Source of the DNA: Escherichia coli O157 typing phage 14
DNA: 64,000 nt
Sequence record: KP869112
Strand: one strand, 5' to 3'
In this document: piece after piece, positions 1-64,000 of the stretch
Layout of the letters: every line of letters begins with the position of its first letter
Numbering within the stretch: position 1 is the first letter of the stretch
Position numbers and translations under genes: made by a program
The notes under the pieces: model-generated
What the model was told of the DNA's origin: nothing
Database searches by the model: none
Seen by the model: the letters and a program-made list of their open reading frames with translations, nothing else

Positions 1-1440
1 CTCTAAGTCAAAATCTACCTTTCCTGCGTGGAAAGTAGGGGCAGTAATGGTTTTACCCGCCTCAATTTCTTGAGAGGTGGTTATCTTACCACTGGAGTTA
101 ATGCCATTACAGACAAAGTTGACATTAGAGAAGTCTGGCAGCCACCCGGTCACTGTGCCGGATATTTCAAGGTTGTGAAGGTGGGTGGTGCCAGTCCCTG
201 CGGCGTTTAAACTAACATCTCCATTTACCTGCAAGTTTCTGGTAATGTTGCAGTTTTCAGAGTTTGCAGTTGTTGCAGTTAAAGTGGTGGTGGTTAGCTC
301 GGTAATTGTACCTTTATTGGCTGTAAGCCCTTCTCCTTCAAAAGTTGCACGCTCATTGACTCTTAGAGTATTCAGAGCTATATTTTGGATAGAGGCTGTA
401 CCTCGAATAACTACAGACCCGCCAACCTCCAAATCGCCATTTATCAATGCATCACCCGTGCTTTCAATATAGCTAGGGTAGATCATGGTGCCATCGACAG
501 AGTATGTTATCCCTGTAACGGTACCTGTCACCTCAAGGTTCTTAACCCTGGTGGTCCCATCGACCTGCAATGTCGGTTCGGTTGCTGCCTTCATGGCATT
601 ACCACGAATGTACACGTAGTCAAAAAAGTTATTACCCAGACCATCAAAATGCACATCGTTATTATTAGCCACTGGTTTCCCAGAAGTTATAGTGTCAGCT
701 ATAACCCTGTGGGTGGACACTTCATGAGGTTGCAGCTCTGTACTTCTCCAGTCTGCATGCTTAGGATCGCTCCACGCAAAAGTAAGTGTAGAAGTATTTG
801 CCGTGAGGATTAGATTCCTAAAGCGTGCAGTAGAATCTGCCCCATTAACAGGTCCATGTAAGGTAAGGGTGCCACCAACTATAGTGTTAGCGAGTTCTGT
901 AAGACCTTTTACCACCAAAGACCCTACAGTAACTTTCATCCCCTCCATGGCTTTAAATATGCTATCAACATAGTCAACAACAAACTCTGTGTTTGCTATG
1001 GACTCTGACTTATCGTCCATTGGAGGTGTAGGTACTCGTGGGTCACCTTCGAACCTCGGGCTGTTAAGTTTTGCGTAGTATTTTGCCATTACTGCAGAGT
1101 CGGTATATAATCTCCAGTTTGGAGATTGTGAAGGATCTGCTGGCATTCTAACCGGGTTAGATTTTGATGCTGCGGGAGCGTACCACCACTGAGGGCCTGT
1201 GTCCCCTTTAAACTCGTACAGCTGGTTAAAAACTGTTGTGGATGCACCATACGCCCAAGGGATCGGTGGCGTTTTAAAATAAAGGTTGTCAAGCATGGCT
1301 TTTCGTACCGTAGGGATGGTGGTCCCATCCTCTACGACAACTTCATCCACAGCGTTACCGTTGACAACCAAGTGCAAACGTTCAGAATCAACAATTACTT
1401 GATCTACCGCCTGCTCAAAGCTTGTCATGTCTTGCGCCAT
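1..1440 (-). CDS. tail fibre / tailspike protein, 3'-partial (C-terminus lies beyond window start)
   Basis: Manual translation: ATG at 1438-1440 preceded by AAGGAGAAATC; frame stays open to position 1 (480 codons, no stop), so it is absent from the ORF track. Gly/Thr/Asn-rich repeats (LTLHGPVNGADST, LEVTGTVTGITY, LQVNGDVSLNAAGTG) are typical of fibre shafts. Confidence 0.55.
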   Translation of the reverse strand, partial: MAQDMTSFEQAVDQVIVDSERLHLVVNGNAVDEVVVEDGTTIPTVRKAMLDNLYFKTPPIPWAYGASTTVFNQLYEFKGDTGPQWWYAPAASKSNPVRMPADPSQSPNWRLYTDSAVMAKYYAKLNSPRFEGDPRVPTPPMDDKSESIANTEFVVDYVDSIFKAMEGMKVTVGSLVVKGLTELANTIVGGTLTLHGPVNGADSTARFRNLILTANTSTLTFAWSDPKHADWRSTELQPHEVSTHRVIADTITSGKPVANNNDVHFDGLGNNFFDYVYIRGNAMKAATEPTLQVDGTTRVKNLEVTGTVTGITYSVDGTMIYPSYIESTGDALINGDLEVGGSVVIRGTASIQNIALNTLRVNERATFEGEGLTANKGTITELTTTTLTATTANSENCNITRNLQVNGDVSLNAAGTGTTHLHNLEISGTVTGWLPDFSNVNFVCNGINSSGKITTSQEIEAGKTITAPTFHAGKVDFDLE

Positions 1441-1449
1441 GATTTCTCC

Positions 1450-1716
1450 TTAAGCTTTTTGCTCTTCGTTTTTAACGTGGTCAGGGTGCTGGCAACCCCA
1501 CCGGAGCGAGATGAATTTGCTAATAAGCTGGGGGCAAGCTACTGAAGGCGCGTATATCCACGCATACCATTCAGGAAGCGTATCATTATACCCCATATGA
1601 ATAAACACCCCAGTCATCACCGCCATGCCTATGTTCGACCATAGCTTAGTTTGGGACACTTTCGTAGGGTCATCAGATGCCGCAACCAGTCCCCATAAAA
1701 ACTGAGTTAGTTTCAT
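1450..1716 (-). CDS. small membrane protein (hypothetical; holin-like topology not established)
   Basis: ORF track 88 aa; RBS AAGAGGG upstream of ATG; hydrophobic stretch NIGMAVMTGVFIHMGY and charged C-terminus KNEEQKA. Confidence 0.4.
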   Translation of the reverse strand: MKLTQFLWGLVAASDDPTKVSQTKLWSNIGMAVMTGVFIHMGYNDTLPEWYAWIYAPSVACPQLISKFISLRWGCQHPDHVKNEEQKA

Positions 1717-1727
1717 TTACCCTCTTT

Positions 1728-2771
1728 TTAAGCATAAGATATAGTGATCCATTGACCATTTACAAGTTTTTGGATAGCACCTGTCCAGTAATCACCTTGA
1801 TAAGGGTGTTTATAAGCGTAGTTACCAGAGCACATCACATGTCCAGGGTAGACTCTTGACTCTCTGTAGGTGGTTTTGAAACGGTTTGCTATCCTTACAT
1901 CATCAACCCCTCTGCTGGGCATAGGGATAGTAAGGTTACCACTACTGTCTGCGCCGTTACCATTTACCCTGCGGACCACGTTTCTTCCACCAACTGTTGC
2001 ATATTGACCCCTGACTGTTTCATCGTTACAATCAACTCTTCCACCTATTTGAGCGCTTCCGCAGGATTGTTGTCCGTTAACAGTGGCTCTTGGTATCGTG
2101 ACCGCATTGGCATTTGCAGAGGAACTTTTTGCATCGTTGCATTCAAGATTTCCTTGGATGGCCAGTCTTGCACGGTTGGCAGTTATAGCATTGAGCTTCA
2201 TAGCCGAAAACACAGGCTGCCCACCAGAAGGTTGAAATCTCCAACGGAACCCGTCTATTTGGTGAGAAGGATCATCAAGGTCTGTGCCGTCAGCACCACC
2301 GATGTTGTCCATAATCCAGAAATCCATCGTCGTCTTGTCTGGAGTTATGGTGGTATATATTGCCGCATTGTCTGTTGACGCAGATGCAAACTCGATTCTT
2401 TGAAGACCTAAAGTTTGAGTCTGAGTCATTATGTCTCCAGACTTGTCAACATACAGATCGTCCATTTCTTCAGGCGAGTATACATTGAGAACTTGACGTG
2501 CAGCAGCTTTGTCTGGAACGTCTGCTAGATTATTAGTGACCCTTAAGAATCTATTATCCCATCCTGGGACAACATCTTCTGTTAGATGCTTTAACCACGC
2601 AGAAAGCATGTGAAGTTCAAAGTTAACAACTTCACATGCCACTCTTTGTGTCATATCCCAACCTTTCAATCTCTCTTCTTTTTTTGGTTGAGACTTATTC
2701 AACTCTCCCGTATTTTCAAGCACAACATCCTGATTGGCCCAAATATCAAGAGGGATAACTGGTTTAGTCAT
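1728..2771 (-). CDS. tail fibre / receptor-binding protein, paralog of 3786..4826
   Basis: 347 aa; shares N-terminus (PLDIWA vs PLEIWA, KGWD) and C-terminus (QKLVNGQWITISYA vs QKLVNGQWITVNYA) with 3786..4826 while the central region differs; RBS AGGAG. Confidence 0.55.
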   Translation of the reverse strand: MTKPVIPLDIWANQDVVLENTGELNKSQPKKEERLKGWDMTQRVACEVVNFELHMLSAWLKHLTEDVVPGWDNRFLRVTNNLADVPDKAAARQVLNVYSPEEMDDLYVDKSGDIMTQTQTLGLQRIEFASASTDNAAIYTTITPDKTTMDFWIMDNIGGADGTDLDDPSHQIDGFRWRFQPSGGQPVFSAMKLNAITANRARLAIQGNLECNDAKSSSANANAVTIPRATVNGQQSCGSAQIGGRVDCNDETVRGQYATVGGRNVVRRVNGNGADSSGNLTIPMPSRGVDDVRIANRFKTTYRESRVYPGHVMCSGNYAYKHPYQGDYWTGAIQKLVNGQWITISYA

Positions 2772-2814
2772 CGCGTTCTCCTGAGAAAATTCCTTAGGAC
2801 TATTTTAACACTTT

Positions 2815-2850
2815 AGAGAACAAAATGCAAGAACGGAGTCCTTTCCGTTC
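2815..2850 (-). terminator. rho-independent terminator downstream of 2861..3175
   Basis: Stem GAACGGA/TCCGTTC (2831-2850) followed on the minus strand by UUGCAUUUUGUUCUC. Confidence 0.45.
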
Positions 2851-2860
2851 TGACCTTTGT

Positions 2861-3175
2861 TTACCTTTTACTATGCTCTACGAGCATGTGCAAAATCTTT
2901 TGTACATCAGCTCGGATACCGGAGACATCTGTCCTGACATCCTGCTTAAGGTCGTTAATATCGGCCTCTAGCTTGCTTAACCGGGTCTCGATAACGGAAT
3001 CAAGTTTATCTTTTGTAACCATACTGTTTTTCACTAAGATGAGGTCTTTCTCCAGTTCATCCAACCTCTTGGAAATGCCTTTCCATTTGGTGTGCCACTG
3101 GTTGAAAGCCCATACACAGATCGGGACAACGGTACCCATGCAGATACCGTACAATGCCGCCAAATCCAACTCCAC
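2861..3175 (-). CDS. membrane-anchored coiled-coil protein (hypothetical)
   Basis: 104 aa; N-terminal hydrophobic segment ALYGICMGTVVPICVWAF followed by heptad-like charged region. Confidence 0.4.
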   Translation of the reverse strand: MELDLAALYGICMGTVVPICVWAFNQWHTKWKGISKRLDELEKDLILVKNSMVTKDKLDSVIETRLSKLEADINDLKQDVRTDVSGIRADVQKILHMLVEHSKR

Positions 3176-3186
3176 AACACCTCCTC

Positions 3187-3771
3187 TTAGAGGGTAGGTC
3201 GCTCCGGGAAGAAAATGTCAGGGGCTTTAGATGTATCTATTTCAAGAAGTTTTACCCTGTACATTTTCAAATCTCTGATGTTACGTTTCTGGTCATCAGT
3301 AAGATCATATTCAAGGTCAATCATGTCTTGATAGGCACCAATTCTAGCAGTAGCCCAAGCAAGTTCTGTCTCTATGACACCCTCTGCCTGTTGAACAAAG
3401 AATTCATTATCTGTGACAAATTCATCACCAACTAAACGCAAAGCGTCGTGGTGAAGCATAATGTTTTCTGGTACCTCTTCTTTTTTGGCGATAACCACAC
3501 GAAGACCTGGAGCAGGCCATAAGGCATCAGGTTCTTCTGTAGATGTCTTAAGAATTCCCTTCTCGTCAACAAGTAGGAAGATACAACCCGGATTTTCTTG
3601 TCGCAATGTTCGTGACTGCACATACCAATCGCCATCATCATTACGTAAAAAATACCCAGTGTATGCTGTGTAATCCTCAACCTCTTGAGGGGTCAGCTCC
3701 TTGGTTTCCTTGTTGGTGCGGTATTCGCCAGATCCCGGTTGGTAAAGTTTAAACTCTTGAAGTATTTTCAT
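3187..3771 (-). CDS. tail fibre assembly chaperone (Tfa family)
   Basis: C-terminus DLKMYRVKLLEIDTSKAPDIFFPERP matches the conserved Tfa C-terminal motif of lambda Tfa ([24 protein letters not shown], recalled from memory); sits immediately downstream of fibre gene 3786..4826. Confidence 0.75.
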   Translation of the reverse strand: MKILQEFKLYQPGSGEYRTNKETKELTPQEVEDYTAYTGYFLRNDDGDWYVQSRTLRQENPGCIFLLVDEKGILKTSTEEPDALWPAPGLRVVIAKKEEVPENIMLHHDALRLVGDEFVTDNEFFVQQAEGVIETELAWATARIGAYQDMIDLEYDLTDDQKRNIRDLKMYRVKLLEIDTSKAPDIFFPERPTL

Positions 3772-3785
3772 GCTAGTCCTCCGAT

Positions 3786-4826
3786 CTATGCATAATTAAC
3801 AGTGATCCATTGACCATTTACAAGTTTTTGTAAAGGTCCTGCCCAGTAGGTTGAACCACGCATCTCTTTTTTGTCACCGAAATGCCAGCCTGTGACAACG
3901 TAGCCGTTGCGGATTGGAGATTCAGAAACTCCGTCCACAAGTCTTGCACCGATTCTGATGTCTTGCACACCTGTCTGCGGGATAGTGATCGTTACATCAC
4001 CGTTACCGTTAGCCGTCACTCCATTCACGGAGCGCACCACATTTCTGTTACCGACAACACAGTGCTGGCTTCTTACAACCATACTGTCACAACTTGCACC
4101 ACCATTAACATATACTGACCCAGCCGTCAACTGACTAGCCACATTACAGTTGGTGAATGTTGCTGTATTGCTGATAGTAAGGTTATTGCACCTCATGTTA
4201 TCGACAACTTCAACATTGCCTACCACTTTCAACAGCGCACGATTAGCCGTGATCGCGTTAAGGTACATCAAAGTGAACTCTGGATTAATATCCGGCTGAA
4301 TTGGCTGGAATCTCCAACGAAACGCATCTACCGTAGATGTACCACCATCATCAAACGACCCAGCATTATCACTTAACCCAAAGTCGAGAGTTGTCTTATC
4401 CGGGCCAATAGTTGTCTCTATCCAAGCCTTATCTGTCTCGGCAGCTTTAAAGTTGATACGTTGCAAACCCAATGGGCCTGTCATTGTATCACCTGTAACT
4501 TTTACATACCTGGCGTCTGCCTCTTCCTTAGTAATAATCCCAAGGTTTCTACGGGCAACAGGAATGTTCAAAAGATCACTCAAGTTATTATCACGTACCA
4601 GATAACGGCCTTCTTGAGCGGGGATCTGCTCGTCAGCAATGTATTTTGCCCAAGTTCCGAGCATATTGAAAATATAGTTAAGTTCTTCACATGAGGGCTT
4701 TTGACCAAGATCCCAACCTTTTCTCCACAAATCCTCAATCGGGCGTAGCCTGTTCTGTCTGTGGGTGTTAGGCAGAACCTGATCCTCCTCTGCCCAAATC
4801 TCTAATGGAAAACTAGGTTTTGACAT
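3786..4826 (-). CDS. tail fibre / receptor-binding protein
   Basis: 346 aa, paralog of 1728..2771, followed by a Tfa chaperone gene. Confidence 0.6.
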   Translation of the reverse strand: MSKPSFPLEIWAEEDQVLPNTHRQNRLRPIEDLWRKGWDLGQKPSCEELNYIFNMLGTWAKYIADEQIPAQEGRYLVRDNNLSDLLNIPVARRNLGIITKEEADARYVKVTGDTMTGPLGLQRINFKAAETDKAWIETTIGPDKTTLDFGLSDNAGSFDDGGTSTVDAFRWRFQPIQPDINPEFTLMYLNAITANRALLKVVGNVEVVDNMRCNNLTISNTATFTNCNVASQLTAGSVYVNGGASCDSMVVRSQHCVVGNRNVVRSVNGVTANGNGDVTITIPQTGVQDIRIGARLVDGVSESPIRNGYVVTGWHFGDKKEMRGSTYWAGPLQKLVNGQWITVNYA

Positions 4827-4838
4827 TTTATCTCCTGA

Positions 4839-6911
4839 TTATGAGAAGTCTGGCGGGACAACATCCTCTACATACCCTTTCAGAGCAACCTGCCCCATAT
4901 GAAGCACGGTAGAATCTCTAGCGGTAACAGTGATGCTGTCAGACATTACTTGCGGGTATGCCCACACATACTGTTTTACCTCAGGGTATCTATACTCTAT
5001 AGTTGCCATGTTTCCGCAAATACATCTCCATAAAAATTCTTGGTAATTCCTAGTTGGGTCGTATCCATATACCGGAGCAAGCTCTTTACTAGGAACGAAC
5101 CCTGCAAGGTATTGTATTTCAGACGGTTGCCAACCTAACTTAACGATAGGTATGTTTACAGACTCTTTTGCCTTTTCAATACCTCCCTGCATCACCCAAT
5201 CGTAGCACTCGGTGCAGAAGAAATCAAGAGCACCTGCTTCTTTTTTATATTGGTCGGCAAGGTTCAGCTTTTGCGTAAGCTCGGTTTCCATAATAGTTGG
5301 GAAAAACAGTAAAGCTGTCATCTGAGCTGATGCAGCGTGTGCCTTTATTGCCTTTGAAATAGCCGCAATACGAGCGCCAAGCTTACCACGACAAAATGCT
5401 ACATACTTGTCGTAAACACCGCCAGTTTTAGGATCGTCAATAGTCCCAATATCTAATGCATACTCACCTGTCTCATCATAAAACGCCTGCTTTGTAGGGT
5501 AATCATAAATACAAGGTCTACGAGTATCGGTATTGTACCACCACCACGGTTCACCAACCTGCATAATCACTGGCAGGTTGTTTCTCATAGCGGCTGATGC
5601 AAAATTCTTAAATACTGCAGTAAGGAAATTCATACCCTCTTCAATGGTTGGAGACAGGAGGTAGCTACAGGGTGTATACCCTGTTTTAGCGTAGTTATCG
5701 TTCCAGTCTCTTTGGGTCCATTCCAACGGGCAGGCATCGCTGAAAAGCTCAAAACTTACAGATTGCATAACGTCGAAGTTATGTCGTTTGGCATTGTACA
5801 TAAAATCATCGTGCCATTTATAAGCTGCAGCGTTTAGCGCCCCTGTTCTGTTTATAGACCATTGGGTTCCTGACCATGTGTAGTCATAATAATGACTCAT
5901 ACCAACATAATGGTTTATGGTTCCGGTATAGCCCAGACGCTTGATATTGTTCAACACCCTTAAAGGAGATACGTTCCACATATCGTCATATGCGGTGCAG
6001 ATCCCAACGTCGTGCTCTTTAACCTGAATATTGTTAAGTTGCATCATTTTCCAGCCTGTGTCTGGCTGGAGCAGATCTAGGCGCAACTCACACTCTACAT
6101 TTTCCGTTCTCGGGTCTGTGCTATTACTTACCCAGTCTTTAGGCATAAGCGGTATTAAAATCCTTCTCACCTGTCGAGGATCAACACCCATCATGTTGTT
6201 GTTCTGATCCATCCCGACGCAGTCCTCGAAATCAATATGAATCTCTGCAACATTCTTATCCTCTGAGATGCTGACAGCATATTGAGCTAAAGGAACATAG
6301 ATGATTGTGCCATCAACAAGGTCTACAGTCATAATCATCTTTTCAGGGGTGGAGAAGTTGCTGGCATTGGTTATTGACATTCTGAACCAAAGCTTGGTGT
6401 TTCTCATCTCATAGTGATCATCAAACCCAATACCGAAATGGTCATACTTGTCAACTGTTTCCCAAATGCACCCAGCCATACCTCCATATGTTCTTGACAC
6501 TAAACGGTTAATACAACAGTTGTTATCTGCAACAATACAGGTACTTTCAGTCTGCTGAGTAGTTGTAACCCAATACCTTGGGTGAAACATTCTCTCCTCA
6601 ACAGTATCCCAAGATATCCTGTCAAGATTCTCATCTGAAACTATTGTACATTTCGCCCTTTGTGTTCCAATCATCACCCCTTGAGATTTTGATGAAAACT
6701 CCATAAAGAAGCTTCTTGGCAACCTGTTGGGTAATTTGTCAACAATTTCCACGGGGATCTCAATACTGGTTGCCCCAATTGGGATAGTTACATCGCCCTC
6801 AACATGATTATAATCCCTACCAGGAACGGCAGTATCCTGAACTGTTCGGTAATGAAACTGTGCAGCCATTGTAGAGTAATCACGGTAAGGTTTAAAAACA
6901 GCTGTTGCCAT
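4839..6911 (-). CDS. large baseplate/tail-associated protein, possible carbohydrate-active domain (unverified)
   Basis: 690 aa; embedded between baseplate and fibre genes; Trp/Tyr-rich central region (VIMQVGEPWWWYNTD) suggests a barrel-type enzymatic fold, but no family was recognised with confidence. Confidence 0.4.
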   Translation of the reverse strand: MATAVFKPYRDYSTMAAQFHYRTVQDTAVPGRDYNHVEGDVTIPIGATSIEIPVEIVDKLPNRLPRSFFMEFSSKSQGVMIGTQRAKCTIVSDENLDRISWDTVEERMFHPRYWVTTTQQTESTCIVADNNCCINRLVSRTYGGMAGCIWETVDKYDHFGIGFDDHYEMRNTKLWFRMSITNASNFSTPEKMIMTVDLVDGTIIYVPLAQYAVSISEDKNVAEIHIDFEDCVGMDQNNNMMGVDPRQVRRILIPLMPKDWVSNSTDPRTENVECELRLDLLQPDTGWKMMQLNNIQVKEHDVGICTAYDDMWNVSPLRVLNNIKRLGYTGTINHYVGMSHYYDYTWSGTQWSINRTGALNAAAYKWHDDFMYNAKRHNFDVMQSVSFELFSDACPLEWTQRDWNDNYAKTGYTPCSYLLSPTIEEGMNFLTAVFKNFASAAMRNNLPVIMQVGEPWWWYNTDTRRPCIYDYPTKQAFYDETGEYALDIGTIDDPKTGGVYDKYVAFCRGKLGARIAAISKAIKAHAASAQMTALLFFPTIMETELTQKLNLADQYKKEAGALDFFCTECYDWVMQGGIEKAKESVNIPIVKLGWQPSEIQYLAGFVPSKELAPVYGYDPTRNYQEFLWRCICGNMATIEYRYPEVKQYVWAYPQVMSDSITVTARDSTVLHMGQVALKGYVEDVVPPDFS

Positions 6912-7600
6912 TAACCCTCCTGTCTAGTTGCGTTTACTGTAATACTTTCACAATAAATGGTTGTGGTGTCCCAATCAGGTCTTACGTCAGGAACATATAG
7001 CAAAGTAGCCAGCCCACCAACTCCGAATTGGTTTTCTTCCCACACTGATCCGAAGCCAAGAGCTGTAGAGTCCCCTTCAAAACCAAAAGCTTGCCCTTGC
7101 GATTCAGTAAGACGCAAATGACAAGGCAATGGTAGCATATCTAAGATCTGATCGATAGACTGCAATATGTCAAAGCAAGTTTTTCTAATATTTATGTCAA
7201 ACCTGAAGTTGTCTCCTTTCCACGTATTGAAATTGTCTCTTCCGAACAATTGTCGCAAGGTGGAGATGACATCTTCGCGAGTCCCGCCCCCAGATGCTGC
7301 TGCGGCCTGCTGAATAATTAGTGTGGCACGAAAATCAGCATCTGAAAGTCCATTCCTAAGAATACCAAGTTGATTACCAACTTCGTCAAGGTATCTTCCG
7401 CTGGCATTGTTAAGCAATCTTCCTTCAGCCAAACCTACCAGCATTTTATCAACATCCTCCAACCTTTTAAGGTACACGGTTAAGAATGTGACCAAATTAA
7501 CCTTCTCAGCCAGAAAATCTCCAGGCAGGTAGTCAAGACCTCCCTGAACAAAATCTGGCAGAGTGTGGATGTGGTTAACATCCGACTTAATCTCTGCCAT
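6911..7600 (-). CDS. baseplate-associated protein (position equivalent to P2 gpI / Mu gp48)
   Basis: 229 aa, directly downstream of the baseplate J-like gene with start/stop overlap. Confidence 0.4.
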   Translation of the reverse strand: MAEIKSDVNHIHTLPDFVQGGLDYLPGDFLAEKVNLVTFLTVYLKRLEDVDKMLVGLAEGRLLNNASGRYLDEVGNQLGILRNGLSDADFRATLIIQQAAAASGGGTREDVISTLRQLFGRDNFNTWKGDNFRFDINIRKTCFDILQSIDQILDMLPLPCHLRLTESQGQAFGFEGDSTALGFGSVWEENQFGVGGLATLLYVPDVRPDWDTTTIYCESITVNATRQEG

Positions 7601-7611
7601 ATCTCGCCGCC

Positions 7612-9102
7612 TTAAATAGTTTGTTGGAAAGTTATATTACTTTCGTCGAGGTCAAACACCTCGGTCATGTTCGCAACAATATCGTTTGTAGTGTAAGCTT
7701 CATCAGAAGCTCCTACTGGTTTAACTTGAATTACCAGTCTATTAAATCTACCTATCGACACAGCAGCGGATGCAGCACCGACCAATTGGATATTGTACAA
7801 CGTATCTGCAACATCCAGTCCGTTAACAACCTGCAAAAGAGCCTCTACAATGGCATCTTTTTCGGTTGTGGAAAGCGCAGCGCCGGAATAGGTAATTCTT
7901 ACATCTAGGCGGTAGGTATTTGCCTTGGAGTAATAAATTCTTTCAGTTTGACCGTCAGATGTAGTGACATCGTAGAAAATATTACCATAAGTCCTGTTCG
8001 TACAGGCTATAGTTTGGTAAAGTGCTTGGCAAATGTCCTCCGTTGCACCACCAAACACAACCACTTGGAACTTGTAAGGAGGTATACCTTTAGCATCAGT
8101 TTTATCAGTGTTGTTGGAGAACACTCTCACTTTCTCAACACCTTTCACCTCGCTTACAGCGCTAAGGATTGCAGGACGGGTAGCCTTCGATGTTAACTGT
8201 TTTGTGCTGGAAGCTCTTAAGCGATACTCGGAATCTTTCTCAACATCCCTGCCCTCGTTGAATCTTTCTCGGTTGGTAAGCTTGATAAATCCGCTGGGAG
8301 TAGGTGACATTGTTGTCACGGTCTCTGCCTCTCTTGACAGCTCACCAGCCTCGTTAGCTATAACATCTAGGGTGATAGTTCTTTCCCCTACAATCGGGGA
8401 TACTCTGAAATCTACCCTGCTATTAAGTCCAACTTGATCAAGATTAGAATTGTACCCTATCCACAACGTTCCTGTCAACATATCGATCTGAATCAGATCG
8501 TCGTTCAATAGAGTTGTATTATCGACAATGAATTGCTTAATCTCTCCGTAAAAGCTTGGCAGATCAGAAGAGTCCAGAGCCTTATCTGTTAAAACCAGAC
8601 TTTTTGTTTTGATACTTCCATCTGTCTGGTTGGTAATTTGAAAGTTGTATTTCCCAATTCTTAGATCTGGAGCGTTTATCCTGTGAGCAATAAGATTCCC
8701 TGCTACCTGCACGTCATTGCTAAGAACAAAGTTCCCACTGTCTAATGTGTAAGTTTTGGAATCATAAATCATGTTGTACGGCACAGTTGTGTTGATCGTC
8801 AACTGGCAGGTACCTGATGATTTAGAACGGCCTCTTCGGTAAATACCCTGTCTTCCAAGAAGTTCATCTAGGTAAATACCTTCTGCCCCATACAGCGTCT
8901 GCGATGCGTATACAGATGCTGCCATAAGAATAAGTTGATACTCTCGCTCGTTGAAGATAGTGGTCAGCTTATCTGCAACGGAGTTACTCTGTACGTTGAA
9001 GTTTTCGCCAAAAGCACGGATCAGGCTTTGCTTAGTTTCAACGATTAGGTCATTTAGGGTTGGTATAACGAAACCAGCCTCTGTCAATCCATACTTAGCC
9101 AC
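7612..9102 (-). CDS. baseplate J-like protein (Mu gp47 / P2 gpJ / T4 gp6 family)
   Basis: 496 aa; N-terminus MAKYGLTEAGFVIPTLNDL resembles the LTEAGF motif at the start of baseplate J-like proteins (from memory); GTG start with RBS GGAGGAG. Confidence 0.6.
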   Translation of the reverse strand: MAKYGLTEAGFVIPTLNDLIVETKQSLIRAFGENFNVQSNSVADKLTTIFNEREYQLILMAASVYASQTLYGAEGIYLDELLGRQGIYRRGRSKSSGTCQLTINTTVPYNMIYDSKTYTLDSGNFVLSNDVQVAGNLIAHRINAPDLRIGKYNFQITNQTDGSIKTKSLVLTDKALDSSDLPSFYGEIKQFIVDNTTLLNDDLIQIDMLTGTLWIGYNSNLDQVGLNSRVDFRVSPIVGERTITLDVIANEAGELSREAETVTTMSPTPSGFIKLTNRERFNEGRDVEKDSEYRLRASSTKQLTSKATRPAILSAVSEVKGVEKVRVFSNNTDKTDAKGIPPYKFQVVVFGGATEDICQALYQTIACTNRTYGNIFYDVTTSDGQTERIYYSKANTYRLDVRITYSGAALSTTEKDAIVEALLQVVNGLDVADTLYNIQLVGAASAAVSIGRFNRLVIQVKPVGASDEAYTTNDIVANMTEVFDLDESNITFQQTI

Positions 9103-9135
9103 GTCACTCCTCCGGTATGAAAATCTCTACAAGGT

Positions 9136-9164
9136 ATTTTACCAAATTTTGTAACAATAGTCAA
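9136..9164 (-). promoter_or_regulatory. sigma70-like promoter, TTGACT-N17-TAAAAT
   Basis: Minus strand: -35 TTGACT (plus 9159-9164), 17-nt spacer, -10 TAAAAT (plus 9136-9141); lies between a terminator and the baseplate J gene start. Confidence 0.45.
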
Positions 9165-9166
9165 TC

Positions 9167-9199
9167 TGAGCATAAAAATAAACCCCGCCGAAGCGGGGC
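9167..9199 (-). terminator. rho-independent terminator downstream of 9208..12732
   Basis: Minus-strand hairpin GCCCCGC-UUCG-GCGGGG followed by UUUAUUUUUAUG. Confidence 0.6.
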
Positions 9200-9207
9200 T
9201 TTAAAGG

Positions 9208-12200
9208 TTAGTCGTGAGACTCGTTCCAAGGTCCTTGGAAGCTTGAGTTAGAACGGCTTACCACAACAGTAGGACAGGATATTGCGACCCCTGTTACAGA
9301 AGACGTTGACCATGGTGTGTAGATTTCAACAACAATATCTATGGTTTGTTCACTAAGACCTGTTATCCCTACCGCACACATGCCGTTGTTGTCGTTTCCG
9401 TACTTCTTACCTGCAAGGATTTGATGTCCGGCTATCCAAACGTTGAGCTGGGAGCTGGCAAGAGCACCATTCAGTTTAAAGAAGAATGTTACGTTCTTAC
9501 CCTGACCTGAAACGTTATCTACGTATCTCCACCTCCAACGGCAAACCCTTTGCTGGGAGTTATATACTGGAGCACAATCCCCGTAAGTCCTGTGTGCAAC
9601 AATTGCACCTTCGAACTGGTTAGCACGGATAACAGAAGCTTCTACACGACCACGGAAGGTACCTCCGGTTGCATCTATGGTGCCCCTAAAGCTACCATTA
9701 TTGGCATAAACATCCCCACGGAAGGTACCACTAGTGGCGTTAACTGCCCCTGTGAAGTTACCAGAACTAGCGTTGATGTTGCCTTTCACCCACACATCCA
9801 TAAATTGGGCGTGCCCGTTCTTGTTAATATACCAACCGTATTTATGGTACCCGTTGCCATCGTAGTTGTTTGACGAGATTTCTTGTGCGATCTTGGCAGA
9901 GGAGATCGTGCCATTCTCTATAAAAGCGTCTTTCAAGAACGCTTGGTTGTTCTTGATTGCGAAAGCAAGGGTTGCTGTTCCATTTCCTGGGTTGTATACC
10001 GCAAAATTGTTTGCACTAACCATGAAGTAGGATTGAACTTGGCCTCCAGACCCTTCCATCCCCAACTGAATACCTGCAACATATTTATTCCCTGCGGAGT
10101 CTACCTGTATTTTTGTGCCCCATTGAGCATTTACTTTACCCTCTAAGTCGGTTACAGCCTTAGATGTTGTAGCTACTGCAGCCCTGATCTCAGACACATC
10201 CCCAACATCATCCATGATCTCCTGCTTAGCAACAGCAAGTTCTTGACGAATAGCTGACGCTGTGCCGTTGATAAGGTCCACAGTGGCTTGGTTGGTGCTC
10301 AAGATGCTTGCGTCAAGTTCTGTTCTCTGAGTATTGATCTTACCATCTAGAGTTTTATCTCCGGCTAAATACCCGCTCTCAACTCCCTCTATCTGCTCTA
10401 CCAGTTCACCTTTGGCGGCAACCAATTTCTCATCTAAAGCCTCTGTCTTTTTGTTCAGAAGATCAGTAGTTGCTTTATTGGTTGTCTCAATCAGAGATGC
10501 CAATCTTCCACTTTCAGTGTTCAGATCGTTGGTGAACTTGTTCTGTGCAGCAACAAGTTTCCTATCCAGCGCTGTGATATTGCCATTGACATCCTCAAAC
10601 TTCTGAGTTGTCTCTGTAACTACCGCACCTATTCTGTCTCCAAGTTGCTGGAATGCCTCATCTACCCTACCATCCATGTATTTATTAAGCTCTGTGACAC
10701 GATTTTCAACCTCTTCAATAGAGGAATCCAAAGTGCTCATCAACTCTTTATAAGTTTCTGTCTTTTTGAATTCAGCATCTATCTGAGGCATCAAATCCTC
10801 GATAGAGGTGTAGCAGTGTGCAGCGCATTCTACAAACTGAGAGCTACCAAAAGCGTTTGTGGTTCGAATATACCAATAATAAACCTTATCGTTCTGCAGG
10901 CCTTCAGATGTCCAAGTTGAACCAACACCCATACGGGTGGCGTTTGAAGTAACGGTTGCATCACTGGTGTCTGGCAACCTTGTCATACCAGATGTCCAAA
11001 AGTCATACTGGGTGCTAACACTTGCTAAATCCCTACTATGCGGAATCAAGGTGATAGCAAAGTATCCTTGCTTAACCTCTACAGAAACCGGAGCTTCAGG
11101 TGCCTGAATGTTAAACTCACAGTACGCTTCTGGAGATACACCACCTTTATAGGATGTTGCAACCACGGTTGCTGTGTATGACCCTTTGGTCAAGCCTTCT
11201 ACTCGGACAAACTGCTCAACTGTCTGTGCTGTCCAAACAATCTCTCCGTTCTTTCTTACCTGCACAATATTTTGAGCGTAAGTCCCAACGTTGTCCCAAG
11301 CCAAAACACCGTGAGTTACTTCCCCAGCTTGGAGAACGGAATATCTGAAGTTTTGCGGTTGAGCTACACCAGATGGAGATATTGGAATATCTACATCGCC
11401 AGAATCCGGAAGTTGTCCTGTGGCATCATTCCACTCTTTAGCATCTTGACGAAGTTTTACCTTGACACCACCCTTTTTGGTAAACTCCCATTCAAGAACT
11501 CTCATTTCTTGGCCCACTATACCAATACTTGGGAGGTCCATTGTAACGTAACGACCAGGTTTAAATTTGAAACCTCGCATATTGCAGGTGACTTCAATAA
11601 TCCTGCCAGCTCTGGCACGTCTTAGGAAGATTGCAGAAACACGCTGAGCTTGATAAGGACTGGTAACAAAGCGATAGTCTATATCGATTATCTTTCTTTC
11701 TCCATCCTTCTCTATCCACTCTGGGACAAACACTGATGGAAAATCTGTTTCAGAATACCCTTTGGTAGGACTGGTGAATCTGCCAGTTATTGTGTTGGAT
11801 CTTTTGTCAAATGAGGCTTCCGGATAGATCTTGACCTCACCACAGACACAATCCTCACTCAGTGTCATTGTTGCCGGGCCATAGTATGCACCAACCAGCA
11901 AACCATACTTACCAGCTACATAGCTGAGATCTGCACCACAAGCTTTCAGCATTTCTGCCATAATGCTTGCTGGGGCCTCATCCATGTCAAACTCACCGTT
12001 AATGGTGTAACGTCGCTCACTGGTTCCGTCAGCGTTTTTTACCGCCTCGTCGCATATGTTGGCAGCCTCCTTGAAGGACTCCCAGTTAATGGTTTCGTCA
12101 GGACATTTAAGGTACGTTCTTAAATAGTCTAGGATCACCAAGGCCGCGTTATTGGTATACACCTCTTTACTGATACGAGGATCATAGCATTTTTTACCAA

Positions 12201-12732
12201 CCTTGACAAGTGTAACGTTTGGCAACCCAAAAGGAAACTTGTTAGGGTCAAACCTGAAGCTGGCACGTAGCCAACTGATCCCTCTACCTATCATGTCGGG
12301 TGACCATGATGGGCAGTGTGTACCCATGAAAGGATCAGATGTTTTTCTGTCGTTATGTAGCTCCCACGATACCAGATCTCCATACGAGGAAATAGGATTA
12401 CCGTCGATAAGTATATCTTCTACACCTTCCAGAGGGTGATTGGCAAGAACAATAGCACAATGGAGGGTTCTGTCTCTGTCCTGCTCCAAAAACGCAAGCA
12501 ATCCAGACGTACGTGTCTTACCATACACTACAGAGCAAGGTGCAGCAGAAGATCTGAGAAGCTTTTGTCTATCTTGCTGACTTCTGTAAGATTTGTTGCC
12601 CTCAAAAATCTTATCCAGAGTTCTGGTGGTAACAGTGTTCAGGCTGTCAGCCAGAGCTGCCTTGGATGCGTTCCAGTCATAACTTGAAGATCTTGCAGAA
12701 GCAACGATGTTATCAATCATTGCAATTGGCAT
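9208..12732 (-). CDS. large tail protein, lambda J-like host-specificity / central fibre candidate
   Basis: 1174 aa; beta-rich segments, an extended coiled-coil-like region (residues about 640-860) and a Gly/Asn-rich C-terminus; preceded by three small genes as in lambda L-K-I-J order. Family assignment is by architecture only. Confidence 0.45.
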   Translation of the reverse strand: MPIAMIDNIVASARSSSYDWNASKAALADSLNTVTTRTLDKIFEGNKSYRSQQDRQKLLRSSAAPCSVVYGKTRTSGLLAFLEQDRDRTLHCAIVLANHPLEGVEDILIDGNPISSYGDLVSWELHNDRKTSDPFMGTHCPSWSPDMIGRGISWLRASFRFDPNKFPFGLPNVTLVKVGKKCYDPRISKEVYTNNAALVILDYLRTYLKCPDETINWESFKEAANICDEAVKNADGTSERRYTINGEFDMDEAPASIMAEMLKACGADLSYVAGKYGLLVGAYYGPATMTLSEDCVCGEVKIYPEASFDKRSNTITGRFTSPTKGYSETDFPSVFVPEWIEKDGERKIIDIDYRFVTSPYQAQRVSAIFLRRARAGRIIEVTCNMRGFKFKPGRYVTMDLPSIGIVGQEMRVLEWEFTKKGGVKVKLRQDAKEWNDATGQLPDSGDVDIPISPSGVAQPQNFRYSVLQAGEVTHGVLAWDNVGTYAQNIVQVRKNGEIVWTAQTVEQFVRVEGLTKGSYTATVVATSYKGGVSPEAYCEFNIQAPEAPVSVEVKQGYFAITLIPHSRDLASVSTQYDFWTSGMTRLPDTSDATVTSNATRMGVGSTWTSEGLQNDKVYYWYIRTTNAFGSSQFVECAAHCYTSIEDLMPQIDAEFKKTETYKELMSTLDSSIEEVENRVTELNKYMDGRVDEAFQQLGDRIGAVVTETTQKFEDVNGNITALDRKLVAAQNKFTNDLNTESGRLASLIETTNKATTDLLNKKTEALDEKLVAAKGELVEQIEGVESGYLAGDKTLDGKINTQRTELDASILSTNQATVDLINGTASAIRQELAVAKQEIMDDVGDVSEIRAAVATTSKAVTDLEGKVNAQWGTKIQVDSAGNKYVAGIQLGMEGSGGQVQSYFMVSANNFAVYNPGNGTATLAFAIKNNQAFLKDAFIENGTISSAKIAQEISSNNYDGNGYHKYGWYINKNGHAQFMDVWVKGNINASSGNFTGAVNATSGTFRGDVYANNGSFRGTIDATGGTFRGRVEASVIRANQFEGAIVAHRTYGDCAPVYNSQQRVCRWRWRYVDNVSGQGKNVTFFFKLNGALASSQLNVWIAGHQILAGKKYGNDNNGMCAVGITGLSEQTIDIVVEIYTPWSTSSVTGVAISCPTVVVSRSNSSFQGPWNESHD

Positions 12733-13157
12733 TAATACCTCCAGACATCAACAACGATAGAATCTTTCATGTCGAACATAAAGACCCCTTTATCACCTTT
12801 CGCCCAAATCTGGTTGTTCCAGAACACACCAGCGGTGAGCCCGTTCAGACCTTCGAAAATGACAATATCTCCACGCTGAACCTGTTTAGGAGTATCCAGC
12901 CGAGTCATAAAGAGATCAAAAATAGTAGGCAGGTGTGTAGTTTTGAAACGAAGCATGCACCATCTTTTGCTTTCCAACTCTGTTTTATACGTTCCTTCGA
13001 AGTTGGAAAGAAAATCTGTTCCGTATTGGGCATCAACACACTTAGCCGCAAAGGTGCAACAATCGTGGAATCCCCATTCAAAAGGTATGGTGGCCTCTTC
13101 GTCAAACACTTTCCACAATCTTTCTTGCCAATCCACTAAACGAGGGTGTGTGCTCAT
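12732..13157 (-). CDS. small tail protein (possible NlpC/P60-like or gpK-like; hypothetical)
   Basis: Start reassigned to the ATG at 13155-13157 (RBS GGGAGG, TAATG overlap with upstream stop); motifs FHDCCTF and GDIVIF are reminiscent of Cys peptidases but the catalytic residues are unconfirmed. Confidence 0.35.
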   Translation of the reverse strand: MSTHPRLVDWQERLWKVFDEEATIPFEWGFHDCCTFAAKCVDAQYGTDFLSNFEGTYKTELESKRWCMLRFKTTHLPTIFDLFMTRLDTPKQVQRGDIVIFEGLNGLTAGVFWNNQIWAKGDKGVFMFDMKDSIVVDVWRY

Positions 13158-13723
13158 TAAACCTCCCAAATGATCGGGCGGCTCGCCACCTGATCCACAT
13201 ATTTAAAAAATCTGTCATTATCGTTTCTTGAGCTGTGGCTTTCCTCCGTGTACCGATAAGGAAAACCTCTTAACCAACTATTGAAGATGGAAGAGATGGA
13301 TATGGACAAAGCACTATTCTCCCCTGTCTGAATAGCCATATCTGTTATAAGGCCGTCAAACAAGCCATTAGTTGTGACAGGCAGACCATTCTCCATAGCG
13401 GTAATGTACAACGTGGCACGACAACCGGAATACTCCGTCTTCAGAAGATCACCCACATACTTAGGATCAAACCCGTTCAATGTCGCTACCACAGATCCGA
13501 AGTTGGTGGCATCTTTCTCAGACACAGCAGTTAACGTTGCTGATCCACCTATCCCTATAAAATGTTGCCCCTCAATTACTACAACACCAGTGCCTGAGCA
13601 CACCCTGACAGTTCCTGTCGGTAGCTCCAGCTTTGCAGCAATTAAGATCTCAACACCATCAAGCTCCAGCTTTTCAAGAAATAAATTATCTAATGGCGCT
13701 CTGATCATCTTAGAAATCCTCAA
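13157..13723 (-). CDS. tail protein (hypothetical)
   Basis: 188 aa ORF within the tail module; no recognisable motif. Confidence 0.4.
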   Translation of the reverse strand: MRISKMIRAPLDNLFLEKLELDGVEILIAAKLELPTGTVRVCSGTGVVVIEGQHFIGIGGSATLTAVSEKDATNFGSVVATLNGFDPKYVGDLLKTEYSGCRATLYITAMENGLPVTTNGLFDGLITDMAIQTGENSALSISISSIFNSWLRGFPYRYTEESHSSRNDNDRFFKYVDQVASRPIIWEV

Positions 13724-14300
13724 AGAAGTTGATAACTATATTATCACCTTTTTGCATAGCATCGACTTTTTGCTTAATTTTATAAATATCTCTGATATGA
13801 AACCTACCCTTCGGGGATTGAGTTATTATCTTCATAGTGTCCCCTGCGGCAATAGGTTTTCTAAGTCTTGGAGATATGCTTATAACAGCAGACCCAACAC
13901 CATCGCTACGCACTGGAGCTGTTACCACTTTCAATTCATCATTGACAGATATTTTATCCCCAGCTCTGGCTATGTCTCTGTTTGGCTCCCACCCTACCGT
14001 CTTCAAAAAATCGTCGTTACCAGTAGGCCCAAGGGCGATTGGCTCATTAGCTGTTACCGAGTGACCGTAAGTTTTAATAAGAAAGATGTTTCCATCTTTA
14101 TACACCTGATCAACAAAGCTCTTAAGCTCTAGCAACTGTGACTCGCTGATATTGGAGACCGTCAAAGTGCCTTTCCAGTTAGGTGTGGCATAGGTTACTT
14201 TTTGCGTTTTACCTGTAAACGGACTTTTAAACGTAACAATATCTGCCAGCAGCTCCAATCTAATATCTGGAAGGTATCTGGGCCTTTCCCATAAAAACAT
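13710..14300 (-). CDS. tail protein (hypothetical)
   Basis: 196 aa; RBS GGAGG upstream of the ATG at 14298-14300. Confidence 0.4.
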   Translation of the reverse strand: MFLWERPRYLPDIRLELLADIVTFKSPFTGKTQKVTYATPNWKGTLTVSNISESQLLELKSFVDQVYKDGNIFLIKTYGHSVTANEPIALGPTGNDDFLKTVGWEPNRDIARAGDKISVNDELKVVTAPVRSDGVGSAVISISPRLRKPIAAGDTMKIITQSPKGRFHIRDIYKIKQKVDAMQKGDNIVINFFEDF

Positions 14301-14331
14301 TGTGCCTCCAGGTTAAACAATCATGATAGTT

Positions 14332-14360
14332 ATTTTACCAGATTTTAAGTTAATACGCAA
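14332..14360 (-). promoter_or_regulatory. candidate promoter TTGCGT-N17-TAAAAT
   Basis: Minus-strand -10 TAAAAT (plus 14332-14337) and imperfect -35 TTGCGT (plus 14355-14360), immediately after the terminator. Confidence 0.3.
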
Positions 14361-14392
14361 TACAAACAAAAAGCCCCCGCCGAAGCGAGGGC
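14361..14392 (-). terminator. rho-independent terminator downstream of the long tail fibre gene
   Basis: Minus-strand hairpin GCCCTCGC-UUCG-GCGGGGGC followed by UUUUUGUUUGU. Confidence 0.6.
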
Positions 14393-14399
14393 AAAACAG

Positions 14400-17300
14400 T
14401 TACTTCAGTTTCTCTTGCAACCCAGTAACAACCTCTGTCAATTTTTTAACCTGCTCCTCAAGGTCGGTTATTTTATCGTCCTGTTCCCTGCAAACCTGGA
14501 CAAGCAAGCCTGTTACAGCTGCGTAATCCACGCTGTAGAATCTTTCCTCTGTTATCAAAGGAGTTCCATCTTGATCAGGGTTTGGGATTTCCTTTCTTTG
14601 CACGAAAGAGCTAACTGCTTCCGGCAGCGCTTCAAGCACTTCTTGTGCTATAACACCTGCATAAGGCATACCGTTCTCTTTAAGAGTGTAAGTATAACCC
14701 TTCATCTTCCGGATAGCTTCTAACGCATCAGGAATAACAGCTATGTTATCTTTCAGATCTCTGTCAGAACTCTGATTGACAGATGTGCAATTCACAGCGC
14801 CGTTTACAGAAAGATATCTTGATTTATCTGGCAAGGTACCGCAATGCCATACCCAATTTGATTGAGACTCGTCAAGAACCTTAAACTCTAACACGTTTGG
14901 ACGATCTCCTGTGCTGCCGTTACCCCAATAATACATATGGGCGGCATTAGCAGGCATGTTGCCACCGTTATTAGTAACATGACTTCCAGAAATATATACC
15001 TTTAACTCTGGGGTTGGTATTTCCCCTTCCGGGGTTGTTCCTCCATACCTGAAGCTAACACCATTACCACCTGTTTGGGTCCACGGGCCCCAAGTGAAGA
15101 CCTGTTTCACCATATTCCCATAACGTGTAAATCTATCGCCATGGTAGGTAATATATTCTTGAACACACCCATTACCGTTATTGGCGTTATTTTGCAACAC
15201 AATAAGTGTTCCGGCCTCATTTACGGGATAATGACGATCATATGTTGCATCATTATTTACAGGCTGATGGTAAATACCTTCCCACAATCCGTGATAGGTG
15301 TTAAGGTCTGAAGAACCAAGACCTTGACCCCTGTGTTGCATAGCCTTATTCCAGGGATGGTGATTACCACCTTCTATAGACCTGGTGTATAAGTTACTTT
15401 GTCTGCCAGCAATCTGGAAAGCGTAGTTTCCCGAGAATCCTACAGATAACCCGCCTACAACCATGGTATCTTGTGGGCCGTTAACATTACCAGCTATTAT
15501 TTTTGACGGGTTGTTAGGCCCAAACTGGTTGTTCCAGTCTGCACCCGTGTGGCATACAAAACCGCCCGGAGCTGAGAAAGTGCCATCTTTGTTGAAGTTG
15601 TAGAATCTATGAGCTGTGCCTACAACATCACGAACAATAACTTGAGCAGCTTCTGAAGTAGATCTGAACTCTGCCTGTCCTTGCAGTCTTGCACCATTAC
15701 CACATTTAGAGGTAAAGGTGTTGTTGATCAGATCCTCTGTTCCTTCCGACGCAGCCTGGAACCCTGCATTAGAGAACAGTGCTTTTCGAGTGGTCTGACT
15801 ACCAGGGCAAAGGTAGTCAATACCGTCTGCCCATAGCTCGACTTTAGGCATATTCATTTTGCTCATCACAGCATAGCGTTCAGCAGTGCCTATATAGTGC
15901 CACTGTGTGCCGCCACCAGTGTAGAACCCTGAAGTACCTTTGAAGTCAACAATAGGTCTGGTATTGGTGTTGTTATCTCCAAGAATAGCGAGATTCAAAT
16001 CTGCTGACTGAAGAGGTGCAACGAACTTAACCCCATCCTGATTGTCTGTTACAGCCCCAACCTGGTAATCTTGCTCTCTGGTAAACACTTCGACAACATT
16101 TCTACTTGCGTATATGCTGACAGGGAAAGCACGAGCCTCTGCATAGAAAGCAACATACTCTTGTTTACCCCTTGTTGGAGCAACCATCCCAAGAAGTGCT
16201 TTTTCATTCTGGTAGAAATTTACTACCCCGTAGAAAGAGTCTCCCCTGTCCGTCCAGCCGCCAGTTCTATAGTGACACTGCAGGGTGGCACAGTTCATAG
16301 GGTCATTTCCAGGTGAAGACCTGGTGACTATGGTAATATCTGTACCTGTCGAAGGGGCGTAATACGGATCTGTTCTAACGATGATTGGGTAGTATTTCCC
16401 ATCTTCCATCCCTGCGGTTCTTGGCAGTGTTAAGAAGTCTTTTACACCTGCTGCTATAGGAACTTTGAACAGATTCTGAGCATCTGCTAAAGTTGTAGCC
16501 CCGGTGCCACCTGCGGCTTGAGGTAGAGGTTCCCACTTGGCCTTCCGGTTGTTATAAACACCCCATTCCAGAGTGCCGTTACCGGATTCGTCCATCCCAC
16601 CATCCCAGATAACCATCTTGGCGGCTTTCTTGGACCCCCAGAAGCCTCTTTCTGCTCCTGAACTACGAATCCACTCTCCAAGTCCCCAGTTTGTCAGCTG
16701 ACCAGTAAGATCCCCAACCTGCATGTATTTAGGGCAGTCTAACACGCCGTCTTCGCGGAGACCTAAATATCTATGGGTTTCAGATCCTTTTGCACCTTTG
16801 TGCAGGTGGATTGTCAACCAAGCCTTATTGTCGTTTCTTACCTCAGAGTAGATCCTATATCCATGCTCAAGGACACCGTCAGCGCTGTATTTGTCCCCGT
16901 TAACAATACCCGAGGCTGACTTAACATCAGCAGAACTTTGAGACAGGTAAATGTGCCCGAAGGTAGGGGTATTTCTAGGACCAAGACCGATGTGCGCTCT
17001 AAAGGTATCATCGTTACGAGGTCTGACCATCGGCTGCCATGCAGCCCACTGGTTTGTGTTGGCCTGATAGGTTCTCAAATACCAAACATCTACGTTAGAG
17101 AATGGGTAGTATTCCTGACGACAACCTGTACCGCCGTTAGCATTGTTCTGCCAAACAATCAAGTGACCAGCACCAGAACCTGCAGGGTAACCATTTGCCT
17201 CAGTTGCATAAGCAGTCATCGGCTGGTAGTATACACCATCCTGATTACCAGTCAAGTTATTGATATTGAAATTTGGCTCAAGGGCTGCACGTTGCTTATA

Positions 17301-18218
17301 GAAAGCCCCGATATTGATACGGACTCCAGCGGCATCTCTGGCCCCTGTACCGCCTTGCTCTATAGCAAGAGGTTGCCACGAGGCTGTTTGTTGGTTCCAC
17401 ATACCCCAACGGCCTGTTGCATCAAGCTGCAAGTACCCTGCCGTGTTTAAATCATCTCCAGCACGGATAACTGTTCTTGTTGGGTTGTTTGCCTCCAGGC
17501 GTTTAAATTCATCACGAAGTGCTATTCTTTTTGTTGTTGCTACACCGTTGGTTACTGCGATGGTATACATGGCTCCGGATGTAGCGCCACGGAAAATACC
17601 ATCAATAGTTGTAGTATCACGACGAGATACCACACCGTTCAGAAATTTTTCACCAGCTGCTACAGAAGGGTAGTTGGTGGTTCTTCCCTCTTCAATAACT
17701 GCAGGACCCACAAAGTTATCAAGGTGAATAACATCACCTACAGTGTGCACCGTACCAAAATCTACACGCTGTGCAAGTGCTTTAGCATCGTTAGCTGTCT
17801 GAACAGTAACATCCATTACATCCTGGACAGACTGCCCTTCGGCTGTCATGATCATAGATGCGCCAATGGTAGATTCCAGCTCCTCCCTTAGGGACGGGTC
17901 AGTATATACCATCCATGCAGCGTCAGTAATCCCACCATCGGAGTACGGTGAAGATAGTGCAGGAACAGTGTGTGGAAATTCGCCTTTCCAACGCAGGTAG
18001 AGATCTTCCTCTTCGAAATAGGCAAAATCCATTGGGCCGTTTAACTTACCACCTTCCTTAAAGGAGATTACATGAGAAACAGTCCCATCCACATGGACAA
18101 CATCGCCAATTTTTACACGACGGGTCAGGTCTGGTTGTTGAACAACCAGGTAATCATCCTCTGTCACTACGGTAGTGGCAGGAAGAGATTCAATTCTGAC
18201 AACTTTAATATCAGCCAT
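14400..18218 (-). CDS. long tail fibre with C-terminal intramolecular chaperone (peptidase S74-like) domain
   Basis: 1272 aa; C-terminus SDRDLKDNIAVIPDALEAIRKMKGYTYTLKENG matches the S74 autoproteolytic chaperone domain seen in T5 L-shaped fibre and endosialidases; N-terminal ~110 aa are shared with 20853..21521. Confidence 0.7.
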   Translation of the reverse strand: MADIKVVRIESLPATTVVTEDDYLVVQQPDLTRRVKIGDVVHVDGTVSHVISFKEGGKLNGPMDFAYFEEEDLYLRWKGEFPHTVPALSSPYSDGGITDAAWMVYTDPSLREELESTIGASMIMTAEGQSVQDVMDVTVQTANDAKALAQRVDFGTVHTVGDVIHLDNFVGPAVIEEGRTTNYPSVAAGEKFLNGVVSRRDTTTIDGIFRGATSGAMYTIAVTNGVATTKRIALRDEFKRLEANNPTRTVIRAGDDLNTAGYLQLDATGRWGMWNQQTASWQPLAIEQGGTGARDAAGVRINIGAFYKQRAALEPNFNINNLTGNQDGVYYQPMTAYATEANGYPAGSGAGHLIVWQNNANGGTGCRQEYYPFSNVDVWYLRTYQANTNQWAAWQPMVRPRNDDTFRAHIGLGPRNTPTFGHIYLSQSSADVKSASGIVNGDKYSADGVLEHGYRIYSEVRNDNKAWLTIHLHKGAKGSETHRYLGLREDGVLDCPKYMQVGDLTGQLTNWGLGEWIRSSGAERGFWGSKKAAKMVIWDGGMDESGNGTLEWGVYNNRKAKWEPLPQAAGGTGATTLADAQNLFKVPIAAGVKDFLTLPRTAGMEDGKYYPIIVRTDPYYAPSTGTDITIVTRSSPGNDPMNCATLQCHYRTGGWTDRGDSFYGVVNFYQNEKALLGMVAPTRGKQEYVAFYAEARAFPVSIYASRNVVEVFTREQDYQVGAVTDNQDGVKFVAPLQSADLNLAILGDNNTNTRPIVDFKGTSGFYTGGGTQWHYIGTAERYAVMSKMNMPKVELWADGIDYLCPGSQTTRKALFSNAGFQAASEGTEDLINNTFTSKCGNGARLQGQAEFRSTSEAAQVIVRDVVGTAHRFYNFNKDGTFSAPGGFVCHTGADWNNQFGPNNPSKIIAGNVNGPQDTMVVGGLSVGFSGNYAFQIAGRQSNLYTRSIEGGNHHPWNKAMQHRGQGLGSSDLNTYHGLWEGIYHQPVNNDATYDRHYPVNEAGTLIVLQNNANNGNGCVQEYITYHGDRFTRYGNMVKQVFTWGPWTQTGGNGVSFRYGGTTPEGEIPTPELKVYISGSHVTNNGGNMPANAAHMYYWGNGSTGDRPNVLEFKVLDESQSNWVWHCGTLPDKSRYLSVNGAVNCTSVNQSSDRDLKDNIAVIPDALEAIRKMKGYTYTLKENGMPYAGVIAQEVLEALPEAVSSFVQRKEIPNPDQDGTPLITEERFYSVDYAAVTGLLVQVCREQDDKITDLEEQVKKLTEVVTGLQEKLK

Positions 18219-18253
18219 TCTTTCTCCTGAAAGGGGGCAAACAGCCCCCTATG

Positions 18254-20851
18254 TTAAAGGTACAATCCACGGTATTGAGCATAAAGGCCCAGACCGCGAA
18301 GGATTTCGCCAGAGTGATAGCCCACCGGATCAGAAACTGCCCAGCAGCCGTTTAAAACATTATCCCCATTGATGAAGTGGTGCTTTTGCAGTAGCTTCAT
18401 ACAGGCTTCTACAACAATGTCTATTTGAGGTATTGTCTCTGAATACCCGCACAGACCTAGCCAGCAGCAACCTGCAAGCCATTCACCTACCACCCACATC
18501 CTGTCCCCTCTGTCTTGATAAGAATATCCCCCAGAGGTGTTAAAGTCTGTAGGCAGATTTCCTGAATGAGATGACTGGAATCTGTTGAGGAACCATGCCC
18601 ATTTCTGGCAGAACAGGAATAATCTTTCATCAACAGGTTCTTTATGTTTCTTGAGCTCATAGATTGTGCGGCACGCAGCAACAAAAGATCTTGACTGGAG
18701 CTTAGAGTTATCTACCATCTCCCACCAACCAGTCAGCCCTTCATTACCTCTCTGCCATACGTAACGCGAGGCAACTGGACCCTCTGTCTTAAATGTATTA
18801 TTATACCAGACTTGAGCGTCATACAGAAAGCCTATTGTATTTGACAATCTATGGCGATCTATGTTTTCTGCACCCATGCAGTATACTGCTGGGTATTGCA
18901 TGCCAGGGTAGGGCCAATTTGGCTTTTCCTCTAAGAGATAGTTTTCCTTATCTATCACCTTTCCGGCAGGGAACACACCCGGTGTGTGCCTGTATGCGCC
19001 TTGCTTGTAGTTTCTGACATAGCAATCACCAACCTTGGCGGTTGATTCTGTCTTGCTTGCCATCCATACGCTAAACCATATTAGATAAGCATCCCTATCT
19101 GCAATATAAAATTGCGGCAGTGTGTTGACGCAATATAGATCAAACAAGCCATTACCTATCTGCCTGTCGCTTAGGCTGAAATCTACAGAGGTGAGCCCTT
19201 TAGGATTAGCAAAGAAAGGTTTAATCTCTTCTTCGGTGTGATGAGGTTGTGTCGGATCTAGTTTGAAATCTCCTAGAGTAAGAGTTTCTGTTATCCATTG
19301 TCCATTAGTGGCATATAGATCAGCATACCATAACCACCTATCTTTGTCAAGAAATTTGACCCTTACCATCTCATCATCTGATCGATAAGTTACTGAGTTT
19401 AAAGAAATCTCTCTCCCAAAATTGAAAGTTACTTTACCTCTTGCTATATTACAACGGGTGAAGTTGTCAGAGTGGTTGTAAATGTCGGTATCGTACTGCA
19501 TACTGACACTCGCGCCACCGCTTACGGCAATGTTTTCCTCTTTAGGTAAGAGATACGGATTACCGTCTTTACCAACCACCTCTACGAAATCAGTAACCTT
19601 GGCAACTATTTCTGTTACCTCTGCCCCTCCAAAAGGAACCCCTATCCTGTACTGTTTTTTGTTATTGTTGCCATCATTAAGGATGAAATGTGGCTGGAAC
19701 AGAACCCCTTCTCCTCCGAAATTCATAACAATTTCAGCATCTCTGCCTATTTTGTATGTAGTCCCTTTTTGAATTATTTCGCAAGGCTGGCGTGCGTTCA
19801 TTCTAAAGTTGATATACCCGTCACTGTCTCTGCTCATGACAGGAACTGTTCCTGCAACAAGACAAGTACCGTCTGTAAACGGTGCCTTAATCAACGTGGT
19901 CTTTCTAAACAGCTTGTCGTAGGCGTTTATATCACTGAAATTAAGCAACTTGTTGTAAGACTGTTTAAATGCGGTGTAATACTTTTCCTCACCTGTCAAG
20001 GTGTAGAGTTGATAACAAGCGTCACACCACATTTCTTCCCCGTCCAACTCTGGGGCCTGATTATCTGCAACCACGTTTATAGGATTTACAATTACAGGGG
20101 ATCCAGCAGGTATCACCGATCCACCCTGCTCTTGAGGTAATCTTACACAATAGGTCACCTTGTGGCTTCCTGTAACACCCTTATCTTGTAATTGGATTGT
20201 GCCGAACTCTATAGACGTATGCCCACTGTCGGCTATGCTCCCGTTAGCCCAATAGCGGTTACCATCCCATGCTATGTACCACTCAACCCACCAACTTAAT
20301 CCGGATGTTGTCCAATCTGGGTTAGCATCTGTGCCACCGTAAACATCAGAGTCTACAGTGTTTCTTCCTAACACACCGTTATACGCTTGGAATGCCTTGT
20401 CCAGGTATTCCCCCCATGTCGGAGATCCAGCTGGGATTTTTCCTCTACCGTTGGTAAAAGACACCACCACATCTTTAAACCCACCGTGTGATGGAACCCC
20501 ATCTGTGGATAGAGGGTAGTGGGACAATCTTTGCATTTTACTTTCTACGGCATATGCACCCAGAAGATGACTATTGTAAGCTTCCCAAGCATCTTTTGCC
20601 CTATCCAGATAGAAATCGCTTTTCGATGCCCTGTATGCTTCAATGTATCCCAGAATCAACACAGCTTGGGACTCATGCATTGCCCAATCGTTATTTATCT
20701 TATTACCTGCCCACCCTGCAGCTATAAGACCATCAGGGTTTACTAGCTTATTTTGTGTAGGTGTGTTGGTAATACCTGTGTTGTTATCGAGGCACTTCCT
20801 GTGCCCCTCAATCATCTGAAATACGTTATCAATGTTGTGTTGAATACGCAT
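18254..20851 (-). CDS. tailspike-like protein with putative polysaccharide-degrading domain; lacks the shared N-terminal anchor
   Basis: 865 aa; own RBS AGGAG; helix-rich Trp-containing segments (WAMHESQAVLILGYIEAY, MWVVGEWLAGCCWLGL) suggest an alpha/alpha-toroid-like enzyme, unverified. Confidence 0.45.
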   Translation of the reverse strand: MRIQHNIDNVFQMIEGHRKCLDNNTGITNTPTQNKLVNPDGLIAAGWAGNKINNDWAMHESQAVLILGYIEAYRASKSDFYLDRAKDAWEAYNSHLLGAYAVESKMQRLSHYPLSTDGVPSHGGFKDVVVSFTNGRGKIPAGSPTWGEYLDKAFQAYNGVLGRNTVDSDVYGGTDANPDWTTSGLSWWVEWYIAWDGNRYWANGSIADSGHTSIEFGTIQLQDKGVTGSHKVTYCVRLPQEQGGSVIPAGSPVIVNPINVVADNQAPELDGEEMWCDACYQLYTLTGEEKYYTAFKQSYNKLLNFSDINAYDKLFRKTTLIKAPFTDGTCLVAGTVPVMSRDSDGYINFRMNARQPCEIIQKGTTYKIGRDAEIVMNFGGEGVLFQPHFILNDGNNNKKQYRIGVPFGGAEVTEIVAKVTDFVEVVGKDGNPYLLPKEENIAVSGGASVSMQYDTDIYNHSDNFTRCNIARGKVTFNFGREISLNSVTYRSDDEMVRVKFLDKDRWLWYADLYATNGQWITETLTLGDFKLDPTQPHHTEEEIKPFFANPKGLTSVDFSLSDRQIGNGLFDLYCVNTLPQFYIADRDAYLIWFSVWMASKTESTAKVGDCYVRNYKQGAYRHTPGVFPAGKVIDKENYLLEEKPNWPYPGMQYPAVYCMGAENIDRHRLSNTIGFLYDAQVWYNNTFKTEGPVASRYVWQRGNEGLTGWWEMVDNSKLQSRSFVAACRTIYELKKHKEPVDERLFLFCQKWAWFLNRFQSSHSGNLPTDFNTSGGYSYQDRGDRMWVVGEWLAGCCWLGLCGYSETIPQIDIVVEACMKLLQKHHFINGDNVLNGCWAVSDPVGYHSGEILRGLGLYAQYRGLYL

Positions 20852-20852
20852 C

Positions 20853-21521
20853 TTAGATAGCTCCTGCGATAATCAGTGCCCCGTACCAAGTTAACCCGTT
20901 GTCGTAGGTTTCCAACTTGAAAATATCTGTTGCACCAGCTGTAAATGTTAGGATAGGATCTCTTCCGTAGGACCATTTAACATTACCAGGCCAATAGACT
21001 TTGTTGCCGCCAGAGGTCTGAGTAATGCATACGGTTATAGTTCTCGCCACCCCTTCAAGACCTTCTGTTTGATTTTCAAAAGAGATTGTGGTATTTGAAG
21101 TTAGTCGAACCTTAAAGGTATCCGCAACTTCAAGATCCATATCAAGCTGACCACCGATAGATCCGTAATCAACTATTCTGCCAGAAGAAGTTGCAGCAAG
21201 CTCACCAAAAACAGACCAGGCGTTTGCAGACACACCCCCAGCACCCTCTACAGTGGAGTCTGGGAGGATTATTTTAGGATAATCCCCGTTCCACGTGTAG
21301 TAGCGCTTAGTTTCTGGATCATAAGCAAAGTCCTTCTTGCTCTTAAGATAACCACCCTCTGTGAAATAGACTATTTTAGTAATGCTGAGATCGTTGACAA
21401 CATCATCAATCTTAGCCTTTCTTGTCCCATCAGTCTGGTTGACAACCAAGAAGTCATCACTCAGGACTGTTTCTGCATCTTCAAGATCTGGAATTGGTAT
21501 TGTAGGATAAGCTACAGCCAT
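20853..21521 (-). CDS. tail fibre/spike adaptor protein carrying the shared N-terminal anchor domain
   Basis: 222 aa; N-terminus (DDFLVVNQTDGTRKAKIDDVV ... FTEGGYLKSKKDFAYDPE) is paralogous to the N-terminus of the long fibre 14400..18218 (DDYLVVQQPDLTRRVKIGDVV ... FKEGGKLNGPMDFAYFEE). Confidence 0.5.
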   Translation of the reverse strand: MAVAYPTIPIPDLEDAETVLSDDFLVVNQTDGTRKAKIDDVVNDLSITKIVYFTEGGYLKSKKDFAYDPETKRYYTWNGDYPKIILPDSTVEGAGGVSANAWSVFGELAATSSGRIVDYGSIGGQLDMDLEVADTFKVRLTSNTTISFENQTEGLEGVARTITVCITQTSGGNKVYWPGNVKWSYGRDPILTFTAGATDIFKLETYDNGLTWYGALIIAGAI

Positions 21522-21530
21522 GATTTCTCC

Positions 21531-22247
21531 TTAGTTAACATCAATAGCACGACCAGACTGGTTGGCAATAGCCTCATCATTGGAGGTAGCAATAACACCA
21601 GAGTATTCGCGCTCATCTGGAGCAAGCGTCCAGGTATTGCGGTTAATGGTTTGTTCTGCCTCAGTCATCAGCAGATCTTTATCCTGAGTCAACAGAGAGC
21701 CTACAGGGATCGGGTTTTCCATCTCAGGACCAGCATACTGGTTCCACCATGTGGCATCTCCGGTTCTAGGCAATCTGAAGTTGATCAGGTAGTACAGTTT
21801 ATTAGCCCACTTAATCCAACCTTCATCATCACAGAGAGAGGTTGTCCCAGAATCAGGCTGTGGGTAGGTAAACTGATCAAGACCTACAAAAGCCAGCCTT
21901 ACAATCTCGTTCTCTTTGGTAACAACCTCAAAGAACGCTTGGTATGTTCTCGATCTTCGATCCATGGTAGACTGGAAGTTTACGATGTTTAGCACATCCG
22001 GCTCTTGTCTTGCCACTTCCATAATCTTGTTATCAAGAACAGTCTTCATGACCTTCTTACTGAGAAAGTCCATATAAGGGAAGCCAAACAACTCGTCAAA
22101 GTACCAGCTCCCCTTCCACGTATTAAACCTCATCCACAAGCGCTGGCGTAGACTTACCTGGTTTGAATCTATCAACTCAATACCTTTGTCTATCGCCAAA
22201 TCGCCTGTCTGTGGGTCCATCAATATATCACTATAAAGCGTAGCCAT
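21531..22247 (-). CDS. baseplate protein (hypothetical)
   Basis: 238 aa ORF between the spike and fibre genes. Confidence 0.4.
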   Translation of the reverse strand: MATLYSDILMDPQTGDLAIDKGIELIDSNQVSLRQRLWMRFNTWKGSWYFDELFGFPYMDFLSKKVMKTVLDNKIMEVARQEPDVLNIVNFQSTMDRRSRTYQAFFEVVTKENEIVRLAFVGLDQFTYPQPDSGTTSLCDDEGWIKWANKLYYLINFRLPRTGDATWWNQYAGPEMENPIPVGSLLTQDKDLLMTEAEQTINRNTWTLAPDEREYSGVIATSNDEAIANQSGRAIDVN

Positions 22248-22259
22248 GAAAGCCCTCTA

Positions 22260-22937
22260 TTAGTGCGGTCCACTTGTCTCGCCATCAGGGCAAGAGTGGG
22301 TATGACCTTTATATTCTGCATAGAATGAATCCAAATCCACGCCAGCAGCAGTTATAATTCTACCAGATGGGTCTATTGTAGCACCATTCATTCTGATATT
22401 CCCATCCACAGCAGCTCGCAAATTGGCAGCCCCGTTAGTGAAAGAAAACTCCCCGCTGCTGTCGCACCGTAATGTCCCACCAGGTGTTTGAAGCTCAAAA
22501 TCGCCAGAAGGTGTCAGTTTAAAATAAACCCTATCATTCCATAACTCTACGTTATCAGGATCGATCTGTAAGGCGTTTGAGTCTGAATGAACAGAGGTGA
22601 TTGCCCACCCCGGAAACAGGCCGTGAGTTTGTTGATCGTCGTTATTGTTTTCATTTCTCTCTGAAAACTGCAATCCTACAACATCCCCAGCCTTAATAGG
22701 AAGTGTTAGCCTTGCCTTTCCGCTGTTTGCAGACATCACCTGAATTGGAACGTCATAGATAAGAGGGTATCTCTCCACATCCCCGTCATCAAACGTGGTT
22801 TCAGCAATTGGCTGCACGGCTGCAGAAGGGATACTGTAGTCTACACTGACAACTCTGGCCCTGATACTGGTGTGGTAGTCCCTCATTATTTTTTCTATGA
22901 AGGATCTTACAGCAGCATCTTTCCTATTTATTGCCAT
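22260..22937 (-). CDS. baseplate central spike protein (gpV-like) with His-rich apex
   Basis: 225 aa; C-terminal YKGHTHSCPDGETSGPH resembles the metal-binding HxH apex of P2 gpV-type spikes; position after hub-like genes. Confidence 0.5.
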   Translation of the reverse strand: MAINRKDAAVRSFIEKIMRDYHTSIRARVVSVDYSIPSAAVQPIAETTFDDGDVERYPLIYDVPIQVMSANSGKARLTLPIKAGDVVGLQFSERNENNNDDQQTHGLFPGWAITSVHSDSNALQIDPDNVELWNDRVYFKLTPSGDFELQTPGGTLRCDSSGEFSFTNGAANLRAAVDGNIRMNGATIDPSGRIITAAGVDLDSFYAEYKGHTHSCPDGETSGPH

Positions 22938-23941
22938 TATACCTCCTCAGTTTTGTCAACAACTCCACCCACTGTTTCCCCAAGGCCAAGCTCTGTGATG
23001 TAATCACCTCCTTCTATGGTTCCTTTATGATGCACCGTGATCACCTTATAGAAGCCTGTATATTGCTTGCTTTTAAGATAAATAGTGGACTCTGGGAGGA
23101 TAGCTCCGTTAAGGCATGTGGTTACAGTAAGGCCAACATCCTCTCTCGGGTTTTTCTTTTTCTTTTTAGATGTCGAACCACCTTTGGCAGCAGCTTTAGC
23201 TTTTCGTTTTTTAGCAGGTTCTGGATTTTTAGGGGTAGGAGATCCGTGCATCCCAGACTCTGCACTTATTTCAAACACAGAGTCTTTGAACCTTTTTCCA
23301 ACCTTGGTCCAATACAAAGCCCCATCCTGAACGCTAAATGTTGAGTTGGTCAGCCTTGCAAACCTGCGGAGGTTCTCTGCAGTGTTTCCAGAGAAAGCCA
23401 TAGAGTATTGCAAAGTCTGGTTTCCAAAACCAACAACCCTACCTTTTGGCAAGTTCATATCCTTCAGTAGGTCATTAAGCACAGAGTTCAGAGGTGTGCC
23501 TTTCTGATAAGATCTTGTGCTTTGGCACTTAATGATGTTCTCAGTGCCATCCCCAAAGATGAACTTAGTTTTTCTGGTAGGACCTTCCCATCTGTCTTCA
23601 ACAAACTCCACAGTTCCGGAGAATATCAACTGGTTCTCATTATCATAGCCAGCTTCAAACATAACTGCAAGGGCATCAGCCTGATGCATATCTAAGTAGT
23701 TAACTGTATCGTCAGACAGGTTGTAAACTGTCACATAACCTTTGTTTGGCTCTTTGGTATTGTCCTTTTGTATGTCAAACTCTATATTGGCAGCACCAGT
23801 GTCTGAGCTAACTTCATAAACTCCGGAATCACTCTCCCCTTTCTTTTCAACAGATTTTGGGATATTGGTTTTTGATTTGCCGCCATGTTCTACAGGACGA
23901 CCAAACAATAATCGCCATGTTCTACGTCTGTACTCTGCCAT
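22937..23941 (-). CDS. baseplate hub / tail protein (hypothetical)
   Basis: 334 aa; Lys-rich internal linker (KKRKAKAAAKGGSTSKKKKK). Confidence 0.4.
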   Translation of the reverse strand: MAEYRRRTWRLLFGRPVEHGGKSKTNIPKSVEKKGESDSGVYEVSSDTGAANIEFDIQKDNTKEPNKGYVTVYNLSDDTVNYLDMHQADALAVMFEAGYDNENQLIFSGTVEFVEDRWEGPTRKTKFIFGDGTENIIKCQSTRSYQKGTPLNSVLNDLLKDMNLPKGRVVGFGNQTLQYSMAFSGNTAENLRRFARLTNSTFSVQDGALYWTKVGKRFKDSVFEISAESGMHGSPTPKNPEPAKKRKAKAAAKGGSTSKKKKKNPREDVGLTVTTCLNGAILPESTIYLKSKQYTGFYKVITVHHKGTIEGGDYITELGLGETVGGVVDKTEEV

Positions 23942-24321
23942 TATTCTAACCCTTGCTGTTCCTTGTAAAGATCAACCGGGGTGCCGTATACAAGTTGTAG
24001 CTCAGATCTCGCCCCAAGGTTATATCTTCCAACCCTGCCCCAATATTGATCGTCTTTAAACGACAGCGCCATCAGTCTACCTTTCGGTAAATCATCTCTG
24101 TAATGCAGTCCGTCTAAAATATCTTGACAAGCTGTTACTTTTCTGGTTACTAAAGGGCTGTCACCTACTGGACCAAGAGATAACCACCATGACTCATCCC
24201 TCTCATTCCATTGCATACGCATTTCATACGTTTCATTGTCTAAAACAACACGCATGGTTTGATCAGGAAAGCCGTCAATGTCCCACACAAAGGTGATTAT
24301 GCACCAATCTTTAAGCTCCAT
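23941..24321 (-). CDS. tail protein (hypothetical)
   Basis: 126 aa, overlapping start/stop with neighbours. Confidence 0.4.
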   Translation of the reverse strand: MELKDWCIITFVWDIDGFPDQTMRVVLDNETYEMRMQWNERDESWWLSLGPVGDSPLVTRKVTACQDILDGLHYRDDLPKGRLMALSFKDDQYWGRVGRYNLGARSELQLVYGTPVDLYKEQQGLE

Positions 24322-24333
24322 TATACGCTCCCC

Positions 24334-25218
24334 TTATTTCCCGTTAACTTTGTTGTAGTTTCCCTGCTCAGATGGGACTATGGTAGAAGGTCTTCCATAT
24401 TCCTGATAATACCAATCCGCAGCCGATTGGGTAACACCGTTTTCATCTGTCCACATCATAGATTTGTATGGCTGCCACTCCTCTGCAGCGTTTGTGGATG
24501 CAGTGTCTGCGAATGCTCCTGTGTCCCTCTTGTTACCTACGTTACTACCATTCTTACAGTCGTTGACAGCGCCTTTTTGTTGGGTCTTGCCTACTTTCTT
24601 AGGATTGCTGTATACAGTTGCATTAACAACCTTATTCAAGTAGAATGTGCGGAACTCTGTAAGTTCTACATCAAACACCATTGCAGCGCCTTCACCAACA
24701 GACTTGTTGGCAGAAAGACTGGTTATGATGTAGTTCTCAAGAAGTCTCTCCTCGGTAACCAAAGAAACCAACTGTCGCTTATTGATAATCTCAGTCAAAG
24801 CCTCCAATGCAGCGCCTGGTCGCATAGATGCTGCAGGGTTTTTAGAGTCAGTATTCCTATCAATGTAGTTTTGCTCATAGATTATGTGTGGGGATGTATT
24901 TACCCTACCAGTAAAAGAAAATACACCATCTTTAATTACGGCGTGGTCTGACAGGGTAGATTTATCTTCCACCGCAAACCCAGTCTTATCAACAGAATGT
25001 TTGAAAGAGTAATTCTCAACCTGATCGAAGATAATGGCAAGATCGTTAGTAAAGTTTTTACCCTTCATCTCCGTATTGCGACCACCATAGTTAAGACCGC
25101 TGACAAACATAGTGTACTTTACATCGCTTTCAGTTTGCTGCTCTGCCTTTTCAGCCTTTGGAGATTTAACCTCTTGAGGCTTGTACAGGTCTTTTTCATC
25201 AACTATATTGCTTGGCAT
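24334..25218 (-). CDS. tail protein downstream of tape measure (hypothetical)
   Basis: 294 aa ORF immediately after the tape measure gene. Confidence 0.4.
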   Translation of the reverse strand: MPSNIVDEKDLYKPQEVKSPKAEKAEQQTESDVKYTMFVSGLNYGGRNTEMKGKNFTNDLAIIFDQVENYSFKHSVDKTGFAVEDKSTLSDHAVIKDGVFSFTGRVNTSPHIIYEQNYIDRNTDSKNPAASMRPGAALEALTEIINKRQLVSLVTEERLLENYIITSLSANKSVGEGAAMVFDVELTEFRTFYLNKVVNATVYSNPKKVGKTQQKGAVNDCKNGSNVGNKRDTGAFADTASTNAAEEWQPYKSMMWTDENGVTQSAADWYYQEYGRPSTIVPSEQGNYNKVNGK

Positions 25219-25280
25219 AACCTCTCCAGGACACTCCTATACCATCTAGATATTGTATCATAAAATAGCCGTTTTTACAA

Positions 25281-25311
25281 CACCGATAAAATAAAGGGGG
25301 CCGGAGCCCCC
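25281..25311 (-). terminator. rho-independent terminator downstream of the tape measure gene
   Basis: Hairpin GGGGGC-CGGA-GCCCCC followed on the minus strand by UUUAUUUUAUCGG. Confidence 0.6.
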
Positions 25312-25322
25312 TGCACAGCTTA

Positions 25323-27659
25323 TTACCAAAGGTCGGTAGACATGAAGTTGATATCTTTATTGTTCTCCCACTCAAGTTTTGCATCAAATATTTTGTTAAA
25401 CTCACCCTCATCTATTGAAATCGTGATTTTCCCATCACTGATCTCTAAAGGTAGCATTTCCATAGTTCTTAATTGAGAAGCAAAACCAGGGCCACCCGGC
25501 AACGGAAGAGTCCCGCCCGGTAAGGTGTCCAAAGGATTAACAAACCCGTTACCTCCAGATATGATATCTTTGCGAATCATATCGCTGATAGTATCTAGCT
25601 GCTGATTTCTTTCACTTAGTGGGTTGTAACGGTCATTAAATAATTCCCCGGCGCTTAGTATTGTACCGATAATGCCCAGCTTACCGAGCAGACCAACTTT
25701 GCCACCAGGTGTCTTGAGGCCACCCCCACCTTTTCCTGCCGGAGCTCCACCACCAGATCCTTCTGTAGTAGCGGCACCCGCTGCTCCAGCTGCACCCCTT
25801 AGAGAGTTAAGGAATTTAAAGGTTTTTACAAGCATGGATGCCATGACAAAACCTTTTGTTAGGGCGTTGACTACCAGCATGATGGCAGCAGCAAACCCTG
25901 CCCATTTAGCATAGCTAAAGGTGTCATGAAGCTCTTCAGAATATTCCTTCGTCTTAGCTGTTATGAATCCCCATTTAATCCCCCATTCAAGGAAAAACAT
26001 GCGGATCTTGACTATAGTGTTGTTTAGTTCACCAACTACCCAGTTAAGGCCTCTCACAAACCCGCTAACAAAATCACCAGAGGCATCCCACACAAATTGC
26101 AGAGTCTCACCAGTGCGGATTAGTGTATAATAGAACTCTGTTAGTTCGTCAGACCAACGGGTGAACAGTTTCTGACGAGTCAGTTCGATGAAGGTTTTCA
26201 GTCTGTTTTCTGCCAGCACGTTAGACTTCTGCATTCTTTCATAACCAGCTGCAGATGCCTCGTTCATGTACTTAGCCACATACTTCATGATCTTGGCTGT
26301 TTTAACCTCACCTTTCTTCATCATGTCCATGAACTGATCCATGGAGAGTTCAGAAAGACCAAAAGCCTCTTTGGTGGCCTTGATAAAAGGTTCGTATGCA
26401 CCAGGCAATGCTTCAGCAAGTTGTTGCTTCAGTTCTTCGGACATTACTTGTCCCTTGCCAAGCATCTGTTGGATTGCCATAATACCGCGCTGGTATTTTA
26501 CCTCATCGGCACCATAAGCAGCAGCATACTGGGAGTATGCAGAAAACAGCTCATGCACTTCCTGATTTGTCATCTGGTTTTTGGCGTTTACCGACATCTG
26601 GGCGTAACCTTGAAGACCAGATTTGAGATCAAAACCAAGACGCATAGCCTCTTGCTGGACAAACGCAACCTCACTGTTAGCTTTGTTTGGATCTCCAGTA
26701 ACAGCAGTAAGAGCAGCACTTGCCCCTTCCATCATGTGACCGGATCTGTTAACCGCAGCAAATCCAGAAAAAGCTGTATACGCAGCTGTTGCATTAATAA
26801 CAGATCTACGTAAGTCTCTCATGGCATCGCCTAGTGTAAGCGTTTGGCTGGTGGCGCTTTTAAACCCAGACTGCAGCGCTGACAGGTGGGCGTTAAAGGT
26901 TGACTTCTTCATCTCCCCGCGAGCAAACCTGGACTCTAACTCTGAGTATCCTGGCAAGCTTCCACGGAATCCGGCCCCATACTTGGCAGAAAGTCTTATC
27001 GCGGAGTTGTAGAGGTGGGTTCTCCTTGCCTCACGATCCGACATAAGCCTATTATCCATACCAGCTTTACTGTCTCTTCTTAGCTGTCTATGATAACGAT
27101 TCATAGCGGCTGTCTGAGCTTTCACAAGGTTAGGGTCGGAAGCCACACCACCCATATTAGGGTTACCGGGGATATATTTGAAAGATTTGGCATTAGCCAA
27201 AACTCTTGCCTTAGGTGCCTTATAACCACCGTAAGACACTGGTGCAGATTTGGCAGCCTTTTTGGCCTCTTTGGCTTGCTGCTGGTAGAACTTACGCATC
27301 CTAGCCATTTCTGGATTTTTAGCGGTAAGATTACCTACAGCTTGTTTACGTCTCGCATTCTCCCTACGTTCTATTGCAGCCCTTACTGCAGCCTCTTTCT
27401 TGGCCTGTGCTACGCTCTCTCTGTGCAGTTTAGCATTTGCCTGAGATTGCTGTCTGGCAACCCTCTGCATTGTCTGCTGGGTTTTAACAGCTACCGCCTG
27501 CCATCTACTCATGGGGTTGGCTGAGTTAAAATCCTCACCCAGTTTCCTGAACTCCCTCCCAATACTGCGAATTTTCTCTACAGCTTTTTTGTAGGAGGAG
27601 TTCTCTATCTCAAAGCCAATCTTGTTGACTGTTGTGGCAACTATTTTGTTTGTAGCCAT
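25323..27659 (-). CDS. tail tape measure protein
   Basis: 778 aa, helix-rich with Ala/Gly/Lys-rich low-complexity and C-terminal Gly-rich stretch; located directly after the chaperone pair; RBS GAGGAAAC. Confidence 0.7.
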   Translation of the reverse strand: MATNKIVATTVNKIGFEIENSSYKKAVEKIRSIGREFRKLGEDFNSANPMSRWQAVAVKTQQTMQRVARQQSQANAKLHRESVAQAKKEAAVRAAIERRENARRKQAVGNLTAKNPEMARMRKFYQQQAKEAKKAAKSAPVSYGGYKAPKARVLANAKSFKYIPGNPNMGGVASDPNLVKAQTAAMNRYHRQLRRDSKAGMDNRLMSDREARRTHLYNSAIRLSAKYGAGFRGSLPGYSELESRFARGEMKKSTFNAHLSALQSGFKSATSQTLTLGDAMRDLRRSVINATAAYTAFSGFAAVNRSGHMMEGASAALTAVTGDPNKANSEVAFVQQEAMRLGFDLKSGLQGYAQMSVNAKNQMTNQEVHELFSAYSQYAAAYGADEVKYQRGIMAIQQMLGKGQVMSEELKQQLAEALPGAYEPFIKATKEAFGLSELSMDQFMDMMKKGEVKTAKIMKYVAKYMNEASAAGYERMQKSNVLAENRLKTFIELTRQKLFTRWSDELTEFYYTLIRTGETLQFVWDASGDFVSGFVRGLNWVVGELNNTIVKIRMFFLEWGIKWGFITAKTKEYSEELHDTFSYAKWAGFAAAIMLVVNALTKGFVMASMLVKTFKFLNSLRGAAGAAGAATTEGSGGGAPAGKGGGGLKTPGGKVGLLGKLGIIGTILSAGELFNDRYNPLSERNQQLDTISDMIRKDIISGGNGFVNPLDTLPGGTLPLPGGPGFASQLRTMEMLPLEISDGKITISIDEGEFNKIFDAKLEWENNKDINFMSTDLW

Positions 27660-27665
27660 GGTTTC

Positions 27666-27708
27666 CTCATAATAAAAAGGGCCAGATCCCAGAAAAGGAA
27701 TCCGGCCC
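27666..27708 (-). terminator. terminator-like hairpin downstream of the chaperone frameshift ORF
   Basis: GGGCC...GGCCC stem (plus 27679-27708) followed on the minus strand by UUUUUAUUAUGAG. Confidence 0.45.
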
Positions 27709-27713
27709 TTAGA

Positions 27714-28447
27714 TTATCCTCTCCTGCGCTTAGCTTTCGCAGCAGCTGCGGCAGCCTTCTGCTCCCGCTCCATTTCCCTGTTTTGGACGGTATCTAGGAA
27801 TTCTTCGATATCAAGATACTCACAGAGCTTCAGGAAATACGCCATATCTGCAAGATTTAGCGATTCAAAATTTTCCCCTTTGAAATTCTTGAGCACCCTG
27901 CACCAAAGAAAGTCGAACCAGTTGAGTGAACTGTTCTTGGCTGCCCACTCACTGGCCCTCACAACAACCTTGCTTATTCCTGCTCTTCCGGAGTCTGATC
28001 CAGGTTGTTCACCTGCTGAATCATACCCATCTGCTGTAACATCTCCAGAAGGCTTCCTAAACCGTCTTGTGTGAAAAAACAGCCGTAGTTAACCTCCAGA
28101 ACCTTACCTGCCAGCTTAATCATCTCCAGCAGATGTCCTGCAAACACAACATCTGGGTTAAGCCTATCCACACCATCTACGGTAATATCTTCGAACAAAA
28201 TTTTAAATAACTCTTCAATAGAGTTATCATCAAGTTCTTGGAACAGGTAAGCCAGAGCAGTAGGAAGGACCTCTGCCATATTCTGACCGCCTGAGATAAT
28301 AGATCCACCGATAGCACCTAGCGGGACAGCCACAATCTTACCGATTTTAGGCATGTTTTTCATTGCTTTCATCGGTCCCCAGTGGGTGATCACAAAGTTG
28401 TGCCCTGCTAAATCAATCTCTGTTGTAGGTCTAAAGTTTATAGCCAT
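27714..28447 (-). CDS. tail assembly chaperone frameshift fusion product (G-T-like), made by -1 slippage at 28073-28079
   Basis: The -1 frame is open from 28089 to the stop at 27714 and overlaps the 3' end of 27974..28447; a canonical slippery heptamer U_UUU_UUC sits in the zero frame (codons Cys-Phe-Phe of NYGCFF). Confidence 0.5.
27974..28447 (-). CDS. tail assembly chaperone (zero-frame product)
   Basis: 157 aa acidic protein between tube and tape measure genes; contains the slippery site near its 3' end. Confidence 0.6.
   Translation of the reverse strand: MAINFRPTTEIDLAGHNFVITHWGPMKAMKNMPKIGKIVAVPLGAIGGSIISGGQNMAEVLPTALAYLFQELDDNSIEELFKILFEDITVDGVDRLNPDVVFAGHLLEMIKLAGKVLEVNYGCFFTQDGLGSLLEMLQQMGMIQQVNNLDQTPEEQE
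28073..28079 (-). other. -1 programmed ribosomal frameshift slippery heptamer UUUUUUC
   Basis: Minus-strand mRNA AAC UAC GGC UGU UUU UUC ACA; X_XXY_YYZ pattern with X=U, Y=U, Z=C; the -1 frame continues for about 120 codons. Confidence 0.5.
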
Positions 28448-28490
28448 TTTATAGCATCCTTATTAGTCATGTTGTGCACCATATTTGTGT

Positions 28491-28519
28491 ATTTTACCAT
28501 GATTATGGTGCATTGTCAA
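28491..28519 (-). promoter_or_regulatory. sigma70-like promoter, TTGACA-N17-TAAAAT
   Basis: Minus strand: -35 TTGACA (plus 28514-28519), 17-nt spacer, -10 TAAAAT (plus 28491-28496); upstream of the chaperone gene. Confidence 0.5.
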
Positions 28520-28560
28520 TTTAACCTTTCAAGCAATTCAAGAACGTGTGTCAAAACCAT

Positions 28561-28592
28561 AAAAGCAAAAAGCCCCACCCGAAGGTGAGGCT
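28561..28592 (-). terminator. rho-independent terminator downstream of the tail tube gene
   Basis: Minus-strand hairpin AGCCUCACC-UUCG-GGUGGGGCU followed by UUUUGCUUUU. Confidence 0.6.
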
Positions 28593-28609
28593 TATGCTAA
28601 AGTGTGCCC

Positions 28610-29083
28610 TTAGATAATACCTGCAAGACCTGCGAGGCCAGTAAGAGCACCAGTGATGTTATCACGGTTGAGCCATGCATCCAGAATACCGATATCCCAG
28701 TCCAGTTGACCTACTTCGGTTCCGTAAGTCAGGTCAGGCTGTTTCTGGATCCAACCGATTGTGGAAATACCAGGGCCCTGGCTACCTTCCAGCAGAACCG
28801 GGAAGAATACCAGGCCAGTAATCGATGCCTGTTTCTGCCAGTCAGAAAGGTAAGCGTTCCATACAGAAGTGTTCTGCAAAGATACAGTCATAACACCAGA
28901 TTGGTTACGAGACAGGGCCGCAGACATTTCGCCATCCACACCAACGTGAGGGTAGATGTTATCTTCATTTCTTGAAACAACGATCTTGGTGTCAGCAGCG
29001 AAGCCAGTGACACGCTGCTGCATCAGGTACAGTTTGACCTTTTTAGGGTCATAAGCATAAGGAGTTAAAATTTGAGTTTCCAT
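28610..29083 (-). CDS. tail tube protein
   Basis: 157 aa ORF between sheath-size gene and chaperone pair (sheath-tube-chaperone-tape measure order as in P2/Mu-type tails). Confidence 0.5.
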   Translation of the reverse strand: METQILTPYAYDPKKVKLYLMQQRVTGFAADTKIVVSRNEDNIYPHVGVDGEMSAALSRNQSGVMTVSLQNTSVWNAYLSDWQKQASITGLVFFPVLLEGSQGPGISTIGWIQKQPDLTYGTEVGQLDWDIGILDAWLNRDNITGALTGLAGLAGII

Positions 29084-29093
29084 CTAGTCTTCC

Positions 29094-30467
29094 TTATTCA
29101 GTCATTGCAACAGCATTGGTGGATTTAGAACCAACTTTGTCCAGAAGGACGTTGATCCGGATACGAACGAAGTGCAGGGCGTTGTTATACACCAGTTCTA
29201 CTTTCACACCTTCCAGAACACGAGCAGCCAACTGATTGGTTGGGATCTCTGCACGTTTAGGAACTGTGATGATCGGGTCGTAGAACACATTGTTGTCTTC
29301 GTCAAAACCTGTCAGGATCGCGCCATTCTTAATGCCAGTATTGATCGGGTTGTTCATCAGAACAGACTTGATAACCGGAAGATCATCATCAGACATCTTC
29401 ATGCTTAAACCCATATTAGAGCGACGATGCATGTACCCAAACATAGATTCTTCAGATCTGAACTTGATCCAGTGTGCAAAACGAATAGCGTCTGCATACT
29501 GACCTGAAGCACACTTGCCTTCCCAGAAAGCGCCAACACCGTTAATCATTCTGTAGAAGTTAACGTGGTTTTCCCAAATCGCCATACGCTGAGTTAAAGT
29601 CAGAGATGGTGCAATCACACCAGGCATCTGTTTTAAATGCAAGCTGTCGCCATAGGACGGATCGTTAGATGCCATAGCGCCTATGATACCACCCTCTGGA
29701 AAATCTTTATCAGCACGAGGATCGTACATGCCAACACTGTCATATTGTGCAGTCATCAGTTTGGTGGCGATGTTATTATCTTTACCAGGCACATCTTCTG
29801 CAGTAGAGTAGACATGCAGCTTGTAGTTAGCCTGAGCCCACTTCGCACATGCTTCAATGTCGGTGTGGTCTTCATGGCACAGGAAGTACCAATTGTCACG
29901 CTCAGCATTGATCTCATCAACTACTGTAGAAGGTTTTTCAGCATTGGCGATATTTTTGATTGTATAGTTACCAGTATGATAACCAACAGTGCAATCACCA
30001 GTGATGGTGATAACACCATTGGCAGCCTCTACAGTGATGTCCAAGTTATCATCTGCTTCGATCTTAGTCTTCATTGACTCTGCAATCTGAGTTGCACCTG
30101 TTCCACCAGAGATAGGTACTATCAAAGAAGTATTGTAGCTACCTTTTGCAATAGTCATTACGACATCGGTATCAGCTGCGGCAGCAATACCTTCAAAATC
30201 TACAGTGGTCTTTTCTTTGGCCTGTCTGCCGATCATAACGTATTGTGGAGGGAATACACCACCAAAAGCTTTTGCTGCAAACTCATACGCTGCAGAGCCT
30301 TGTGCGAAACCATCTTCCACCATCTGATCCAGCTCTGCATATACGCGAGCTCGCTCAGTAAAGTTGTTGTGGATAGCGATGAACAGGGGAGTTTCGAAAC
30401 CTACAGTGTCAATAGGCTGGGTTCCGAGGTTAACTGTAACATCTACCACTTTATCTAAATATGGCAT
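29094..30467 (-). CDS. tail sheath protein
   Basis: 457 aa; size and position immediately upstream of tube gene; RBS AAGAGGAAAC. Confidence 0.55.
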   Translation of the reverse strand: MPYLDKVVDVTVNLGTQPIDTVGFETPLFIAIHNNFTERARVYAELDQMVEDGFAQGSAAYEFAAKAFGGVFPPQYVMIGRQAKEKTTVDFEGIAAAADTDVVMTIAKGSYNTSLIVPISGGTGATQIAESMKTKIEADDNLDITVEAANGVITITGDCTVGYHTGNYTIKNIANAEKPSTVVDEINAERDNWYFLCHEDHTDIEACAKWAQANYKLHVYSTAEDVPGKDNNIATKLMTAQYDSVGMYDPRADKDFPEGGIIGAMASNDPSYGDSLHLKQMPGVIAPSLTLTQRMAIWENHVNFYRMINGVGAFWEGKCASGQYADAIRFAHWIKFRSEESMFGYMHRRSNMGLSMKMSDDDLPVIKSVLMNNPINTGIKNGAILTGFDEDNNVFYDPIITVPKRAEIPTNQLAARVLEGVKVELVYNNALHFVRIRINVLLDKVGSKSTNAVAMTE

Positions 30468-30507
30468 TTGTTTCCTCTTAATATCTGTGCACGGATATCA
30501 AACACGC

Positions 30508-30524
30508 AGTGTAATCATTACACT
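30508..30524 (-). promoter_or_regulatory. perfect 17-bp palindrome AGTGTAATCATTACACT adjacent to a TATAAT box upstream of the sheath gene
   Basis: 8-1-8 palindrome; minus strand reads TTATAAT four nt upstream of it; candidate operator or late promoter element. Confidence 0.35.
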
Positions 30525-30539
30525 ACACAATTATAACGA

Positions 30540-31091
30540 TTACTGACCACTGTCTGTAACCGCTTTACCAGAATTGGGTGAAGGGAAGTGTGTGGTTATT
30601 TCAGCCTTAATTCCCTGAAGATCCTCAAAAGCCCCAATGTCTGTTTCAACAAACCTTACGTTAAATGTCAGCATCACAGTGGCTCTATTTTCATACGTCT
30701 GCTTATTCAACGGCACTCTTTGAGGTGAGATTGTTGAATTGTTAGAGTAGGCAAAGCACGATCCCAGAGGGAAATACTTGTCATAAAACATTGGAAGGTT
30801 TATTGCTTGCAATACTCTGCTAAGTGCAGCATATGCCCTGCCACGATAAGCTGTTAGCAGATAGGTAACAGTGTAGCTGTGGGTGACATAAGCATTACCC
30901 TCCGCATCTTGAAACTCATTATCTTCCCAAGTGGTAGGATTGATCGCCAAGGTTTGTAAAAGTACAAACTCACCTTCCGGCTTCGGTATGGTAGAGCTTT
31001 CTGCCAGAACTACAGTTCTTCCTGTGGCAACCTTGACAAGCTTAGCAATGGTTGTTTCAAGATCAGAAAAAACTTTTTCGAAAGCTTCCAT
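30540..31091 (-). CDS. head-tail joining / neck protein (hypothetical)
   Basis: 183 aa ORF between capsid and sheath genes. Confidence 0.4.
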   Translation of the reverse strand: MEAFEKVFSDLETTIAKLVKVATGRTVVLAESSTIPKPEGEFVLLQTLAINPTTWEDNEFQDAEGNAYVTHSYTVTYLLTAYRGRAYAALSRVLQAINLPMFYDKYFPLGSCFAYSNNSTISPQRVPLNKQTYENRATVMLTFNVRFVETDIGAFEDLQGIKAEITTHFPSPNSGKAVTDSGQ

Positions 31092-31516
31092 CAGTTTTCT
31101 CCTTCAGGCTCTTCTACCACAAAAAATCTATATCTCCCACCACCAGAGGTAACATATGCATCGCATTTTAAAACGGTAAACCATTTCAAGTCACCACGGA
31201 TGTCAGGAAGTTGAATTTGATCAGCCATTGCATATGTTCCTTCATCCGGACTATACAACTTGGTTGAGGAGTAAACTGTAAAAGCCTCGTACTGTCTGTC
31301 ACCTTCAGGGTTTATTTGAGAGGAGTAATCTTTGGCTGCCCTTCCTGTCAACGGCTGCACAACACACTCTAAGACATCAAACTCTTCATACTCAAGTTCT
31401 AACCCCTCGTTGGCAAAAGGGCCACCAACTGTTTTGTTATACACTCTGTGGCGACCTTTGAATGTTTTACGAGGTATTAGTCTGTTCTTTCCTATCAGCT
31501 TATAACCTGCTGCCAC
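31091..31516 (-). CDS. head-tail joining / neck protein (hypothetical)
   Basis: 141 aa ORF, start/stop overlap with neighbour. Confidence 0.4.
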   Translation of the reverse strand: MAAGYKLIGKNRLIPRKTFKGRHRVYNKTVGGPFANEGLELEYEEFDVLECVVQPLTGRAAKDYSSQINPEGDRQYEAFTVYSSTKLYSPDEGTYAMADQIQLPDIRGDLKWFTVLKCDAYVTSGGGRYRFFVVEEPEGEN

Positions 31517-31531
31517 TCAACCCCCTTATTT

Positions 31532-32002
31532 TTACTGTCCGATTTTAAAGGTTGCAGATTCAAGCAGCACATCGTAATGCCGCATAGCCTCGTTGAAGCC
31601 TTTCTCTTGTGCCCACTGCTCGCTAACAGTGGGATTACTAAACTGCCCAGCCTCAATAACAAACTGGATAGCTTTGGCCCCTGTGTCCCCCATCTGCTTA
31701 AGAATAGCCTCTGCACTTGATCCTCTAGCCATAGCTCTCAACAATTTTTCTGTCAAGGTCTGTAGTTGAGTGCTGTGAAATGCAAAGGCTGTCTCCATGA
31801 AATTGCGAACAGGCAGCCCGTTCCAACCGAAGTTGTGAATGGCTGCCAATGTTGCCATATTTAAGCCTGACGGGTGAGGTTCGTCATAAAAGCCGTAGGT
31901 TATTGTTTTACTTTCAAGTCTCACAAGTTCTTTGTAGAAGCGATCTAAACGCTTTAGGTTGAACCTTGTTTGACATTTAACCTTTAGCATTATATCCCTC
32001 AC
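31532..32002 (-). CDS. head-tail joining protein (hypothetical)
   Basis: 156 aa ORF in the neck region. Confidence 0.4.
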   Translation of the reverse strand: MRDIMLKVKCQTRFNLKRLDRFYKELVRLESKTITYGFYDEPHPSGLNMATLAAIHNFGWNGLPVRNFMETAFAFHSTQLQTLTEKLLRAMARGSSAEAILKQMGDTGAKAIQFVIEAGQFSNPTVSEQWAQEKGFNEAMRHYDVLLESATFKIGQ

Positions 32003-32043
32003 TAATGTATTTTACCACAAAGATACATCAAAAGCAACAATTT

Positions 32044-32664
32044 TTAAAAACTGCGTTTGCGTCTTGGGTGGCGAGGAGGTTGGTTATTTAGACCACTGAT
32101 AGGTGTAATCCCCTGGACATCGAACGGTCCGTTGCTGTTTTCATTAAATTTAACCCGAATTCCTTCATCTACACGAACACCACCAATGATAATCATTCTG
32201 CTGTAAGCATCTAGCTCAGAATCTACATAGTCTGGGTGTGCCAGCAGCCAATCAAGGAAATCTTTCCATTGGGCGTAGGAAGATCCACCACGAATCTCTA
32301 TGGTCTCATCACCTATTTTTTCCAGACGGGAAGTTATACTTGCATTACCGCTGGACACTTCCTGCATCATTAGCCACCGCACAAGCTGCACAAGCACATT
32401 GTACTTAAGCAGAGGTAGCTTATCAGGGTCTGCCGGATAATTTAGTTTCAACTTCTCCATGTCAAGGAATGTTTTAATTACCTCATCAGGGAGAGTTTCC
32501 TCATCAACATTGCCGAGCAACAACCTCATAATATTAATAAGAGGTTGGTCTGGATCAGGTTCCGGAAGTACAGGATCTTCTTTTGGTGGTTCTTCTGGGG
32601 TATCGACTACACCATCATGGTTAGGCGGTGACGGGATAATCTCTTCATCTTCATACCATGCCAT
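32044..32664 (-). CDS. head-associated protein (hypothetical)
   Basis: Start reassigned to ATG at 32662-32664 (MAWYEDEE, RBS GAGGT); acidic Pro-rich N-terminus. Confidence 0.4.
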   Translation of the reverse strand: MAWYEDEEIIPSPPNHDGVVDTPEEPPKEDPVLPEPDPDQPLINIMRLLLGNVDEETLPDEVIKTFLDMEKLKLNYPADPDKLPLLKYNVLVQLVRWLMMQEVSSGNASITSRLEKIGDETIEIRGGSSYAQWKDFLDWLLAHPDYVDSELDAYSRMIIIGGVRVDEGIRVKFNENSNGPFDVQGITPISGLNNQPPRHPRRKRSF

Positions 32665-32675
32665 TTGAAAATACC

Positions 32676-32713
32676 TCGTAAAAATAAAGCCCCATTCCTG
32701 ATTTGGAAGGGGC
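32676..32713 (-). terminator. rho-independent terminator downstream of 32724..33572
   Basis: Hairpin GCCCC-A-UUCC ... GGAA-GGGGC followed on the minus strand by UUUAUUUUUACGA. Confidence 0.5.
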
Positions 32714-32723
32714 CTTAACAAAA

Positions 32724-33572
32724 TTATGCCAGTGCAGCCTCAAAATCTTTCATCATATTTTGGAAAGTTTTTGCCTTACTTAAGGTAACACCGTACTCTT
32801 TAGCGAAGGTTTGGAGTGCATCTTTTGAACCACTTTTGTCATCTTCGTTGTTAAGAGCTGCGGCCTGTTTAAGGATTTCATCCTTATTCTCAATGGCTAC
32901 AAATGAGGAAGAGGATACAGTCACATCTTGCGGATCTGCTACAGTAACTTCACCGTCACCACCAGGTTCAGTAGGACCTACAGGCGGCTCCGGCTCTGGT
33001 TCAGGCGGCTCCGGCTCTGGTTCAGGCGGTGGAGCTATCGTAGAGACCAGTCCAAGATTTACAACCTGAGAACGTTTCTTAGGCCACTCAATGGTGAAAG
33101 TTTGGGTATCTTCTTCATAAACAATGTTGCATTGCTCATCGTTTATGGTCACTTTTTTAGGCATCCCTACAGGATCCCACAGATGACCTTCTGCCACGGA
33201 AACCTTGAAAGCAGCATCTACCTCTTTAAACACTGACGGAGTGAGTGTGATATTGACATCCCCGCTTTGCAGTGTTAAAGTGCTTTCATCAAGGTTCTCT
33301 GTGAAGAACAGAAGAATAACACCCATACGGATAGTTGAAATACCAGTATCAATTGGCAGGCCTGTATGTTTTGCAATCTTCTCGAAGAAGTCTACAATCG
33401 TTCTGCACGGATAGTGAACACTGCCAATAACGAATTCTGTTGGTGGCAGCAGGGCTGATAAACCAACATTGATTTCTGGGTTATATTGTGCTAAAAATTG
33501 ATAAAAACTTAACTGATTGTTGAAAACTCTTAATAGAGGATCATACTCGACTGGGTAGACGGTTCGCTTCAC
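32724..33572 (-). CDS. capsid-associated protein with Pro-Glu repeat linker (hypothetical)
   Basis: 282 aa; PPPEPEPEPPEPEPEPPVGPTEPGG linker encoded by a 21-bp tandem DNA repeat; located next to the major capsid gene. Confidence 0.45.
   Translation of the reverse strand: MKRTVYPVEYDPLLRVFNNQLSFYQFLAQYNPEINVGLSALLPPTEFVIGSVHYPCRTIVDFFEKIAKHTGLPIDTGISTIRMGVILLFFTENLDESTLTLQSGDVNITLTPSVFKEVDAAFKVSVAEGHLWDPVGMPKKVTINDEQCNIVYEEDTQTFTIEWPKKRSQVVNLGLVSTIAPPPEPEPEPPEPEPEPPVGPTEPGGDGEVTVADPQDVTVSSSSFVAIENKDEILKQAAALNNEDDKSGSKDALQTFAKEYGVTLSKAKTFQNMMKDFEAALA
32981..33029. repeat. 21-bp tandem repeat (about 2.3 copies) encoding PEPEPEP
   Basis: CAGGCGGCTCCGGCTCTGGTT repeated at 32981-33001 and 33002-33022, with a partial third copy. 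Confidence 0.8.
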
Positions 33573-33646
33573 GGGACACTCCTGTTAAACCCTAATAAAT
33601 AAAAAGGGGAGGGGGAGAACCCCCTCCCCATATGGGATGAATCACC

Positions 33647-34660
33647 TCAGTGATTACCACCTTTCAGAGTTGCTTTAACAACCAGCTCTGGACGGGTGTT
33701 AACTGCCAGCATGGAAGTTTCAGATTCAATCTTCTCTTCACGCAGGTATGCAGAGTGTTTATACCACATATACAGTTCCTGTGCTGGAGTGTTTGCTTCG
33801 TTAACATCGTCTGCCGGAGCAAAGTGCAGCTGGAACATCTGATCAATACCCATCGGCAGGATGCGAGCCTCTTTCTTAGGAATATTGCCAGAGATATCTT
33901 CGATAAAGGTGATACCTTTATGCTCAAACACACGGTATACGCTGTCTTGACCACCCGCACCCAGACGGCGACGCAGAGGTTCCTGAGCAGAGCCGTAATA
34001 GGTGTATGCCAGTTCTACCAGCGGGTGATGGGTAACAGCACTGAAGAACTCCGGTGAGCACAGGGCTACGATGCGATAGCCAGCTGCGTTATCACCAGCT
34101 TGCAGTGCGATGTGCAGACGAGCTTCTTCCAGAACCTCCATAGGATCCTGATCTGCTTTTGCAGGGTCAATCTCAACAGACTTCTGATCCACACCCCACA
34201 GAGTGTAGTAGTTATACTGGCAGGTAGCGTCACCAGGTGCATAGGATTTACCCAGAATAGCCTGGAACAGCGCTTTCTCACGCAGTGCTTCATGGGAAAC
34301 ACGGATACGGCGAACAACGCGGGTTACTACGTCCTGAACAGTTTTCGGAGCATCAGGAGTGAAGTAACGACGGAAGTTCTGAACATCTGCAGCAGTGATG
34401 CCTTTATCCAGAGGGAAGAACGGGATGTTCAGGTTTTTAACCTGAGCACGTTCATTACCAACGTAGTTACGCTCACCACCACGACGGCGTGCCGGAATGT
34501 CTGTTACAACTTCATCAACACGCTCGATCTGAGCAATTGTTGAGGTGCCGAGACGAGTTTCGAACAGATCCATACCAGTAATCAGGCGGAATTGACGCGG
34601 AACAAGGTCCAGAGTAGCACCTAAATCAACAATGCCAAATTCATCTTTACGAGTAATCAT
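33647..34660 (-). CDS. major capsid protein
   Basis: 337 aa; position after scaffold and a small decoration-size gene in the portal-protease-scaffold-capsid order. Confidence 0.6.
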   Translation of the reverse strand: MITRKDEFGIVDLGATLDLVPRQFRLITGMDLFETRLGTSTIAQIERVDEVVTDIPARRRGGERNYVGNERAQVKNLNIPFFPLDKGITAADVQNFRRYFTPDAPKTVQDVVTRVVRRIRVSHEALREKALFQAILGKSYAPGDATCQYNYYTLWGVDQKSVEIDPAKADQDPMEVLEEARLHIALQAGDNAAGYRIVALCSPEFFSAVTHHPLVELAYTYYGSAQEPLRRRLGAGGQDSVYRVFEHKGITFIEDISGNIPKKEARILPMGIDQMFQLHFAPADDVNEANTPAQELYMWYKHSAYLREEKIESETSMLAVNTRPELVVKATLKGGNH

Positions 34661-34708
34661 TTATTTCTCCAAAGTAAAACTTAAATATTTTCCCGAACAA
34701 TTTAGGAC

Positions 34709-35098
34709 TTACTCTTCCCCAAGAGTCTGGACGTGAACTTTGTTACCCAGAGCTTCCAGCTTTTCAAGAACAGCCTGCTTAGCTGCTTCACCGTCAGACC
34801 CCAGCAGCTTATCTTTTGCAAAGGTAACACCATGAACTGCAACAACCAGTTTATATTTCTGACCTGTTTTCAGAGGCTCAGCAAGATGAACTTTTCCTGC
34901 ATCTTTTACCAAAGCTCGGTCTACAAGAACACCATAAACGTCTGAGTCATCATCGTTAGCGATAGTGCCAGTTTTTGTTACAACAGTACCAGCATGATGG
35001 TGCTCTGTCAGTATAATTTCCATCTCTTTAAAATTGTAGCCAGCATCGCTAGAATCAACTTTGCCGAGCACGATATCAGAATATTGAGCGGTAATCAT
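34709..35098 (-). CDS. small head protein, possible decoration protein
   Basis: 129 aa between scaffold and major capsid genes. Confidence 0.4.
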   Translation of the reverse strand: MITAQYSDIVLGKVDSSDAGYNFKEMEIILTEHHHAGTVVTKTGTIANDDDSDVYGVLVDRALVKDAGKVHLAEPLKTGQKYKLVVAVHGVTFAKDKLLGSDGEAAKQAVLEKLEALGNKVHVQTLGEE

Positions 35099-35118
35099 TT
35101 ATTTCCCCCGTTAATGTC

Positions 35119-36096
35119 TTATTTGGTAGATTCTGCACGTGCACGAGCAAGTGCTTTTGCAACGTTTTCAGCAAGAATTTCTTCTGCGGATTTTGCAATA
35201 TCATCCACAACAGGTTCGCCATCATTACCATGTTCAGTGGTGGCAAACTCTTCTTTGGTTTTATGCACCTCTGCTTCCAGCTCTTCAATTTTGGCCTGAG
35301 CTTTCTCCAGCATAGCTACGATAGGTTCGTTAGCTTTTTCCAGCATGAAGTCAACCAGGGTTGCATGATCTTCTTCACCAACAAAGCTTAAAGCTTGAGC
35401 CTTAGTCAGCATTTTAGCTTTTTCAACTTCAATCTGGGCTTTGATGATTTCTTCAGCTTTACTCTGGGTTGCTTTCAGCTCTTCTACTTGCTTCAGCAGA
35501 TCCAGATACTCTTTAGTTTTGGTTACGTCCACCGGATTCTCCTCGGTATTTGCGGATTTTGCAACATCATCCACCTCGGTAGTTTTATCCACCTCAGCAG
35601 GTTCCTGTACCGCCTTGATCAGGTTCCCTTCTTTATCGAAGAGATCAGCGGTTACTTGTTCAAAAATCTGTTGTGTTTTTAACAGGCTGTACTGATCTAC
35701 CACACTAAGCTGCTTGCCTTCTTTTGCAGCCTTATGAATGGTCACGTTATCACAACGCTCTTCCAGCCATGCAATACAAGACTCTGCGTCAGCTTGCGCC
35801 CATTCCCAATCAGGATGCTCTTTAGCCCAAGCCTCCTCTTCAATCTCAAAACCAAGCATGTGTGCAAGTGCTTTAGCATCATCATACCACATACCGAAGA
35901 AACGACGCAGGTATTCTTCAAAACTAAGCTCCACAGTAACTTGGCGAAGTGCCTTAACAATATCGTCTGTTAACTGCTCAGGCTTAAGATCACTCTTCAT
36001 CAAAAGAGATACAGGTCTGTTGTTAGCGCTATAGCCTTGCGCCTTATGGCACAGGGCAATCCCCTTCTCTTTAATAGTAATCGTTTTTTCAGACAT
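35119..36096 (-). CDS. capsid scaffolding protein
   Basis: 325 aa, highly acidic with long Glu/Lys/Ala-rich helical C-terminal half; between protease and capsid genes. Confidence 0.55.
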   Translation of the reverse strand: MSEKTITIKEKGIALCHKAQGYSANNRPVSLLMKSDLKPEQLTDDIVKALRQVTVELSFEEYLRRFFGMWYDDAKALAHMLGFEIEEEAWAKEHPDWEWAQADAESCIAWLEERCDNVTIHKAAKEGKQLSVVDQYSLLKTQQIFEQVTADLFDKEGNLIKAVQEPAEVDKTTEVDDVAKSANTEENPVDVTKTKEYLDLLKQVEELKATQSKAEEIIKAQIEVEKAKMLTKAQALSFVGEEDHATLVDFMLEKANEPIVAMLEKAQAKIEELEAEVHKTKEEFATTEHGNDGEPVVDDIAKSAEEILAENVAKALARARAESTK

Positions 36097-36527
36097 TATT
36101 CATTGCCCTCTTCTACAACACTGATCCCGAAGTTTACGTTGGTAATTTCACCAGTTTCTTCATCAACATTACCTGTTGCCTGAATGCTTAGGCCACCAAC
36201 AATGCCAGCCTTCTTAGCTTCCCATAATTCAGGATTATTGTATTTAACTTTAGCAACCCAAGAGCCAGCCTTGATGACCTGCTCAGTGCCAATTACTACA
36301 ACATCAAACTCTTCTTGAATCCACGTCTTTTCAATAGTGAAAGCATCTGTAGAGGTCAAGTGAAAAAGGTTTTCAGAAACTAGTCCTGCGGCGTAGGCTG
36401 CGTCCCAGTTATCTTTAGCCTTTTTGATGGTGTCTTTACTCATCCACTCACCGTGAGCATCTTTAGTGTCAGGTTCGTAGATGATTTCGTAGGAAATCAT
36501 TTCTTCCTGTGGCATCTTATTCCCCAT
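36096..36527 (-). CDS. putative prohead protease (XkdF-like)
   Basis: Start reassigned to ATG at 36525-36527 (MGNKMPQEEM); motif YEPDTKDAHGEWMSKDTIKKA resembles the XkdF-type region; position between portal and scaffold. Confidence 0.4.
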   Translation of the reverse strand: MGNKMPQEEMISYEIIYEPDTKDAHGEWMSKDTIKKAKDNWDAAYAAGLVSENLFHLTSTDAFTIEKTWIQEEFDVVVIGTEQVIKAGSWVAKVKYNNPELWEAKKAGIVGGLSIQATGNVDEETGEITNVNFGISVVEEGNE

Positions 36528-36582
36528 GTGGATTATTTTATCACGCCAAAGGAGGTTTTGCAACCCCCTGTGTTGATAATTT

Positions 36583-43896: not shown

Positions 43897-44464
43897 AGTA
43901 AATCTTATTTAACATTACCTCATCCTTTGCAGAAAGGATATCAAGATATGCATCACCAAATCTTCCTGCAACAACCTCTGCATGATACATCACTTCGTTA
44001 ACATCGTCAAGAGTGATAACCGGATGACCATATCTTTCTGAATATTGTCTCAGGGTGCGATGTAACGAGTCGTCATCATATGCAGACTTTTTAATATCAC
44101 AAACACGACGAATAGCCTTGATGTCGAAAAAACCTGTGCGATACCACCCAAGAAAAAGGTTTCGTGCAGTGTCAACATCTACATTGATACCATCAAGAAC
44201 CTTATCTACAAGATAGCTGTCATCCTTTGGACCAGCGTCCTTAGTGCGAATGTAGTTGCCATCTTTTCCAGGCGATAGCTCCTTCTCATCCCCAACCTGC
44301 ATGCCATCATTTGGCGGTGTTAGCCACTTATCCGGATGCTTACGATCACGAGCGTTAGAATGATTACGCTGGAAACCGGGCTTCCACTTGAAAGTTTTCT
44401 CCATCTGTTCTTCATTCTGATAACGTTTTGCAATCTTTTCACGGTCATCTTTGCGTGAACCCAT
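43886..44464 (-). CDS. hypothetical protein
   Basis: 192 aa; strong RBS GAGGAGG before ATG at 44462-44464; preceded by a long GC-rich leader. Confidence 0.5.
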   Translation of the reverse strand: MGSRKDDREKIAKRYQNEEQMEKTFKWKPGFQRNHSNARDRKHPDKWLTPPNDGMQVGDEKELSPGKDGNYIRTKDAGPKDDSYLVDKVLDGINVDVDTARNLFLGWYRTGFFDIKAIRRVCDIKKSAYDDDSLHRTLRQYSERYGHPVITLDDVNEVMYHAEVVAGRFGDAYLDILSAKDEVMLNKIYYER

Positions 44465-44559
44465 AGCTGCCTCCTCTTCAAGTTATAGAAAAACTCACTG
44501 TATCGCTTTGTAACGAGCTTTTCTATCAAACTGGTGCGATTGCCTTACCTGGTATAGTT

Positions 44560-44860
44560 TATATAGCTGTGGGGCTATTTAGGGGCCTCCTTGTCCGTTT
44601 CCACACATAAACTTTATCCAAACTCGCGCGGGAGACTCTTAACCGACTCCTTACGGCGCTGGCAAGCTTTCGTCGGTGGTCCACATTAGTGCTCGGCCTT
44701 TGGCCTGCGCTATCGCTTCGCTCCCACACATGTTAACATACCTGCATGTATGCACTTCTGTTATTGTGTGCACTATGGAGGCCCGGCATCTCGCCCCTCG
44801 TAGGCGAGTGCCAATGAAGGGCCGACACTATCCATAGTAAGCAATAAATTTAAAACATGG
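44560..44860. other. GC-rich ORF-free island (about 300 nt); candidate structured ncRNA or long structured 5' leader
   Basis: No ORF of 60 codons or more on either strand; multiple local hairpins (CUCGCC-CCUCGUA-GGCGAG, GGCC-UUU-GGCC); lies between the AT-rich/palindrome region and the start of 43886..44464. Confidence 0.3.
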
Positions 44861-44967
44861 TACTTAGGATCTAGTATATTCTACATAAGTTAAGTATATG
44901 TACTTTAGTACCATAAGTACTAGATCTTTTATTTTTTATTATTTAGTTATTTTAGTTATATTCTTTA

Positions 44968-45094
44968 TGTGTCCGTATCACGGACAGTTAGTGTCCGTAT
45001 TACGGGCAGATGTGTCCGCGTGACGGACAGTAGTGTCCGTATTACGGGCAGATGTGTCCGCGTGACGGACAGTGGTGTCCGTATCACGGACAGT
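44968..45094. repeat. array of six 17-bp palindromic sites at 21-22 bp spacing
   Basis: TGTCCGTATCACGGACA (44970, 45076), TGTCCGTATTACGGGCA (44992, 45034) and TGTCCGCGTGACGGACA (45013, 45055), arranged A-B-C-B-C-A; flanked by an AT-rich tract with GTACT and TTTAGTTAT repeats (44870-44968). Confidence 0.85.
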
Positions 45095-45167
45095 TGATAG
45101 CTTCTGTCCCATATCGAACATAAAACATACGAATCCTTATAGTACAGATATTTAAGTTTTTACTGGT

Positions 45168-45518
45168 CTAACCAGTTGTTGACATTCGAATAACTTCTTC
45201 TGGTGGCAAAACTTTGGAAAATGTGCATCTTTTACCTCTCCCCTGTGTGGATGTTTCAACCACTCCTGCACATTCTAAAGTTTTAACGCACGCTGCTGCT
45301 TTTGTTTTCTTTATCCCAACATCTGCTGCAATTTTCCTTGTGCTGGGTGTGAAGCGTGAATTTCCTCCAAGTTTATACCAGTTGTGCAGGTAGCAGTATA
45401 CGATCTTGTCATACAAGTCAAGAACAACAACCTCCCCAGTTGTGTCATTCAAAACTTTTGACATAGACAGTATTTCAAGGGGGACTTTAAGATATAGCAG
45501 CTTATCCCCATCTTTCAT
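45168..45518 (-). CDS. putative helix-turn-helix DNA-binding protein
   Basis: 116 aa; segment STRKIAADVGIKKTKAAACVKTLECAGVV has HTH character; gene ends about 75 bp from the palindrome array. Confidence 0.45.
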   Translation of the reverse strand: MKDGDKLLYLKVPLEILSMSKVLNDTTGEVVVLDLYDKIVYCYLHNWYKLGGNSRFTPSTRKIAADVGIKKTKAAACVKTLECAGVVETSTQGRGKRCTFSKVLPPEEVIRMSTTG

Positions 45519-45565
45519 ATCTCCTGATTCTCCTTGTGTGGCAATTTTCTTTAAAATAGCAGGGA

Positions 45566-46120
45566 TTACTCCCCGCTGTCAATAGCAAAACTCATTGCAA
45601 TACGGTATGCCTCTTCTAATGGTAAGAGTCTCCCCCACACATCCCAACCGACATCAAGCTGCCTGCCAAACAACTGTTGTGTGGTTCCGTGAGCATGACC
45701 GAACAGTTGGACTGATCCGTGAGGCTTTCTGTTCCACTTTGCAAATTGGTAATGGCTCATACAGATCAAATTCTTGTTGTGGCGAAGCTCGTAATAATCT
45801 ACAACCTCGTGATAGAACTCTTTCATAATTCTGACAGTCGTCCTTGTGTCATGGTTGCCACGAACAAGAATAATATGTCCGTTCAACATATTTAGAATAT
45901 CTGGAAGTAATTTGTTGATATTCTTATCATTAGTGCACGCAATATCTCCCAAGTGGAACACAGTGTCTGCAGGTGACACAACAGAGTTCCACTCGGCGAT
46001 GATTCCCGCATTCATACTGTCAAGATTGTGATCATACTGAGATCTGTGTTTTTGACATGAATCAAACTCCATGACCCGCTGGTGGAGAAAGTGTGTGTCG
46101 CTTGTTACAAAGTATTTCAT
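45566..46120 (-). CDS. calcineurin-like metallophosphoesterase
   Basis: Start reassigned to ATG 46118-46120 (MKYFVTSDTHF, RBS GAGGAA); motifs SDTHF, LGDI, RGNHD and FGHAHG are the metallophosphoesterase signature. Confidence 0.6.
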   Translation of the reverse strand: MKYFVTSDTHFLHQRVMEFDSCQKHRSQYDHNLDSMNAGIIAEWNSVVSPADTVFHLGDIACTNDKNINKLLPDILNMLNGHIILVRGNHDTRTTVRIMKEFYHEVVDYYELRHNKNLICMSHYQFAKWNRKPHGSVQLFGHAHGTTQQLFGRQLDVGWDVWGRLLPLEEAYRIAMSFAIDSGE

Positions 46121-46127
46121 ACATTCC

Positions 46128-46538
46128 TCATTTAAGTTTAATGCAGTTTTTAAGCTGGCGTTCCATACGATCCACAACCTTGTCTGGAACATCATGAATG
46201 CTTTTATTACCGTGGCGGTTTTCAACCACGATCACGGTATAACTATACCCATGACTGATTGCCATGTCAACATATTCCTGCACATGTTTTTCTTTTGTAA
46301 ACGTATTACTTACCACGATACGGTCGTATCCCATACGCATCATATCTTCTACGTTATCTTTGCACCATTTTGCTGCGAGTGTTACTTTACTTGCATCCCA
46401 GTTGTAATTGCCGTCATCGTCATACCAGAACATGTCGTTCTCAAAATGTGGATACAGACCTTCTAAAGATAGCGCATTTGCCAGTGTTGATTTGCCAGAC
46501 CCTGGCAGACCACGCACGATATATAGCATTTTAGACAT
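46128..46538 (-). CDS. P-loop kinase (polynucleotide kinase-like)
   Basis: Start reassigned to ATG 46536-46538 (RBS GGAGGA); Walker A GLPGSGKST; about 137 aa. Confidence 0.55.
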   Translation of the reverse strand: MSKMLYIVRGLPGSGKSTLANALSLEGLYPHFENDMFWYDDDGNYNWDASKVTLAAKWCKDNVEDMMRMGYDRIVVSNTFTKEKHVQEYVDMAISHGYSYTVIVVENRHGNKSIHDVPDKVVDRMERQLKNCIKLK

Positions 46539-46659
46539 AGCAATCCTCCGTTTTAATTTTAATGATAGTATACCTAACTGTTTTGTTAATTTCAAGTGTT
46601 GACACTAGGTTATTTGTGTGGCAGGATAGACTGACAAAATGACAAATGAGGAACGTATG

Positions 46660-47574
46660 ATGAAGTATTTTAATGCAGATGACCTAGTAGACAAAGGTCT
46701 TGTAACCAGTCGGTATTATCCAGATCTTGGATTAAAGATCTATAAATATGCCAGAAAAGTATTCTACAACAATCTGTGGCATTTGTCTCCGCGTTTACTG
46801 GAGTGCCGAGGTATTGTTGTTGGCAATGAGGGGAATGTTGTGGCATGGCCTTTCACAAAAGTATTCAACTTAGGAGAAAACTCCACCAACCTACCGGACA
46901 GTAAACTTGTTACTGCGGTAGAGAAAAAGAACGGATTCCTCGGTGTGGTATCATCTCATAAAGGTGAACTATTGTTCTCAACAACCGGGTCTCTTGATTC
47001 TCCATATTGTAACCTTGCAAAGGAAACCATCCAAGAGCAATGTGGTAATTTAGATCTTATCAAGAAGGTTATGGGCAATGAAAACATGACATTCATGTTT
47101 GAAATTTGTCACCCTTCAGATCCGCATATTGTTCAAGAAGACCATGGCGCATATTTGATAGGTTGCAGATATAATGATTCTGGAATAATGCTACCAGAAG
47201 CAGCTTTAGATGGGATTGCCAAATACCTTGGTGCAAAACGTCCTCACACTGTGCGTGAAATCCCGTTCAGCTATGCAAAAGAATTAGCTGCAGAAACAAG
47301 GGGCGAAGGGTATATGATCCGTAAGCCTTACTACCCTTATGACCTGCAGCTGAAGATCAAGTCTCCATACTATTTGGCACGGAAGGCCGTAATGAGAGGT
47401 AAAGCATGGAAGATTTGGGATGACGATATTTTTAAACGTGTTGACGAGGAGTTTTACGGTATGGTAAAATTTATTCGTAGCAACTATACAGAAGATGTGT
47501 GGAATTGCTTATTAGAGCAGGAGCGTCGCGAGATACTGGACTGCTATTTCCACAACGAGGACTATATGCAATGA
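46660..47574 (+). CDS. RNA ligase (nucleotidyltransferase superfamily)
   Basis: Motif I KKNGF (KxxG lysine) and motif IV GEGYMIRK; start taken as the ATG at 46660 (RBS GAGGAA 6 nt upstream), whereas the track starts at 46639. Confidence 0.55.
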   Translation: MKYFNADDLVDKGLVTSRYYPDLGLKIYKYARKVFYNNLWHLSPRLLECRGIVVGNEGNVVAWPFTKVFNLGENSTNLPDSKLVTAVEKKNGFLGVVSSHKGELLFSTTGSLDSPYCNLAKETIQEQCGNLDLIKKVMGNENMTFMFEICHPSDPHIVQEDHGAYLIGCRYNDSGIMLPEAALDGIAKYLGAKRPHTVREIPFSYAKELAAETRGEGYMIRKPYYPYDLQLKIKSPYYLARKAVMRGKAWKIWDDDIFKRVDEEFYGMVKFIRSNYTEDVWNCLLEQERREILDCYFHNEDYMQ

Positions 47575-47921
47575 AGAAGTGGATTGTGTGGCTTGATGAT
47601 TTTAGAGATCCGTCAGATTATGGACTCCCAGACGCTCTGTGGCTAAAGAATTCTTCTGAATTTATGGATTTTCTTAATGATAAGAGAAAGCTCTACAGAC
47701 GCGTATCTGAATGGTATTTTGACAATGATCTAGGTGAAGTTCTTGAAGGGTACGACTGCTTCTCTGCGCTAGAGGAGAAACTTGTATTCGGAAAGCCACC
47801 ACTTATTGACAACGTGATTATTTTCGTGCATACTTCTAATCCATCGGCAGCTCGTAAATTTATGCTTGCTGCTGACTCATTCAAGAAGTTTGGAATAGAG
47901 ATCAAACAAAACATCTACTAA
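47571..47921 (+). CDS. hypothetical protein
   Basis: ATG overlaps the RNA ligase stop (ATGA); 116 aa; no recognisable motif. Confidence 0.4.
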   Translation: MKKWIVWLDDFRDPSDYGLPDALWLKNSSEFMDFLNDKRKLYRRVSEWYFDNDLGEVLEGYDCFSALEEKLVFGKPPLIDNVIIFVHTSNPSAARKFMLAADSFKKFGIEIKQNIY

Positions 47922-47929
47922 GGACATTT

Positions 47930-48691
47930 ATGCGACGACTTATTGTTATTTCTGGTGCTGGTTTGAGCGCAGAATCTGGTATTCCCACCTTCCGATCTGG
48001 TAGCACTGCAATGTGGGAGAATTTCAGCATCGATGAGGTGTGCAACATCCACACCTTTGCCAAGAACTACTATAAGGTGCATGACTTTTACAATGCACGT
48101 CGTGTAGCGCTGGGCAGTGTTGATCCTAACCTTGCACATCTTCGGATCGCTGAGTGGTATTCCCGCTGGTCTGGTCGTGTGATCAACCTTACCACCAATG
48201 TAGATGATTTGCTGGAGCGTGCTGGTGTAAAACATGAAGATATTTTACATGTCCACGGGTATTTGCCTGAAATCACCTACGAAGATGCTGAAGGTAATGA
48301 TGTAATTAAAAATATCGGATACACGGAGGTAGATACAGGCAAGTATACCTGGGTTAAGCCCAATGTAGTGTTCTTCGGCGAGGTTGCTCCTAAGTATACA
48401 GACATGTATGACCTGTTGACATCTCTCACCAGCAATGATATGGTGATCCTAGTGGGTTGTTCTAACACAGTTATTAATTTTAACTGGGAATTGTTTCCTG
48501 CTACTTGTAAAGGAACAAAACTGCTGATTGTAAACAAGTATGATTCGCAGAGTGCAGATGGAAGTGGCATTTCACGTAGCGACCTTTATCAATATGAGGA
48601 TCGCGGGATCCCTGTATGGTTTAACGGTGCTGTTGACGCTTTCTCTGATAAAGCATTTATTGAAACTGTAGAAAACTTTATGGAACTTTAA
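47930..48691 (+). CDS. Sir2-family (sirtuin-like) NAD-dependent enzyme lacking the zinc ribbon
   Basis: Motifs GAGLSAESGIPTFRS, TTNVDDLLERAG, catalytic HVHG, VVFFGE and VGCSNTV match the sirtuin fold; no Cys pairs between the catalytic His and VVFFGE. Confidence 0.7.
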   Translation: MRRLIVISGAGLSAESGIPTFRSGSTAMWENFSIDEVCNIHTFAKNYYKVHDFYNARRVALGSVDPNLAHLRIAEWYSRWSGRVINLTTNVDDLLERAGVKHEDILHVHGYLPEITYEDAEGNDVIKNIGYTEVDTGKYTWVKPNVVFFGEVAPKYTDMYDLLTSLTSNDMVILVGCSNTVINFNWELFPATCKGTKLLIVNKYDSQSADGSGISRSDLYQYEDRGIPVWFNGAVDAFSDKAFIETVENFMEL

Positions 48692-48704
48692 AAGGAGACC
48701 TTTA

Positions 48705-49418
48705 ATGCTGAATACTAAACTGATCGACAACCTGGAAAAACTGTCTCAGCCTGAAAACTACCTTTGGTCTGCCAATTGGGTGGAAAACTGGAACCGTGTG
48801 GCAGCTAAAGTGAAAAAATCATACACACCATTCGAATTACAGCTTAGCTTCATTGAGGAAGAGTTCAATGAGGTTTTGGAAGAGCTGGAGAAAGGTGATG
48901 GTGGAGATCACCTGCTAAAAGAGGCCTGCGATCTTCACGTTGTCACAAGTTATGCCGCTTATCTTGTTAATGATAATCACGAAAAGTGGTCAAACCTGTT
49001 TGATAATCCGCGAGGTCTTAAGTTCAAGATCGGCGAGTTCTATGATACACTGATCGCTGCGAAAAACACCTCTAAGCAAAGAGCGTCTGCTTACCGCTTA
49101 GCAGAGTTGTCAACAGCTTTGCTGTTCCAGCTTCGCGGCGATGTGTGCGGGATGATGCGTAAGGTTCTCAAATCGAATGACAGCAAGTTTGCACGGGTCA
49201 ACCATCTACGGTATTCACACGGTGCCAGTGCAGATATGCCTGCTGAACAACTAATCGAGTTGGAGATTAAAGATCTTGAACGACGCTTTGATGGTCGATA
49301 TGAAGGTTTTGTTGCCAAGGAAGAATTCTACAACGGTAATAAAGTTATCATATTCCTTGACAGTAAAGGTAAGATCATGAAGCCTTCGAGCTTCAAGGAT
49401 GTAACAGAGTATATTTAA
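48705..49418 (+). CDS. MazG-like nucleotide pyrophosphohydrolase (putative)
   Basis: EExxE-type motif IEEEFNEVLEELEKGD followed by KEACDLHV, reminiscent of MazG; RBS AAGGAG. Confidence 0.4.
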   Translation: MLNTKLIDNLEKLSQPENYLWSANWVENWNRVAAKVKKSYTPFELQLSFIEEEFNEVLEELEKGDGGDHLLKEACDLHVVTSYAAYLVNDNHEKWSNLFDNPRGLKFKIGEFYDTLIAAKNTSKQRASAYRLAELSTALLFQLRGDVCGMMRKVLKSNDSKFARVNHLRYSHGASADMPAEQLIELEIKDLERRFDGRYEGFVAKEEFYNGNKVIIFLDSKGKIMKPSSFKDVTEYI

Positions 49419-49424
49419 CAACAT

Positions 49425-49453
49425 AGCCGGGATTACCCGGCTTTACTTATTAT
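49425..49453 (+). terminator. rho-independent terminator
   Basis: Stem AGCCGGG/CCCGGCT with loop AUUA followed by UUACUUAUUAU, 7 nt after the MazG-like stop. Confidence 0.55.
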
Positions 49454-49480
49454 GGAAAGTATGCAGTGAGGTAGTTAGTT

Positions 49481-49789
49481 ATGTACAAGCATTCCAGAGA
49501 TCTTGAAAAAGATGCTGTGTTTGGCGATCAGATGAAGGAGCTGATCAAACTTATAGGTAGAATGGAAGATAAGTTTGACACTAAAATCTACATCGATAGC
49601 AAGATCTTCAACCACAAAATATGGACAAATGTGTGTGTTGGGCTACATGGTGATAAAGATATTGTAAATTTGGTTGTAATAAAGTTCATAGTGTGGCAGA
49701 ATAGGACTATACGTTATTCCGATCCACACTTACTTGTTTATCCTATAAAAGACCTACTACAGAAGGAGGACTGCAATGCCGTTATTTAA
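49481..49789 (+). CDS. hypothetical protein
   Basis: 102 aa; RBS GAGGT. Confidence 0.35.
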   Translation: MYKHSRDLEKDAVFGDQMKELIKLIGRMEDKFDTKIYIDSKIFNHKIWTNVCVGLHGDKDIVNLVVIKFIVWQNRTIRYSDPHLLVYPIKDLLQKEDCNAVI

Positions 49790-50045
49790 TCTTGCTAAAC
49801 CTGTAGAAGCCCACCAGTTTGACGGAAGCTCTTCATCAGTAGCTGATCTGCAACGGTGGATTGATACAGGTGTGTTTACATCGTCACCTGTTCGGACCAG
49901 AGATATTCGTCGCATGTGTGAGCTTGTCGAGCCTTTTGGTAACCTTGTCTTGTACCAGGGAGATTGGCTAGTTGACTTTATGGGAGACTGGTTGGTAATG
50001 AGTAAAGAAGAGATGTTTAAAATTTTTAAGGAAGAGGCCGAGTAA
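49776..50045 (+). CDS. hypothetical protein
   Basis: 89 aa; RBS GGAGGA; stop overlaps the DNA ligase start. Confidence 0.35.
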   Translation: MPLFNLAKPVEAHQFDGSSSSVADLQRWIDTGVFTSSPVRTRDIRRMCELVEPFGNLVLYQGDWLVDFMGDWLVMSKEEMFKIFKEEAE

Positions 50046-51328
50046 TGCATCAAATCAAAACAACACTGTACGCACTGAACAAAGATGGCAGCTACCAACA
50101 GTGGAAAGTATTCACGGATGGTGATAAGGTTATCGTAGAGTTTGGCAAGCTTGATGGTAAACTGCAATACAAAGAGACGATCTGCACACCTAAGAACGTT
50201 GGTCGCGCCAATGAAACTACAGCTGAGCAACAGGCCGAGCTGGAAGCGATCAGTAAGTGGGAAAAACAGGTCCGACTCGGGTACGTGGAGAGTATGGAAG
50301 ATTGTGAGCAAGGTGTTGATCTTTTACCCATGTTGGTGCATGACTACCTGAAGCGTGGCAAGGCACTTAAATTACCTTGCTGGATCTTGCGTAAGTTAGA
50401 TGGCCTTCGTCTACTTGTTGTTTTCCAGAATGGTGAGCCTAAATTTATTTCCCGTGGTAATAAATCCTACCCTATTCAAGGAAAGCTTCTGGAGCAACTT
50501 CGCTCTTTCCACCTAACCACCGGGATTAAACAGCTCGACGGAGAGCTCTATATTCATGGTCTGCCTCTGCAGAAAATAGTGTCTCTTGCTAAACGGTGGC
50601 GCACACAGGAAGAAATTCAGGCCGAGATCGATAAAGACTACGAGGCAGATAAAAAACGCCGTCAGGCTGCGATTAAGGCAGGTTTAGCAACATACAAAAA
50701 CTTCAACAAGATGGATATTCCTGTTGATGTTGAGCCTGTTCGTGATGATTTGCGTTACGGAGGGTACTGCAGCTACGACTTAGAGTATCATATTTTCGAT
50801 ATTCCTAGCGATAAGGTGTGGTGGGATCCTGAAACAGAGTCTGGACGCTGTAAGGATCTTATGGAGGCAAATGGTGCTATTGCTTCTTTGATGCTTGACC
50901 ATATTAAGGTTGTTGATGCAGAGCTTGCATACACAGTTGATCGGTGCGAAGAGTCTGTTGGTATATTTATGTCTGAGGGATATGAAGGTACCATTATGCG
51001 TAACTTCTGTGGTAAATATGAGTATGGTCAGCGAACATCTGAAGCATTGAAATGGAAAAAGTTCAACGACGCAGAGGTGAAAGTTATTGACGTTGAGAAA
51101 GATAAGAATGATGAAGGTGTTCTTATCTGTGTTGACAAGGAAGGTGTTGTTGTTAAAATGAAGATGAAAGGCACGCACGAGGAGCGTAGCTATGACAGGA
51201 TGCAGGAAATGATCGGCAAGTTTGTCACCTTCAAATATCAAGCAAGGACAGAAGACAACAACTACCAATTCCCTGTCGGTATCTGCGTCCGAAATGTTAA
51301 CCCAGACACTTGGGAGGTTCTGGAATGA
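50045..51328 (+). CDS. ATP-dependent DNA ligase
   Basis: Motif I KLDGLR (KxDGxR), motif III DGELYIHG, motif IV EGYEGTIMR, motif V WKKFNDAEVKVID; 427 aa. Confidence 0.6.
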   Translation: MHQIKTTLYALNKDGSYQQWKVFTDGDKVIVEFGKLDGKLQYKETICTPKNVGRANETTAEQQAELEAISKWEKQVRLGYVESMEDCEQGVDLLPMLVHDYLKRGKALKLPCWILRKLDGLRLLVVFQNGEPKFISRGNKSYPIQGKLLEQLRSFHLTTGIKQLDGELYIHGLPLQKIVSLAKRWRTQEEIQAEIDKDYEADKKRRQAAIKAGLATYKNFNKMDIPVDVEPVRDDLRYGGYCSYDLEYHIFDIPSDKVWWDPETESGRCKDLMEANGAIASLMLDHIKVVDAELAYTVDRCEESVGIFMSEGYEGTIMRNFCGKYEYGQRTSEALKWKKFNDAEVKVIDVEKDKNDEGVLICVDKEGVVVKMKMKGTHEERSYDRMQEMIGKFVTFKYQARTEDNNYQFPVGICVRNVNPDTWEVLE

Positions 51329-51355
51329 TGTAGGATGGTTTAGTAGGTAACGGTA

Positions 51356-51384
51356 GCCAATTGAATGATGGTTTTTCAATTGGC
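51356..51384 (+). other. stable stem-loop downstream of DNA ligase (10-bp perfect stem)
   Basis: GCCAATTGAA / TTCAATTGGC with 9-nt loop; not followed by a U-tract. Confidence 0.4.
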
Positions 51385-51452
51385 ACCTACATAACCACAC
51401 TATGCAGTGTTGTTGATCGGGTTAGTTATGAGTAAACTGGAGAGTATGAAAA

Positions 51453-51923
51453 ATGAAACTTGATAAAAATGTTCAACGAAAAGCTTTCTTGGATATGATC
51501 GCATATTCGGAAGGAACAGATAATGGTAGACAACCTACCAAGGATCGGGGATACGATGTAATAGTCGGAGGCAAGCTGTTCAGCGATTACAGCAAGCATC
51601 CCGGTGTTTACGTTAAGCTAAATGCTAAACTTACCTCCTCCGCTGCTGGGCGTTACCAGGTTTTGGAGAAGTTTGCTAAACACTACATGAAACAGTTAGG
51701 ATTACCAGATTTTGGCCCTGCCAGCCAGGACAATATTGCGTTGCAACTGATCCGTGAGTGCAAGGCTCTTGCCGACATTGACGAAGGTCGTATCCACGAA
51801 GCTATCCGCAAATGCCGTTCCCGCTGGGCTTCGTTACCTGGTGCTGGGTATGGTCAGCATGAACAGAAGATCGAGAAGTTGATCGAGGTGTTTAAAAAGG
51901 CAGGCGGCGTTGTCCTGGATTGA
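51453..51923 (+). CDS. endolysin, lambda R-like lytic transglycosylase
   Basis: QRKAFLDMIAYSEGTDNGRQPTKDRGYDVIVGG and WASLPGAGYGQHE closely match lambda R (QRKAFLDMLAWSEGTDNGRQKTRNHGYDVIVGG, recalled from memory). Confidence 0.8.
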   Translation: MKLDKNVQRKAFLDMIAYSEGTDNGRQPTKDRGYDVIVGGKLFSDYSKHPGVYVKLNAKLTSSAAGRYQVLEKFAKHYMKQLGLPDFGPASQDNIALQLIRECKALADIDEGRIHEAIRKCRSRWASLPGAGYGQHEQKIEKLIEVFKKAGGVVLD

Positions 51924-51926
51924 TCA

Positions 51927-51955
51927 TTGACATAACCACACGGACGTGGTATTGT
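51927..51955 (+). promoter_or_regulatory. candidate promoter TTGACA-N17-TATTGT
   Basis: -35 TTGACA at 51927-51932, -10 TATTGT at 51950-51955; precedes the small lipoprotein gene. Confidence 0.35.
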
Positions 51956-51986
51956 TACCTCATAGAATGTTCGAGAGGGTTTAACC

Positions 51987-52193
51987 ATGAAAGATTTTCT
52001 GTTGGCAATTTTGTTCATGGCAGCATGTCTGGCCTGTGGTGTCGTGTTTGCAGGTGAAACAGCGTATCTTGTCGATGTATATCGGGACAATGGTAAACGT
52101 ATTTGCCTTTATGAGACAAGCCAAGGTGAGCTCTACGAGCTTGTGAAACAAGGCGAGGCTGGATCTTGTCCTCGCACCCATTTCTTTGAATGA
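51987..52193 (+). CDS. small predicted lipoprotein
   Basis: 68 aa; signal peptide with lipobox-like MAACLAC; no transmembrane C-terminus; RBS AGAGGG. Confidence 0.45.
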   Translation: MKDFLLAILFMAACLACGVVFAGETAYLVDVYRDNGKRICLYETSQGELYELVKQGEAGSCPRTHFFE

Positions 52194-52202
52194 GGAGAAT
52201 AC

Positions 52203-52667
52203 GTGGAAGACGGACGTTTAATGAAGTCTGAACGCAGGCTTATTGTGCAACTGATCCCAGAAACAGCTTGGTATAATAACCTCCGGAACGCTGTGAAGAA
52301 GAGTGAGTGGGATAAGATCCGCAAGAAGTGCTATAGAGAAGCCAACTACACTTGTGAGGTGTGCGGCGGTAAAGGCAGCAAACACCCAGTGGAGTGTCAT
52401 GAACTTTACACTTTCGAAGAGGGAGTGATCCGGCTTGTCGGACTGATAGCGTTGTGCCCAGATTGTCACACATCGGTGCATCCTGGGTTAGCAAATATCC
52501 GTGGAAAGTATGCTCAAGCAGTTAATCAGTTGGCTAAGGTGAATAAGATCACCAAAGGTATGGCAGAGGCGTATTACCGAGACTGCTTTGCAGAGTGGCG
52601 TGAGCTTAGTAAAGTTCCAGAATGGAAGACTGACTTTTCGTGGATAGAGGGTTACCTTGATGGCTAA
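52203..52667 (+). CDS. Cys/His-rich putative zinc-binding protein
   Basis: CEVCGG ... ECHE ... CPDCH ... H pattern; GTG start with RBS GAGGAG. Confidence 0.4.
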   Translation: MEDGRLMKSERRLIVQLIPETAWYNNLRNAVKKSEWDKIRKKCYREANYTCEVCGGKGSKHPVECHELYTFEEGVIRLVGLIALCPDCHTSVHPGLANIRGKYAQAVNQLAKVNKITKGMAEAYYRDCFAEWRELSKVPEWKTDFSWIEGYLDG

Positions 52668-52950
52668 GAGACCTGTAAAAGAGAAATTCGATAAGACAGC
52701 TTTTGTATTCGATACACCTCTGGACGATATCATCAGAGGTATGCAAGCCTTGTATCGGAAGGCTGAATCTGAGCAGTTGTCTGAATCAGAACTTTACTGG
52801 CTTGGTTGGTGGGAGTTAAACCTGCCTAAAGCTGAAAGTTCTTGTCTGAGAACTGTTAAAACGTGCGCCCAAGAAAACGCTGCACTTGGAATCTACCACA
52901 AAAGGAAAAGATCAACAAAAAGCTCTCCAAGAAAGACTAAAAAGTCTTGA
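52660..52950 (+). CDS. hypothetical protein
   Basis: ATG at 52660 (MAKRPVKEKF) with RBS GAGGG; basic C-terminus. Confidence 0.3.
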   Translation: MAKRPVKEKFDKTAFVFDTPLDDIIRGMQALYRKAESEQLSESELYWLGWWELNLPKAESSCLRTVKTCAQENAALGIYHKRKRSTKSSPRKTKKS

Positions 52951-52976
52951 CAAAAGTGTTATTAATCTGATATTAT
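52947..52976 (+). promoter_or_regulatory. sigma70-like promoter TTGACA-N18-TATTAT
   Basis: -35 TTGACA 52947-52952, -10 TATTAT 52971-52976, about 33 nt before the ATG at 53010. Confidence 0.5.
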
Positions 52977-53009
52977 CGGTCAGATATCTATAAACTAGGA
53001 GAACTAGAT

Positions 53010-53318
53010 ATGCTTAAAATTTTTATTGTTGAAGATAAAGATATTGTCCAGTTGTATGCAAACGAGAATCATAAAGGTATGATTCTGAAGAAGGCAAGCA
53101 ACCTTCATGAAAACACAATTCAACCTGGCGATGTAATTAAGATCTGTGGTTATATGATACCAGACTCCTTGATGAAAATAACCCACCACTGGGGGTCTAA
53201 TCCGTTCCTTTTTGAAAAGTATTGGGATGTTGAGTCACTTATTGCAGAGAGTGATGATGCATTCCATTACAGCATCCAACCATCTTGCAGAATAACTAAC
53301 AGGAGGGTCTTTGAGTAG
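53010..53318 (+). CDS. hypothetical protein
   Basis: 102 aa; RBS AGGAGA. Confidence 0.4.
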   Translation: MLKIFIVEDKDIVQLYANENHKGMILKKASNLHENTIQPGDVIKICGYMIPDSLMKITHHWGSNPFLFEKYWDVESLIAESDDAFHYSIQPSCRITNRRVFE

Positions 53319-54450
53319 AGAATATCCACTTATTGAGTCCATAGATTGTCTGGCTGATCTTCTTGAACCTGACGCTATAGTTTATTATGACTTCGATCAG
53401 GTTGCATATCAAGCTGCAGCAAGTTGTGAAAAAAGGACAATTGAGGTAACACACAAAGCCTCCGGACGTAAGAAGATGTTTAAAACACGAACAGAGTTCT
53501 GGGGGCGGCAGAAGAACACCGTTGGTGGTTGGTTAAAAGCTGAGAATACCAACCGTGAAGCTGCATGTAAAAAGGCTGGCAAGGAGTTTATTCCGTGGAC
53601 ACGAGAAGATTTCGATGTCTTGGATATCCAAACCCCTGATCCTGTAGAGAACTGCTTGCACACAATTAAGTGTAAAGCTAATGCAGTCCTTAATTATCTC
53701 GGTATTCCGGAAGATCGGTGCGTGGGGGTACTTGGAGGCACAGGTAATTTCAGACTAGATCTTCCCATGCCGGAAAGATATAAAGCCAACCGTAACAATA
53801 CTCTTCGACCACTGCTGCTTGGAGATGCAAGACAGTATCTCCAAAAGCAGTATAATGCTCAAGTGATCAACGGTATCGAGGCTGACGACTGGTTAGCTAT
53901 TCAGCAATTTGAAGGTTGGAACCACTACCAAAAAACAGGTAAGTTCAACAAGTTTATTATCTCTATTGATAAGGACCAAAGAACACTACCTGGGCTTGTG
54001 TTCGATCCCATGCGAAACGATAAGGGGGATTTTGTAAGGGAAACCCCTATGCTGATCGATAACGGTATGGGTAACATCTTCATGAAGCCTAATGGAGAGG
54101 TTGGTGGTTACGGAATGCTGTTCTTCGGATACCAAATGCTGTGTGGTGACTCTGCTGACAACATTAAGCCGTATCAAGGACTTATCGGTAAGGGTAAGTT
54201 CGGAGATGCCTCAGCATTCTACCTACTGTCTCAGTGCAGCACTCCAAAGGAGATGTGGGTGGCTATTATTGATCAGTACAAGAAGTGGTTCCCGAAAGGT
54301 GTTGTTAAGTATACTGACTTCAATGGTGTTGATCGTAGAATTTCCGTAGGTCAATGGATGAGTATAATTTTTGACTGTTTGTATATGAAGCGAACATTCA
54401 ATGATCAAACAAAACTTGTTAACGTTCTTAGAAATGTTGGAGCAATCTGA
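53311..54450 (+). CDS. 5'-3' exonuclease / flap endonuclease (FEN / RNase H family)
   Basis: GIEADDWLA (GxEADD), ISIDKDQRT and LCGDSADNIKPYQGLIGKGK (helix-3-turn-helix region) match the FEN-type 5' nuclease signature; TTG start with RBS AGGAGGG. Confidence 0.7.
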   Translation: MSREYPLIESIDCLADLLEPDAIVYYDFDQVAYQAAASCEKRTIEVTHKASGRKKMFKTRTEFWGRQKNTVGGWLKAENTNREAACKKAGKEFIPWTREDFDVLDIQTPDPVENCLHTIKCKANAVLNYLGIPEDRCVGVLGGTGNFRLDLPMPERYKANRNNTLRPLLLGDARQYLQKQYNAQVINGIEADDWLAIQQFEGWNHYQKTGKFNKFIISIDKDQRTLPGLVFDPMRNDKGDFVRETPMLIDNGMGNIFMKPNGEVGGYGMLFFGYQMLCGDSADNIKPYQGLIGKGKFGDASAFYLLSQCSTPKEMWVAIIDQYKKWFPKGVVKYTDFNGVDRRISVGQWMSIIFDCLYMKRTFNDQTKLVNVLRNVGAI

Positions 54451-54782
54451 TGACTAAAAATGCTGTAGATAACGCAATTATGGAAGCTGTTTTTGAGGAT
54501 GATCATACAACAGGGACACTTAAAACAAAAAATACATTCGTTGTTGCCACAGGTATGTGGCGGTTGTATGAAGATGACACCATTTCATACATCCTGTACA
54601 CGGATGATTACGCAGATGACCGTGTATGGTCTGCTGTTTTAAAAGAGGATTGTGAACTGATTGAGGGCGAGCGGTTATGCATGTTCACCAGTGTGGAAAC
54701 AGATGTTAAGCTTTGCTCTCTCGTCTTGTTCAAAGATAAGGCTTATGCTCCTGATGAAGGAGAGGAGGATGAGGAAGCATGA
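54450..54782 (+). CDS. hypothetical acidic protein
   Basis: 110 aa; ATGA overlap with upstream stop; Glu/Asp-rich C-terminus. Confidence 0.35.
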   Translation: MTKNAVDNAIMEAVFEDDHTTGTLKTKNTFVVATGMWRLYEDDTISYILYTDDYADDRVWSAVLKEDCELIEGERLCMFTSVETDVKLCSLVLFKDKAYAPDEGEEDEEA

Positions 54783-55408
54783 GAGAGCGTCTATTATCCA
54801 TAGACCAGTCGTTGACACACACAGCTTGCGTTGTATGGGACGATGGAAAGCCTGTTCATAAGGTTGTATTACGAACTCAAAGCTCATCTGCAAAAGAGAA
54901 GAAACCAGGGACGGTTTCTTTTGCAACAGCTGCTGAGCGTATTGACTGGATCTGCAAACAGGTCAGATATTATATCCACACGCACGGAGTTGACACCGTG
55001 GTTATGGAAGGGCTTTCCTTTGGATCACGCGGGGATGCCACACGTGAACTGGCTGGGTTGTTTTACGGTCTTGAAGTTATGCTTTGGGATGCCTTAGCTG
55101 ATTGTGAAAATGACGGCCTGTTTAAGGTCCACACAGTGACACCAACAACTGCCAAAAAGTTTGCTCGTAGTCATCTTCCTGAGGAACTTGCTTTTGAGGA
55201 GAAGAAAAAGCTTGACAAAAAGACAGGTAAAGAGCATACTGTGAAGAAACCTGTTACGATGGATAAAAAGTTGATGGTTAAGGCCTGCGAAGTATCTGAA
55301 CCTGGGTTCCTAGATGGGATCAATTTGGTACAAGGTAAGGCCGATCTTGCAGATGCTTATTGGATAGGCAGGGCGCATCTGGAGGGATTATCGCAAAGCG
55401 TAAAATAA
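54779..55408 (+). CDS. RuvC-like Holliday junction resolvase
   Basis: N-terminal LSIDQSLTHTACVV, VVMEGLSFG and C-terminal DLADAYWIG fit the RuvC/RNase H-fold catalytic Asp/Glu arrangement; strong RBS GGAGAGGAGG. Confidence 0.5.
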   Translation: MRERLLSIDQSLTHTACVVWDDGKPVHKVVLRTQSSSAKEKKPGTVSFATAAERIDWICKQVRYYIHTHGVDTVVMEGLSFGSRGDATRELAGLFYGLEVMLWDALADCENDGLFKVHTVTPTTAKKFARSHLPEELAFEEKKKLDKKTGKEHTVKKPVTMDKKLMVKACEVSEPGFLDGINLVQGKADLADAYWIGRAHLEGLSQSVK

Positions 55409-55965
55409 GAAAGAAAGCTGTCAAAGCTCCCGTTCATAACGGGTGGTTAAAAGATTCTAAGGACATAGCCAACTTTCGAAAAGAATTGTCAGAGGAGCAG
55501 GATGGTCTTGATCCAATCTTGTGCGAGCCACTTCGTAAGCCTTGTTTAGATCATGATCATCTGACTGGTCGTTGCAGGGGTGTTTTGTCTCAATGCACTA
55601 ATACCTTTGAGGGGTATGTGCTTAAATACTGGATGAAATACTGTAACGAGTATACAGATTGCAGTTTATCAGAGGCGTTGCGCCGGATGGCTGACTATTT
55701 GGAGAAAGACTACAGCGACTTCCCGCTCCACAAAAACTACAGAGATGATATGACAAAGTTCTTGAGGAGATGCTCTAAAGCTACGATTATTGCACGAGCA
55801 GAATCAGATCTCAATCTTGTCATTAATCCGGAGTGCACCAAGCATGAGGCTATTGAGTTCTACATGCAGGAGTTTATAAAGAAAACTGAGGAGAGAGATT
55901 TCTATGGGGATGAAAAAGGTATTCAATCCTTGCGACTCAGTCCTGATCAGGATGAAATACCGTAA
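55360..55965 (+). CDS. endonuclease VII (T4 gp49-like) family nuclease
   Basis: CLDHDHLTGRCRGVLSQCTNTFEG matches the T4 endonuclease VII core; track start is a TTG overlapping the upstream gene, so the true start is uncertain. Confidence 0.6.
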   Translation: MDRQGASGGIIAKRKIRKKAVKAPVHNGWLKDSKDIANFRKELSEEQDGLDPILCEPLRKPCLDHDHLTGRCRGVLSQCTNTFEGYVLKYWMKYCNEYTDCSLSEALRRMADYLEKDYSDFPLHKNYRDDMTKFLRRCSKATIIARAESDLNLVINPECTKHEAIEFYMQEFIKKTEERDFYGDEKGIQSLRLSPDQDEIP

Positions 55966-56125
55966 CTGGAAAGGTGTTGTTGCAGATCGCTGCGTTACTG
56001 AGCCTAATTTATGGTTTGGCTCTACAGAGTATCATAAAGAAGAGCAGTGGTTGATGCGTGCCTTCGATGTAGACAAGGGCGAATATCGTGACTTCGCTTT
56101 AAAAGACATTCTTCAGTTTTACTAA
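55951..56125 (+). CDS. hypothetical small protein
   Basis: In-frame ATG (MKYRNWKG) within track ORF 55904..56125; weak RBS. Confidence 0.3.
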
Positions 56126-56137
56126 GGAATCTTAACG

Positions 56138-57121
56138 ATGATGACAAAGTTAACTCTTGAGCAAATTTTAACACTAAAGCAACAGGGATACACTAATAGA
56201 CAAATTGCTCGTGAATTTTTAGGCCGTGAGTCACGTGAGAGCTGGATCCGACTACAGCTTAAACGTGCACAAGAGAATATGTCAGAGATTGTAGGAGAAG
56301 CAACGGAGCGCTTCCTTGAAGAGCACAAAGGCGCTAAAGTTTGGGTGTATGATACAGAGACATCCCCAACAAACGGCTGGTTCTTTGGGCACTATAAGAC
56401 CAACATTCAAACCTGTGGTATTGAAGTTATGCCTTATATGCTAACTTTCGCAGGTAAGTGGTTAGACAGCCCTAGTGTGGTTGACTGCGCTCTTCCCGAT
56501 TACAAAATGTGGGATGAGGATATTCACAATGATCTCGAATTGATTCAGGATTTGTGGTATTATCTGGATAAATGCGATGTCGCAGTAGCCCACAATTCAG
56601 GTTTTGACTGCGGGTGGGCCAACCAACGATTTGCATTTCACGGGTTGCCTCCAACAAGCCCCTACAAAGAGGTTGACACCCTTAAAATGATCAAGAAGGC
56701 ATTCCGTTTGAATGCAAACACTTTGGAGTATGCATGCAAATACTTCCAACTGGCCCGACAGAAACTGATTGATCACACATTTGAAATGTGGATCAAGTGT
56801 GTCCATGGCGATCTTGAGGCATTTAAACAGATGCGGGAGTATAATGTTGGTGATATCCTGTCTCTGGAAGGACTGTATTTGCTGGCTCGCCCGTTTGCTA
56901 AGCAGCACCCAAACATGTCATTGTACTACCAGGACGAGGAGCCAAAGGTTCGTTGCCCACGCTGTGGTGGAGAACACCTTCACGAGGAAGAAGCTTTGGC
57001 ATATACTCAGCTGAGTGCATTTAAAACATACCGCTGCGAAGGTTGTGGATCTGTTGTTCGTGACCGTAACAACATCCGTACCAGAGAAGAAATGAAAAAC
57101 ACCCTGATTCAGATAATCTAA
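56138..57121 (+). CDS. DEDD-family 3'-5' exonuclease with N-terminal HTH and C-terminal zinc ribbon
   Basis: Exo motifs VYDTETSP, AHNSGFDCGW and YNVGDIL; CPRCGG...CEGCG zinc ribbon; N-terminal LTLKQQGYTNRQIAREF HTH-like. Confidence 0.65.
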   Translation: MMTKLTLEQILTLKQQGYTNRQIAREFLGRESRESWIRLQLKRAQENMSEIVGEATERFLEEHKGAKVWVYDTETSPTNGWFFGHYKTNIQTCGIEVMPYMLTFAGKWLDSPSVVDCALPDYKMWDEDIHNDLELIQDLWYYLDKCDVAVAHNSGFDCGWANQRFAFHGLPPTSPYKEVDTLKMIKKAFRLNANTLEYACKYFQLARQKLIDHTFEMWIKCVHGDLEAFKQMREYNVGDILSLEGLYLLARPFAKQHPNMSLYYQDEEPKVRCPRCGGEHLHEEEALAYTQLSAFKTYRCEGCGSVVRDRNNIRTREEMKNTLIQII

Positions 57122-57129
57122 CAATTATA

Positions 57130-57157
57130 GGGAGGCTTGCGCCTCCCTTTTCCTTTT
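57130..57157 (+). terminator. rho-independent terminator
   Basis: Stem GGGAGGC/GCCTCCC with loop TTGC followed by TTTTCCTTTT. Confidence 0.6.
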
Positions 57158-57166
57158 GGAGGCACT

Positions 57167-57985
57167 TTGAGCAAGAAAGAGTCCAACGACAAATATTACA
57201 CAAACCCTGAGTATGCAGAATATCTTGTTGGTAAAGTAAAAGATAACTATGGGAATTGTGCATACGTTGAGCCCTCTGCTGGGAGGGGTTCTTTTTCAAA
57301 ACTATTTTCAGAGATACTGTCGTACGATTTAGTACCAGATCCTGAATTTGAAGGGCCAACACCGTGCATTCAGGCAAACTTCTTGGAGGTGCACCCCAAG
57401 GCAGATGTCTTCATAGGTAACCCACCATTTGGCAAGAATTCATCTTTAGCTTGCAAATTCTTCAACCATTGTGCATCATTGCTAGAGCTTGGAGGGGCCA
57501 TAGCCTTCATCTTGCCACGGACATTTGAAAAAATATTTTTTGCAAACAAATTGGACATGTCGATGCACCTTGTCTACAGCGAAAGGTGCCCTAAGAATTC
57601 GTTTTTACTTAATGGCAAACCTTATGACGTGCCGTGTGTTTTCCAAATTTGGGAGAAAAAGGCGTGTAATAGGGATCCTGTAGAGATTGGAGAGAATAAG
57701 TTATTTTCTTTTAGCACTCCAGATGACTACGACTTCTGTGTAAGACGTGTTGGGTATAATGCTGGAAAAGTATTGGGGGATGATGACCCAAAATCTGAAG
57801 AATCGACATATTTCATAAAATCTTTAGTTGACGGTGTTGACAGAGTGTTTGCTGAATGCTATTCTTCTTTTCAAGAAGAAGCAGGTAAGACTGCCGGAAT
57901 GAAGAGTATAGGCAAGAAAGAACTACAATACATTTTGGAGACCAGGTATGATCAAAAGCATAGACTTGACCAAAGAACTCACTGA
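57167..57985 (+). CDS. putative N6-adenine DNA methyltransferase (gamma-class, TaqI-like motif order)
   Basis: Motif I EPSAGRGSF and motif IV FIGNPPFG; start moved to TTG at 57167 (RBS GGAGG) because the track start at 57137 lies in the terminator loop. Confidence 0.5.
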   Translation: MSKKESNDKYYTNPEYAEYLVGKVKDNYGNCAYVEPSAGRGSFSKLFSEILSYDLVPDPEFEGPTPCIQANFLEVHPKADVFIGNPPFGKNSSLACKFFNHCASLLELGGAIAFILPRTFEKIFFANKLDMSMHLVYSERCPKNSFLLNGKPYDVPCVFQIWEKKACNRDPVEIGENKLFSFSTPDDYDFCVRRVGYNAGKVLGDDDPKSEESTYFIKSLVDGVDRVFAECYSSFQEEAGKTAGMKSIGKKELQYILETRYDQKHRLDQRTH

Positions 57986-58406
57986 TGCGAAAGCTTTTGG
58001 TGAGACAGCGGTACAAAGGGGGCAGGCAATGGGACTGGCACTACCTTTCGTCTTAAAAGAGCACTTTACAGATTTTCAACTTATCAAGGGCGATAAGGGA
58101 ATGCTTATCCTGGAGCATAAGTTGAGTAAGAAACGCTACAAAGTTGTTTTTAATTCTAAAGCCCCAACAAAACTTGGATTCAGAACTTACAATCTCAACC
58201 CATCCTATACTAAGGGTGTTGGAAGGGTAGAACAACAGCATTTCAGTGCTAGAGCTTCTTTAGCCCCTTTGATGCTAAATTTCTCAGGGGTGGCTTTAGG
58301 ATACCTTGATAAGAAAAGAGTTCTTCATGTCCGTTTCACAGACTTTGTAACGCTTTTAGCTAACAACGAAGTTGATGAAAAGGGACGTGTAAAAACAAAC
58401 TTCTAA
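57948..58406 (+). CDS. hypothetical protein
   Basis: 152 aa; RBS GGAGACC; overlaps the methyltransferase 3' end. Confidence 0.35.
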   Translation: MIKSIDLTKELTDAKAFGETAVQRGQAMGLALPFVLKEHFTDFQLIKGDKGMLILEHKLSKKRYKVVFNSKAPTKLGFRTYNLNPSYTKGVGRVEQQHFSARASLAPLMLNFSGVALGYLDKKRVLHVRFTDFVTLLANNEVDEKGRVKTNF

Positions 58407-58433
58407 TAACGCATGGTATGATTGGAGACCACA

Positions 58434-58625
58434 ATGACACTAAAGTTAACAATTCCAGACAGTTTTTCAGAAAACTTTATCCCAGAAATGATGGGTAAGA
58501 TGCGATCATTGCTTGATCAGATTGAGGAAGCTGTTTGGGGAGACGATGCTGTAGTGGCTAACGAGCTGGTAGATAAGTGTAAAAGTATTATTGATGCAGT
58601 TGAAGAATACCACGGAGGTTTTTGA
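58434..58625 (+). CDS. hypothetical small acidic protein
   Basis: ATG at 58434 (MTLKLTIP) with RBS GGAGACC. Confidence 0.3.
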   Translation: MTLKLTIPDSFSENFIPEMMGKMRSLLDQIEEAVWGDDAVVANELVDKCKSIIDAVEEYHGGF

Positions 58626-59239
58626 TGGATATTATTGTTCTTAACGCCCCACCCAGCAGTGGTAAGGATCACATTGCAGATCTCTTGTTGGAAGCTATTC
58701 CTAACTCACACCACCGTGAGGTTAAGGAGATGCTCTTCAGCGTGGCAATTAAGGCAGCTGGTGTAACTCCTCAACTCTGGAATGCACTTTATGACCGCCA
58801 CTACAAAGAAGAGCCTTGCCCTTTCTTAATGATAGACGGCAAGCATGTTTCTCCGCGAGAATGGATGATCCATTGTAGTGAAAATCTGATTAAACCTATC
58901 TTTGGTGAAGATGCTTTCGGTAAGGCCGCAGTCACATCCTTGAAGAAAGATTTCCCTAAAGGTAAAGGGGTTGTTGTTTACTCCGATGGTGGATTCAAAG
59001 AGGAGCTGGCATGCCTTAGCGAGTACGCATACAGCACAGGTGGAGATCTGTTGTTGTTCCGTATTCACCGTGTCGGATATGACTGGGGAAATGATTCCAG
59101 AACCTATCTAAGTCTGGAAAAGAACGGAATAAAAGGGATTGAGTTCGATGTTGTAAACCCTGAAGGTGCACCTTGGGAGTGTGCATCGGAGATTGTGTGC
59201 AAGTATATTGATGCTAAAGAGGCCCAAGAAGAATGTTAA
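58625..59239 (+). CDS. P-loop (deoxy)nucleotide kinase-like protein
   Basis: N-terminal IVLNAPPSSGKDHIADLL resembles the glycine-rich loop of phage dNMP kinases (T4 gp1 type, from memory); ATG at 58625 with RBS GGAGG. Confidence 0.45.
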   Translation: MDIIVLNAPPSSGKDHIADLLLEAIPNSHHREVKEMLFSVAIKAAGVTPQLWNALYDRHYKEEPCPFLMIDGKHVSPREWMIHCSENLIKPIFGEDAFGKAAVTSLKKDFPKGKGVVVYSDGGFKEELACLSEYAYSTGGDLLLFRIHRVGYDWGNDSRTYLSLEKNGIKGIEFDVVNPEGAPWECASEIVCKYIDAKEAQEEC

Positions 59240-59826
59240 TCGGAATTGATGTAGATTTGACACTGGTAGATTCAGGAACAGCATGGTGGGAGTGGTTGGA
59301 GCGTTTGTATGGTCCAGCCAGTAAGACAGTCGCTAAACCTTCTAATGGACTGATGTATTACGATCTGTCAAAGTATTGGCCTGATCGCCCCAAAGAAAAC
59401 ATCATAGGGCCTTTTGATTTCTGGAGTGACCCATTCCTCTACGACTTTCTTAAGCCTGAAGAGGGGGCTATTGAGGTTATGAAAGATTTGGTGGCTCGTG
59501 GTCACAAGCTTGCATTTATCTCGGTATGCAAGAAAGGTCACCTTGCATCTAAATCAAGGTTCTTAAAGCGTTGGACCAGTGATTTTATGGATCTGGACGA
59601 TCACACCCAGGGTCACGGCTTCTACGCCACACATTTCAAAGGAAATGTGGCTGTAGATGTTATAATTGACGACAGGCATGAATACCTTAACCAATTCGCT
59701 TCACGACCTGAAGTTATTAAAATCCTAAAAGATACGCCTTATGAGCAATTCGAGGAGTTAAAGGTCAGTGTTGACTATACCGCTAATAGTTGGTATAAAA
59801 TAGGAAAGTTTTTAGAAGGTATTTGA
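59233..59826 (+). CDS. HAD-family phosphatase, 5'(3')-deoxyribonucleotidase-like
   Basis: HAD motif I IGIDVDLTL (DxDxT) and motif IV VIIDD. Confidence 0.55.
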   Translation: MLIGIDVDLTLVDSGTAWWEWLERLYGPASKTVAKPSNGLMYYDLSKYWPDRPKENIIGPFDFWSDPFLYDFLKPEEGAIEVMKDLVARGHKLAFISVCKKGHLASKSRFLKRWTSDFMDLDDHTQGHGFYATHFKGNVAVDVIIDDRHEYLNQFASRPEVIKILKDTPYEQFEELKVSVDYTANSWYKIGKFLEGI

Positions 59827-59827
59827 A

Positions 59828-60028
59828 ATGGGCAGATGTTCTAAAGGTGGCGATCCTGTAGTCAGATACGGTGACTGGCTGGAGGTATATGATCTGGGGG
59901 GTAAGCTAGTGTATGCCTCCAGGATCACCCAAGATATGTGCTCTGATATGTTTAACAGATACCTTGCATTTAAGGCCAATATAAACCCAGACGAAATTTC
60001 CAAAATTAAAACAAGGAGAGCTAAATAA
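59828..60028 (+). CDS. hypothetical protein
   Basis: 66 aa ORF packed between neighbours. Confidence 0.3.
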   Translation: MGRCSKGGDPVVRYGDWLEVYDLGGKLVYASRITQDMCSDMFNRYLAFKANINPDEISKIKTRRAK

Positions 60029-61011
60029 TGCTAAAACTGTGCACTGCAAAGATCATTGCTGACAGCATTTCCGAGAAAGGTAAGCGTATCACCACTTTTG
60101 AACTAGAGTATCCTCGAATTATTCACTCAGAGCTTATGACGCACCGAGTATTCAGCCGAAACGCCATGTCTTCCCGTGCAGTGCCTGTCGGCAAGATGCT
60201 GCAGCAGATTGTGGAGAATCCGGCAATGCCAGTTCGCTTCGGTGTAAATAAGCGAGGGATGGAAGATGGTGGGGAACACGATCAAAAGATCCGTGTAGAG
60301 TACACTGACATGGAGCTAACCCCTGAAGAGTTTTGGAAAGAAGCTGCAAAAAACGCCGCTTGGCATGCAGAGAAGTTCGCCCTTGCTGGTTACCATAAAC
60401 AAGTATGTAACCGCTTAGTGGAGCCGTTTCAGCGCATGAAAACAGTTGTAACAAGCACAGAGTGGAATAATTTTTTCCATCTCCGTTGCTGGCACGATGC
60501 GGATCCTACGATTCAGATGTTGGCTAATTGTATGTGGGAAGCTCTTGTGAATAGCACTCCTGAAATCCTTAAACCAGGTCAATGGCACACTCCATATGTA
60601 GAGCACGTTTATTTGGACGGAGAGTTTAACTACGCTGTACGTGACACAGAAGGAAAGCTCTGCATTCTTGATACTAAAGAAGCTCTGTCTATTAGTGCTA
60701 GTTGCTGTGCACAAGTATCTTATCGAAATATTGACAGCACGTTTGAAAAGGCAGACAGTGTGGCTAAAAAATTGATTGGTGGGGATCGTATTCATGCAAG
60801 CCCTTACGAACACCAGGCAACACCTATGGATCATGATAACGCAATGGAACGTTTAAACTACTACCTGTCTTCATGTGAAATCACACAAGACATTAGTACT
60901 TGGCAGGAAGGTGTAACCCATCAAGACCGTGATGGTAAATTCTGGTCTGCCAACTTTTGTGGGTGGGTTCAGCACAGACAACTGCTTAATAACCACTTCG
61001 TGAAAGGTTAA
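60028..61011 (+). CDS. thyX: ThyX-like flavin-dependent thymidylate synthase homolog with long C-terminal extension
   Basis: THRVFSRNAMSSR aligns with the ThyX RHRxxxxxxxSxR signature, and TEWNNFFHLRC with the ThyX NF..LR segment; 327 aa versus about 220-250 for typical ThyX. Confidence 0.55.
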   Translation: MLKLCTAKIIADSISEKGKRITTFELEYPRIIHSELMTHRVFSRNAMSSRAVPVGKMLQQIVENPAMPVRFGVNKRGMEDGGEHDQKIRVEYTDMELTPEEFWKEAAKNAAWHAEKFALAGYHKQVCNRLVEPFQRMKTVVTSTEWNNFFHLRCWHDADPTIQMLANCMWEALVNSTPEILKPGQWHTPYVEHVYLDGEFNYAVRDTEGKLCILDTKEALSISASCCAQVSYRNIDSTFEKADSVAKKLIGGDRIHASPYEHQATPMDHDNAMERLNYYLSSCEITQDISTWQEGVTHQDRDGKFWSANFCGWVQHRQLLNNHFVKG

Positions 61012-61040
61012 TCCTATCACAGCGATAGGTAACTTTTGTG

Positions 61041-61069
61041 TTGACTAATAGTATCAGATAATCTATAAT
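61041..61069 (+). promoter_or_regulatory. consensus sigma70 promoter TTGACT-N17-TATAAT
   Basis: -35 TTGACT 61041-61046, -10 TATAAT 61064-61069; followed by hairpin GGCTCAC-TTTGTTG-GTGAGCC (61073-61093). Confidence 0.55.
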
Positions 61070-61109
61070 AATGGCTCACTTTGTTGGTGAGCCAGAAATG
61101 GAGACAGAT

Positions 61110-61571
61110 ATGAGTAATGTTATGATTCCTAAAAAGACATTTATTTCAGTTACTTTAGATTTCCTAGCTACCGTCCCTGGGTTTAACGTTCGCACACGAA
61201 ACGGTCTCCGAGCTGCACTCTTCGCCGTAGGGTTTGATTTAAAAAATATTGATGTTCTTCGTGGAAAAAACGTTAGATGCAAAAATAAGCCAACCCATTA
61301 TCGAAAGGCAGATGTATTTGCTGGTGTCATGCGTGCAGACTTTAGATACCCACAAATGTATAACGGTGTAGATATTTTAGATGTAGATAAAGCACCTGGT
61401 GAGGCAATGCTTGTTCAAGATCTTCCGTATGATATCCCTGTAGAGGATCGTGTTAATGTAAGAAAGTATACAAAACAATCTGAAAAGGCTGAAGATATTC
61501 ATATTGTTGATGAACCTTTCAATTTTGAAGATCTGCATCGCCTAGAAAAATTATTCGGTATTGAAAGCTAA
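61110..61571 (+). CDS. hypothetical protein
   Basis: Start taken as ATG 61110 (MSNVMIPKK, RBS GGAGA) because the track start at 61071 lies immediately after the -10 box. Confidence 0.4.
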   Translation: MSNVMIPKKTFISVTLDFLATVPGFNVRTRNGLRAALFAVGFDLKNIDVLRGKNVRCKNKPTHYRKADVFAGVMRADFRYPQMYNGVDILDVDKAPGEAMLVQDLPYDIPVEDRVNVRKYTKQSEKAEDIHIVDEPFNFEDLHRLEKLFGIES

Positions 61572-61581
61572 GGTGGTGAAG

Positions 61582-61812
61582 ATGAGTCATAACTCCAAGT
61601 GGAAGGATCTTGGTTTTGCAAGTCGGGCAGAATATGTTGGCTGGCTTTGGTTCAACGGCCTGACAAACGATATTAAAATGTATGATGATGTTTATTATGA
61701 CGAGTATACAGGTAAAATTATAAATATCTCTGTAGAAGAGGATACCTTTGTCCAGCAAGATACTGATACCTGCCTTGATAAATACGTTAATGAAGTGGAG
61801 GAAGCAAATTGA
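61582..61812 (+). CDS. hypothetical protein
   Basis: ATG at 61582 with RBS AAGGTGG; 76 aa. Confidence 0.35.
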   Translation: MSHNSKWKDLGFASRAEYVGWLWFNGLTNDIKMYDDVYYDEYTGKIINISVEEDTFVQQDTDTCLDKYVNEVEEAN

Positions 61813-64000
61813 TCACCAAGGTAATTAAAAGCAACGGATGTGAAGTGGCATTCGATCCAGAACGTTTAAATAAGGCAGCTATTTTCGGTGACGACGGTAA
61901 CGGCAATTGGTCACACATTGCACTGGATGCATACAAACGACTGTATGATGGATGTACAACCAAAGAAGTTAACCAAGCTATCATAGACTCCTGTGTTAGC
62001 CGTAAAGACGAAGCACATTCCCGTATGGCTGGTCGTGTTCTTATTGGTCAGATTTATAAAGAGGCTTTTGGAGGGTTTACAAAGATCCCTTCCTTACCAT
62101 CCTTTTACAACGACATGGTTGAGAAAGGGTATTGGGAGGATATGGGTTATAGCTTTACCGAGTTAAACACTTTAGGCACGGTTATTGATCACAGTAAAGA
62201 TCTCGGTTATGGCTATGCAGTCCTTAAACAGTTTCGCGACAAATACGGGATCAAGGATACTCTTAAAGACACCTTGTTTGAATCTCCCCAGATGATGTTT
62301 ATGGGGATAGCAATGGCTGTCATGAAGAATATGCCGAAAGAACGTCGTATCAACGATGTTGTAAAATTATACACTTATCTGTCCGACTTAAAGATCAATG
62401 CCCCGACACCGTACTTAAACGGGCTGCGTACAGGTAAGACAGGGTATGCATCTTGTTGTGTAATAAAAGCTGATGATACAGCAAAATCTATTGGTGTGGC
62501 ACGTGAAGTTGCGTACACAATGACGGTTAACCAAGCAGGTATCGGCTACTATTTATCATCAAGATCTGCAGGCGATGGTGTTCGTGGTAACACTATTAAA
62601 CACATGGGTAAGATTCCATATTATCGAGGTATTGATGCTGGGGTTAAGGAGAACAGACAACAATCACGTGGCGGTTCTGCAACAGTATCATTCCTTGCAC
62701 TAGACCCGCAGATTGATGAGCTAATCCGTTTGAGAAACCCTATGACTGTTGCTTCAAAAAGAATCAACACCATGGACTACTCTATAGGTATTAATAGGTC
62801 GTTTATCAACCGTGTGGCTAAGAATTTAGATTGGATGCTTGTTTCTTATAAGCACGCGCCTCAACTGCATGAAGGTATCTTCACCATGTCTATGGAGGAG
62901 TTTGATGCAGAGGTTGATCGTATCGCTAAAGATGACAGTATTCCTAAAACATGGATCCGAGCTAGAGATCTTGCTGTTGAGCTGATCACGCAGCGTACCG
63001 AGGTGGGAAGACTGTACGTATACTGGACAGATGAGATGAATAGACATACACCTTTTAAAGATGTGATCTATTCAAGTAACCTGTGTGCAGAAATAGCCCT
63101 CCCGACAAAAGGCTATTCAGATATGCGTAATATCTTCAAGTACGATGTTGATGATGGTGAGGTTGCATTGTGCTTCCTGTCATCCCTTGTAGCTGGAAGG
63201 GTTACCCCAGAGGAGTATGAGGATGTTGCATACTACACGGTGCTTATGATTGACAATGTTATGGAAATCATGACATATCCGTATGAAAATATGGAGAGTA
63301 CTGTTAAAAAACGCAGATCCATCGGGGTTGGCCTTACCAATGTTGCACATTTTATTGCCAGCCACAAGGTTACTTACGGATCTCCTGAAAGTAAACAGCT
63401 TGTTCACGATCTTGCAGAACTTCACAGCTACAGCTTGCATAAGGCAAGTTTACGGTTGGCAAAAGAGCGTGGTGTCTGCGAGTGGATGCATAAGACAAAA
63501 TATCCAGAAGGTTGGTTACCAATCGACACCTATAACAAAGAGGTCGATAGCGTGGTGAAAGATCCTTCTCTTAAACAGGATTGGGAAGGGTTACGTAAAG
63601 AAATCATTGAAAATGGTGGGCTACGTAATAGCGTTCTTGAAGCATATATGCCTAATGAAAGCTCTTCGCTGGCAACAAACACCACTAACGGGGTCTATCC
63701 TGTCCGTGAGCACATTATCTTTAAAAAGTCGCCACAAGGGCAGGTGCTGTTTATCGTTCCTGACTATGATGAGTTGAAAGAGTATTACACTTCGGCTTGG
63801 GACGTTGATACTAACGACATGATCGATATGTATGCTGTGATTCAAAAATTCACAGGTCAGGCAATCAGCGCGGATTTGTACATAGACTACACCAAGTTGA
63901 AAGATGGTAAAATTTCAATGAAGGAGCAGCTAGGGTACCTTATCCGTGCCACTAAATTCGGGATGAAGACATGGTATTATTTAAACTCTAGGGTTGGTGC
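61809..64000 (+). CDS. nrdA: ribonucleoside-diphosphate reductase alpha subunit (class I NrdA), 3'-partial
   Basis: Manual translation from TTG at 61809 (RBS GGAGGA): ATP-cone-like N-terminus ITKVIKSNGCEVAFDPERLNKAA and active-site region SSNLCAEIALPT in frame; no stop before the window end, so it is absent from the ORF track. Confidence 0.8.
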   Translation, partial: MITKVIKSNGCEVAFDPERLNKAAIFGDDGNGNWSHIALDAYKRLYDGCTTKEVNQAIIDSCVSRKDEAHSRMAGRVLIGQIYKEAFGGFTKIPSLPSFYNDMVEKGYWEDMGYSFTELNTLGTVIDHSKDLGYGYAVLKQFRDKYGIKDTLKDTLFESPQMMFMGIAMAVMKNMPKERRINDVVKLYTYLSDLKINAPTPYLNGLRTGKTGYASCCVIKADDTAKSIGVAREVAYTMTVNQAGIGYYLSSRSAGDGVRGNTIKHMGKIPYYRGIDAGVKENRQQSRGGSATVSFLALDPQIDELIRLRNPMTVASKRINTMDYSIGINRSFINRVAKNLDWMLVSYKHAPQLHEGIFTMSMEEFDAEVDRIAKDDSIPKTWIRARDLAVELITQRTEVGRLYVYWTDEMNRHTPFKDVIYSSNLCAEIALPTKGYSDMRNIFKYDVDDGEVALCFLSSLVAGRVTPEEYEDVAYYTVLMIDNVMEIMTYPYENMESTVKKRRSIGVGLTNVAHFIASHKVTYGSPESKQLVHDLAELHSYSLHKASLRLAKERGVCEWMHKTKYPEGWLPIDTYNKEVDSVVKDPSLKQDWEGLRKEIIENGGLRNSVLEAYMPNESSSLATNTTNGVYPVREHIIFKKSPQGQVLFIVPDYDELKEYYTSAWDVDTNDMIDMYAVIQKFTGQAISADLYIDYTKLKDGKISMKEQLGYLIRATKFGMKTWYYLNSRVG

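Follow-up and report, generated by a model that had tools for sequence, protein, structure and literature searches.

A short region of an rV5-like coliphage of the genus Vequintavirus probably acts as the vegetative origin of replication, or as one such origin, and is built like ori-lambda. Judging from sequence comparison, we put the probability of this reading at about 60%. The region lies in the 64-kb stretch of DNA that was analysed (hereafter the window) and has three parts. An array of palindromes at 44970–45092 provides the proposed iterons, which its sites, spacing and conservation mark as candidate initiator-binding sites. An A+T-rich tract at 44856–44969 directly abuts the array and is the proposed DNA-unwinding element. 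A minus-strand gene at 45168–45518, the homologue of rV5 ORF79, encodes a 116-residue winged-helix protein, which profiles and a predicted structure suggest to be an origin-binding initiator. To the same degree of confidence, we take the candidate to be a lambda-type iteron origin whose initiator has been reduced to its DNA-binding domain. It would thus be a further member of a type of origin that is already known.

Six phased palindromes next to the stability minimum of the genome

The array consists of six 17-bp palindromes of the form TGTCCG-N5-CGGACA with zero or one mismatch each. Three variants are each found twice by palindrome matching: unit A, TGTCCGTATCACGGACA, at 44970–44986 and 45076–45092; unit B, TGTCCGTATTACGGGCA, at 44992–45008 and 45034–45050; and unit C, TGTCCGCGTGACGGACA, at 45013–45029 and 45055–45071. 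The start-to-start spacing is 22, 21, 21, 21 and 21 bp. An earlier sequence-only reading of this DNA had described six phased 17-bp palindromes, which the site search and the spacing confirmed. The palindromes occupy 44970–45092, so that the interval given there, 44870–45110, also takes in most of the A+T-rich tract. The same reading had called the order A-B-C-B-C-A symmetric. The order is correct as a string of labels, but the array has no dyad: its units are all direct repeats with non-palindromic centres. The order arose because one extra 42-bp B-C unit was added to the common A-B-C-A form, and the apparent symmetry is a by-product of this duplication that is not conserved.

When up to two mismatches were allowed, the window contained nine matches versus 1.26 ± 1.10 expected, and none of 100 shuffles reached nine. 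The three matches outside the array have two mismatches each. The whole rV5 genome (137,947 bp) holds no further site with zero or one mismatch, and the array is therefore a single locus. A possible seventh unit, TGTCCCATATCGAACA, degenerate and out of phase, is present at 45105–45120 in a hypervariable stretch. The half-site register of the palindrome differs from the CTGT-N8-ACAG of LexA, and the gaps between units, 4–5 bp long and conserved, differ from the unique spacers of about 26–40 bp in CRISPR arrays, so that both exclusions made in the sequence-only reading hold. Terminators and REP-like palindromes were ruled out as well, given that no terminator-like site or U-tract was found at the array and that it is confined to one genomic locus.

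The adjoining tract is 114 bp long and 78% A+T, and it contains GTACT three times, TTTAGTTAT twice and GATC twice; the first two of these short repeats had already been noticed in the sequence and are present as described. In both the window and the rV5 genome, the tract is the least stable stretch at lengths of 60, 100 and 150 bp. Its 100-bp stability is -1.017 kcal/mol per step, compared with a mean of -1.335 (sd 0.057) and a next-lowest value of -1.109. Consensus sites of the DnaA, IHF or Fis type were not found at the candidate origin, and the two GATC sites are its only ones.

Phasing is conserved in the genus while copy number varies

In a BLAST search, 114 of 118 Vequintavirus records covered 80% or more of the region. 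Every relative examined (19 GenBank or assembly loci and four metagenome loci) has the array phased at 21/22 bp, in two to four copies. The comparison with related phages that had been proposed as a check of site number and phasing thus upheld the phasing but not the number, which ranges from two to six across all genomes, with the six seen here as the maximum and at least two always kept. This polymorphism, together with a recurrent assembly break in rV5-like genomes, is explained by the array.

Across 15 sequences, nucleotide diversity was 0 in the arms, 0 in the spacers and 0.065 in the unit centres, although the apparent constraint may be inflated because gene conversion can homogenise tandem arrays. 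The adjacent 33 bp (45093–45125) show a diversity of 0.24 versus 0 in the arms, and the surrounding DNA lies at 0.05–0.07. The A+T-rich tract, at 0.032, has half the diversity of its flanks. A homologue at 70% identity retains the same arms and the 21-bp period.

The neighbouring gene encodes a predicted single winged helix with similarity to initiators

The array had been placed about 75 bp from a small HTH-type gene. The distance is indeed 75 bp, counted from the stop codon; the spacer (45093–45167) includes the hypervariable stretch. Because the gene is on the minus strand, however, the array lies downstream of it and not at its promoter. A promoter scan placed a sigma-70-like promoter, TTGACA-18-TATTTT with a TG, 5' of the gene at 45553–45582 on the minus strand; it corresponds to P76 in rV5, and transcription starting there would continue across the array.

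In a Pfam scan, the 116-residue protein scored 24.5 bits against HTH_36 and 27.4 bits against DUF6945, both just under the cut-offs, and it matched PHROG 12838, 'replication initiation protein', at 5e-80. The family matches are all replication initiators and include no terminase small subunit. An AF2 model built from 14 sequences shows a single winged helix with a pLDDT of 82 (a model from five near-identical sequences, at pLDDT 45, was unusable). A Foldseek search with the predicted model returned 4RO3 first, followed by RepA_N plasmid initiators, with ArsR, MarR and LexA-type regulators at about the same score as RepA_N; the winged-helix fold is generic. The RepA_N initiators, from staphylococcal plasmids (4PQL, 4PT7 and 5KBJ), rank after 4RO3 among the nearest solved structures with a known function. 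They align with TM scores of 0.46–0.53 and 21–23% identity, a weak likeness (E of about 0.8 by sequence and of 4e-3 to 1e-2 by Foldseek) that ArsR and MarR equal. Their N-terminal winged helices bind iterated origin sites, and they also have a C-terminal host-specific domain.

The phage protein ends after the winged helix and has no counterpart of the C-terminal domain of O or DnaD. A tblastn search of the 1.3 kb downstream found no similarity to a C-terminal initiator domain, and no similarity of the protein to lambda O was detected. Within the genus, the protein keeps an identity of 87% or more, and it is otherwise a near-orphan: word-index and full HMMER searches recovered Vequintavirus relatives and a few proteins of 182–217 residues with 26–36% identity. 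IMG/VR yielded no relatives, and a metagenome scan yielded close relatives only.

The same array is embedded in initiator genes of other genomes

Tandem pairs of TGTCCG-N5-CGGACA were found in 17 IMG/VR contigs, whereas three control arm sequences gave 0, 1 and 2. In all of these viral contigs, the array lies inside an open reading frame directly after an N-terminal winged helix (15 of 17 by profile, the other two by inspection), and a profile search found the same arrangement in four bacterial contigs. These array-bearing initiator loci (L028–L044, L049, L051, L052 and L056) form a computational class that is defined by sequence. Their open reading frames, of 133–419 aa, are translated through the array and on into a linker, in most cases with a C-terminal domain as well, and the arrays have three to seven copies at a period of 20–23 bp that are read in several frames. 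The HTH_36 threshold was reached by three of ten such proteins in a Pfam scan. In a PHROG scan, seven of eight matched 'replication initiation O-like', 'DnaD-like helicase loader' or 'replication initiation protein', with E values down to 1e-26.

Like the candidate, these O-like and DnaD-like genes carry the same palindrome arms, and their N-domains are homologous to ORF79 by profile (hhalign of the ORF79 family against the N-termini: probability 93.8%, E 1.7e-7); in contrast to the candidate, their array is translated. An A+T-enriched stretch follows the array in most of them, for example with 75–78% A+T over 40 bp in genomes of 34–39% A+T. The order winged helix, array, A+T stretch is common to those genes, lambda O and the window. 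The array of a viral contig with 70% G+C (L029) has unit centres in common with Vequintavirus variants, and the peptide it encodes shares 78% identity with the one read from the minus strand of the array in the window. Searched against 50,697 phage records, its array DNA retrieved Vequintavirus records only. Among cultured phages, tblastn and blastn found no relatives of the array-bearing initiators except for a cyanophage match to the N-domain.

Outside this class, 33 of 37 bacterial loci with the tandem palindrome have no initiator-like open reading frame by profile, and eight Burkholderiales contigs carry a palindrome pair in an operator-like position by an ABC-transporter gene. The motif alone is therefore no marker of an origin, and we did not count these loci as support. 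A single exact palindrome in another IMG/VR contig (L005) is an isolated site that was judged unrelated.

A candidate lambda-type origin with a reduced initiator

The sequence-only reading had offered an origin, a partition site or an operator bank as the function of the array. The origin is supported by the conservation of the phased sites, by the least stable tract and by the arrays of the same polarity in initiator genes. The partition site was left without support, no ParA/ParB-type gene being annotated in rV5, and the operator bank with little, no promoter having been found at the array.

The architecture resembles that of ori-lambda, which has four (or six) imperfect inverted-repeat iterons of 18–19 bp about two helical turns apart. 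The lambda iterons start at 39034, 39054, 39078 and 39101, with spacings of 20, 24 and 23 bp versus 21/22 bp here. In both systems, the A+T region lies directly on the side distal to the N-terminal coding sequence of the initiator, which in the window is putative. Lambda O binds as dimers, and the number of iterons varies between lambda relatives, with six also present in the lambdoid Stx phages. Two iterons and the A+T region make up the minimal unwinding unit of lambda, and related phages have four or six iterons (PMC7466680). The differences are also clear. Unlike in ori-lambda, the array lies 75 bp beyond the gene stop, outside the gene and out of frame. The 116-residue protein lacks the helicase-loader-recruiting C-terminal domain of lambda O, the iteron sequence differs from that of lambda, and the replisome is phage-encoded and T7-like, whereas lambda uses host DnaB delivered by P.

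Plasmid origins of the Rep_3/TrfA type (RK2, pPS10 and R6K) combine phased 17–22-bp repeats of variable number with an A+T-rich unwinding element and a winged-helix initiator encoded in cis. In these origins, Rep monomers that have two winged helices bind direct repeats without palindromic symmetry, and DnaA boxes are usual; the palindromic units, the single predicted winged helix and the lack of a DnaA box do not fit an origin of this type. In sopC/SopB of the F plasmid, tandem repeats of variable copy number contain a short inverted repeat and are bound by an HTH protein. Such centromeres have a 43-bp unit and depend on a pair of the ParA/ParB type, and no unwinding element adjoins them. A parS, sopC or tubC centromere finds no support, as the annotated rV5 genes include no ParA/ParB, ParM/ParR or TubZ/TubR.

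For the proposed lambda-type origin, the predicted promoter, read from 45582 to 45553, would express the 116-residue protein early. As suggested by homology to the N-domains of HTH_36, O-like and RepA_N initiators, dimers of the protein may bind each TGTCCG-N5-CGGACA. Because of the 21–22-bp phasing, all dimers would be placed on one face of the helix and be able to oligomerise. At the observed spacing, the oligomerised dimers could wrap the DNA in an O-some-like manner, and the stress of wrapping would melt the adjacent 114-bp tract, in keeping with its stability profile. The gp4-like primase-helicase and T7-like polymerase of the phage (rV5 ORF230 and ORF228, both encoded outside the window) would then load on the bubble. 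Copy number, observed at two to six, would drift by slippage in steps of 21 or 42 bp. Because the protein has no C-terminal recruiting domain, the origin reading gives no account of helicase recruitment. The rV5 genome also contains a second repeat-rich, low-stability non-coding region at 104.0–106.6 kb, and, as a point against the candidate, that region could equally be an origin.

A more far-reaching version, in which a split, minimal lambda-type origin is joined with a portable iteron shared by highly divergent initiators, seems to us possible but rather doubtful. In its first part, only a bare 116-residue iteron-binding domain would be left of the initiator, the origin would have come to lie outside the gene, and opening would be uncoupled from initiator-mediated recruitment of the helicase, with the gp4-like primase-helicase loading itself at the melted tract. 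In its second part, TGTCCG-N5-CGGACA would be common to winged-helix initiators of viruses and bacteria of 30–59% A+T. A portable iteron would in turn imply that entire origin modules are exchanged horizontally, in this case by the coliphage and a virus lineage of high G+C content.

Alternative explanations of the array

The 116-residue protein might instead be a transcription factor that coats the palindromes as an operator or roadblock bank and blocks or tunes read-through of its own operon into ORF77–74 and the tRNA cluster; alternatively, it might repress a promoter in the A+T-rich tract that has escaped recognition. Most GenBank records call the protein a 'putative transcriptional regulator', its fold is about as near to ArsR, MarR and LexA-type regulators as to initiators, and the array lies between co-directional genes, with ORF77/76 lacking an annotated promoter of their own. 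The Burkholderiales pairs sit in an operator-like position, and PhagePromoter made a call adjoining the array in one record. We nevertheless consider this explanation unlikely. Scans for sigma-70, extended -10, T4-late and rV5-late-like promoters found none at or beside the array or in the tract, and none of the 33 curated rV5 promoters is located at the array, although phage-specific types are possible. No other such site exists in the genome, so that there is no regulon. Nor does this reading account for so extreme an A+T tract or for the array recurring inside initiator genes. It is somewhat more improbable that the locus is the decayed remnant of a broken O-like initiator gene, reduced to an N-terminal open reading frame and formerly internal iterons with little or no function in replication. 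In every other carrier with an identifiable gene, the array is inside an initiator open reading frame of 133–419 aa, whereas here the gene stops 75 bp short of it at a hypervariable junction. The homologous frame of the array (VRHADT/ARNTDT) is off the frame of the gene (45518 - 45121 = 397, and 397 mod 3 = 1), and the lack of C-terminal-domain similarity downstream also fits decay. Yet the junction has diverged freely next to invariant arms and spacers, the protein is conserved in the genus, the A+T-rich tract is better conserved than its flanks, no genome has fewer than two copies, and the 70%-identical homologue has kept both arms and period.

We see very little room for a pac or centromere-like site bound by the small winged-helix protein as a terminase-small-subunit-like or partition adaptor. 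Phased repeats bound by small winged-helix proteins are known from cosB/pac and from tubC/sopC-type centromeres, packaging in Vequintaviruses proceeds by the headful mechanism on circularly permuted concatemers, and the terminase gene belongs to the same transcription unit, at a distance of about 4 kb. However, the protein family matches initiators throughout, homologous arrays lie inside initiator genes, no ParA, ParB or TubZ-type gene is annotated in rV5, and a virulent phage has no obvious need of partition. Just as remote is an RNA element, in which six hairpins in the 3' UTR of the winged-helix mRNA would serve as a barrier to degradation, a processing site or a protein platform. Each unit could form a 6–7-bp stem with a 3–5-nt loop, and read-through from the upstream promoter would bring the array into the transcript. 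Against this, it is the sequence of the arms that is conserved, and compensatory changes are lacking. Nearly all relatives examined retain a C-A mismatch of unit B in the sense (minus-strand) RNA; one metagenome locus (L088) does not have it. The array also lacks a U-tract, a terminator and an Rfam match. Elsewhere, the 20–23-bp period is maintained in several coding frames, and therefore a constraint at the DNA level is indicated.

Uses and genomic surroundings of the candidate origin

Isolates of rV5-like phages are widespread, and cocktails for biocontrol and therapy make use of them. The candidate is precise and testable, comprising about 240 bp and a single small gene, and it would be useful for phage engineering, in origin-containing shuttle constructs or replication-defective derivatives. 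The initiator-embedded iteron arrays of uncultivated phages, as a sequence-defined class, could serve the automatic annotation of origins.

The neighbouring genes encode a phosphoesterase, an AAA_33 kinase and unknowns. The global minimum of the cumulative GC skew in rV5 is at 66689, 1.45 kb from the array; the candidate corresponds to about 65.0–65.3 kb of rV5, and the proximity counts in its favour. The minimum falls exactly at a switch in the direction of transcription, as noted by the rV5 authors, and is therefore inseparable from gene orientation; the skew analysis in the rV5 genome paper likewise yielded only transcription switches.

Beyond the A+T-rich tract lies a G+C-rich non-coding segment of 296 bp (44560–44855) that is conserved in the genus and whose membership of the origin is uncertain. 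Its diversity is 0.065 and its fold z-score is -2.8 on the minus strand. It was rejected as a gene, since the variable sites number 10/9/12 by codon position in the annotated ORF78 frame and thus show no bias, and as a structured RNA, since it has no Rfam match and no covariation and many of its pairs are broken. Rfam gave no match at the gathering threshold over the window and, at E up to 10 over 44400–45200, only weak matches, of which the sole one of note was to Listeria rli43, with 24.5 bits against a threshold of 100.

A phased palindrome array adjoins the least stable DNA of the genome

Six 17-bp palindromes of the form TGTCCG-N5-CGGACA, each with zero or one mismatch, start at 44970, 44992, 45013, 45034, 45055 and 45076, and their start-to-start spacing of 22, 21, 21, 21 and 21 bp bears out the 21–22 bp of the sequence-only reading. 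When up to two mismatches were allowed, the window yielded nine matches against 1.26 expected, a count reached in 0 of 100 shuffles; the three matches outside the array all carry two mismatches, and no further site with zero or one mismatch was found elsewhere in the full rV5 genome. The A-B-C-B-C-A symmetry claimed for the array holds as an order of unit labels but not as a dyad, because the centres are non-palindromic and all units are direct repeats. This order equals the common A-B-C-A array with one additional 42-bp B-C unit. The nearby small HTH-type gene is a 116-aa winged-helix ORF (45168..45518, minus strand) whose stop codon faces the array 75 bp to its right, which places the array downstream of the gene.

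The A+T-rich repeat tract said to abut the array is also there: it covers 114 bp to the left (44856–44969) at 78% A+T, with three copies of GTACT and two of TTTAGTTAT. In a nearest-neighbour profile, this tract is the stability minimum at 60, 100 and 150 bp, both in the window and in the entire 137,947-bp rV5 genome; at 100 bp it reaches −1.017 kcal/mol per step, where the profile averages −1.335 (sd 0.057) and the next least stable stretch has −1.109. The cumulative GC skew of rV5 has its global minimum at 66689, 1.45 kb off the array, which is weak support because the position coincides with a switch in transcription direction. The skew analysis in the rV5 genome paper, meant to define the origin, showed only changes seemingly tied to changes in transcription orientation. 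The array and the A+T tract showed no promoter (sigma-70, extended −10, T4-late or rV5-late-like) and no terminator, and the region searched contains no DnaA or IHF consensus.

Between the tract and the next gene lies a 296-bp G+C-rich segment (44560–44855; genome 44% G+C) that is conserved genus-wide. rV5 annotates the 56-aa ORF78 there, and the variable sites fall 10/9/12 by codon position, without bias. The segment showed no Rfam match and no covariation, with a minus-strand fold z-score of −2.8, and could be an untranslated leader or part of the origin region.

Conservation of the array in Vequintavirus

In a BLAST search of phage records, the 1.2 kb around the array matched 118 records at 95–99% identity, every one from Vequintavirus, the rV5-like myoviruses of E. 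coli; the window corresponds to approximately 20–84 kb of rV5 (DQ832317). The array was compared across 19 GenBank or assembly loci and four metagenome loci. It was present in all of them, so that its presence and 21/22-bp phasing, which the sequence-only reading had proposed to compare among relatives together with site number, are kept without exception, whereas site number varies from two to four in the relatives. Phage navn has two copies; A135, V18, FFH2 and one gut metagenome contig have three; rV5, inoa, Gotham, APCEc02 and most other relatives have four; and the six in the window are the maximum among the loci examined, with which the BLAST spans are consistent. Among 15 distinct sequences, the nucleotide diversity of the arms and of the 4–5-bp spacers is 0, and that of the 5-nt centres 0.065; the A+T tract stands at 0.032, the 33 bp that separate array and gene at 0.24, and the surrounding DNA at 0.05–0.07. 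A 70%-identity homologue of the 116-aa protein still has TGTCCGTCACACGGACA behind its gene with a 21-bp period. Some records label the array merely as "repeat_region", and none assigns it a function.

Three short-read assemblies (L017, L018 and L024) and GenBank record MG065672 terminate within the array, as expected of a tandem repeat, and copy numbers from draft genomes may therefore be unreliable. In the MG0656xx series, 18 records titled "Campylobacter phage" (several UNVERIFIED; host C. jejuni) are 96–97% identical to the E. coli Vequintavirus region and are taxonomically placed in Vequintavirus; the naming looks like mislabelling or contamination.

The same array lies inside replication initiator genes

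We scanned IMG/VR and species-representative genomes for two adjacent TGTCCG-N5-CGGACA sites separated by 3–6 bp and found them in 17 and 37 contigs, respectively, with two to seven copies nearly always spaced 20–25 bp apart and a few units further apart. Searches with three control patterns whose arms had been rearranged found 0, 1 and 2 viral contigs. By profile search, 15 of the 17 viral contigs and four bacterial contigs have the array within an ORF whose N-terminal winged helix immediately precedes it, and inspection showed the same placement in the other two viral contigs. HTH_36 reached its Pfam threshold in three of ten array-bearing ORFs scanned. In a PHROG scan of eight, seven matched families named "replication initiation O-like", "DnaD-like helicase loader" or "replication initiation protein", the best E-value being 1e-26. 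Arrays with periods of 20, 22 or 23 bp are translated in different frames, which makes the DNA, and not the peptide, the conserved feature. Most array-bearing genes have an A+T-enriched stretch 3′ of the array in the gene direction, for example 75–78% A+T across 40 bp in genomes of 34–39% A+T, where it encodes a lysine-rich linker. The viral contig L029 (70% G+C) has a 21-bp period and the centres CGTGG and TATTG, which also occur in Vequintavirus variants; its array peptide (VRHADT/VRNTDT) is 78% identical to the minus-strand translation of the window array, and its array, used as a DNA query, retrieved only Vequintavirus records among 50,697 phage records.

The arrangement of these genes is that of ori-lambda within gene O, in which an N-terminal DNA-binding part is followed by four 18-bp inverted-repeat iterons, spaced 20, 24 and 23 bp, and then by an A+T-rich region. 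O binds as dimers, two iterons and the A+T region are enough for unwinding, and the iteron number is six in Stx phages compared with four in lambda (PMC7466680). The window shares the order and polarity of winged-helix gene, array and A+T tract. Unlike lambda and the other carriers, its gene ends before the array, the homologous frame of the array is out of frame with the gene, and the protein lacks the C-terminal domain; it represents an initiator in minimal or else in degraded form.

Outside initiator genes, eight Burkholderiales MAG contigs (L050, L053, L055, L061, L063, L066, L073 and L081) carry palindrome pairs exactly 20 bp apart at syntenic loci adjoining an ABC-type substrate-binding-protein gene. 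These look like an operator or enhancer-binding-protein site, apparently an unrelated use of the motif, which is therefore not exclusive to origins. The myxobacterial Kofleriaceae MAG DASSBL01 (contigs L046, L057 and L060) has three separate arrays of an identical unit, TGTCCGAATACCGGACA, with a 20-bp period, and in contig L079 two pairs of sites lie 2.4 kb from each other on either side of a segment whose first ORF starts with MKYRYHIGMDAHS and is presumably an IS110-family transposase. The Kofleriaceae and L079 arrays may be REP-like or mobile-element-associated repeats.

The 116-aa protein is a predicted winged helix

The AlphaFold model of the 116-aa protein (14 sequences, pLDDT 82) comprises a helix, two strands, three helices and a two-strand wing, and on this model the protein is a winged helix. 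The top Foldseek match in the PDB was 4RO3, the N-domain of a functionally uncharacterized Vibrio cholerae protein, followed by the RepA_N plasmid initiators 5KBJ, 4PQL and 4PT7, mixed with ArsR, MarR and LexA-type regulators at similar scores. Pfam matches to DUF6945 and HTH_36 both fall slightly short of their cut-offs, at 27.4 against 28 bits and 24.5 against 25 bits, respectively. The protein matched PHROG 12838, "replication initiation protein", at 5e-80 and, more weakly, the N-terminal parts of three longer PHROGs of that name. The ORF79 family profile aligned with the N-domains of the array-bearing initiators over the HTH core (hhalign 93.8%, E 1.7e-7).

Judged by homology searches, the protein is nearly an orphan. 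tblastn found it only in the 118 Vequintavirus records, and HMMER, run exhaustively against 1.8 billion representatives, returned only its own cluster, one 41-residue fragment and a few weak matches. A profile search added one 70% homologue and about ten HTH_36 proteins of 182–195 aa with approximately 30% identity. The latter are encoded, in other phages, at a region of divergent early promoters. One distant relative is flanked by primase-helicase and PolA genes, and another adjoins the same AAA_33/RNA-ligase genes as in the window. The intergenic region by these relatives has clustered AGGT(A/G)CA motifs, including a 22-bp-spaced pair adjoining an A+T-rich stretch, and no TGTCCG sites were found at these loci.

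The distant relatives (182–217 aa; P0009, P0011 and P0014–P0021) have an acidic tail that closes with a D(E/A)PF or VPWE(A/V/I) motif, and array-bearing initiators of 133 and 275 aa (ORFs in L028/L039 and L052) end in LAPF and LPPF. We take these motifs to resemble the C-terminal tip of bacterial SSB, and they may be partner-recruiting peptides. The 116-aa protein has no such terminal motif.

A candidate replication origin and alternative roles

The most economical reading, to which we assign a probability of about 0.6, is that the array and tract constitute a lambda-type iteron origin. The 116-aa protein would bind the palindromes as dimers, which the phasing would align along a single face of the helix; their assembly would wrap the DNA and open the adjoining A+T tract, and the phage primase-helicase (rV5 ORF230) and T7-like polymerase (rV5 ORF228) would then start synthesis. 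We hold the probability at this level because the winged helix is a generic fold, both Pfam matches stay below threshold, gene orientation confounds the skew signal, the Burkholderiales pairs sit in what looks like a regulator-binding position, gene conversion in tandem arrays can imitate constraint, and rV5 has a second low-stability, repeat-rich region at 104.0–106.6 kb, outside the window.

A bank of operators or roadblocks would agree with the usual annotation of the 116-aa protein and with its fold, but it comes without a promoter or a regulon and leaves the A+T tract and the initiator-gene context unexplained, and we consider it unlikely. Somewhat less probable still is a decayed initiator gene, since the invariant arms, spacers and protein are at odds with decay, even though the truncation and the hypervariable junction agree with it. 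Two further roles seem very improbable. A pac or centromere function finds no support in the family, and the literature on packaging describes it as headful and permuted and says no more; RNA hairpins would have to be reconciled with sequence conserved without compensatory change and with a unit B mismatch that is retained in the sense RNA.

Origins with iterons and an unwinding element beside or inside winged-helix initiator genes are already textbook. What is new is a specific candidate for the unmapped origin in a much-used phage genus, a proposed initiator that consists of a DNA-binding domain only with the origin outside its gene, and a palindrome that marks a widespread, hitherto undescribed set of initiator-embedded arrays; a full-text literature search for the motif together with "iteron" returned nothing relevant.

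The second rV5 region (DQ832317 104013–106618; 12013–14618 of locus L022) is the 2.6-kb "non-coding" box of the rV5 paper, where two transcription units converge. It has dense AGTTTAC and CTGTTTACA-type direct and inverted repeats, contains the 100-bp stretch that ranks second in the genome for instability and has no Rfam match. It could be an alternative origin or pac region.

Genomic surroundings

From the tRNA cluster at 41.8 kb through to 46.6 kb, every gene lies on the minus strand, and at approximately 46.6 kb transcription becomes divergent. An apparent RNA-repair cassette (45566–48691) lies on both sides of this divergent promoter region, with a calcineurin-like phosphoesterase (45566..46120) and an AAA_33 kinase-like protein (46128..46595) on the minus strand, a T4 RnlA-type RNA ligase 1 (46639..47574) and a SIR2-like protein (47930..48691) on the plus strand, and a cREC_REC-like small protein listed between the latter two. 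At locus L025, the AAA_33 and RNA-ligase pair likewise adjoins a distant homologue of the 116-aa protein. Between tRNA-Thr and tRNA-Ser, ARAGORN called a 99-nt tRNA-like gene (42021–42119, minus strand) with a four-base "anticodon", atcc, which scores 35.5 bits against the Rfam tRNA model at a place where the rV5 record has no annotation; it may be a tRNA with an intron, a frameshift-suppressor-like tRNA or a degenerate tRNA.

Follow-up and report, generated by a model that had tools for sequence, protein, structure and literature searches.

Does the divergent gene cluster at positions 45566-49418 of the window (the whole stretch of 64,000 nt that was analysed) encode an RNA repair system, and which of its six genes form the core of it? 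Phage rV5 (NC_011041) is 99.3% identical to the window and the gene boundaries agree with those of rv5_gp076-gp081, the names used below. The features concerned are the following.

45566-46120, minus strand: metallophosphoesterase (MPE), rv5_gp076, 184 aa from the ATG of MKYF
46128-46538, minus strand: P-loop kinase, rv5_gp077, 136 aa
46539-46638, intergenic: 100-bp spacer separating the divergent kinase-MPE unit and ligase operon
46639-47574, plus strand: Rnl1-family RNA ligase, rv5_gp078, 311 aa
47571-47921, plus strand: cREC, rv5_gp079, 116 aa, between ligase and Sir2
47930-48691, plus strand: Sir2-family protein, rv5_gp080, 253 aa
48705-49418, plus strand: MazG-like protein, rv5_gp081, 237 aa, last gene in the ligase operon
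49425-49442, both strands: terminator-like, GC-rich hairpin (AGCCGGG-ATTA-CCCGGCT)

An earlier note on this DNA had recognised a three-gene, RNA-repair-like set from motifs in the translated reading frames: a P-loop kinase (GLPGSGKST), a calcineurin-like MPE (SDTHF, GD, GNHD, GHAH) and an RNA ligase-like protein (KKNGF, EGYMIRK). The Pfam profile searches bear out the three assignments with scores far beyond chance (AAA_33, 1e-10; Metallophos, 5.6e-7; RNA_lig_T4_1, PF09511, 9.1e-15). The three genes do form a conserved triad; in rV5, however, they are part of a six-gene neighbourhood that also holds cREC, Sir2 and MazG-like genes. A Sir2-like gene is indeed nearby, as had been stated, with the cREC gene lying between it and the ligase; cREC, the MazG-like gene and the closing hairpin had been missed.

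The kinase-MPE pair and the ligase are transcribed divergently across the 100-bp spacer, in agreement with the earlier description. The ligase is the first of four genes in an operon (ligase, cREC, Sir2, MazG-like). Its stop codon and the ATG of cREC share the sequence ATGA, and cREC is translationally coupled to the ligase; the following gaps measure 8 nt (cREC-Sir2) and 13 nt (Sir2-MazG). The hairpin, 7 nt past the MazG stop codon, closes this unit as a putative terminator, assigned by position because terminator-like sites are no more numerous in this region than chance predicts. Likewise, the spacer is presumed from its position to be a bidirectional promoter region: it contains a promoter-like TTGAAA-17-TATACT on the minus strand (46595-46567) and a TTGACA on the plus strand (46599-46604), and position is what this assignment goes by, because the promoter-like matches in the region (17, against a shuffle expectation of 13.2 ± 3.8) are not above chance. 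In rV5, a gene for an ATP-dependent DNA ligase follows 2.5 kb downstream.

gp078 belongs to the RNA ligase family phrog_562 (8.9e-66), and its family profile matches residues 46-267 of the T4 Rnl1 structure (PDB code: 2C5U) at 7.3e-24; in the PDB search the profile matched Rnl1 and not the Pnkp ligase, and fungal Trl1 ligase structures gave no match at E<=1. The EKKNGF and GEGYMIRK motifs are present. K96 and G99 of motif I (K96-K-N-G99), aligned to T4 K99 and G102, are invariant in nine diverged homologues and kept in at least 95% of 85, while motifs III (F154-E155), IV (E223-G224) and V (K239/K241) are also invariant and align to T4 E159, E227-G228 and K240/K242. The same holds for the Rnl1-specific N-terminal residues R57 (in LECRG; R57-G58), K74 and F76 (both in PFTKVFN), the two segments aligning to T4 LECRG and PMEKFFN with Arg54, Lys75 and Phe77, which are essential in T4 Rnl1. 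No equivalent of T4 Lys119 was found in gp078: STTGS aligns to T4 KSKGS with a Thr in its place. Nor was the T4-type C-terminal domain, which gives tRNA specificity in T4, found in gp078, the profile match stopping at T4 residue 267 (311 versus 374 aa). Because of this Thr, the short C-terminus and a score of 38 bits with the NCBIfam equivalog TIGR02308 (cut-off 242), gp078 is classified by its sequence as a member of the Rnl1 family and not as an equivalog of T4 RnlA. It is a candidate sealing enzyme, predicted to be an ATP-dependent RNA ligase. Many public records carry for it the T4-derived label "tail fiber attachment catalyst".

gp077 falls into phrog_2071 (ATPase, 3.3e-58) and phrog_505 ("polynucleotide kinase", 4.7e-10), and its best solved relatives in the profile search of the PDB are T4 Pnk (1LTQ, 1.3e-6) and Capnocytophaga Pnkp1 (4XRP, 1.5e-6), NRK1 being a weak sequence match (2.9e-4). 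When the AF2 model (pLDDT 91.4) was compared to the PDB with Foldseek, CthPnk (4JT2/4GP6, TMq 0.74-0.77) and T4 Pnk (0.72-0.75) ranked first and the tRNA kinase PSTK next, the three together covering TMq 0.70-0.77; gluconate, adenylate and shikimate kinases were lower (0.35-0.60) and NRK was not among the best 50 matches. Judged by this model, the fold is closer to Pnk than to nucleoside or NMP kinases. In the P-loop (RGLPGSGKST, G10-LPGSGKST) all 53 sequences compared have G10, G15, K16 and T18, and R9, D35, N78, T79, E106, N107, R108, H109 and H115 are among the other invariant residues of the family. D35 corresponds to the general base (T4 Asp35, Cth Asp38) and aligns to the T4 NRDD segment, where the HMMER register is off by one; in either register an equivalent of T4 Arg38 / Cth Arg41, which binds the 3' phosphate of the acceptor nucleotide, is absent. 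The family consensus there is EADxF[FWY] (END-MFW in rV5), with an aromatic residue in the place of Arg38, as in some nucleoside kinases. In the lid segment, the invariant R108 (VENRHG) aligns to T4 R122, and T4 R126 to a non-conserved K112. gp077 is a stand-alone, minimal, polynucleotide-kinase-like protein and a candidate 5'-OH RNA kinase.

gp076 also matches Metallophos_2 (1.6e-6) and the phosphoesterase family phrog_547 (1.7e-51). The SDTHF, HLGD, GNHD and GHAHG motifs are present; D8, H13, G58-D59, G88-N89-H90, H123 and G141-H142-x-H144 are invariant, H10 and D91 nearly so, and the metal-ligand motifs (DxH, GD, GNH[DE], H, GHxH) are kept in at least 95% of 75 homologues. By these motifs the enzyme is classed, as in the earlier note, as a calcineurin-type MPE and not a HAD-type phosphatase. 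In the PDB, the MPE profile matched only Aquifex aq_1665 (1XM7, 3e-21) and, weakly, GpdQ, and gave no match to lambda phosphatase or CthPnkp; aq_1665, the sole close solved relative, is uncharacterised. Distant homologues were found in Gram-positive phages that do not carry the ligase. gp076 is a candidate for the healing of 3' ends, as a 2',3'-cyclic phosphodiesterase / phosphomonoesterase.

Linkage was surveyed in 90 phage loci, whose ligases fall into 48 clusters at <=70% identity. Of these 48 lineages, 40 carry the kinase within 2 kb of the ligase, 42 carry the MPE that close and 35 have both, and the gene order varies (MPE-ligase-kinase, 18; kinase-ligase-MPE, 12; ligase-kinase-MPE, 3). 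By host genus, the tblastn record counts for ligase/kinase hardly differ: 198/197 in Escherichia, 177/173 in Pseudomonas and 37/36 in Klebsiella. The triad extends over Vequintavirinae, Stephanstirmvirinae, Pakpunavirus, Otagovirus, T5-like vibriophages and Saclayvirus; the grouping of ligase, kinase and MPE is conserved among phages that have diverged. Fusion of kinase and ligase was found in two phage loci and in 66 of the 75 bacterial loci (in Neisseria, Kingella, Moraxella, Cardiobacterium and Actinobacillus), in the latter usually with the MPE downstream. In 38 of the bacterial loci a Ro60-like TROVE+vWA gene stands upstream in the same orientation, and Neisseria and Moraxella are among the genera with fusions beside Ro60. 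Ro60 is an RNA-quality-control protein that occurs in RtcB RNA-repair operons. The phage linkage in shuffled order, the bacterial fusion and the Ro60 context therefore support a self-sufficient, T4/Pnkp-like heal-and-seal module.

We propose, with a probability of roughly 0.7, that this phage locus encodes a module for RNA repair by healing and sealing, which most likely acts on RNAs that bacterial defence nucleases have cut, for instance tRNAs cleaved by anticodon nucleases. The MPE (gp076) would remove the cyclic or terminal phosphate to leave a 3'-OH,2'-OH end, the Pnk-like kinase (gp077) would phosphorylate the 5'-OH, and gp078 would adenylate the 5'-phosphate via Lys96 and seal the break. 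The triad is the conserved core of the module and is probably self-sufficient. The analysis shows family and fold assignment, catalytic-residue conservation, conserved linkage and gene fusion; the reactions themselves and the RNA on which they act are inferred throughout. As far as sequence, fold and genomic context go, the RNA-repair reading is supported. The cluster is real and coherent, but already known: public records annotate RNA ligase, polynucleotide kinase and phosphoesterase, and the neighbourhood has been described (Iyer et al. 2022); that both arrive at the same functional class was counted in favour of RNA repair, as was the presence of a tRNA gene cluster nearby. A literature search found no biochemical or genetic test of these proteins. 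Counted on the opposite side were the kinase without an Arg38 equivalent and its weak match to NRK1, the uncharacterised state of the MPE's close relative and the occurrence of distant MPE homologues in phages that have no such ligase, the ligase with Thr at Lys119 and without the T4 C-terminal domain, and the NAD+-reconstitution genes that often adjoin the triad.

Phage T4 counters the PrrC anticodon nuclease with Pnkp and Rnl1 (RnlA). rV5 shares the logic of a lytic phage equipped with enzymes for 5' phosphorylation, 3' phosphate removal and ligation, the ligase being of the same family, with its catalytic motifs, and the kinase of the same clade as T4 Pnk. In T4, however, a HAD phosphatase is fused to the kinase, whereas rV5 has a separate calcineurin-type MPE, a minimal kinase without the Arg38 equivalent and the shorter ligase with a Thr at Lys119 that stays far below the TIGR02308 cut-off. 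The Clostridium thermocellum Pnkp/Hen1 system comprises the same three chemistries, with a binuclear metallophosphoesterase for 3' healing, and in fold the rV5 kinase matches CthPnk best. It differs in uniting the three activities in one polypeptide, in its lambda-phosphatase-type MPE (aq_1665-like in rV5) and in its Pnkp-type ligase (Rnl1-type in rV5); no Hen1 or any other methyltransferase was detected by Pfam among the genes scanned around the cluster. The likeness to T4 Pnk/Rnl1 and bacterial Pnkp drawn in the earlier note, with the activities on separate polypeptides, is borne out by the families and the fold; the MPE is not of the lambda-phosphatase type and the kinase departs at Arg38. 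By analogy, the triad may act as T4 Pnkp plus Rnl1 or bacterial Pnkp do, but as three polypeptides and with an unrelated phosphoesterase family.

tRNA-cutting nucleases are widespread in bacterial immunity, and hardly any phage repair countermeasure other than T4 Pnkp/Rnl1 has, to our knowledge, been elucidated by experiment. The rV5-type triad would represent a second, much wider-spread design, with an uncharacterised phosphoesterase family and a minimal kinase. If confirmed biochemically, it would add a new family of end-healing enzymes and help to predict which therapeutic phages resist RNA-targeting defences.

The remaining genes of the operon are lineage-specific accessories, co-transcribed with the ligase in rV5-like phages, through which more kinds of damaged ends or by-products can probably be dealt with. 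cREC (for cyclic-phosphate-processing receiver-like; Pfam cREC_REC, 9.6e-14; phrog_1479, 3.2e-33) has a conserved acidic DNDLG and an HTSNP segment and was seen only in enterobacterial phages (342 records). The Sir2 protein (Pfam SIR2, 6.9e-28) has E. coli CobB as its closest solved structure (1S5P, 2.4e-21); it conserves GAGxS, TTNVDDL and HG, retaining the NAD-binding motif and the catalytic His, the zinc-cysteine positions of CobB align to non-cysteines, and none of the PADLOC defence Sir2 models match it. gp081 matches phrog_671 (5.4e-22) and gave no Pfam, NCBIfam or PDB sequence match; it is a candidate MazG-like nucleotide pyrophosphohydrolase, and was named a MazG-superfamily pyrophosphatase by Iyer et al. 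(2022).

These authors (Iyer, Burroughs, Anantharaman and Aravind 2022, Viruses 14:1977) described a sirtuin-centred RNA-repair neighbourhood of type 2, with Escherichia phage V5 and Proteus phage Mydo as prototypes, composed of a sirtuin, a T4-like tRNA ligase, cREC, a nucleotide kinase, a pyrophosphatase of the MazG superfamily and a calcineurin-like phosphoesterase; the present locus is identical, with all six genes. They proposed that Sir2 removes a 2'-phosphate with NAD+. Extended to one obligate six-gene pathway in rV5, resembling that of Trl1/Tpt1, this would mean that the 2',3'-cyclic phosphate is opened by cREC or the MPE so as to leave a 2'-phosphate, that kinase and ligase connect the ends, that Sir2 acts on the junction, and that the MPE, cREC and MazG clear the ADP-ribose cyclic phosphate by-products. 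We consider this unlikely, even though it has been published for this very phage, the four operon genes are tightly packed up to the hairpin and kept as a set in PVP-SE1 and Klebsiella/Seunavirus relatives, and the Sir2 keeps its NAD-binding and catalytic residues, lacks the zinc module and resembles no defence-type model. Counted from the sirtuin, the phosphoesterase is "occasional" (Iyer et al. 2022), whereas counted from the ligase the opposite is obtained, kinase and MPE being near-constant and Sir2, cREC and MazG limited to a Vequintavirinae-like branch (cREC, Sir2 and MazG lie within 2 kb of the ligase in 4, 2 and 1 of the 48 lineages, respectively). Within 10 kb, 45 of the 48 ligase lineages have no Sir2 and 44 no cREC, and they keep kinase and MPE, so the triad core cannot depend on Sir2. 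Conversely, of the 1011 phage records with Sir2, several hundred come from host genera that have the ligase seldom or not at all (in Salmonella, 289 records for Sir2 versus 14 for the ligase).

The fungal and plant Trl1/Tpt1 system likewise combines an Rnl1-clade ligase, a P-loop polynucleotide kinase and an enzyme that opens the cyclic phosphate, and Sir2 could be an NAD+-using partner in the place of Tpt1. The KxNG form of motif I, which we take to be that of Trl1 ligases, also points weakly in this direction. The cyclic phosphate is opened there by a 2H phosphodiesterase, the place of which the MPE or cREC would take in rV5; no Tpt1/KptA gene is linked, and the rV5 ligase, the profile of which did not detect Trl1, stands much nearer to T4 Rnl1, a ligase that seals 2'-OH ends. 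We know of no sirtuin with RNA 2'-phosphotransferase activity. It is doubtful, though conceivable for rV5-like phages, that the zinc-less Sir2 and cREC add to RNA end healing a second branch that consumes NAD+, as predicted by Iyer et al. (2022), in which cREC would convert the 2',3'-cyclic phosphate to a 2'-phosphate and Sir2, as a non-ART analogue of Tpt1/KptA, would remove the latter by ADP-ribosyl transfer; the data do not support it as a general mechanism. If true, such 2'-phosphate removal would be new to sirtuins and would provide a bacterial-virus counterpart of eukaryotic tRNA-splicing chemistry.

A nucleotide-metabolic role of the triad can formally be entertained because NAD+-reconstitution genes often adjoin it: Adps-like genes lie within 10 kb in 17 and Namat-like (NARP1) genes in 23 of the 48 lineages, directly after the triad in PAK_P2, Thalassa, JSF10 and PN09. 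The kinase would then act on a nucleoside (e.g. nicotinamide riboside) or an ADP-ribose derivative, the ligase would transfer AMP to a small 5'-phosphate acceptor (e.g. NMN, yielding NAD+), and the MPE would trim phosphorylated ADP-ribose products, the whole backing NAD+ reconstitution against NAD+-depleting defences. The Asp-x-aromatic motif and NRK1 match of the kinase and the Sir2 and MazG-like genes in the ligase operon would fit this scheme, but it is very improbable: the kinase fold is nearest to polynucleotide kinases and a tRNA kinase, all nucleic-acid ligase motifs and the Rnl1-specific N-terminal residues are conserved, the bacterial kinase-ligase fusions adjoin the RNA-binding Ro60 and not NAD genes, and the known NARP pathways are complete without the triad (NARP1-AP has a Macro-domain phosphatase, NARP3 has PnuC and NadR).

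DNA-end processing, with kinase and MPE as a PNKP-type cleaning pair in replication or recombination, or a mainly non-catalytic, tail-fibre attachment function of the ligase as reported for T4 gp63, is hardly credible: T4 Pnk does act on DNA, a DNA ligase gene lies within 10 kb of the RNA ligase in 16 of the 48 lineages and the tail-fibre label is common, but that dedicated DNA ligase is already encoded and within 2 kb in just 8 of 48, Rnl1-family enzymes require a ribo 3'-OH, the T4 ligase C-terminal region is not conserved, and the same triad stands beside Ro60 in bacterial chromosomes, where tail fibres are irrelevant.

Two further observations concern the surroundings of the locus. The cumulative GC skew has its minimum at 44001-46000, just upstream of the 46539-46638 spacer, and seven tRNA genes, including tRNA-Lys(UUU), are clustered 3.5 kb away.

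The 4.5 kb around the three genes that the earlier note had read from the sequence as an RNA-repair-like set (45566-47574) share 99.3% identity with Escherichia phage rV5/V5 (NC_011041, DQ832317) and 97% identity with many other Vequintavirus genomes, and the boundaries of rv5_gp076 to gp081 agree with those of the window genes. The three ORFs and the motifs quoted for them are all present:

45566-46120, minus strand: calcineurin-like metallophosphoesterase (MPE, rv5_gp076), motifs SDTHF, HLGD, GNHD and GHAHG
46128-46538, minus strand: P-loop kinase (rv5_gp077), motif RGLPGSGKST
46639-47574, plus strand: Rnl1-family RNA ligase (rv5_gp078), motifs EKKNGF and GEGYMIRK

Profile HMM searches bear out these assignments, both with Pfam (Metallophos 5.6e-7, AAA_33 1e-10 and RNA_lig_T4_1 9.1e-15) and with PHROGs (1.7e-51 for the MPE, 3.3e-58 for the kinase and 8.9e-66 for the ligase), where the kinase also matches a "polynucleotide kinase" family at 4.7e-10. 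The rV5 record labels the MPE, kinase and ligase as phosphoesterase, ATPase and RNA ligase 1; the record of the BASEL phage EmilHeitz labels them as putative phosphoesterase, polynucleotide kinase and RNA ligase. The kinase-MPE pair diverges from the ligase, as had been noted, across a 100-bp spacer, just upstream of which the cumulative GC skew has its minimum. The ligase heads a compact four-gene unit, which the earlier note had overlooked:

47571-47921: cREC gene (rv5_gp079; Pfam cREC_REC 9.6e-14), its ATG overlapping the ligase stop codon
47930-48691: Sir2 gene (rv5_gp080), 8 nt after the cREC gene

A MazG-like gene (rv5_gp081) follows Sir2 after 13 nt, and a GC-rich hairpin lies 7 nt 3' of it. 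Promoter and terminator scans of the region gave nothing above shuffle expectation, so the boundaries of the transcription units are drawn from gene spacing only; the small ORFs on the flanks gave no relevant Pfam match.

A single-sequence search of the PDB with the ligase gave no match. A profile of nine homologues (27-50% identity) matched T4 Rnl1 (PDB code: 2C5U) at 7.3e-24 over T4 residues 46-267, and did not detect the fungal Trl1 ligase structures. Lys96/Gly99 (motif I), Phe154-Glu155 (motif III), Glu223-Gly224 (motif IV) and Lys239/Lys241 (motif V) are invariant and aligned with T4, and the Rnl1-specific Arg57, Lys74 and Phe76 are likewise invariant in the family, with their T4 counterparts aligned. 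The rV5 enzyme differs from T4 Rnl1, however, in carrying a Thr at the Lys119 position and in its C-terminus, which is ~60 residues shorter and unrelated, and it scores far under the NCBIfam equivalog cut-off. PADLOC models returned no defence-type match for the ligase, the MPE or Sir2.

With the kinase, a single-sequence PDB search yielded marginal P-loop matches only, while the best solved relatives of a profile of eight homologues were T4 Pnk (1.3e-6, full kinase domain) and Capnocytophaga Pnkp1 (1.5e-6); CthPnk matched more weakly, and nicotinamide riboside kinase matched at 2.9e-4 over the N-terminal half only. Foldseek comparison of an AlphaFold2 model (mean pLDDT 91.4, alignment of 53 sequences) with the PDB gave TMq values of 0.74-0.77 for CthPnk, 0.72-0.75 for T4 Pnk, 0.70-0.72 for the tRNA kinase PSTK and 0.35-0.60 for small-molecule and NMP kinases. 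The family has very many members, every one of the 8000 scored candidates being significant, and nearly all are stand-alone proteins of ~130 aa. The P-loop does not vary, nor does Asp35, the presumed general base. At the position of T4 Pnk Arg38 the whole family has an aromatic residue, and the correspondence of the lid arginine to that of T4 Pnk is ambiguous in the alignment. By modelled fold and sequence the rV5 kinase belongs to the Pnk clade, but with an acceptor-binding site different from those of the characterised enzymes. PN09_034, tried as a kinase homologue, is unrelated by alignment; the kinase is PN09_033.

Every canonical binuclear-metal ligand is conserved in the MPE. Its family profile matches only the uncharacterised Aquifex aq_1665 (PDB code: 1XM7, 3e-21) and, weakly, GpdQ, and in the PDB it matched neither lambda phosphatase nor the phosphatase domain of CthPnkp. 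Distant homologues (~30% identity) occur in Gram-positive Herelleviridae phages that have no ligase. A gene of Vibrio phage JSF10 (4120-4689 of locus L010) annotated as "phosphohydrolase (MutT/nudix family protein)" was dropped as a Nudix seed, being really an aq_1665-like MPE (SDLHF...GNHD...GHCHG), and 7813-8439 of L006 (Acinetobacter phage Aci02-2) probably carries the same mislabel; the MutT/nudix label on MPE genes is an annotation error spread through public records.

Ligase and kinase have closely similar distributions among phages, a match broken by Streptomyces phages, in which the ligase is paired with a T4-type Pnk.

Records matched by tblastn among 50,697 phage records
Ligase: 768 (Escherichia 198, Pseudomonas 177, Klebsiella 37, Acinetobacter 24)
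Kinase: 621 (Escherichia 197, Pseudomonas 173, Klebsiella 36, Acinetobacter 24)
MPE: 1361, with a broader spread that includes Gram-positive phages
cREC: 342, enterobacterial phages only
Sir2: 1011, several hundred of them in genera where the ligase is rare (e.g. Salmonella, 289 vs 14)

Some 18-23 unannotated "Campylobacter phage" records (MG065644-MG065690; host given as Campylobacter jejuni) share 97-100% identity with rV5-type coliphages over the whole of this region, and their host labels look doubtful.

Linkage was counted over 48 ligase clusters at <=70% identity, drawn from 90 ligase-anchored loci (80 from IMG/VR and 10 from GenBank) that were collected with a seven-sequence ligase alignment and in which all ORFs were searched with iterated HMMs. 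Less than 2 kb from the ligase, the kinase is found in 40/48 clusters, the MPE in 42/48 and both in 35/48. The order is MPE-ligase-kinase in 18 clusters, kinase-ligase-MPE in 12 and ligase-kinase-MPE in three, the divergent layout of rV5 is confined to rV5-like phages, and kinase and ligase are fused in two of the 90 loci. Adjacency kept despite shuffled order, together with the occurrence of fusions, is the classic signature of a functional unit.

The same genes were found at 75 loci in a bacterial scan of one genome per species. In 66 of these, kinase and ligase form one polypeptide of ~490-510 aa (Neisseria, Kingella, Eikenella, Moraxella, Cardiobacterium, Actinobacillus and a Campylobacter), usually with the MPE downstream (e.g. 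L105 5738-10802 and L132 5566-9623), and the flanks hold chromosomal genes of an ordinary kind, glycerate kinase and UvrD among them. In 38 loci a same-strand upstream gene encodes TROVE and Ro60-vWA domains (Pfam 3.2e-9 and 9.7e-19). In other bacteria, RtcB RNA-repair operons are accompanied by Ro60, a protein of RNA quality control, and its presence here independently supports, by context, an RNA substrate. The Ro60-like gene is replaced in Moraxella osloensis by a gene for a TerD-vWA protein; eight ORFs in the phage loci match this protein, so a Ter-like component may accompany some phage versions too. Between fusion and MPE, a further conserved ORF of 176 aa (L105 9001-9531), which has no Pfam match, is present in many Neisseria loci.

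The best-supported reading of the triad is a heal-and-seal pathway like those of T4 and Pnkp, in which the MPE would convert 2',3'-cyclic or terminal phosphates to 3'-OH, the kinase would phosphorylate the 5'-OH and the Rnl1-type ligase would seal the break. The triad is kept in most lineages without Sir2 or cREC and should therefore be self-sufficient. The same neighbourhood was described in phage V5 by Iyer et al. 2022, in whose proposal the sirtuin uses NAD+ to take off 2'-phosphates, in analogy to KptA/Tpt1. The tight operon with the ligase keeps alive the possibility that Sir2, cREC and MazG form such an NAD+-dependent branch, specific to the rV5 lineage; however, they seldom lie near the ligase (within 2 kb, cREC in 4/48 clusters, Sir2 in 2/48 and MazG in 1/48), Sir2 is present in many phages that have no ligase, and the ligase is much nearer to T4 Rnl1 than to Trl1. 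We argue that the three are accessories of a Vequintavirinae-like branch and not part of the core. The rV5 Sir2 retains the NAD-binding and catalytic residues and aligns over the Rossmann core to its closest solved relative, E. coli CobB, with replacements at all four zinc-binding cysteine positions of CobB, which leaves this phage clade with a degenerate small zinc module.

A role of the triad in nucleotide metabolism was considered because NAD+ reconstitution genes are frequently found downstream of it in phages (Adps-like in 17/48 and Namat-like in 23/48 ligase lineages, <=10 kb from the ligase). The polynucleotide-kinase type of the kinase fold and the Ro60 context in bacteria argue against it, as does the fact that the NARP pathways need no triad gene to be complete, and this holds also for their recently found phosphatase (a Macro-domain protein) and for NARP3 (PnuC plus NadR). 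The same neighbours, together with the weak NRK1 match, raised the reading of the kinase as a nucleoside kinase, for nicotinamide riboside or another substrate, rejected as the leading one since the fold search groups it with polynucleotide kinases.

In Pakpunavirus, Otagovirus and T5-like vibriophages, PRPP-synthetase-like and NamPT-like genes (Adps/Namat of the NAD+ reconstitution pathway NARP1) directly follow the triad. Thalassa-like vibriophages, the group of phage Gary, have a 474-nt gene between triad and NAD+ genes, at the position of the phosphatase Adpp in Gary. The loci concerned, over all of these groups, are L003 7322-10148, L004 8746-11805, L010 5818-8870 and L008 7925-11938. Adpp is a Macro-domain protein, and the recently reported "phage phosphatases" are not the MPE or other triad genes. 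Triad and NARP1 together make up a counter-defence gene island that would join RNA repair to the rebuilding of NAD+.

In this very phage the cluster already carries annotation and has a published description, and a literature search found no experimental characterisation of the rV5 ligase, kinase or MPE. The observation in the earlier note was correct, and we infer support for its RNA-repair reading. Four points are added here: the three genes, and not the sirtuin, are the conserved core; the same system is present in bacteria as Ro60-linked kinase-ligase fusions; the MPE is a member of an uncharacterised family distinct from the phosphoesterase of Pnkp; and the kinase has no canonical acceptor-binding arginine. 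Some of these may already be covered by Burroughs and Aravind 2016, and the bacterial layout, with Ro60, the kinase-ligase fusion and the MPE, may have been described there or by Sim et al. 2020.

Two further features lie near the triad:

42023-42119, minus strand: 97-nt tRNA-like gene, anticodon loop UUUUUAA, tRNA-Lys(UUU)
44927-45093: array of six 21-bp units, each with the palindrome GTCCG-N5-CGGAC; consensus ATGTGTCCGTATCACGGACAG

The first, unannotated in NC_011041 and tRNA-Lys in BASEL records, scores 35.5 bits with the Rfam tRNA model, was miscalled by ARAGORN as having a 4-base anticodon, and is predicted to fold into a cloverleaf with one additional hairpin (z = -4.1); it departs from the normal lysine tRNAs of class I in having an extra arm of 26 nt, which includes a stem of 5 bp. 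PrrC and PARIS both target tRNA-Lys(UUU), and the gene, 3.5 kb from the repair genes, may thus encode a nuclease-resistant replacement tRNA. The array is preceded by an AT-rich TTTTATT/TTTTAGTTA stretch and lies just downstream of an HTH/DUF6945 gene (45168-45518, minus strand; "replication initiation protein" in the rV5 annotation), within 44001-46000, the interval of lowest cumulative GC skew; its repeats resemble iterons or operators, such as would belong to a replication origin or a regulatory region.

Follow-up and report, generated by a model that had tools for sequence, protein, structure and literature searches.

We propose that the gene at positions 60028..61011 (+ strand) of the window, the whole 64,000-nucleotide stretch of Escherichia coli O157 typing phage 14 (KP869112) that was analysed, encodes a working flavin-dependent thymidylate synthase belonging to a phage-specific branch of ThyX in which the order of the chain is rearranged, and we put the probability of this reading at about 0.7. 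The proposal combines the ThyX fold of the protein, the relocation of a module that is visible at the level of the sequence, the conservation pattern of the family and the genomic context of the gene. The annotation of the gene as ThyX is years old, for rV5 as for hundreds of other phages. The open-access papers and bioRxiv preprints searched for permuted ThyX, for phage ThyX assays and for N4 gp30 contained nothing specific on these subjects, nor did they include biochemical, genetic or structural work on a member of the branch. In these sources, neither the non-sequential topology of this ThyX nor the THR...SSRA signature shared by the family appears to have been described.

Results

The gene and its neighbourhood

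The window is a piece of an rV5-like Vequintavirus genome; over the 3.4 kb around the gene, its identity is 99.7% to Escherichia phage FFH2 and 99.4% to rV5. The open reading frame is complete, with an ATG start and 327 amino acids followed by a stop codon, and is that of rV5 gp102/ORF106, which bears the RefSeq name 'FAD-dependent thymidylate synthase'; the rV5 genome paper names the same gene 'thymidylate synthase (gp106)' (PMC3606486). A Shine-Dalgarno motif AAGGAG, read from the sequence at 60013..60018 (+), lies 9 nt from the ATG. In the pentanucleotide TAATG, this ATG overlaps the stop codon of a small conserved upstream ORF of 66 aa (59828..60028, +; phrog_4903), and because of the overlap the two genes are probably coupled in translation.

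The ThyX gene is the last of a coupled run that comprises a dNMP kinase-like P-loop protein (58622..59239, +; phrog_139, E 2.6e-44, and no match in a Pfam search), a HAD-type 5'(3')-deoxyribonucleotidase-like protein, NT5C (59233..59826, +; Pfam PF06941 at 27.1 bits for a cut-off of 24.8; phrog_420), the 66-aa ORF and ThyX. A hairpin (61013-61029, +) directly 3' of the gene and a strong sigma-70-like promoter with 11 of 12 matches (61041-61069, +), which is the rV5 promoter P106, together mark, over 61013..61069, where the transcription unit of the ThyX gene ends. Two small ORFs separate the promoter from nrdA, encoding the large subunit of a class I ribonucleotide reductase (61809..64000, +; rV5 gp105), whose open frame of 730 codons is cut by the end of the window. 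According to the rV5 annotation, nrdA is followed by nrdB, a glutaredoxin gene, nrdD and nrdG, and the same annotation lists no ThyA, DHFR, dCMP deaminase or dUTPase anywhere in that genome. The cluster with a dNMP kinase-like protein, a HAD nucleotidase and NrdA, in which the first-pass annotation had placed the gene, is thus borne out by the phrog_139 match, by PF06941 and phrog_420, and by the identity with rV5 gp105.

Membership in the ThyX family

The Pfam profile PF02511 (Thy1) recognises the protein with 37.4 bits, above its gathering cut-off of 24.8; the match spans query residues 23-178 only, on profile positions 60-190 of 191, and 87 of 91 diverse relatives are matched by the same profile (E <= 0.01). 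The NCBIfam equivalog TIGR02170 reaches 40 bits, below its trusted cut-off of 87.9, and the coverage of the Pfam and TIGRFAM models together is limited to query residues 22-180. PHROG 85, 'thymidylate synthase', is matched over the full length of the protein (E 1.6e-112). The query has no Pfam, NCBIfam or structural match to the Thymidylat_synt domain or the ThyA family.

The structure prediction that the first-pass annotation had suggested as a check gives a confident AlphaFold2 model (37-sequence alignment, pLDDT 83.6, pTM 0.83), which agrees with the ThyX fold in Foldseek comparisons against PDB and BFVD; in this predicted structure, the core of the protein is a ThyX fold. The same annotation had read a ThyX-like core whose signature has Thr for its first Arg, and this holds throughout the family, where 238 of the 242 motif instances found in relatives read T..A. 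The kinship with ThyX emerged with Pfam, structure comparison and split profiles, not with a full-length search of PDB sequences: neither the full-length protein nor the 37-sequence profile found any match, to ThyX or otherwise, among the latter.

Order of the chain

The comparison used the Thermotoga maritima (Tm) ThyX sequence, 100% identical to PDB 1kq4/1o26, as reference, and a family alignment of 141 sequences from the representative search. Query residues 15-180 align with Tm 55-201 (hhalign, P 2.3e-5). The module that forms the N-terminus of canonical ThyX is found further down the chain, at residues 214-272 (60667..60843, +), which align with Tm 13-69 (hhalign, P 1.1e-5). In this alignment ISASCCAQVSYR of the query lies on LSAVRAARVSFD of Tm, with the invariant S231 on Tm S30, and HASPYEH (residues 256-262; 60793-60813, +) lies on Tm HETPFEH 53-59, with the invariant H256 on Tm H53. 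The score of the module alignment is 37.6, against 12.1 +/- 2.5 (maximum 25.7) in 200 shuffles of the Tm sequence, none of which reaches it (z ~10). When a profile of the C-terminal part was compared with 177,635 distinct PDB sequences, it gave 11 matches (E up to 10), all of them to ThyX and all in one register; their E-values are weak individually (0.19-1.6), and they are exclusively ThyX. Some relatives come nearer to the canonical AAR motif, with Arg at position 226 in 30 and at position 229 in 20 of the 141 sequences, and HxSPxEH lies downstream of the xHR signature in every one of the 232 relatives in which both motifs were found.

At the front of the chain, the secondary structure of the model contains a beta-hairpin (residues 6-29; 60043..60114, +), the second strand of which corresponds to Tm beta3 (59-67). 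Its strands, 6-15 and 20-29, are only 4 residues apart in the model, whereas canonical ThyX has about 40 residues there; what is missing between them is the ~40-residue helix1-helix2-HxSPFEH module. The first-pass annotation had listed the N-terminal shortening and the C-terminal extension as separate peculiarities. The hhalign alignments, the shuffle control and the PDB profile search point instead to one relocation, and from the sequences we read both features as a single rearrangement, in which a module originally ahead of the core has been transferred to a position after it. The shortened N-terminus and the length of 327 aa were correctly described; the extension amounts to about 147 aa (residues 181-327), not about 100. 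Since the helix1-helix2-HxSPFEH module is relocated into this 'extension', most of the catalytic elements are still present in the protein, and the module presumably fills its canonical position in three dimensions. The model is less confident at residues 31-50 and 221-260, the counterparts of flexible parts of canonical ThyX (active-site loop, folate loop and H53; PMC11940539).

Another reading of the C-terminal third, a second partial copy of ThyX arisen by tandem duplication, was considered and is retained as an idea only. The comparison of the C-part and N-part profiles is not significant (P 0.23), and the resemblance of the tail to Tm 72-88, with NFCGWVQHRQ against Tm VARQWFRHR as the best local match, is not significant either (P 0.28).

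Active-site residues

Residues of Tm were mapped onto the query within the gapless parts of the alignments only. The ThyX signature, canonically RHRxxSxNxxSxRY, reads T38-H-R-V-F-S-R-N-A-M-S-S-R-A51 (60139..60180, +) in the phage protein. It keeps the equivalents of Tm H79 (query H39, 140/141 sequences), R80 (R40, 117/141), S83 (S43), N85 (N45), S88 (S48, 139/141) and R90 (R50, invariant with 140/141). The segment H123-K-Q-V-C-N-R129 (60394..60414, +) contains the invariant K124 and, on Tm R147, the invariant R129, while N147-N-F-F-H-L-R153 (60466..60486, +) contains the invariant N148 and R153, which lie on Tm N169 and R174. Tm S30 and H53 are likewise kept, as the invariant S231 and H256 of the relocated module. 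The changed positions are Tm R78 (query T38, Thr in 96% of the family), Y91 (A51, an invariant Ala), E86 (A46, Ala/Ser in the family), R74 (S34, Ser/Ala in the family), Q75 (E35) and R165 (T144). The comparison with the active site of characterised ThyX, another check named in the first-pass annotation, thus finds most site residues kept and the equivalents of Tm R78, Y91, E86 and R74 replaced.

The roles of these residues in Tm ThyX have been described: R78 faces N1/C2=O of the reduced flavin and stabilises FADH-, H53 stacks on either flavin or folate, the serines S30 and S88 are ligands of flavin O4, and Y91 hydrogen-bonds H53, its mutation making flavin oxidation ~1000-fold slower (PMC11940539). 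On the nucleotide side, R166 of PolB is a ligand of the dUMP phosphate and R193 binds uracil O2 (PMC5003785). Judged by their positions in the chain, PolB R166 would be Tm R147 and PolB R193 would be Tm R174; the other equivalences between PolB and Tm were derived from a fixed offset around the signature. The PolB equivalents of Tm R90 and R174 would then bind uracil O4 and O2, those of Tm S88, R147 and R74 the phosphate, and those of Tm R78 and E86 the ribose 3'-OH (ligands from PMC5003785). The residue mapping, combined with the ligand roles in PolB, therefore suggests conservation of the pocket around uracil and phosphate, with replacements on the ribose side and at two catalytic helper positions.

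Elements specific to the branch

A conserved loop (residues 64-98; 60217..60321, +), with the consensus PAxPxxWGKNQxGMQA and the invariant G77 and M78, is gapped in hhalign and occupies the place of a shorter segment that follows the active-site loop in canonical ThyX. The 'C-terminal extension' (residues 181-327; 60568..61008, +) contains, besides the relocated module, a WHxPY motif invariant in the family (H187, P189), a beta-rich insert and a conserved tail, G295-x-T-H-x-D...W-S-x-N-F-x-G-W-x-Q-x-R317-Q (60910..60981, +), where R317 is invariant and N309 and Q315 occur in >95% of the sequences. No counterpart in canonical ThyX was detected for the beta-rich insert (181-213) or the tail (263-327), and a Pfam search with the C-terminal 150 residues alone gave nothing significant. 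The invariant or near-invariant residues that have no canonical counterpart are R30, K124, G77-M78, H187/P189 and N309/Q315/R317. R30, K124, H187 and R317 may make up for the loss of R78, R74 and Y91, and the conserved tail is a candidate source of the missing basic residue.

Inteins in relatives

Relatives of ~630-650 aa were considered as tandem duplications of ThyX, and this was rejected, as they are single enzymes split by inteins. In sixteen relatives of 520-680 aa, such inteins (Intein_splicing plus HNH or LAGLIDADG domains) interrupt the protein at five conserved motifs: after H33, after THR40, within SSSR between SS and SR, after LRxH, and between H256 and ASPFEH. In active enzymes of replication and nucleotide metabolism, inteins characteristically interrupt motifs that are critical for function. 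The intein inside the motif formed by H256 and ASPFEH therefore lends independent support to the relocated His motif as a working part of the site.

Distribution and genomic company of the relatives

At 50% identity, the representative search (E up to 1e-3) gave 5031 clusters, the majority of 290-345 aa and with matches over the full length. With tblastn, the protein is present in 1035 phage records, 981 of which cover >=80% of the query; the gene is carried by Vequintavirinae, Pakpunavirus, ICP1 and N4-like phages ('N4 gp30-like'), and also by phages of Caulobacter, Stenotrophomonas and Flavobacterium. A pattern-limited scan of 185,579 bacterial and archaeal species genomes, one genome each, found 17 loci, mostly on MAG contigs that may be phage. 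As the scan yields only these 17, the branch looks phage-specific.

In an N4-like coliphage, a dCTP deaminase gene lies 1.5 kb upstream of the ThyX gene, and in Pakpunavirus K8 and in ICP1 the gene is beside or near RNR genes; N4-like roseophages have it paired with a dCMP deaminase (PMC2784036). A small downstream partner was considered on the basis of a 114-aa 'thymidylate synthase' gene in K8, and was rejected, this gene being without counterpart in rV5, ICP1 and the N4-like phages.

Discussion

In the enzyme that we propose, the core comes first in the chain and comprises the strand, helix 3 and the signature loop, together with the C-terminal helix and the counterparts of R147 and R174; the C-terminal third then contains helix 1 with the serine that binds flavin O4, helix 2 and the histidine of HxSPFEH, and the family-specific tail comes last. 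The dUMP would originate from the deamination of dCTP or dCMP by the phage or the host and from nucleotide pyrophosphohydrolases. The methylene group of CH2-H4folate would be transferred to dUMP via the reduced flavin, with dTMP and H4folate as products. The dTMP would be phosphorylated by the adjacent dNMP kinase-like protein during phage DNA synthesis, and the neighbouring RNR would provide deoxynucleotides. We infer here the enzyme activity, as well as the identity of the flavin and the oligomeric state. The host E. coli encodes ThyA, so the biology of the infection does not force the assignment to ThyX.

Canonical ThyX (PF02511; T. maritima TM0449, M. tuberculosis Rv2754c, PBCV-1 A674R, H. 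pylori) carries the module before the core, whereas the phage branch carries it after. The canonical enzyme binds FAD, forms a homotetramer in which three subunits share each active site, and makes dTMP at the expense of NAD(P)H and CH2H4folate. The phage protein is also ~100 aa longer, loop 64-98, insert 181-213 and tail 263-327 being extra, and it differs by the changes of R78 to Thr, Y91 to Ala, E86 to Ala/Ser, R74 to Ser/Ala and R165 to Thr. In PolB (PDB 4p5a), the UMP/dUMP C5-methylase of polyoxin biosynthesis, the chain order is the canonical one and the signature RHR...SxRY is kept; specificity depends on Loop 1, Loop 2 and Tyr99/124/126 (PMC5003785). The phage protein is 16% identical to PolB and has A51 as the equivalent of PolB Tyr99, and its gene is located in a dNTP-supply cluster, whereas that of PolB belongs to an antibiotic gene cluster. 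The ThyA-type synthases and their phage derivatives (T4 td, dCMP/dUMP hydroxymethylases) occupy the same metabolic position in phage genomes, but are unrelated to ThyX in fold and mechanism; in jumbo phages, ThyA and ThyX are anticorrelated (PMC7824862).

The replacement of the equivalents of Y91 and of the ribose 3'-OH contacts (Tm R78, E86) could also indicate a ThyX-fold flavoenzyme with another substrate or chemistry, which would methylate UMP, dUDP or dUTP, or release 5-hydroxymethyl-dUMP because its reductive step is impaired. We consider this unlikely. The uracil-recognising Arg equivalents R50 and R153 are invariant, as are the phosphate-ligand equivalents S48 and R129; the context is that of dTTP supply (dCTP/dCMP deaminase, RNR, dNMP kinase), and no downstream hypermodification genes adjoin the ThyX gene. 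Moreover, the family is present in many well-studied phages (N4-like phages, ICP1, Pakpunavirus), and the DNA of these phages is, as far as known, ordinary. The BASEL study reports Vequintavirinae as 'exceptionally susceptible' to RM systems (PMC8594841), a sensitivity that speaks against base modification in bulk, and the known sources of 5-hydroxymethyl-pyrimidines in hypermodifying phages are ThyA-type enzymes, not ThyX (PMC8989533). The speculation of the first-pass annotation that a ThyX-fold enzyme acts here on another pyrimidine finds no support in the invariance of R50/R153, in the dTTP-supply context or in the RM sensitivity of Vequintavirinae (PMC8594841). It is similarly doubtful that the branch departs more generally from canonical ThyX in mechanism, cofactor (FMN or another reductant, for example), substrate or product, as it may do without R78, without Y91 as general acid, with a changed ribose-side pocket and with H187, K124 and R317 as new invariant residues.

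Less probable still is an ordinary ThyX that has lost its N-terminal helices and acquired an unrelated C-terminal accessory domain, involved for instance in regulation or oligomerisation. Such a domain would agree with Pfam and TIGRFAM models that cover residues 22-180 only, with the null Pfam result on the C-terminal 150 residues and with the insert 181-213 and the tail 263-327, which are without detectable canonical counterpart; but residues 214-272 are homologous, motif for motif, to the missing N-terminal module, and within them the equivalents of S30 and H53 (S231, H256) are invariant. A ThyX wholly devoid of H53 and S30 would be expected to be crippled, because canonical ThyX uses both at the flavin/folate site (PMC11940539). 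We give equally little credit to a catalytically dead relic of ThyX, kept for nucleotide binding, for regulation or as the scaffold of a dNTP-synthesis complex. The loss of two mechanistically important residues (R78, Y91) and the ThyA encoded by the host would be compatible with a dead protein, but the residues of the substrate and cofactor site are strictly conserved at only 30-50% overall identity, the family extends over 5031 clusters at 50% identity, and inteins are lodged in five conserved active-site motifs, a pattern of active enzymes. A working thymidylate synthase with a rearranged chain is thus the reading that we retain.

R78 and Y91, two residues that current mechanistic studies of the T. 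maritima enzyme regard as conserved and important, are systematically missing from this large phage branch. If the enzyme of the branch is active, it would represent a natural experiment on which residues of ThyX are truly essential. It would then also illustrate how a segment can be relocated in an enzyme with active sites formed jointly by several subunits, and it could inform the design of ThyX inhibitors. It could also inform profile-based annotation, because the equivalog models miss the family. The interest of these observations should be moderate for ThyX enzymologists and phage annotators, and they should hold little surprise for others. Should the protein, on the other hand, be something other than a plain thymidylate synthase, current assumptions about nucleotide metabolism in N4-like phages, ICP1, Pakpunavirus and Vequintavirinae would have to be revised; and if its mechanism, cofactor, substrate or product differs, the blanket annotation 'thymidylate synthase' for this branch, which is present in >1000 sequenced phages, would be at least partly wrong.

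Inteins and annotation of the ThyX homologues

The homologues of the rearranged ThyX, a probable flavin-dependent thymidylate synthase (60028-61011, plus strand), include 16 proteins of 520-680 aa that carry inteins in which an Intein_splicing domain is combined with an HNH or LAGLIDADG endonuclease domain (relatives P0126, P0132, P0138, P0147, P0154, P0155, P0161, P0179, P0201, P0213, P0215-P0217, P0236, P0245 and P0253). The insertion sites are five distinct conserved ThyX motifs: after H33, after THR40, within SS|SR, after LRxH, and between the His and ASPFEH of the relocated His motif. The ThyX gene of the window is itself devoid of an intein.

About 19-24 GenBank records entitled 'Campylobacter phage' (MG065644-MG065690) are 98% identical at the DNA level to window 58600-62000 of this E. 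coli Vequintavirus; their stated host is C. jejuni and several have odd lengths (35-75 kb). They look like the result of mislabelling or contamination rather than of a true Campylobacter host. The ThyX gene of Escherichia phage vB_EcoM-ECP26 is represented in BFVD by two separate 'thymidylate synthase' entries, A0A4Y5TVX3 (245 aa) and A0A4Y5TVY4 (97 aa). Both share 96% identity with the window protein, and the split is probably due to a frameshift or a sequencing error in that record. Directly downstream of the ThyX homologue of Pseudomonas phage K8 lies K8_128 (114 aa, phrog_3506, positions 5956-6297 of locus L023), also annotated 'thymidylate synthase'. This annotation is doubtful; the protein falls far short of the size that a ThyA or ThyX would need, and its similarity to the product of the gene downstream of ThyX in rV5 is not significant.

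Genomic surroundings

The GC skew changes sign at about 46-47 kb of the window (about 66.7 kb of the rV5 record), from about -0.1 to about +0.13, at the point where the leftward structural and tRNA genes end and the rightward genes for replication and nucleotide metabolism begin. Some 2 kb upstream of the ThyX gene sits a putative N6-adenine DNA methyltransferase (57137-57985, plus strand, phrog_5172/phrog_799), and at least five more DNA methyltransferases appear in the rV5 annotation; despite these genes, a high restriction sensitivity is reported for Vequintavirinae (PMC8594841).

On the minus strand, tRNA genes for Pro, Met, Thr, Ser, Tyr and Arg, seven in all, form a cluster at 41776-42588. 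One call (42021-42119) is 99 nt long with an odd four-base anticodon (atcc), and the rV5 record, which lists only six tRNAs, has none at the matching position. The rV5 terminase large subunit (58027-60872 of its record, roughly window 37900-40750, minus strand) is annotated as a join of three segments that enclose an ORF for an HNH endonuclease, which suggests that self-splicing introns or another intervening element interrupt this gene.
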